A DNA stretch of 14,869 bases, taken from Selaginella moellendorffii. Lineage: Eukaryota > Plantae > Lycopodiophyta. Positions 1 to 14,869 of the stretch are shown one piece after another. The notes under the pieces were generated by a model. It did not search any database and was not told the origin of the DNA. It worked only from the letters and a program-made list of their open reading frames with translations. Position 1 is the first letter of the stretch. Each line of letters opens with the position of its first letter. The translations under genes and the position numbers were made by a program. The stretch is from positions 1-14,869 of the forward strand of contig NW_003314537.1 of assembly GCF_000143415.4 (NCBI RefSeq), written 5' to 3'.

Positions 1-2
1 GG

Positions 3-362
3 GCTGAGAGCTTTTCAGGGACGAACAACAGCAATGACAAGCCTATCACAGTGGGAGTGGGAGCTCGGGCTGGAAACTTGGTGGAGGAGATATTGGATGC
101 TCAACAGCAGCAGCACCAGCACCAGCAGGAGCAACTTAGCAGCGAAACGACGCGGGAGACCTGGCAGCAGCAATTGCAGCAACGTGCAGCAGATAAAAGT
201 GGCTCGAACTGCAGCAGGACCCCTCCTCCCCCCTCCTCCAAGGATGCTGCATTGATAGCTCTGGTGCACAAGTTGACAGGCCAAGCTTCTCCGGTTGATA
301 TGCCACTAGGAGCAGCAGCAGCAGCAGCGGCAGTGGCAGGAGCAGGATCCAACTCAGGCTAG
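3..362 (+). CDS. 3' end (5'-partial) of a Q/A-rich protein, possibly the coiled-coil C-terminus of a GT-1/GT-2 trihelix transcription factor
   Basis: Frame open from base 3 to TAG at 360-362. LVEEILDAQQQQH...RETWQQQ...SKDAALIALVHKLTG resembles the trihelix coiled-coil end (K/RDAAVIAFLQKITG). No DNA-binding domain lies in the window. Confidence 0.4.
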   Translation, partial: AESFSGTNNSNDKPITVGVGARAGNLVEEILDAQQQQHQHQQEQLSSETTRETWQQQLQQRAADKSGSNCSRTPPPPSSKDAALIALVHKLTGQASPVDMPLGAAAAAAAVAGAGSNSG

Positions 363-817
363 CTGGCAAGTTGGGTCCAGGGAGGGGTACTACGCTCGAT
401 TCAACCGCATCGATCAATCCAGTGGGACGATCTACTGCTGGTGCTGGTGCACTCCTCCACACTTCGAAAAAGGCAAGCTTTCATCTCCGAGCGAGCCTTA
501 ACTACGCGGGTTGTGTTTACAGGTTCTTCCATTCCGTGTACTATATGTACCAGTAGATAAGTGGGGTCCGACGCGCTCTATAGCTGTGTGGATCACGACT
601 GGGGGTGGCGGGCAAAGATTACAGGGCAAGGAAAGTAGAAAGTTAAAGCAACGACGGGGAAGTCTGGAGGAACAAGACTATCAAGGGGGGGCCTAGGTGA
701 CAAGGAAAAAAGCAAAGCTCCATGGAAGCGAGATTGCCGCTACATACACTTTACAACAATACCGCTGTTAAAAACGAGTGAGGGGCCGGGCAGGGTGGTG
801 ACATCGCAGATGTAGAT

Positions 818-838
818 AGATGGATGGATGGATGGATA
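818..838. repeat. (GATG)n microsatellite
   Basis: gatggatggatggatggat visible directly. Confidence 0.85.
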
Positions 839-1021
839 GAGAGATACTTTAGAGAGTAGAGCAAGCACAGGAGACAGATATGTAACAACAAGAGGAGCAA
901 GCACAGAACAGGAGGCGAGGATTTGATCAACTAATTTTGTGAGGGGTGGTGATGTTGAAGTTCTTAATTGGTGTGGCGAAATAACGAAAAAGAGAGGTAC
1001 CTTTTTTCTCTTAATTCTCGT

Positions 1022-1055
1022 TTGTTTGGGTTGTGACATTGTTTGGGTTGTGACA
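1022..1055. repeat. Perfect 17-bp tandem duplication TTGTTTGGGTTGTGACA x2
   Basis: 1022-1038 is identical to 1039-1055. Confidence 0.95.
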
Positions 1056-1163
1056 TAGCACTCAGTTTCTTGTCATTTTTGGACAAGTTGCCAAACAAAC
1101 AGGCTGTCGTGTGTTTGTTGTTGCTGGCTGGCAGTGGTCACTCTCATCCCTCACTTAGATGAA

Positions 1164-1181
1164 AGAGAGAGAGAGAGAGAG
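1164..1181. repeat. (GA)n microsatellite
   Basis: agagagagagagagagag visible directly. Confidence 0.9.
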
Positions 1182-1617
1182 CGCGCTGCCGTTTTGCTTG
1201 TTTCTTCTCTTTTTTTTTTCTCCGGTACTAAGTAACTCCTCCCGTTCCCAGAGATTTTTCTCTTCCACGTGTGCGTCAGCGTCGGTAACGATGATTTCTA
1301 TTCAATCAATCTGATCTGATCGGGCGAAGAGCGAGGAAGGAACCTTCTGCTTCTTTCCCCCCAATCCATCGCTGTTGCCTTGCCTTGAAGTTATCAAAGA
1401 CCCGCGAGATTTTCTTTGCCTGCTCTAATGTAACCGCTGGTTCCCTCTGCCTTGATTTCTTCTCTTCTCTGCCTGGGCCTGTGCCTGCCTGCCTCGTATT
1501 TACAGCCGAAAGTTTTTTAGGTGGGAGTAAAGTCTCTCCTTCCTGGCTTTGACTTTGCTTCTCCTCCTCCTCACTCGCTTGATTGTTTGTGCGCGTACTT
1601 ATCTTTTCCTCTGCTGC

Positions 1618-3147
1618 CTAAGATCCGCTGCCGCAGATGAAGTTATACACCACCAGCGTGACGCCGAACTGTGGACTCGTTCGCAGCACACGCGCGAGGC
1701 TCCCTTTGAACAGCGCTCTTGGACCCTCTGCCACCCATACGCTCTTGAGGCAAGCCAGCGCGTTCTCGTGCGGGATCTGGCCGTCGGGAAGTTCCATCTA
1801 TAAGAAGAACATTTTGTTAGCGGGAAGATCGGGTATGGCGAAGTTTGTGGACTTACTTGTAGCCTCGTCTTGACGACGTCCATTGGAGTGGAGAGAACTG
1901 TCGCAGGAATGGCTGCTAGGAATCCGTCGGCAAATCCTTGGTCCGGGTAGAGCTGGCAGAGGATAGCGTAGCACGCGAAGAAAATGCCCGAGCTTGGGAT
2001 GTCTCTGGCCAGCGTCACCCCTGCGCCGTGGTACAGCCCCCGGAAGCCCAGCTCCTTGATTACTTCGCAGAAACCACGCTTGTTGGACGTTGTCTGGGTT
2101 TGGAGCCGGACTTTGACGATCTCCATCGGGTTTGTGAAGACCACCTGAGAGAAGCCTCCACCGCTCCCGGCAATGAGCTCGAGAAACCACAGTCCAGTGC
2201 CAGGCATTACGTGCTCCAGCAGCTCTAGCAGGAGCTCGTTTACTGTCAGCTTTACAGCCTGAGGCAAGTAGGAAAAAAAAGAGAATGTTTAGACTTTGGA
2301 ATAGAAAAAGCTTATGCTATACCTTCTCCGGAGCTATTCCAACGAGCTGGGGCAGCAATCCGCTGTACAGTGACCCCATTCCCTCGTCAGCTACGAGTTT
2401 TCTAAAGCAATCTATCTCGTTCTTGTATTTACATTCTTCGTCATTGTTCTGGAAAACACAAAGTTAAAAGTTAGAAATGAAAACGAAGGATTTTTTTTTT
2501 TTTTCTCTTACCTGTGCTTGCATGCGAGTTTTTATCGTGTCGAGCGGATACACCAAGGCCGCTCCAATCGCCCCGGCAACACCGCCGCCACCAAAGTGCT
2601 GCAATATCCTCGCAAGAAGCCTGGAGCTGGATGACACCACCACCGGGTTTATGACCGGCACCGCCTTGGGCCTCGCCACTGCTTGTACAACCTTGTTCGT
2701 CACTGGGACGATCGAGACTTCCGGAGCATTGAGCGCTACTGATACCTCCAAAGAACGATCCAAATTCCTCGCTCCATCCAACACTAAATCCCGTGCTACC
2801 TCTGCTTGCTTGGCTGGAGACACCCGGTCGATCTCCAGCGCCGAGGGAGACGAACTAGGCAAGGAGAGCGAGAAAACCACTGCGGCTGTCACCACTCCCG
2901 GCTTCCAATCCATCATCCACAATTCCTCGCGACTTCCTTCACCGACGTCTCGACGCTCTACGTGAAAATTCCTCATCCCCTGTTGTTGCTGGCTATCTAG
3001 ACATACCTCTCGACCTTCTACGTGAAAATTTCTCCTCCGCAGCCTTGGAAGCTTGGATTTTAGCTCTGGACCAAGAAATGCCCTCGATCTTGGCGCTCGG
3101 ACAGGAAGCTGTTGCATCGGCCGAGTATCGCAGCACAAGCACTCCAT
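1618..3147 (-). CDS. Mitochondrial carrier family (SLC25) protein of aspartate/glutamate (AGC1/citrin/aralar) or glutamate-carrier type, about 447 aa; exons 3147-2512, 2448-2323, 2258-1857, 1797-1618
   Basis: Three Px[DE]xx[KR]x[KR] motifs ([33 protein letters not shown]). Manual splicing at three phase-0 GT-AG introns (63, 64, 59 nt) gives one continuous frame containing [44 protein letters not shown] and [15 protein letters not shown], ending at TAG 1620-1618. The start ATG is the least certain part. Confidence 0.92.
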
Positions 3148-3333
3148 CGCACCGATCAGGAAATCCACAGAGATCTTCGCCCTGGCCCTATCTGTAAGCC
3201 AATGCTTTGCAAAATGCCTACCACGCGAACGCCAAGAGCACGGGAGCTCCCAAATGCGCCACAAGAACAGTAGATTCGCCGCCAAGTGATCCACACACCC
3301 GTGACCGCCGTGACCGACTTCGCTCGCTCGCTA

Positions 3334-3342
3334 AAACCCTAA
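3334..3342 (+). promoter_or_regulatory. Telo-box AAACCCTAA in the divergent intergenic region between the carrier and AWPM-19
   Basis: Exact motif about 190 bp upstream of the carrier ATG; function not demonstrable from sequence. Confidence 0.35.
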
Positions 3343-3768
3343 TCCAAAGCAACGGAAATATCTGTCCTAAAGCAACGAATATCCATCCATTGCCGGACAC
3401 GAGATGCTTCCTTTCGGAGAGAGCGACCGAAGCAGCGTGCTACAAAACGACTCGTGGATTTGGGGAGTTTTGGATTGGTCCAAACAGAGCCAGCTAGCTT
3501 TCGTGTGATAAATGTGGGGAGTGTTCTTCCTTCCTCTGGATTTCTCGTCGTGTTCTTCGTCGCCGCTCGCAAAGATCTGTGGTTGCTTCGGCCAGGCGTC
3601 GTCGATCGTGATCCGACTGGCTTACGTTCTCGACGCGGTGATCTGCTGCTGCTTCTGCTGCTTCCTCTGCGAGGCCCGGTTGGACCACCCCAAGTCTTCT
3701 TAACATCTGCATTGGCTTGCTCATAAGCTCTTAGATCATCCAAAGTTCTCTCGGAGGAACTCGAGGAG

Positions 3769-4428
3769 ATGGTTCGCCAGGACCAAATCGCGAGAGCGCT
3801 CTCACTCTTTTCCCTCCTCGCCCTCACCATCTTCTACGTGATCACCATCGCGCTCGCGAGCTGGGCGCTCAACCGCGCGTTCAAGGAGTCCACGCCCGGC
3901 TCGCCGGTACTAGGATCGACCCATGGTAAAACTTGTGATCGCGTTGACAAAAGTTGACTTTCGTTGTCTTTTACATACAGGGAATGCGGCGACTCCATTC
4001 CTTGCGTTGACCACGCTGATCTCCGGGGTCGTCGGAATGGCGGCGGTGATACTCGGGCTCCAACACGTGGCATCGTGGAAGGCCAAGACGCTAATCGCCG
4101 CCAACGCAGCCACCATTATCGCCTGGGCTCTCTCGCTACTGGCTATGGGGTAAGATACCCGGTATTACTATTACCATCACCATTACCATCTTGTTTTACA
4201 GGCTTGCCTGCCGCGAGGTTGGGCTTGGAGGGCGGAGGGACGGTAACCTGGTAAGAAGCTTGTGGTAATGGTCATGGTAACTTTTGGGCATTTTTACAGC
4301 GGAGCTTGGAGGGGTTTGTGATATTCCTGCCCTGGGTCCTGCTCGTACAAATGGTGACGTGGCAGGCGGCCATGGTTGTCCAGCGAGTGGAGCACGCACC
4401 CCCGACGACCCCACGAATGACTGTGTGA
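3769..4428 (+). CDS. AWPM-19-like (PM19) ABA-induced membrane protein, about 167 aa; exons 3769-3925, 3981-4149, 4202-4250, 4300-4428
   Basis: Spliced product has YVITIALASWALN, GNAATPFL, ISGVVGMAA, GLQHVASW, IAWALSLLAMGLACREV and RSLEGFVIFL, matching the AWPM-19 pattern. GT-AG introns of 55, 52 and 49 nt preserve frame; four hydrophobic segments. Confidence 0.9.
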
Positions 4429-4646
4429 TTGGATAATTTATTGGCAAGAAATTGTGTGTGATCTAATCCGGGAAATATGACATTCGATAATGCTGCTCCA
4501 CACATTTTTGTGTTCTCATGTGTCGTCCTATCACTCGATCGAGAGACGTTGCGGTCGATTGATCCAGTTCTTGGGAAATCGATAGCAAATCGATCGATAT
4601 AGCTCAAGTTTCCGGGAAACGATTGCTCTGGTTGGATTGAATCGCG

Positions 4647-5411
4647 ATGGAGAAGCAGAGGGAGCAAGATTTCCTGGACCGGCTGGTGATCTTCCTGGCC
4701 AAGCGCGATGGCATCGACAAGCTGGTCAAGACGCTCCAGTACACCGGTAAGCTCTCGCACTGGCATCTCTCGCGGCGGAGCAAGCGATCAAGCGTCCCCA
4801 ATCTCGCCACTCGCGCCAAGGCGCTCGAGGTCTCGTGCGGCCTCGCGCGCAAGGCCTTCCGCCTCGGCCGCTGGCTCTCGGGCCTCAACAATCTCCGCGC
4901 GCCAGCGCCCAATCTCCCCTTCCTCGCGCTCGCCATCCTCGCCAACGCCGGGGAGATGGTCTACTTCTTCTTCGACCACTTCACCTGGCTCTCGCGGATT
5001 GGCGTGCTCGATCCCAGCCTCGCCCCGCGCTTCTCCCTCGTCTCGGCATCCGGGGAGGCGTTCGGCTACGTCTTCTTCGTGATCGCCGACGCCATTCTCA
5101 TCGCGCAGGGCGTCCGGGAGGAGCGGAGGCTCGCGCTGGAGCTGCAGGCGATGGTGAGGAGCCGGGACACGAAGCTGGGCGATGAATCGAGCAAGCTGGG
5201 CGGGCAGATCCAGGCCAAGAGGGTTGCGATCGCGGCAATCCGGGTGAAGAGAGTGATGTCGGCCATGGCGATCGCTGCTAACGTCGCGGATTTCGTGATC
5301 GCGCTCGCGGACATCGAGCCCAATCCGTTTGTGACCCATGCCGTGACGCTGGGGATCAGTGGATTGGTCTCAGCGTGGGCGGGATGGTATCGAAACTGGC
5401 CATCGTCTTAG
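4647..5411 (+). CDS. PEX11B: Peroxisomal membrane protein PEX11B-type, intronless, 254 aa
   Basis: LVIFLAKRDGIDKLVKTLQY, GLARKAFRLG, ANAGEMVYFFFDHFTWLSRIG and C-terminal TLGISGLVSAWAGWYRNWPS are characteristic of plant PEX11b. Confidence 0.95.
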   Translation: MEKQREQDFLDRLVIFLAKRDGIDKLVKTLQYTGKLSHWHLSRRSKRSSVPNLATRAKALEVSCGLARKAFRLGRWLSGLNNLRAPAPNLPFLALAILANAGEMVYFFFDHFTWLSRIGVLDPSLAPRFSLVSASGEAFGYVFFVIADAILIAQGVREERRLALELQAMVRSRDTKLGDESSKLGGQIQAKRVAIAAIRVKRVMSAMAIAANVADFVIALADIEPNPFVTHAVTLGISGLVSAWAGWYRNWPSS

Positions 5412-5465
5412 TTGCATTTTTGGAGATGCCAAAGGGATCTAAAGTTGATCCGATACACTATCTGT

Positions 5466-5487
5466 CCACGTGTCATACGCCCACGTT
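5466..5487 (+). promoter_or_regulatory. G-box/ABRE (CCACGTGTC) plus a second ACGT core (CACGTT) upstream of the polyamine transporter
   Basis: CACGTG at 5467-5472 and CACGTT at 5482-5487; motif match only. Confidence 0.4.
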
Positions 5488-5701
5488 TCCCACGCAGGAC
5501 AAACTGTGACCGTCCGATCATCAGTTTTAGGGTTCCTCCTCCTGTGGCATGGCGCAGCACTGCATGATGGCGATTGCTTGATCCCTGCGCTCCAAGAGCG
5601 CGGCGATGCAGCGCGGTGGGCTACACATCTTCCGCTGAGTGGGAATTCCTCTTCACTTGGATCTCTCTACCGGCATTTTAGATCCGAGGGTGGGCAGCAG
5701 C

Positions 5702-7141
5702 ATGGATTCGCCCAAGCGCGGCAGCAATCAGCACCAACAGCGCAAGCTCCCGCTCCTCCCGCTCGTCTTCCTGATCTTCTATGAGGTCTCCGGCGGCCCC
5801 TTCGGCGTGGAGGACGCGGTGGGCGCGGGTGGGGCGCTGCTCACGCTGCTGGGATTCATCGTCATGCCCTTTCTATGGAGCATCCCCGAGGCGGTGATCA
5901 CCGCGGAGCTCGCCACGGCCTTTCCCGACAACGGCGGCTACGTGCTGTGGATCCAGGCGGCCTTCGGCCCCTTCTGGGGATTCCAGGAGGGATGGTGGAA
6001 GTGGCTGTCGGGAGTGATCGACAACGCGCTCTATCCGGTGATGTTCCTCGACTACCTCAAGTGGGCGATCCCCAGCGTCGCCGGCGGCGTCGTGCGTTTG
6101 ATCTCGCTGCTGGTCATCACAGCCGCGCTCACCATCGTCAACTATCGCGGGCTCACGATCGTGGGCTACACCGCGGTGGCGCTGGGGATCTTCTCGCTGC
6201 TGCCGTTCGTGGTGCTCTTCTTCCTCGCGATCCCATCGCTGGAGCCGGCGCGCTGGCTGGAGGTGGATCTCCGCGACACCAACTGGACGCTCTACCTCAA
6301 CACGCTCTTCTGGAATCTAAACTACTGGGACTCGGTGAGTACGCTGGTGGGCGAGGTGGATCGGCCGCACGAGACGGTGCCGCGGGCGCTAGCGGCGGCG
6401 CTGGTCCTGGTGGTGGCGTCGTATCTCCTGCCGCTCCTGGCGGGCACCGGGGCGGCGCCGCCGGGCGACCGCAAGCTCTGGGCCGACGGCTACTTCGCGC
6501 ACATCGCGCTCAAGATCGGCGGCGGCTGGCTCAAGTGGTGGGTGGAGCTGGCGGCGCTGCTGTCCAACGCCGGGATGTTCGAGGCGGAGATGAGTAGCGA
6601 CTCTTTCCAGCTGCTCGGGATGGCGGAGAGGGGCATCTTGCCCGCGGCGTTTGCGCGGAGGTCGAGGTATGGGACGCCGGTGCTGGGGATCTTGTTCTCG
6701 GCCACCGGGGTCATCCTCCTCTCGTGGCTCAACTTCCAGGAGATCATCGAGATCCTAAACTTCCTCTACTGCTGCGGGATGCTGCTCGAGTTTGCGGCGT
6801 TCGTGTGGCTGCGGATCAAGCAGCCGAATCTCGTCCGGCCTTACAAAGTTCCGCTGGGGACGATCGGGGTGACGGTGATGTGCCTGGTGCCGTCGGTGCT
6901 GCTGGTGGTGGTGATGTGCATCGCGTCGGCCAAGACGGTGGTGCTCAGCGTGGTGTTCTCGCTGGTGGGATTTGCGGTGTACCCGGCGATCCAGCTCGCC
7001 AAAAAAAAAAGCTGGCTAAGTTTCATTGACGCGCCGGATCCCATCGCGCTCAACAAGGAGAAGATCCCGGCGCTGGCGGAGGAGCGCATTGTGCACGCGC
7101 GGGAAGCTGGGGATGAACAGACCCAGCTCTTGTGCTCATAG
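5702..7141 (+). CDS. Polyamine uptake transporter (PUT/LAT, RMV1-like; APC superfamily), about 479 aa. Possible alternative start at 5606 via a 66-nt intron 5616-5681 (MQRDPRVGSS-M)
   Basis: LPLVFLIFYEVSGGPFGVED, WSIPEAVITAELAT, GFQEGWWKWLSGVIDNALYPV, FWNLNYWDS and GMFEAEMSSDSFQLLGMAERG are PUT/LAT hallmark motifs; about 12 hydrophobic segments. Confidence 0.95.
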   Translation: MDSPKRGSNQHQQRKLPLLPLVFLIFYEVSGGPFGVEDAVGAGGALLTLLGFIVMPFLWSIPEAVITAELATAFPDNGGYVLWIQAAFGPFWGFQEGWWKWLSGVIDNALYPVMFLDYLKWAIPSVAGGVVRLISLLVITAALTIVNYRGLTIVGYTAVALGIFSLLPFVVLFFLAIPSLEPARWLEVDLRDTNWTLYLNTLFWNLNYWDSVSTLVGEVDRPHETVPRALAAALVLVVASYLLPLLAGTGAAPPGDRKLWADGYFAHIALKIGGGWLKWWVELAALLSNAGMFEAEMSSDSFQLLGMAERGILPAAFARRSRYGTPVLGILFSATGVILLSWLNFQEIIEILNFLYCCGMLLEFAAFVWLRIKQPNLVRPYKVPLGTIGVTVMCLVPSVLLVVVMCIASAKTVVLSVVFSLVGFAVYPAIQLAKKKSWLSFIDAPDPIALNKEKIPALAEERIVHAREAGDEQTQLLCS

Positions 7142-7299
7142 AAGTTTTTTAAATCCTACTTCGCAAAGAATCAACTAACCAAATGATGGTAAAGGATAAA
7201 TGCTCCACAAATATTTTCAACCCATTGGTCAAATGCGGCCAAGAATTAAAACTTAATACAAATGCAATGCTTTGTGGCTGGGAAGAGGCTTGATTTGAG

Positions 7300-8165
7300 A
7301 TGAAAAGCTTGTTGCTCCTGTTGCTATGGACGTTCTTGTGTGTGCCCATTAATGAAAAGGGTGGCCAGGGTGTACTCAACCTCGAGCAGGTCCTGGCCAT
7401 GGAGTTCCACATCCGCTACTTCCTCATCACTCAGCTCCAACCTGATAGATTCTATTATCCACGGACATGGTCCACAACACTCCGAATTGATCATGACCTT
7501 TTTGCATTGTAAGGCTGATGCTCTTTAGCCAAGTATCAGATGAAAGTTGCAGCCTTGCACCCTCCCCAATGCGGGTCCAAATCTTAGAGAAGCTTTCAAT
7601 GCCCTAGTTGATCGAGTCTCAGCACTAGCTAGTATGCATGGCTATAATCATGTAATGGCCACCTTAGGACTTGTAAGCATTGACTACCCGACTCTCTTCA
7701 CAGCTCTGCCACCAGGTCAGCTTGCAATGCACAGATATCCTTTTTGAGGCTGTTTCCAACACAACACCAACTCTCCAAAATGACTGTTATGCCTTTAACT
7801 CTACAATGGTGAGTTGAGAGTGAGGAGTGTTTGGATCCGACCTCTACAGTGGCTCTCATCTTGTATCTCTCGAGCTTGTTTTGAAATATGACTGTAACTT
7901 GGTAATATTAGCAAGGGGATGGAAGGAGCTTTGGTCGAGTTCCACACCTGGAAAAGGAGTTAAATGTGTACTCACTCAAATGGATGGGAACTTGGTGCTC
8001 ATAGGAGGAGATGGAGGTGGTATCTTTACATCAAACATTTACTACCAACCACGGATTTTTGGAATCAATTGGGTGCTTGAAAATAGTAGATCCATCATGA
8101 TTTACCATGCTTTGGGGCCATGCTTCTCTTGTGGCAACAGCTATAATTGTCTCACCTGGTCTTAA
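7300..8165 (+). pseudogene. Disrupted paralog of the 9121-10047 secreted lectin-domain gene
   Basis: Collinear with the intact copy (IRYFLITQLQPDRFY vs IRYFLINEIQPDRFY; GSDLYSGS; ARGWKELWSSST). It is broken into ORF pieces by a 1-nt deletion near 7500 (TAA 7510-7512), a deletion near 7570, a frameshift near 7740 and loss of the PNGFY segment. Confidence 0.88.
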
Positions 8166-8289
8166 ACTCCAGTAGGGAGTGTGGAGGACACCCAAGGTTT
8201 GCCCAATACTCCAAGAAATAAATTTATTAAGTTTCATGCCATGCAAACTTAAATACTAATATTAACCTTTTTCATGGTTACAATGAAGG

Positions 8290-8850
8290 AGAGCCACTCA
8301 ACAAGATCCACAGGAAAGATGAAACCAATGTCAATTAGCTTGCTTGACAGGGTGAAAATAGAAGTTGTCACAATGGTGTGGACAATAATGTTCGGAAAGA
8401 CTCCTTGAGTAGTCCCATGTGAAAATGTCTATGAGATCCTTAAGTGGTTTCCCATCCTTAGCTTCAACACCTTGCCCACAAACAAAAGGTTTGGCTAGCC
8501 ACTCTTAGTAACCAAATCAAGAGGGATGGTTTCCAACTCAGCCTAGAAAACATCCATTTTCAACTAGATCAAATTTACCATCACCTCTCAATCGAGTGGA
8601 TGGTCTGGCAACACATCCTCTAAGATAGAGTTCCACAACCCTTGCTTTGCTAAGCATATGTGATGCCATATGAAGAACAAGCTCAATGGTCCAAGATGTC
8701 AATTGAGATAGGAGTTGATACATGAAGTAGAATGTCAAGAGCTTGAACTTCCTAACGAACTGTTTGCAAAGTAGTAGAGAATCTGACCACATGTGGAGAT
8801 GCTTGACAACTCCCTTGTACTTACACTCATTTGGTGAAGTTGCCATAACT
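8290..8850 (-). pseudogene. Possible highly decayed PPR-protein fragment
   Basis: Fragments in different frames (EVQALDIL...ACSSYG; VCGQGVEAK...DIFTW; GVFPNII) loosely resemble PLS-PPR motifs; many stops. Weak. Confidence 0.25.
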
Positions 8851-9120
8851 ATTTGCGAGAATGATTAAATAAACTTGCCATCACCACACTAAGTCCACTG
8901 ACAAACAAAAAAAATGCTCCAAAATAATTTCTTATATTTTATTGAGTATATTGACCTCGAACACCCGGTTGTTGACATTCCCATTCATAGTCAACCCATT
9001 GTTCTTAATAGTCAAAGTTCGAAATGACCATTAGTCAATGCAGCCAAGAATCCCAATGATTAAGAGCCCCTGTTGGAAATGCAATATTTGAAAACTGAAG
9101 CTCAACTTGAGGCAAGAAAC

Positions 9121-10047
9121 ATGTTGGTGCTGCTCTTGTTTCTGTGGACAATCTTTTGTCCTTCTAGCTGCTTATGTGTGCGCTTCGATGTCGCAACTGG
9201 CTTGGGCATACTCAACCTCCACCAGGTCATTACCATGCAGGTCCGTATTCGCTACTTCCTCATCAATGAGATCCAACCGGACAGATTTTATGGTCCACAG
9301 ACATGGTCAACAACACTCCAAATCGATCACAACGTCTACTGTATTGTAGGTCTGACACTCTTCAGCCAAGCAGCAGATGGAAGTTGCAACCTTGCACCCT
9401 CCCCAATGATGACTCAGGGGTCCCATCTCAGAGCAGCTTTCAATTTCCTAGTTGATCAAGCTGGAGGACTAGCTCAAATGTATGGCTATAGCCACATAAT
9501 AGCCACCTCAGGACGTGTAAGCATTAACTACTTAACTATCTACACAACTCAGCCGCAAGGTCATCTTGCATCGCATAGTCAACCTTTTGAGGATGTTTAC
9601 AATCTTTCCCAACTCAATTCAACTCTCAACTCTACTAGAGATCTGTATGACCAAAATGACTGCTATCCCTTTCGCTCTGGAATGATGAGCGGAGAGCGAG
9701 GAGAGCTTGGATCCGACCTCTACAGTGGCTCTCGTCTTGTGTCTCCCAACGGCTTCTACGAGCTTGTTTTGGAATACAACTGTAACTTGGTGCTATTAGC
9801 GAGGGGATGGAAGGAGCTTTGGTCGAGTTCTACGGCTGGAAAAGGAGTTGGATGTGTACTCACTCTCCAAAGGGATGGGAACTTGGTGCTCGTAGGAGGA
9901 GATGGCAGAGGTATCTTTGCATCAAACATTTACTGCCAACCACAGCCTCACTGCATACTTGGAACCAATTTGGTGCTTGAAAATAGTGGATCTATCTCCA
10001 TCTATCGTGCCTCTGAGCCCATGCTTCTCTTGTGGCGACGGCCATAA
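9121..10047 (+). CDS. Secreted two-domain protein, 308 aa: signal peptide, unassigned ~110-aa domain (possibly KP4-like), N-glycosylated linker, C-terminal bulb-type (GNA/B-) lectin domain
   Basis: Intronless ORF with hydrophobic N-terminus MLVLLLFLWTIFC. DLYSGSRLVSPNGFYELVLEYNCNLVL, LWSSST and CVLTLQRDGNLVL are B-lectin motifs. Sequons NLS, NST, NST at residues 161-172. A paralog lies at 7300. Confidence 0.88.
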   Translation: MLVLLLFLWTIFCPSSCLCVRFDVATGLGILNLHQVITMQVRIRYFLINEIQPDRFYGPQTWSTTLQIDHNVYCIVGLTLFSQAADGSCNLAPSPMMTQGSHLRAAFNFLVDQAGGLAQMYGYSHIIATSGRVSINYLTIYTTQPQGHLASHSQPFEDVYNLSQLNSTLNSTRDLYDQNDCYPFRSGMMSGERGELGSDLYSGSRLVSPNGFYELVLEYNCNLVLLARGWKELWSSSTAGKGVGCVLTLQRDGNLVLVGGDGRGIFASNIYCQPQPHCILGTNLVLENSGSISIYRASEPMLLLWRRP

Positions 10048-10628
10048 GAGATCAATTTGGAATTCTGGTCTTAAACATAACATTCAAACTAGTTATACCA
10101 TCGAAAAAACTGCACGCACTGCTATAGGCTATAGGCTATCAGGAGAAGATGGACGTTTGGGAAAGAGTCATAGAATCACGATTTCCAGTTTTGCTGCTTT
10201 GCATGTTCTTCTTACCACGTTCTGGAGCTCTTGTTCACAGGTTTACAATTAGTACCGCACTGCTATGATATTCAAAGGCACTCGTGAAAAACAAGAAACG
10301 ACTTTGACCATCTCCCACTTTGTGCCGAAAGTCATTAGTTTTTCAATTTTTATTTTTTATTTTTTATGGCCATGGAAAGCCCTTTTCTAGTTGCATTAGG
10401 GAAATCTACAATGAACTTCACGATGTTGTGGAGAATGCCTGAGTATGCGTTTTGCTCCCTCGTTTTCCAACTTCCTGTGGAAGTAGATAACGACGTTCCG
10501 AGCTCGTGATCTATATTTCATAGAGAAGTACACAGAAAGCCGCAGTAAAATATCCCGGCATTGCAAGGTCGGGGAAAACTCGAGCAAAACTTGCTTCGCT
10601 TATTGACTGCCTCGTCGTGGTTGGATGA

Positions 10629-11724
10629 TCAGACTGTTGCTTGCTGGTTGCAGCATCCAGCGCGGTGCTCGATACGCGGCCAAAGATCTTTCACAGTTGG
10701 CCGTGGCTTTCCAGTACGCGAGTAGAAACCGTACAAGATCAGTTGAATCACCGCCAGGCAAGCCCCAACAAGATTTGGCACCTAGAGAGTGACCAGATTT
10801 TCAATGAATTGAGCTCCAAATAAGAAACGAGTCGAGCAATGCCTACCACAATGTAGTAGTCGTGTGGTTGTCCCAGGAATCCATACGCAGTCCAGGTAGC
10901 TCCATTGAAAAGCCCGGCCACGAGCGGCAGGAGGGGCATGTATTGGACGCTCTTGGTAGAAATCACTGTTCTCTGGACGAAACAAATCGAAGTAAAGTTG
11001 ATGGAACTCGATCAAAGTCCAGACTTACCATGATGGAAAGAGGAGAAGCATACATTGCAATGGTGACTACAGCGCAGCAAATCCCAGCAAACTTCTGGCG
11101 TGTGTGATGGTCCTTGGAAGCCATGAAAACAGCCAAAAAAATCCCCAAGTAAACCGTCAAGACGATGCTGATCATCCCGGCTACTCTGGCCTGTAAATAA
11201 TAACAAGCAAAGTAACTACGATAGAAAACTTTCACATGAACTCTTCCCTACCTTCTCGATTCTCTTGGAGGCGTAGAAGAGGAAGATCCCCAGATAGACG
11301 CTCTCGATCACACAGCCGATTGTATTGATCGTGATCACGAGGACGCTGTTGGAAGTAACGAAGGGAAGGCCGTAGAGCACCCAGAGCAAGCAGTTGAAGA
11401 GCGTCGCGACGTAAGGGGCTCCCGAGAAGTCGCCCGTGGTGTGGTTCTTGACGATACTCCGGAAGGTTGGCCTGTCAAGCACACGTCAGAGCCCGTCAAA
11501 GCCTCGTCAATGCCAGCCATAGCCAAAACCCCAGGGGCCAGGGATCAAGAAAGCGAGGATCTTACGCAGGGGACAGGAAGAGGCCGAAAGCGATCACATT
11601 TCCTGCGGGGAGCGCTCTCCACAATCAGGATCGGCGAGATCGAGAGAGAAAGAGGAAATCGGGAGAAAGAAGAAAGATTACCGATGATCCCCATGACAGT
11701 GCGAATTGCGCCGGCGGGCGCCAT
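10629..11724 (-). CDS. SWEET: SWEET sugar transporter (MtN3/saliva), clade II-like, about 246 aa; exons 11724-11682, 11602-11566, 11471-11252, 11190-11029, 10972-10847, 10781-10629
   Basis: Spliced product [30 protein letters not shown]...FSGAPYVATLFNCLLWVLYGLP...LVITIN...MYASPLSIMRTVISTKSVQYMP...YIVVPNLVG...QLILY. Canonical 6-exon SWEET layout with GT-AG introns of 79, 94, 61, 56 and 65 nt. Confidence 0.95.
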
Positions 11725-11959
11725 ATTTTCTCCTCCGGACACGCGATCGATCGAGCGAGCGCCTACATTTGCCGCCGCGAGCTCCCCCGCCGAGAAAGAA
11801 ACGTTCTTTTGTTCTTCGTGGTAGGGGTTTAACGCGCCAGATCGCCACCGTTAGATCTTTGGCCGTTGGATGTGGAGCGCGGGCAAAGTTTTAGGGCTAG
11901 CGATGGCGATGGCGACACGATCTTCTTCTTTCTCGATCTAACCCTCTTTCGAGCGCCAG

Positions 11960-12770
11960 GATTCATCGAATCCGGATTTCCGGGCGATGGCCTGTCAATG
12001 GAGAGCTTCCGGACTCCACATTGTGATACAGTGGCGAGCTGTGGCTTCTTTCGAGGTAATAATCTCGCGCTCTTTGGACTTGGAAGATAGAATTTGTAGG
12101 AAGTCCAGCTCCACGGCGACGAAGTGACCACTTTCTGGTGTGCCTTCTCGAAATTTTTGCTCTCTTTCCTTTCTAAGGTTTTTGTTTAAGTGGATCTTAG
12201 TTTCTCAAGACCAGGATGAAGCTGAATTTGCGAAGCTTATATATGGCTGATGGCAATGCTACGGCCGAGCTCCTCCAAGTTTCCACATTGCTTCAGCAAG
12301 CCATCGCATCAGCTTCTTCTGAAAAGGTCGGTGAGTAGTTTTTCTCTTTTCTTTTTCTTTGTTTGTTTGTTGTGATGCGGGCATTGGGTTATGCAGTTGC
12401 CAGAGACAACACTCTTCAAACGGGTGAAAGCTGCTCGATCACTGGTTCTGGATCAAGGCTGGAGCAACGGTATACGACGATTTGGCCACAGAATGCACCT
12501 TCAGGTAGATATAAACCTGTGCTTTTGCTTTTGTAACTTTTAGTATTGATGCTGCGACAGGAGAACGACTTCGACAAACACTGACACTGAGCAGATTGAG
12601 AATTTGGTTAGAGAGGGTACATTTAGTTTGCTGCAAACAGTTTCTTCGATTGAGCAGCAACAGCATAGCTGCGAAAAGGATGAAAAATGTTTTGAGTATA
12701 TAACACACGAGAAATGAAAAGTGGAGCTGGACCGATGTAAGAAGCGCCTCTCAGTGCTTTAAACAGTTTT
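11960..12770 (+). pseudogene. CLUAP1: Disrupted, 3'-truncated CLUAP1/IFT38 (intraflagellar transport B) homologue
   Basis: Collinear blocks match IFT38: SMESFRTP (about 11995; cf. SMENFRTP), KTRMKLNLRSLYMADGNATAELL (12207-12275; cf. KLNTKKLYQADGYAVKELL), VKAARSL...KAGATVYDDL (12424-12484; cf. LKAARQL...KGASLYDLL) and KVELDRCKKRLSVL (12718-12759; cf. KLELERNRKRLETL). Frameshift near 12451; in-frame TGA 12715-12717 and TAA 12760-12762. Confidence 0.8.
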
Positions 12771-12914
12771 CAATCACATTGAAACCGTGGAGAACTCTTT
12801 AGGCCATCATCCTTTGATGAGTAAAAAGTGCTCCAAAGTGAGCTGTGCAGCCTTTTGGTGTTTGAAACGACTCTTAAGGGCACACTCAACCTTGAGCAAA
12901 TCTAGTGAGTCCAA

Positions 12915-14720
12915 TTAATTAGAAGTAATAATGATATATTCATTGCTAATAGTCAAGTTTGGAAAATGTTTTATTAGATCAAATGTTATTAATTTAAATG
13001 GACAGGAAATTGCAATTGACTCTAACCATTATTTCATAACATGAAAGGGAGTAATATGAATTTAGCACCAAATATATTTATACATATATTGGATAACTTT
13101 ATATTACATTTTCAGCTAATAAAAAAACTTGTGCAACTTTTCAATCATACTATGATGTCCCATATGTCTGCGTAAAATAAATGAATCATGGTAAGTATAG
13201 AGAAAGCATGGAACAAAAATTGAAAAGCACCACCAGCCATAAATGATCATTAAGATTCATCTCTACAAAATAAAGAAAATCATTCTCAAGATGATATTAA
13301 GAATGTAAATACTAAATGGCAAATTATTAACAAATGATACAAGATTTTCAAATCTATCACGCTATAGCAACCACTGACCCTATAGAAACCTTGTCCAAAA
13401 AATCTATAAATGTTGAAACAAACTTGTCAAAAACATAAAAAGAAAGTGAAAGAGGAAGAGGAACTTAAGAAAGAACATTAACATTAATTATAAAACTCTT
13501 TAAATGATTAACAGAATCAAAATTATATATTTGATTTAAAACCAACTAAACAGTACAACCAACTAAATTATTCCACTTTAATAATAAAATAAATGCAATA
13601 TGATCACCTTTTAGTAATGTCCAAGAATTATATAGATATGCATAAAGTTTCTAAATACTCTAAATTGTTGCTAAACACTCATTCTCTATCATGGAATAAT
13701 TCACCTTTATTGATTGTAATGTACAGTTGATATATGTAATGGGATGGCATTGATTAAGCATTGGGCTCTTTTATATTAACACACCTCTAAAACTGATATC
13801 AAAAGTATTCACATGCAAAATAAAAATCAAGTGTAGTTAGGATATGCTAAAATTAGAAGAATTGTTAACAACTCTTTGAGATCTATAAATGCCCACTCAC
13901 AATCTATAGATCAAAGGAAAGACAATGTTAATAATTTCAATAATGCTCGCAATGGTGCAATATAATTAGAAAGATAGTTAATGAAACGACTGAGATATTG
14001 CAAATTGCCTAAGTAGCACTACACATCATTCACATATTTTGGAGTAGGGAAATTGAGAATATCCATAAATTTTTCAGAATCACATGAGAAATACAGTACT
14101 AAGATAAATGGTGTTTTTAGACTCAAACATGCACTTTGATCTCTTCAACTTTAAACTAATTTCTCGTAGCTGATCCAATATTTTACAAATATCACAAATG
14201 TATTCCTCCTATGTCCTCTCCAAGTGGATTAAGACATCATTAATGAAATTAATAGTCATCTCTAACATATTGCAAAGAACCTTGTTTATCATTTGTTAGA
14301 AAGTTGCTGAAGCATTGTTTAAACCAAATGGCATCACCAAGAACTTATATAAACTAAATAGTGTACGAAAAACAATCTGGGGAAAATCTTTTTTAGCTAT
14401 TAGCTCTTGTTGACACATTAAAGCAAAATTTAACATAGTGAATCAATAATGTTTTTATAGACAATCTAGAAGATTAACAATGTGAGGAAGGGTACACATT
14501 CGAGATTATCACTTCATTTAACAAATAATAATTGATATAAAAACAAATACTCTTATTACACTTCGTCGTAAGATAAAGTTCACATGCTTAAAAACTCTGT
14601 AACTTTTGAATAACACTTTTTTTTAACATTTCTTTGATATTTATATATAAAACCTTGATCTCTTTTGATGACCGACAATGAACAAAAACCTTCATTAGAT
14701 AAACATTTCTAGTTAGAATA
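12915..14720 (-). mobile_element. Degenerate Ty3/gypsy LTR-retrotransposon pol relic (RT, RNase H, start of integrase); probably continues beyond the window end
   Basis: Minus-strand translation gives IKEMLKKSVIQ, INYYLLNEV...VYP, IVFRTLFSLYKFLVMPFGLNNASATF*Q (VMPFGLNNA at 14337-14311), FIND in place of YxDD (14247-14236), LKLKRSKCMF, AFIDLKELLT...LAYPNY, NYSMIENECLA, then integrase zinc-finger relic YHDS...HMGH (about 13190-13155) and PFKLITFDLI. The RT-RH-INT order indicates gypsy. Numerous stops. Confidence 0.9.
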
Positions 14721-14869
14721 GAATTATGTGATTTACAAAATTATGCATACAATCATGCAAATTACGTAATATCATTTATAGAATCATGCAAATTTGTCTT
14801 ATCTAATTGAAAGAGTAGGTTAATAGTCATATGAAATGATGTTGTATGGATTTTTAAGCTTGTTTATTT

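What the first reader, a model, noticed from the sequence alone, without database searches (positions are those of the whole stretch)
1618..3147. AGC1/citrin-type aspartate-glutamate carrier in a land plant
Seen: [38 protein letters not shown] and [10 protein letters not shown] closely follow animal SLC25A12/13 and fungal Agc1 ([48 protein letters not shown]), including the PEK glutamate and the RD amino-acid contact point. Known: Arabidopsis is regarded as lacking an AGC orthologue, with UCP1/2 doing Asp/Glu exchange. Inference: an ancestral carrier retained in seed-free plants (or acquired horizontally) and absent from angiosperm models. An Asp in helix 5 (FADG, usually LLAG) and a very short H4-H5 loop are atypical.
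Basis: partly seen in the sequence, partly recalled or inferred. Interest (0 to 1): 0.7.

Follow-up and report, generated by a model that had tools for sequence, protein, structure and literature searches.

The report
Green-plant aspartate/glutamate-type carrier, lost in angiosperms
This Selaginella gene is a real, expressed member of the aspartate/glutamate carrier family, which reviews say plants lack; it belongs to a branch found from green algae to gymnosperms, and no flowering-plant copy turned up in the searches run here.

Summary
Window 3147..1618 (minus strand) holds a 4-exon gene. Assembled contigs from four public runs, taken as RNA because they lack the introns, show all three introns (63, 64 and 59 nt, GT..AG) removed exactly as modelled. 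The 447-aa product is identical to RefSeq XP_002994451.2 of Selaginella moellendorffii.

Its carrier domain is 45-49% identical to animal, fungal and dictyostelid aspartate/glutamate carriers (AGC). It keeps all three AGC substrate contact points (K..K, RD, R) and 12 of 15 AGC signature-triplet residues.

In ML trees it sits inside the AGC family (100/100), in a streptophyte clade (100/100) whose branching broadly follows the species tree. A chlorophyte (Bryopsis) sequence is sister to that clade (90/94). Descent is therefore vertical, not horizontal transfer.

Members were found in Klebsormidium, Zygnematophyceae, liverworts, mosses, ferns, Selaginella, Ginkgo and Taxus. Two searches found no angiosperm member, so "seed-free" is too narrow.

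The clade has no EF-hands, ends right after H6 where AGCs run on, and has an 11-residue H4-H5 deletion. It also carries a conserved element in the N-terminal extension: basic residues, a hydrophobic stretch, then AxA.

Asp/Glu transport and the protein's location are inferred, not shown. Databases already label it Aralar-like by similarity. The papers I could search do not describe it.

The parts
1618..3147 (-). Whole coding region, ATG to stop, of the AGC-family carrier gene. The product is 447 aa and equals XP_002994451.2.
   Evidence: identical to P0153; spliced contigs
2512..3147 (-). Coding exon 1 (212 codons): the N-terminal extension (residues 1-~174) plus the start of carrier repeat 1 (helix 1, [10 protein letters not shown])
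2833..2898 (-). Hydrophobic element of the N-terminal extension (residues 84-105, [22 protein letters not shown]). It is the counterpart of the clade-wide element of basic residues, about 20 hydrophobic residues and AxA. The Selaginella copy has no basic residue directly before the hydrophobic stretch.
   Evidence: AlphaFold2 predicts a helix at 83-95 at low confidence
2449..2511 (-). Intron 1, 63 nt, GT..AG
   Evidence: skipped in contigs of 4 runs
2323..2448 (-). Coding exon 2 (42 codons): matrix loop 1 and the start of helix 2. It ends with PEK; K254 is the first contact-point-I lysine.
2259..2322 (-). Intron 2, 64 nt, GT..AG, lying between PEK and AVK inside helix 2
1857..2258 (-). Coding exon 3 (134 codons): the rest of helix 2 (K257), all of repeat 2 and helix 5. 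It includes contact point II (R339-D340, nt 2006-2001) and the shortened H4-H5 loop (YPDQGF).
1798..1856 (-). Intron 3, 59 nt, GT..AG. RefSeq isoform X1 retains it, which shifts the frame and removes helix 6.
   Evidence: spliced in 4 runs, and small unspliced contigs in X1 and X3
1618..1797 (-). Coding exon 4 (59 codons plus stop): matrix loop 3 and helix 6, with contact point III (R427, nt 1683-1681). The protein ends 8 residues after the conserved helix-6 Tyr (Y439), so there is no C-terminal tail.
3148..3322 (-). 5' untranslated region. Contigs end at 3307-3322.
   Evidence: table 8
1400..1617 (-). 3' untranslated region. Contigs run on beyond 1400, so the true end was not determined.
   Evidence: table 8

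Best explanation
The gene encodes a six-helix mitochondrial-carrier-family transporter. It belongs to the aspartate/glutamate carrier (AGC; SLC25A12/13/Agc1p) family, in a branch specific to the green lineage. That branch was inherited vertically, from chlorophyte and streptophyte algae through bryophytes, lycophytes, ferns and gymnosperms, and appears to have been lost in angiosperms.

It keeps the AGC substrate site: two Lys on helix 2, Arg-Asp on helix 4 and Arg on helix 6. It also keeps the three PX[DE]XX[KR] matrix-gate motifs. The most likely mechanism is therefore alternating-access transport of acidic amino acids (Asp, Glu and related compounds).

It has no EF-hands and ends right after helix 6, so it lacks the residues that follow helix 6 in animal AGCs. 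It cannot be Ca2+-regulated in the animal way. Instead it has a low-complexity N-terminal extension with a conserved signal-like element (basic residues, a hydrophobic stretch, AxA). This element probably directs sorting or anchoring.

Shown here: gene structure, splicing, family placement, conservation of the binding-site residues and taxonomic distribution. Inferred: substrate, transport mode and subcellular location.
For: Gene and transcript. The 4-exon model equals XP_002994451.2. All three introns are removed in contigs of 4 runs from 4 studies.

Fold. Pfam finds three Mito_carr repeats. AlphaFold2 gives pLDDT of about 90 over residues 175-447, with 6 transmembrane and 3 matrix helices.

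Family. In the exhaustive HMMER search with exon 3, the best matches were clade members at about 53-72% identity, and the matches below them were proteins of about 650-730 aa at about 40-46%. In the word search, every named hit below the clade is an AGC, Aralar, SLC25A13 or agc1, at E 1e-72 to 1e-63. A profile search gave the same picture and included D. melanogaster Aralar.

Trees (IQ-TREE, LG+C20). AGC family 100/100 against outgroups, streptophyte clade 100/100. With Bryopsis added, the green clade gets 90/94 and the streptophytes 100/99. Order inside the clade is Klebsormidium, then Zygnematophyceae, then land plants.

Binding site. Contact point I K254/K257, contact point II R339-D340 and contact point III R427 are all conserved with AGCs (definitions from PMC6769469). 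Triplets 22 GQA and 85 KSF are identical to AGC. Triplets 77 QTR, 84 ESQ and 88 KFT each differ at one residue (AGC values from PMC7408384).

No EF-hand or any other Pfam domain was found in nine N-terminal extensions, even at E<=1.
Against: No transport or localisation data exist. All three signature differences (C->T at position 77, F->S at 84, Y->F at 88) lie in repeat 2, on helix 4 next to contact point II, and could shift specificity. The helix-2 cytoplasmic-gate Arg of AGCs (VNDxxR) is Leu or Met here (VNExxL). The H4-H5 loop is 11 residues shorter, so kinetics or transport mode may differ. Identity to AGCs (45-49%) is no higher than the 46% reported between GC and AGC. I could not obtain GC (SLC25A18/22) or angiosperm carrier sequences by reference, so they are not in the trees. 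The backbone inside the AGC family is unresolved (UFBoot 40-75).
Confidence: 0.7

Rival explanations
1. It is an AGC-derived carrier that has changed function. It sits in the plastid (thylakoid or envelope) rather than the mitochondrial inner membrane, and/or carries a different amino-acid-like substrate. The conserved N-terminal element would act as a bipartite, Tat- or Sec-type transit signal.
For: Most clade members examined, plus Bryopsis and P0041, carry 35-200 residues (often Ser/Thr-rich, with few acidic residues), followed by basic residues, about 20 hydrophobic residues and an AxA-type end. Examples are Ginkgo ..LNRRLLAAAVSISFVSSFPATHALA|E, Taxus ..KRRLLAAAVG..THAQA and Bryopsis ..NRRALIGGSTVIAVG. 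Three binding-site-proximal residues on helix 4 differ from AGC. Plant MCF members are known to reside in plastids as well (abstract of PMC7565455).
Against: The twin Arg is not universal (KR, HR, QR-N, GR-N, and in Selaginella no basic residue directly before the hydrophobic stretch). The same layout also fits a mitochondrial bipartite (stop-transfer, IMP-cleaved) presequence or a plain membrane anchor. No targeting predictor or proteome was available. All three contact points are unchanged.
Confidence: 0.2
2. It works like the animal glutamate carriers (GC, SLC25A18/22), as a short glutamate/H+ symporter, rather than as an Asp/Glu exchanger.
For: It lacks the regulatory domain, as GC does. 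The repeat-2 residue of triplet 77 is Thr, as in GC (NTR), not Cys as in AGC. Identity to AGC is similar to that between GC and AGC.
Against: GC lacks the contact-point-III Arg, whereas this protein has R427. Triplet 80 is G-R-R as in AGC, not L-R-V. Triplet 84 repeat 3 is Q and triplet 88 repeat 3 is T, the AGC residues, not the GC residues L and A. GC is described as confined to multicellular animals. No GC appeared among the best 150 or 120 hits.
Confidence: 0.05
3. It is a horizontally acquired or contaminating fungal, animal or protist AGC gene, not an ancestral plant gene.
For: Reviews say plants lack AGC. The window is a small 14.9-kb scaffold.
Against: The gene has three short GT..AG introns and lies next to typical plant genes: AWPM-19, PEX11, an amino-acid permease and SWEET. 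A second copy differing by 5 amino acids lies on a 2.35-Mb Selaginella scaffold. Orthologues occur in all sampled streptophyte lineages except angiosperms, in broadly species-tree order, with a chlorophyte sister. The clade does not group with any fungal, animal or amoebozoan subclade.
Confidence: 0.02
4. It belongs to a carrier clade already characterised in angiosperms. RefSeq names isoform X1 'adenine nucleotide transporter BT1'; SAMC, BOU or BAC are other candidates.
For: The RefSeq name of isoform X1.
Against: Contact point II is RD, the amino-acid class, not the G[IVLM] of nucleotide carriers. No angiosperm protein scored above E 1e-63 in the single-protein search or above about 1e-96 in the profile search, while hundreds of AGCs did. 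Arabidopsis BAC2 is only 30-33% identical to AGCs.
Confidence: 0.02

Closest known systems
Animal aspartate/glutamate carriers AGC1/aralar (SLC25A12) and AGC2/citrin (SLC25A13), including Drosophila Aralar
   Same: The carrier domain is 45-47% identical. Contact points I (K..K), II (RD) and III (R) are the same. Triplets 22 (GQA) and 85 (KSF) are the same, and triplet 80 is G-R-R. The PX[DE]XX[KR] motifs are the same. Motifs such as PQLxGxAPEKAxKLTVN, SQVxFTNPxEIVKxRLQ and SPQFGxTL are shared. It lies in the same family in ML trees (100/100).
   Different: It has no N-terminal domain with eight EF-hands, and it ends right after helix 6, with none of the residues that follow helix 6 in AGCs. 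So there is no Ca2+ regulation of the animal type. The H4-H5 loop is 11 residues shorter. Helix-4 residues differ: T for C (77), S for F (84), F for Y (88). The helix-2 gate Arg is replaced by Leu or Met. The N-terminal extension contains a signal-like hydrophobic element.
Yeast and fungal Agc1p (YPR021c)
   Same: The carrier domain is about 46% identical to fungal agc1 proteins. The contact points are the same. Yeast Agc1p also has a long N-terminal extension without functional Ca2+-binding motifs (PMC6769469).
   Different: Agc1p is 57-58% identical to human AGCs, closer than this clade is. The fungal N-extension is unrelated in sequence. Many fungal agc1 proteins in the hit lists still carry EF-hand Pfam domains. 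The plant clade has the loop deletion and the helix-4 substitutions.
Chlorophyte AGC-like carriers (Bryopsis sp. BSKO_06926; unnamed P0041)
   Same: They are sister to the streptophyte clade (UFBoot 90 / SH-aLRT 94). They have no EF-hands. The N-terminal extension has RR followed by a hydrophobic segment.
   Different: They keep the canonical AGC features that streptophytes changed: a full-length H4-H5 loop, RDVPFS, and a basic residue at the helix-2 gate position (VNDAVRK in P0041, ANDFARS in Bryopsis). They are 52-58% identical to animal AGCs.
Arabidopsis AtUCP1/AtUCP2 (PUMP1/2), the carriers credited with Asp/Glu exchange in angiosperms
   Same: Both are mitochondrial carrier family proteins and handle acidic amino acids (proposed for the Selaginella protein, shown for AtUCP1/2).
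   Different: They belong to a different subfamily (the UCP/dicarboxylate cluster). Their contact point II is RN, not RD. Their exchange is electroneutral and they also carry dicarboxylates (PMC6769469, PMC7408384). They are not orthologous to this gene.
Animal glutamate carriers GC1/GC2 (SLC25A22/18)
   Same: They are short, have no regulatory domain and are about 46% identical to AGC. Triplet 77 repeat 2 is Thr in both.
   Different: GC lacks the contact-point-III Arg and has triplet 80 L-R-V. This protein has R427 and G-R-R. GC is restricted to animals.

Membership tests
Mitochondrial carrier family (SLC25, Pfam PF00153) | Three tandem repeats of about 100 residues, each with PX[DE]XX[KR], forming six transmembrane helices | tested here: met
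   Mito_carr matches every exon. The motifs are [16 protein letters not shown] and PMDVVKTR. AlphaFold2 gives 6 TM helices and 3 matrix helices at pLDDT of about 90.
AGC (SLC25A12/13/Agc1p) | Contact point II is R-D on helix 4 (the amino-acid class) | tested here: met
   R339-D340 aligns with the RD of animal, fungal and dictyostelid AGCs. Definition from PMC6769469.
AGC (SLC25A12/13/Agc1p) | Contact point I has two lysines on helix 2 (PEKAxK) | tested here: met
   K254 and K257 are invariant across the 32-sequence alignment.
AGC (SLC25A12/13/Agc1p) | Contact point III is an arginine on helix 6 (absent in GC) | tested here: met
   R427 in [10 protein letters not shown] aligns with RVFRSSPQFG.
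AGC (SLC25A12/13/Agc1p) | Characteristic symmetry triplets 22 GQA, 77 QCR, 84 EFQ, 85 KSF and 88 KYT (table in PMC7408384) | tested here: inconclusive
   The window has GQA, QTR, ESQ, KSF and KFT, which is 12 of 15 residues. All three differences are in repeat 2 (helix 4) and are clade-wide. I mapped the positions by hand from the alignment.
AGC (SLC25A12/13/Agc1p) | Groups with characterised AGCs in phylogeny, to the exclusion of other carriers | tested here: met
   The AGC family including the green clade gets 100/100 against five other-subfamily outgroups and against three. Caveat: GC and the Arabidopsis, human and yeast reference sets could not be included.
AGC (SLC25A12/13/Agc1p) | N-terminal EF-hand regulatory domain, plus the stretch after helix 6 (from my own knowledge of the published animal AGC N-domain structures, a helix that binds that domain) | tested here: not met
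   No EF-hand or other Pfam hit in nine N-extensions at E<=1. Precomputed Pfam for clade members lists PF00153 only. The protein ends 8 residues after the conserved helix-6 Tyr (Y439), whereas AGCs continue. This feature defines the animal subgroup, not the family: yeast Agc1p lacks Ca2+-binding motifs.
AGC (SLC25A12/13/Agc1p) | Catalyses aspartate/glutamate (and cysteinesulfinate) exchange | not testable with these tools
   Needs proteoliposome assays or yeast agc1 deletion complementation.
AGC (SLC25A12/13/Agc1p) | Located in the mitochondrial inner membrane | not testable with these tools
   No targeting predictor or proteome was available. The N-terminal element is ambiguous between mitochondrial bipartite and plastid or thylakoid signals.
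GC (SLC25A18/22) | No Arg at contact point III; triplets 80 LRV, 84 EFL and 88 KYA | tested here: not met
   The window has R427 and triplets 80 GRR, 84 ESQ and 88 KFT.
Adenine-nucleotide carriers (BT1; the RefSeq name of isoform X1) | Contact point II is G[IVLM] (the nucleotide class) | tested here: not met
   Contact point II is RD (classes).
Calcium-binding mitochondrial carriers (the RefSeq name of isoform X2) | EF-hand Ca2+-binding motifs | tested here: not met
   None detected.

The most novel reading that the evidence does not exclude
The green lineage replaced the EF-hand domain of the ancestral AGC with a bipartite, twin-arginine-type transit signal. It thereby moved an aspartate/glutamate-type carrier into the plastid (thylakoid or inner envelope), with its N-terminal extension on the lumenal or intermembrane side. 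This organellar acidic-amino-acid carrier persisted from chlorophytes to gymnosperms and was lost, or replaced by other carriers, in the angiosperm stem.
Probability: 0.2. Interest if true: 0.75.

Novelty: new variant of a known kind. Interest (0 to 1): 0.55.

Why it matters
Reviews of mitochondrial amino-acid carriers state that plants have no close AGC homologue, and they build the plant malate-aspartate shuttle and photorespiratory nitrogen picture around AtUCP1/2, BOU and the BACs (PMC6769469, PMC3355725, PMC7408384). That view rests on Arabidopsis.

The data here suggest that the AGC family was present in the ancestor of green plants and is still encoded in algae, bryophytes, lycophytes, ferns and gymnosperms. 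The absence would then be a later loss, at or before the origin of angiosperms.

This yields a concrete, testable candidate for Asp/Glu transport in Marchantia and Physcomitrium, both of which can be genetically manipulated. It also offers a natural experiment on what replaced the carrier in flowering plants. The structural variant itself is informative for how regulation and targeting evolved in AGCs: no Ca2+ domain, a shortened cytosolic loop and a signal-like N-terminal element.

Interest is tempered because automatic annotation already calls the protein Aralar-like and the biochemical function is only inferred.

Tried and rejected
(1) Searching the solved-structure sequences with exon 3 found only the GTP/GDP carrier, UCP1/2 and the ADP/ATP carrier. 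No AGC carrier-domain structure matched, so nothing discriminating came of it.

(2) Pfam on nine N-terminal extensions at E<=1 gave only sub-threshold noise. I rejected the idea that the extension is a degenerate EF-hand domain at sequence level. I did not run a profile-profile test.

(3) AlphaFold2 of the whole protein left the N-terminal 170 residues at pLDDT 30-50, so the extension remains structurally uninformative. I did not run a fold search, because the carrier fold would hit every SLC25 structure.

(4) I tried to obtain GC (SLC25A18/22), human and yeast reference AGCs and angiosperm carriers. None appeared in the capped hit lists, and I did not type sequences from memory. The trees therefore lack them.

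(5) Literature searches for the accessions and locus tags, for MCF plus Selaginella or Marchantia, and for Aralar plus bryophyte names found no description of this clade. The supplement of the MBE 2023 intron-position paper, which included Physcomitrium and Chlamydomonas, is not held.

(6) Earlier scan notes held only this same finding.

(7) Horizontal transfer or contamination was rejected; see the rival explanations.

(8) My guess that the ORFs at 7827-8165 and 9073-10047 are bulb-type lectins was not confirmed by Pfam at E<=0.001.

Procedure note. The spliced model was never typed into a search tool.
Full report
**What is in the sequence**

Window 3147..1618 on the minus strand carries a four-exon gene. 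The exons are 3147-2512, 2448-2323, 2258-1857 and 1797-1618. They are separated by introns of 63, 64 and 59 nt with GT..AG ends.

The joined translation is 447 aa. A local script showed it to be identical to database protein P0153 = XP_002994451.2. RefSeq names that protein 'calcium-binding mitochondrial carrier protein isoform X2' of Selaginella moellendorffii and places it on a contig of exactly 14,869 bp. The window is therefore a small S. moellendorffii scaffold. A second copy differing at 5 residues lies on a 2.35-Mb scaffold and is probably the other haplotype.

Searches used exon references and then P0153.

**Expression and splicing**

Contigs from four public runs (four studies, two organism labels) were laid on window 1400-3500. 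Each skips exactly 1798-1856, 2259-2322 and 2449-2511, which read CT..AC on the plus strand. The contigs cover about 1400 to 3307-3322. The run records do not say whether the libraries are RNA, but contigs that lack the introns must derive from RNA. The gene is therefore transcribed and spliced as modelled.

Two runs also have short contigs that run through intron 3. This matches RefSeq isoform X1 (P0151/P0001), which retains that intron, shifts frame and loses helix 6.

**The observation**

Pfam finds Mito_carr in every exon and nothing else. AlphaFold2, run with a 32-sequence alignment, gives a confident six-helix carrier over residues about 175-447 (pLDDT about 90). The N-terminal 170 residues are unconfident, with pLDDT of 30-50.

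**Relatives**

An exhaustive HMMER search with exon 3 against 1.84 billion representatives found two tiers. The best matches were its own family, at about 53-72% identity among the closest. Below them came proteins of about 650-730 aa at about 40-46% identity.

Named members of the own family are all streptophytes:
- Klebsormidium nitens
- Mesotaenium
- seven Closterium proteins
- liverworts: Marchantia polymorpha, M. paleacea, Riccia and Calypogeia
- mosses: Physcomitrium (two proteins), Ceratodon and Sphagnum
- ferns: Adiantum and Ceratopteris
- Selaginella
- two gymnosperms: Ginkgo (Gb_40754) and Taxus chinensis

Every named hit below that family is a bona fide AGC. These include dictyostelid EF-hand carriers, animal Aralar1, SLC25A12 and SLC25A13 (with D. 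melanogaster Aralar among them) and fungal agc1.

No angiosperm protein appears, although NCBI nr and UniRef are among the sources. This holds for the single-protein search (cut at E about 6e-63) and the clade-profile search (cut at about 2e-96). Both searches score only the 8000 candidates that share the most words. An orthologue at about 60% identity would share more words than the AGCs that were scored.

**Phylogeny**

Three analyses agree: FastTree on 215 carrier domains, a quick IQ-TREE and a careful IQ-TREE on 92 rows with LG+C20 PMSF.
- The AGC family is separated from five other-subfamily outgroups by a long branch with 100/100 support.
- The streptophyte sequences form one clade with 100/100 support.
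- Inside that clade Klebsormidium branches first, then the Zygnematophyceae, then land plants, broadly as in the species tree.
- The backbone among the AGC subclades (a short protist group, an amoebozoan-type group, animals, fungi and the green clade) is unresolved, with UFBoot of 40-75.

An unnamed relative, P0041, led to a chlorophyte protein from Bryopsis sp.. With Bryopsis added, Bryopsis and P0041 are sister to the streptophytes (SH-aLRT 97 in the quick tree; UFBoot 90 / SH-aLRT 94 in the careful tree).

This pattern indicates vertical descent within Viridiplantae, not horizontal transfer. The short plant-type introns and the neighbouring genes point the same way. Those neighbours are AWPM-19, PEX11, an amino-acid permease and SWEET.

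Left out of the trees: GC (SLC25A18/22), human and yeast reference AGCs and all angiosperm carriers. None could be obtained by reference.

**Family membership at residue level**

Monné et al. 2019 (PMC6769469) define the AGC contact points as two lysines on helix 2, RD on helix 4 and Arg on helix 6. GCs lack that Arg. The Selaginella protein has K254 and K257, R339-D340 and R427, each aligned with the AGC residues.

The subfamily triplets tabulated in PMC7408384 compare as follows.

| Triplet | AGC | This protein |
|---|---|---|
| 22 | GQA | GQA |
| 77 | QCR | QTR |
| 84 | EFQ | ESQ |
| 85 | KSF | KSF |
| 88 | KYT | KFT |

Triplet 80 is G-R-R here; GC has L-R-V. So 12 of 15 residues match. All three differences lie in repeat 2 (helix 4), beside contact point II, and are shared across the clade.

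**Clade-specific features**
- No EF-hand or any other Pfam domain occurs in the N-terminal extension.
- The protein ends a few residues after helix 6. Animal AGCs run on past that point. From my own knowledge of the published AGC N-domain structures, that stretch forms a helix that binds the N-domain.
- The H4-H5 loop is 11 residues shorter (YPDQxF).
- The helix-2 gate motif is VNExx[LM] instead of VNDxxR.
- Helix 3 carries a GGGGG run.

**The N-terminal extension**

Its length varies from about 170 to 430 residues and its sequence is poorly conserved. Most members nevertheless contain one recognisable element: one or two basic residues, about 20 hydrophobic residues and an Ala-x-Ala-type end, often followed by Glu. 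Examples:
- Ginkgo: LNRRLLAAAVSISFVSSFPATHALA-E
- Taxus: KRRLLAAAVGISLISSFPSTHAQA
- Ceratodon: KRRAALAALAVAGYVSIL..SSAS
- Adiantum: RKRGALALAMVCLGVSFSCGQPALA-E
- Selaginella: [22 protein letters not shown], with no basic residue directly before the hydrophobic stretch

Bryopsis (NRRALIGGSTVIAVG) and P0041 (NRRKALEALGIATIAATSAVPAAAHA) have it too. The element therefore predates the streptophyte-specific changes.

The layout is that of a bipartite sorting signal. It fits a thylakoid Tat/Sec-type lumen-targeting peptide. It also fits a mitochondrial stop-transfer presequence cleaved by inner-membrane peptidase, or an uncleaved anchor. I could not discriminate between these, and the location of the protein remains open.

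**How it most likely works**

It is an alternating-access SLC25 carrier with an AGC-type binding site. The most probable substrates are therefore aspartate, glutamate and related acidic amino acids. There is no Ca2+ control of the animal type. I put about 0.85 on membership of the AGC orthologous family and about 0.55-0.6 on Asp/Glu as the physiological substrates.

The helix-4 substitutions, the changed helix-2 gate residue and the shortened loop mean that specificity or mode (exchange versus uniport, electrogenic or not) may differ from AGC1/2.

**Novelty**

Automatic pipelines already label these proteins by similarity: RefSeq uses 'Aralar2' or 'calcium-binding mitochondrial carrier', and KEGG-based JGI names use 'SLC25A12/13'. 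One isoform is inconsistently named BT1, and the 'calcium-binding' label is unsupported.

The reviews I could read say that no close AGC homologue exists in plants. Searches for the accessions, or for MCF studies in Selaginella, Marchantia or Physcomitrium, found no description of this clade.

I classify it as a new variant of a known kind. It is a modest but real correction to the textbook picture, with clear experiments available in Marchantia and Physcomitrium.

Noticed in passing
window 1798-1856 (intron 3); proteins P0151 and P0001: RefSeq isoform X1 (473 and 469 aa on the two haplotypes) retains intron 3. It reads on in a shifted frame and lacks helix 6. The two copies carry unrelated names ('BT1' and 'Aralar2'). 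Short contigs through intron 3 exist in runs X1 and X3 beside the spliced form, so some retention or pre-mRNA is real. The product would not be a complete carrier.
   Followed up: partly
window 3030-3005 and 2970-2945 (minus strand): There is a near-duplicate 26-nt segment 60 nt apart inside exon 1 (aattttcacgtagaaggtcgagaggt and aattttcacgtagagcgtcgagacgt). It encodes [11 protein letters not shown] and [11 protein letters not shown], a small in-frame duplication in the poorly conserved N-terminal extension.
   Followed up: no
window 3769-4430 (+), 4647-5411 (+), 5639-7141 (+), about 10963-11482 (-): The neighbouring genes are an AWPM-19-like membrane protein (spliced), PEX11 (peroxisome biogenesis factor 11), an intronless amino-acid permease (AA_permease_2) and a SWEET/MtN3 sugar transporter exon. 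They are ordinary plant genes, which argues against contamination.
   Followed up: partly
window 7827-8165 and 9073-10047 (+): Two ORFs share a repeated stretch (SDLYSGS.LVS...ELVL.YNCNLV.LARGWKELWSSST.GKGV.CVLT..DGNLVL.GGDG.GIF.SNIY). It looked to me like a bulb-type lectin, but Pfam gave no hit at E<=0.001. They may be a local duplicate pair of an unannotated family.
   Followed up: partly
window 13001-14500: G+C drops to 27-30% over the last part profiled (13001-14500), against 47-67% over most of the rest. No long ORFs were listed there.
   Followed up: no
proteins P0015, P0412, P0414, P0415 (Closterium spp.): Four Closterium gene models of 990-1100 aa join the AGC-like carrier to an additional Pfam PF13383 domain, while other Closterium models (780-811 aa) lack it. 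This is either a real fusion or merged neighbouring genes.
   Followed up: no
protein P0017 (979 aa, source unknown): One protein carries two complete AGC-type carrier domains in tandem after an Asn/Lys-rich N-terminal region.
   Followed up: no
window 2322/2323 (the exon 2 / intron 2 boundary): Intron 2 splits helix 2 between the two contact-point-I lysines (PEK|AVK). Monné et al. 2023 (PMC10027655) describe a frequent conserved intron position at the start of H2 in amino-acid and carboxylate carriers. I did not check whether this is the same position as in animal AGC genes.
   Followed up: no

Follow-up and report, generated by a model that had tools for sequence, protein, structure and literature searches.

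A putative secreted lectin-fusion protein with an orphan N-terminal domain from a little-annotated Selaginella gene family

The DNA analysed here (termed the window) is the entire 14,869-bp scaffold GL377841.1 of Selaginella moellendorffii, assembly GCA_000143415.2. Its forward strand carries an uninterrupted, single-exon open reading frame of 308 codons, the product of which runs from a hydrophobic N-terminus through a domain of no assignable family and a linker with several glycosylation sequons to a C-terminal bulb-type lectin domain of the GNA family (Table 1). Upstream of this gene lie a degenerate tandem copy of it and, farther upstream, genes for PEX11 and for an amino-acid permease; downstream, on the minus strand, lies a SWEET/MtN3 gene (10629-11724). 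An initial annotation of the window had proposed this reading frame and this order of domains, and had described an intronless gene with a signal peptide, a glycosylated linker and a bulb-type lectin at the C-terminus, lacking both a kinase and a transmembrane segment; on all of these points it agrees with what is found. Likewise, every motif string that it quoted from the window is present, with L28-G29-I30 encoded from position 9202 and GRVSINYL ending at 9534.

Table 1. Coordinates, within the window, of the lectin-fusion gene, its parts and its tandem copy
Feature	Position	Strand	Remarks
Complete coding sequence, putative secreted lectin-fusion protein	9121..10047	+	308 codons + stop; colinear with paralogue ORF L001:10001-10927
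Alternative in-frame ATG	9079..9081	+	+14 residues, MQYLKTEAQLEARN; sequence read-out
Putative signal peptide, residues ~1-19/20	9121..9180	+	Hydrophobic N-terminus, MLVLLLFLWTIFCPSSCLC; judged by eye
Orphan N-terminal domain, residues 21-150	9181..9570	+	Two conserved cysteines, C74 and C89
Linker	9571..9699	+	Three N-glycosylation sequons and Cys181; sequence read-out
Sequon N161-L-S	9601-9609	+	Linker
Sequon N166-S-T	9616-9624	+	Linker
Sequon N170-S-T	9628-9636	+	Linker
GNA / bulb-type (B_lectin) domain, residues 194-308	9700..10044	+	phmmer against PDB sequences
Mannose motif, site II, Q250-R-D-G-N-L-V-L-V258	9868..9894	+	Near-canonical, final Tyr replaced by Val
Degenerate tandem copy (pseudogene) of the lectin-fusion gene	7300..8162	+	76% nucleotide identity, 7362-8146 versus 9198-10047

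The upstream in-frame ATG at 9079 has no counterpart in the paralogues described below, in which the ATG aligns near position 9121. The signal peptide and its cleavage site were placed by eye, no predictor being used; the N-termini of the paralogues (MRLKALYLVLLQIFC and MKSLLLLLLWTFLC) are arranged in the same manner. Within the linker, the string NSTLNST, which contains two of the three sequons, is invariant between the window protein and its intact paralogue. A Pfam search with the window protein returns B_lectin as the sole match; the protein has no transmembrane segment, no kinase, S_locus_glycop or PAN domain, and no EGF, glycosyl hydrolase (GH) or peptidase domain.

Assignment of the C-terminal part to the GNA family is based upon a phmmer search of PDB sequences, in which residues ~195-300 match more than 30 PDB chains of that family at E-values between 3e-12 and 1e-6, the best-listed matches being 1dlp (3e-12) and the Gastrodia antifungal protein 1xd5 (1e-11); the reading frame stops eight residues past the lectin domain. 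By the measure of the Pfam B_lectin family (PF01453), by contrast, the window protein (17.7 bits), its paralogue (18.8 bits) and the corresponding piece of the tandem copy (14.0 bits) all score beneath the gathering cut-off of 32.4 bits. Alignment with the Gastrodia antifungal protein locates the three sugar sites, one per subdomain, for which the canonical motif is QxDxNxVxY, and just one of the three (site II) is near-canonical: site I is degenerate, reading EYNCNLVLL (that is, ExNxNxVxL), and site III has lost both the Q and the D of the motif through a three-residue deletion. The lectin cysteine pair is retained, with C221 (in CNLVL) and C245 (in GCVL) aligning with cysteines of the Gastrodia protein. 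An AlphaFold model of the whole protein, built from an alignment of two sequences, has a pLDDT of only ~25 over the lectin region, for which the family would lead one to expect a beta-prism II fold. With a score below the Pfam cut-off and degeneracy at two of the three sites, binding of sugar by this domain is not assured.

The existing annotation captures very little of this gene. GenBank annotates within it just positions 9709-9927, with a 73-aa product, and an exact look-up of the full protein returns no record. A word search with the whole protein finds a single database relative, SELMODRAFT_413139 (P0001), a 359-aa product of a gene model with introns, and a word search with the lectin part matches nothing other than the window's own 73-aa fragment. 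The paralogous locus (termed L001) is the end of scaffold GL377584.1, where positions 10001-10927 hold an uninterrupted, intronless 308-aa open reading frame that is colinear with that of the window from the start region to a shared ...LLLWRRP stop. The tail of the GenBank model, by comparison, matches another frame of the window (ORF 9902-10252), and within L001:10001-11396 it corresponds to another frame plus downstream DNA. Because the tail of the model matches another frame while the locus itself holds an open 308-aa frame, the intron-containing model is a mis-annotation and the family is a single-exon one. In the literature searched no mention of the SELMODRAFT_413139 locus tag was found.

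The window holds a second, decayed member of the same family, located 1.8 kb upstream of the intact gene. This tandem copy has its own ATG and a signal-like peptide at 7300, followed by frame shifts near 7500, 7575 and 7740 and by stop codons in frame at 7815-7823, and its lectin-coding part has suffered several deletions; judged from these lesions, it is a pseudogene. The loci on the two scaffolds are flanked in addition by related fragments of a Cluap1-like (IFT-type) gene, at 11841-12863 in the window and at 8315-9527 in L001, which share 74% identity, are inverted relative to each other and adjoin a lectin-fusion locus in each case; short pieces of the window at 11356-11646 also match L001 9560-9841. 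Since such a Cluap1-like fragment lies beside both loci, these appear to be related through a rearranged segmental duplication. Hence the arrangement of copies indicates a family that turns over by way of both tandem and segmental duplication.

The N-terminal domain (N-domain) is of a different character. The initial annotation had remarked that it could be assigned to no known family, and this is what was found throughout searches of Pfam, of PDB sequences, of representative proteins, by words and of metagenomes. Specifically, (i) at E<=10 the N-domain draws no match from Pfam, be it Kp4, Hce2, Stress-antifung or any other family, in the window protein, in the paralogue or in the pieces of the pseudogene, with the proviso that the HMMER filters discard most matches above about 0.1; (ii) no PDB sequence, the KP4 structures included, matches the N-domain at E<=10, whether single sequences or a profile are used; (iii) an exhaustive HMMER search with the N-domain profile finds 0 matches among 1.84 billion representative proteins; (iv) a word search with the N-domain alignment finds nothing at E<=10; and (v) two metagenome scans with the N-domain find nothing. 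The third of these results is to be read with care for this family, since the search missed even the known, 65%-identical paralogue SELMODRAFT_413139, whose cluster apparently has as its representative a sequence absent from the set; this makes the blank weaker than it looks. The notion that the N-domain is a degenerate second lectin repeat was rejected, hhalign giving it a probability of 0.3%.

Structure prediction adds little to this. An AlphaFold2 model of the whole protein, based upon a two-sequence alignment that included SELMODRAFT_413139 with its mis-annotated C-terminal tail, reaches a pLDDT of 30, and a model of the N-domain, for which the alignment consisted of the window protein, the paralogue and three separate in-frame pieces of the pseudogene, reaches a pLDDT of 43. 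Both models are too poor for a comparison of folds, whether for or against KP4. When the latter, despite being too poor to bear on the fold, was used as a query, Foldseek returned nothing at E<=0.001 from the PDB (TM<=0.33) or from BFVD (TM<=0.38), matches in the ESM Atlas reached TM<=0.40, and KP4 was among the matches in none of the three. The predicted secondary structure, (beta)-alpha-beta-beta-alpha-beta-beta, is the same in the two AlphaFold runs, at low confidence. It seems best to regard the N-domain as an orphan with an alpha/beta make-up and not as a demonstrated KP4 homologue.

Expression was examined using three stranded Selaginella moellendorffii RNA-seq runs, from each of which ~9.2 million reads were sampled and mapped to positions 4500-10400 of the window. 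Sense depth over 9031-10015 is 0 in all three runs; in the same runs the permease gene has a sense depth of 15-47 and PEX11 one of 1-13. (A contig of 817 nt identical to positions 9292-10108 occurs in one sequencing run; it is not informative regarding RNA.) A few antisense reads fall at 9819-10400, with the first mate on the plus strand and a depth of up to 0.5, and have loose ends at 9859 and 10242 that run into unlike sequence; they may come from the 3' end of the minus-strand SWEET/MtN3 gene or from a paralogous locus. Among the reads over PEX11 and the permease (4600-7200), ~30 positions show a second base, many of them in near half of the reads, and about a fifth of the reads in two of the three runs have a one-base insertion after position 7000; these variants fit expression of both haplotypes in a heterozygous genome.

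The composition of the window changes sharply along its length: GC is 0.64 over 4647-7141, which contains PEX11 and the permease, and 0.36-0.49 in the 3-kb block within 7200-10400 that contains the two lectin-fusion copies; near the scaffold end, 13001-14000 is very AT-rich, with a GC of 0.27. Correspondingly, third-position GC (GC3) is 0.48 in the lectin-fusion gene versus 0.86-0.90 in the PEX11 and permease genes, which is unusual beside these neighbours but is not evidence of a foreign origin; weak or conditional expression would account for it no worse than other causes would. The horizontal origin that the initial annotation had suggested on the strength of the missing introns finds no support and was rejected: the family has no relatives outside Selaginella, and hence no donor-like one, and the intronless state is common to native neighbours, PEX11 and the permease also being single-exon genes.

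On balance, the gene is likely to encode a secreted chimerolectin belonging to a family that is confined to Selaginella and that is almost wholly missing from the annotation. On this interpretation the protein would enter the secretory pathway, become N-glycosylated and act outside the cell. There the conserved lectin module would anchor it to mannose-type glycans, which might be those of a microbe, of a herbivore's gut or of the plant's own wall, while the variable N-domain would provide a specific activity or recognition function. Because none of the three RNA-seq runs shows sense reads from the gene, its expression would probably be conditional, that is, either induced or limited to a certain tissue or stage. 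It is unlikely, though the least so of the other readings weighed here, that the N-domain serves as a toxic or effector module, with either a new fold or a low-cysteine derivative of the KP4/ECP2 fold, and that the family constitutes a Selaginella-specific, fast-diversifying, lectin-targeted defence family of the A-B type that annotation has missed.

Against a functional secreted chimerolectin stands the fact that there is no RNA for the window copy, which could instead be a silent gene heading toward decay, as its tandem neighbour has done. In its full form this alternative takes the gene to belong to a dispersed, repeat-like family and to be silent and in decay, its open reading frame having been kept by chance or through recent gene conversion, without present function. 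The two intact copies allow it to be weighed, using dN and dS calculated by the Nei-Gojobori method from the window ORF and the 308-aa ORF of L001. For the whole gene dN is 0.198 and dS 0.507 (omega 0.39), for the N-domain 0.35 and 0.67 (omega 0.52), and for the lectin domain 0.039 and 0.27 (omega 0.15); that is, non-synonymous change has proceeded about nine times faster in the N-domain than in the lectin domain. Calculated from the Nei-Gojobori counts, dS exceeds dN by ~4.6 standard errors for the whole gene and by ~2.3 for the N-domain. These values indicate that both domains are under purifying selection, the omega of 0.52 for the N-domain being only moderately below 1.

Against decay, two copies separated by a dS of ~0.5 have each retained a frame of 308 codons that opens in the same region and ends at the same stop, dN is well under dS both in the whole gene and in the N-domain alone, and glycosylation sequons and cysteine positions are conserved. 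Consistent with decay, on the other hand, are the lack of sense RNA in the three runs (although three RNA-seq samples cannot show that a gene is silent), the tandem copy that has already become a pseudogene, and the GC3 that lies so far below that of the expressed neighbours. Moreover, nucleotide identity between the intact copies is 91.5% over the lectin half and 67% over the N half; combined with a dS that is lower in the lectin half, this is compatible with gene conversion having acted on the 3' half, in which case conservation of the lectin could reflect conversion instead of selection. Considering both sides, decay is an improbable account of this gene.

The initial annotation had gone further than a defence-related lectin fusion in proposing that the N-domain is homologous to KP4, a killer toxin encoded by a virus of Ustilago, on the grounds of short motifs occurring in the same order over a similar length. 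UmV-KP4 has five disulphides. The reading that would follow places the N-domain, as a far-diverged member with few cysteines, in the alpha/beta-sandwich superfamily of KP4 (or, more widely, KP4/ECP2) and makes the whole protein a defence toxin of the A-B type, in which the lectin delivers a growth-inhibiting module to the glycans of fungi or insects. The homology is not borne out by the comparison of the N-domain with Pfam and the PDB that had been proposed as a check: none of three family members matches Kp4, Hce2 or Stress-antifung at E<=10, and no PDB sequence matches at that threshold. That the domain is poor in cysteine and lacks the GCxxCGS motif, as had been conceded, is correct, C74 and C89 being its only conserved cysteines; membership in the KP4 fold, which had been proposed all the same, gains nothing from the HMM searches.

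The order of the motifs fares somewhat better. When the six quoted KP4 pieces are matched in order, the window N-domain scores 79, versus 40.7 +/- 8.3 in shuffled sequences (0/1000 reaching the observed score), and the paralogue, which had not been seen when the motifs were chosen, scores 63, versus 37.9 +/- 8.1 (3/1000), the best of 31 unrelated real pieces scoring 57. These scores are, however, biased in favour of a match, inasmuch as the pieces were picked to fit the window sequence, with which the paralogue shares 53% identity. Thus the motifs do match better than shuffles, albeit in a biased test, but several of the matched residues (LGI, PQT) vary among the paralogues and so are not conserved within the lectin-fusion family.

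Two other considerations bear upon a KP4 relationship. The nearest clusters found by a protein language model in the Atlas consist of small secreted proteins of Ascomycota, and Hce2 occurs in 14% of the members of one of them (score 0.87); this Hce2/ECP2 lead, falling under the 0.9 line, was dropped, the paralogue having failed to reproduce it and Pfam having given no Hce2 match. The KP4 fold, in turn, is a five-stranded antiparallel sheet packed against two helices, its split beta-alpha-beta crossover being left-handed, and the core of UmV-KP4 and of Zt-KP4-1 is beta-alpha-beta-beta-alpha-beta-beta (PMC12382754), an order that the predicted helices and strands of the N-domain fit, as they do many other folds. 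The fold also includes the ECP2/Hce2 group, is present in plants, and may be adopted by proteins that have just two disulphides (such as Zt-KP4-1) and no Kp4 Pfam signature (PMC12382754). Weighing this tolerance of the fold and the ordered motifs against the lack of any family or PDB match, the bias of the motif test, the variable LGI and PQT, the presence of only two conserved cysteines and the unreproduced Atlas lead, kinship of the N-domain with KP4 is unsupported and improbable.

Recognition proteins of plants include some with B_lectin domains, the S-locus glycoproteins among them. By analogy with these, the lectin might attach to glycans of the plant itself, with the fast-evolving N-domain forming a recognition surface for self/non-self or for gamete or cell-surface recognition, a reading to which a rapidly diverging domain beside a conserved lectin, the birth-and-death dynamics of the family and an expression too narrow in stage or organ to appear in the sampled RNA would all be suited, but which, being purely analogical and having neither an S_locus_glycop or PAN domain nor a kinase partner to point to, is the least probable of those considered.

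Interpreted as a secreted chimerolectin, the protein bears upon how plant lectins are counted. Surveys of plant lectins rely on annotated proteins and on Pfam/InterPro signatures, and this family escapes both; inasmuch as its members are represented by a 73-aa fragment and by a model with false introns, and as their lectin scores fall under the Pfam cut-off, the lectin repertoire of lycophytes is under-counted. Moreover, a conserved glycan-binding module joined to a fast-evolving domain is the layout expected of a targeted defence or recognition protein. Were the N-domain to prove toxic, or to have a new fold, the family would represent a new type of plant chimerolectin; as matters stand, the family is lineage-specific, uncharacterised and moderately interesting, and of a kind already known in the form of the GNA chimerolectins.

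Among known systems, the KP4 toxin of Ustilago maydis virus P4 is similar to the N-domain in size (~105-130 aa), in being secreted and in a compatible order of predicted helices and strands, and short motifs of the N-domain resemble those of KP4 in the same order; it differs in having ten cysteines instead of two, no match at the level of HMM, sequence or fold was obtained, and KP4 proteins stand alone whereas the window protein is a lectin fusion. The lectin-like bacteriocins (pyocin L1 and putidacin L1; 4le7 and 3m7h) are among the matches to the lectin domain (E ~4e-7) and share its fold, which in their case directs killing to a glycan on a surface; as bacterial proteins, however, they consist of lectin domains in tandem and have no further domain of another type, and beyond the lectin fold no common descent is evident.

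Closer to the window protein are the plant GNA chimerolectins, which include the G-type lectin receptor kinases and the S-locus glycoproteins: a published survey covers fusions of GNA domains to glycosyl hydrolases or peptidases and discusses the G-type lectin receptor kinases (PMC6362431). Like these (PMC6362431), the window protein combines a GNA domain with a second module and is predicted to follow the secretory pathway; it departs from them in that its partner domain matches no family and in that the lectin lies C-terminal to the partner, and in the literature searched, surveys of plant lectins included, this combination of the N-domain with a C-terminal GNA lectin was not found. The GNA-related (monocot mannose-binding) lectins themselves, such as GAFP-1/gastrodianin (1xd5, 1xd6) and the two-domain Scilla lectin SCAfet (1dlp), consist of one or two lectin domains, whereas the window protein adds, upstream of its lectin, an unrelated domain of 130 aa and a glycosylated linker, and its lectin has two of three sugar sites degenerate and a score under the B_lectin cut-off. 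Nevertheless, its C-terminal ~115 residues align with these lectins at E-values of 1e-11 to 3e-12, the cysteines of CNLVL and GC and the QxDxNxV of subdomain II are kept, and, by analogy, the window protein may well have in common with them both secretion and a plausible role in defence.
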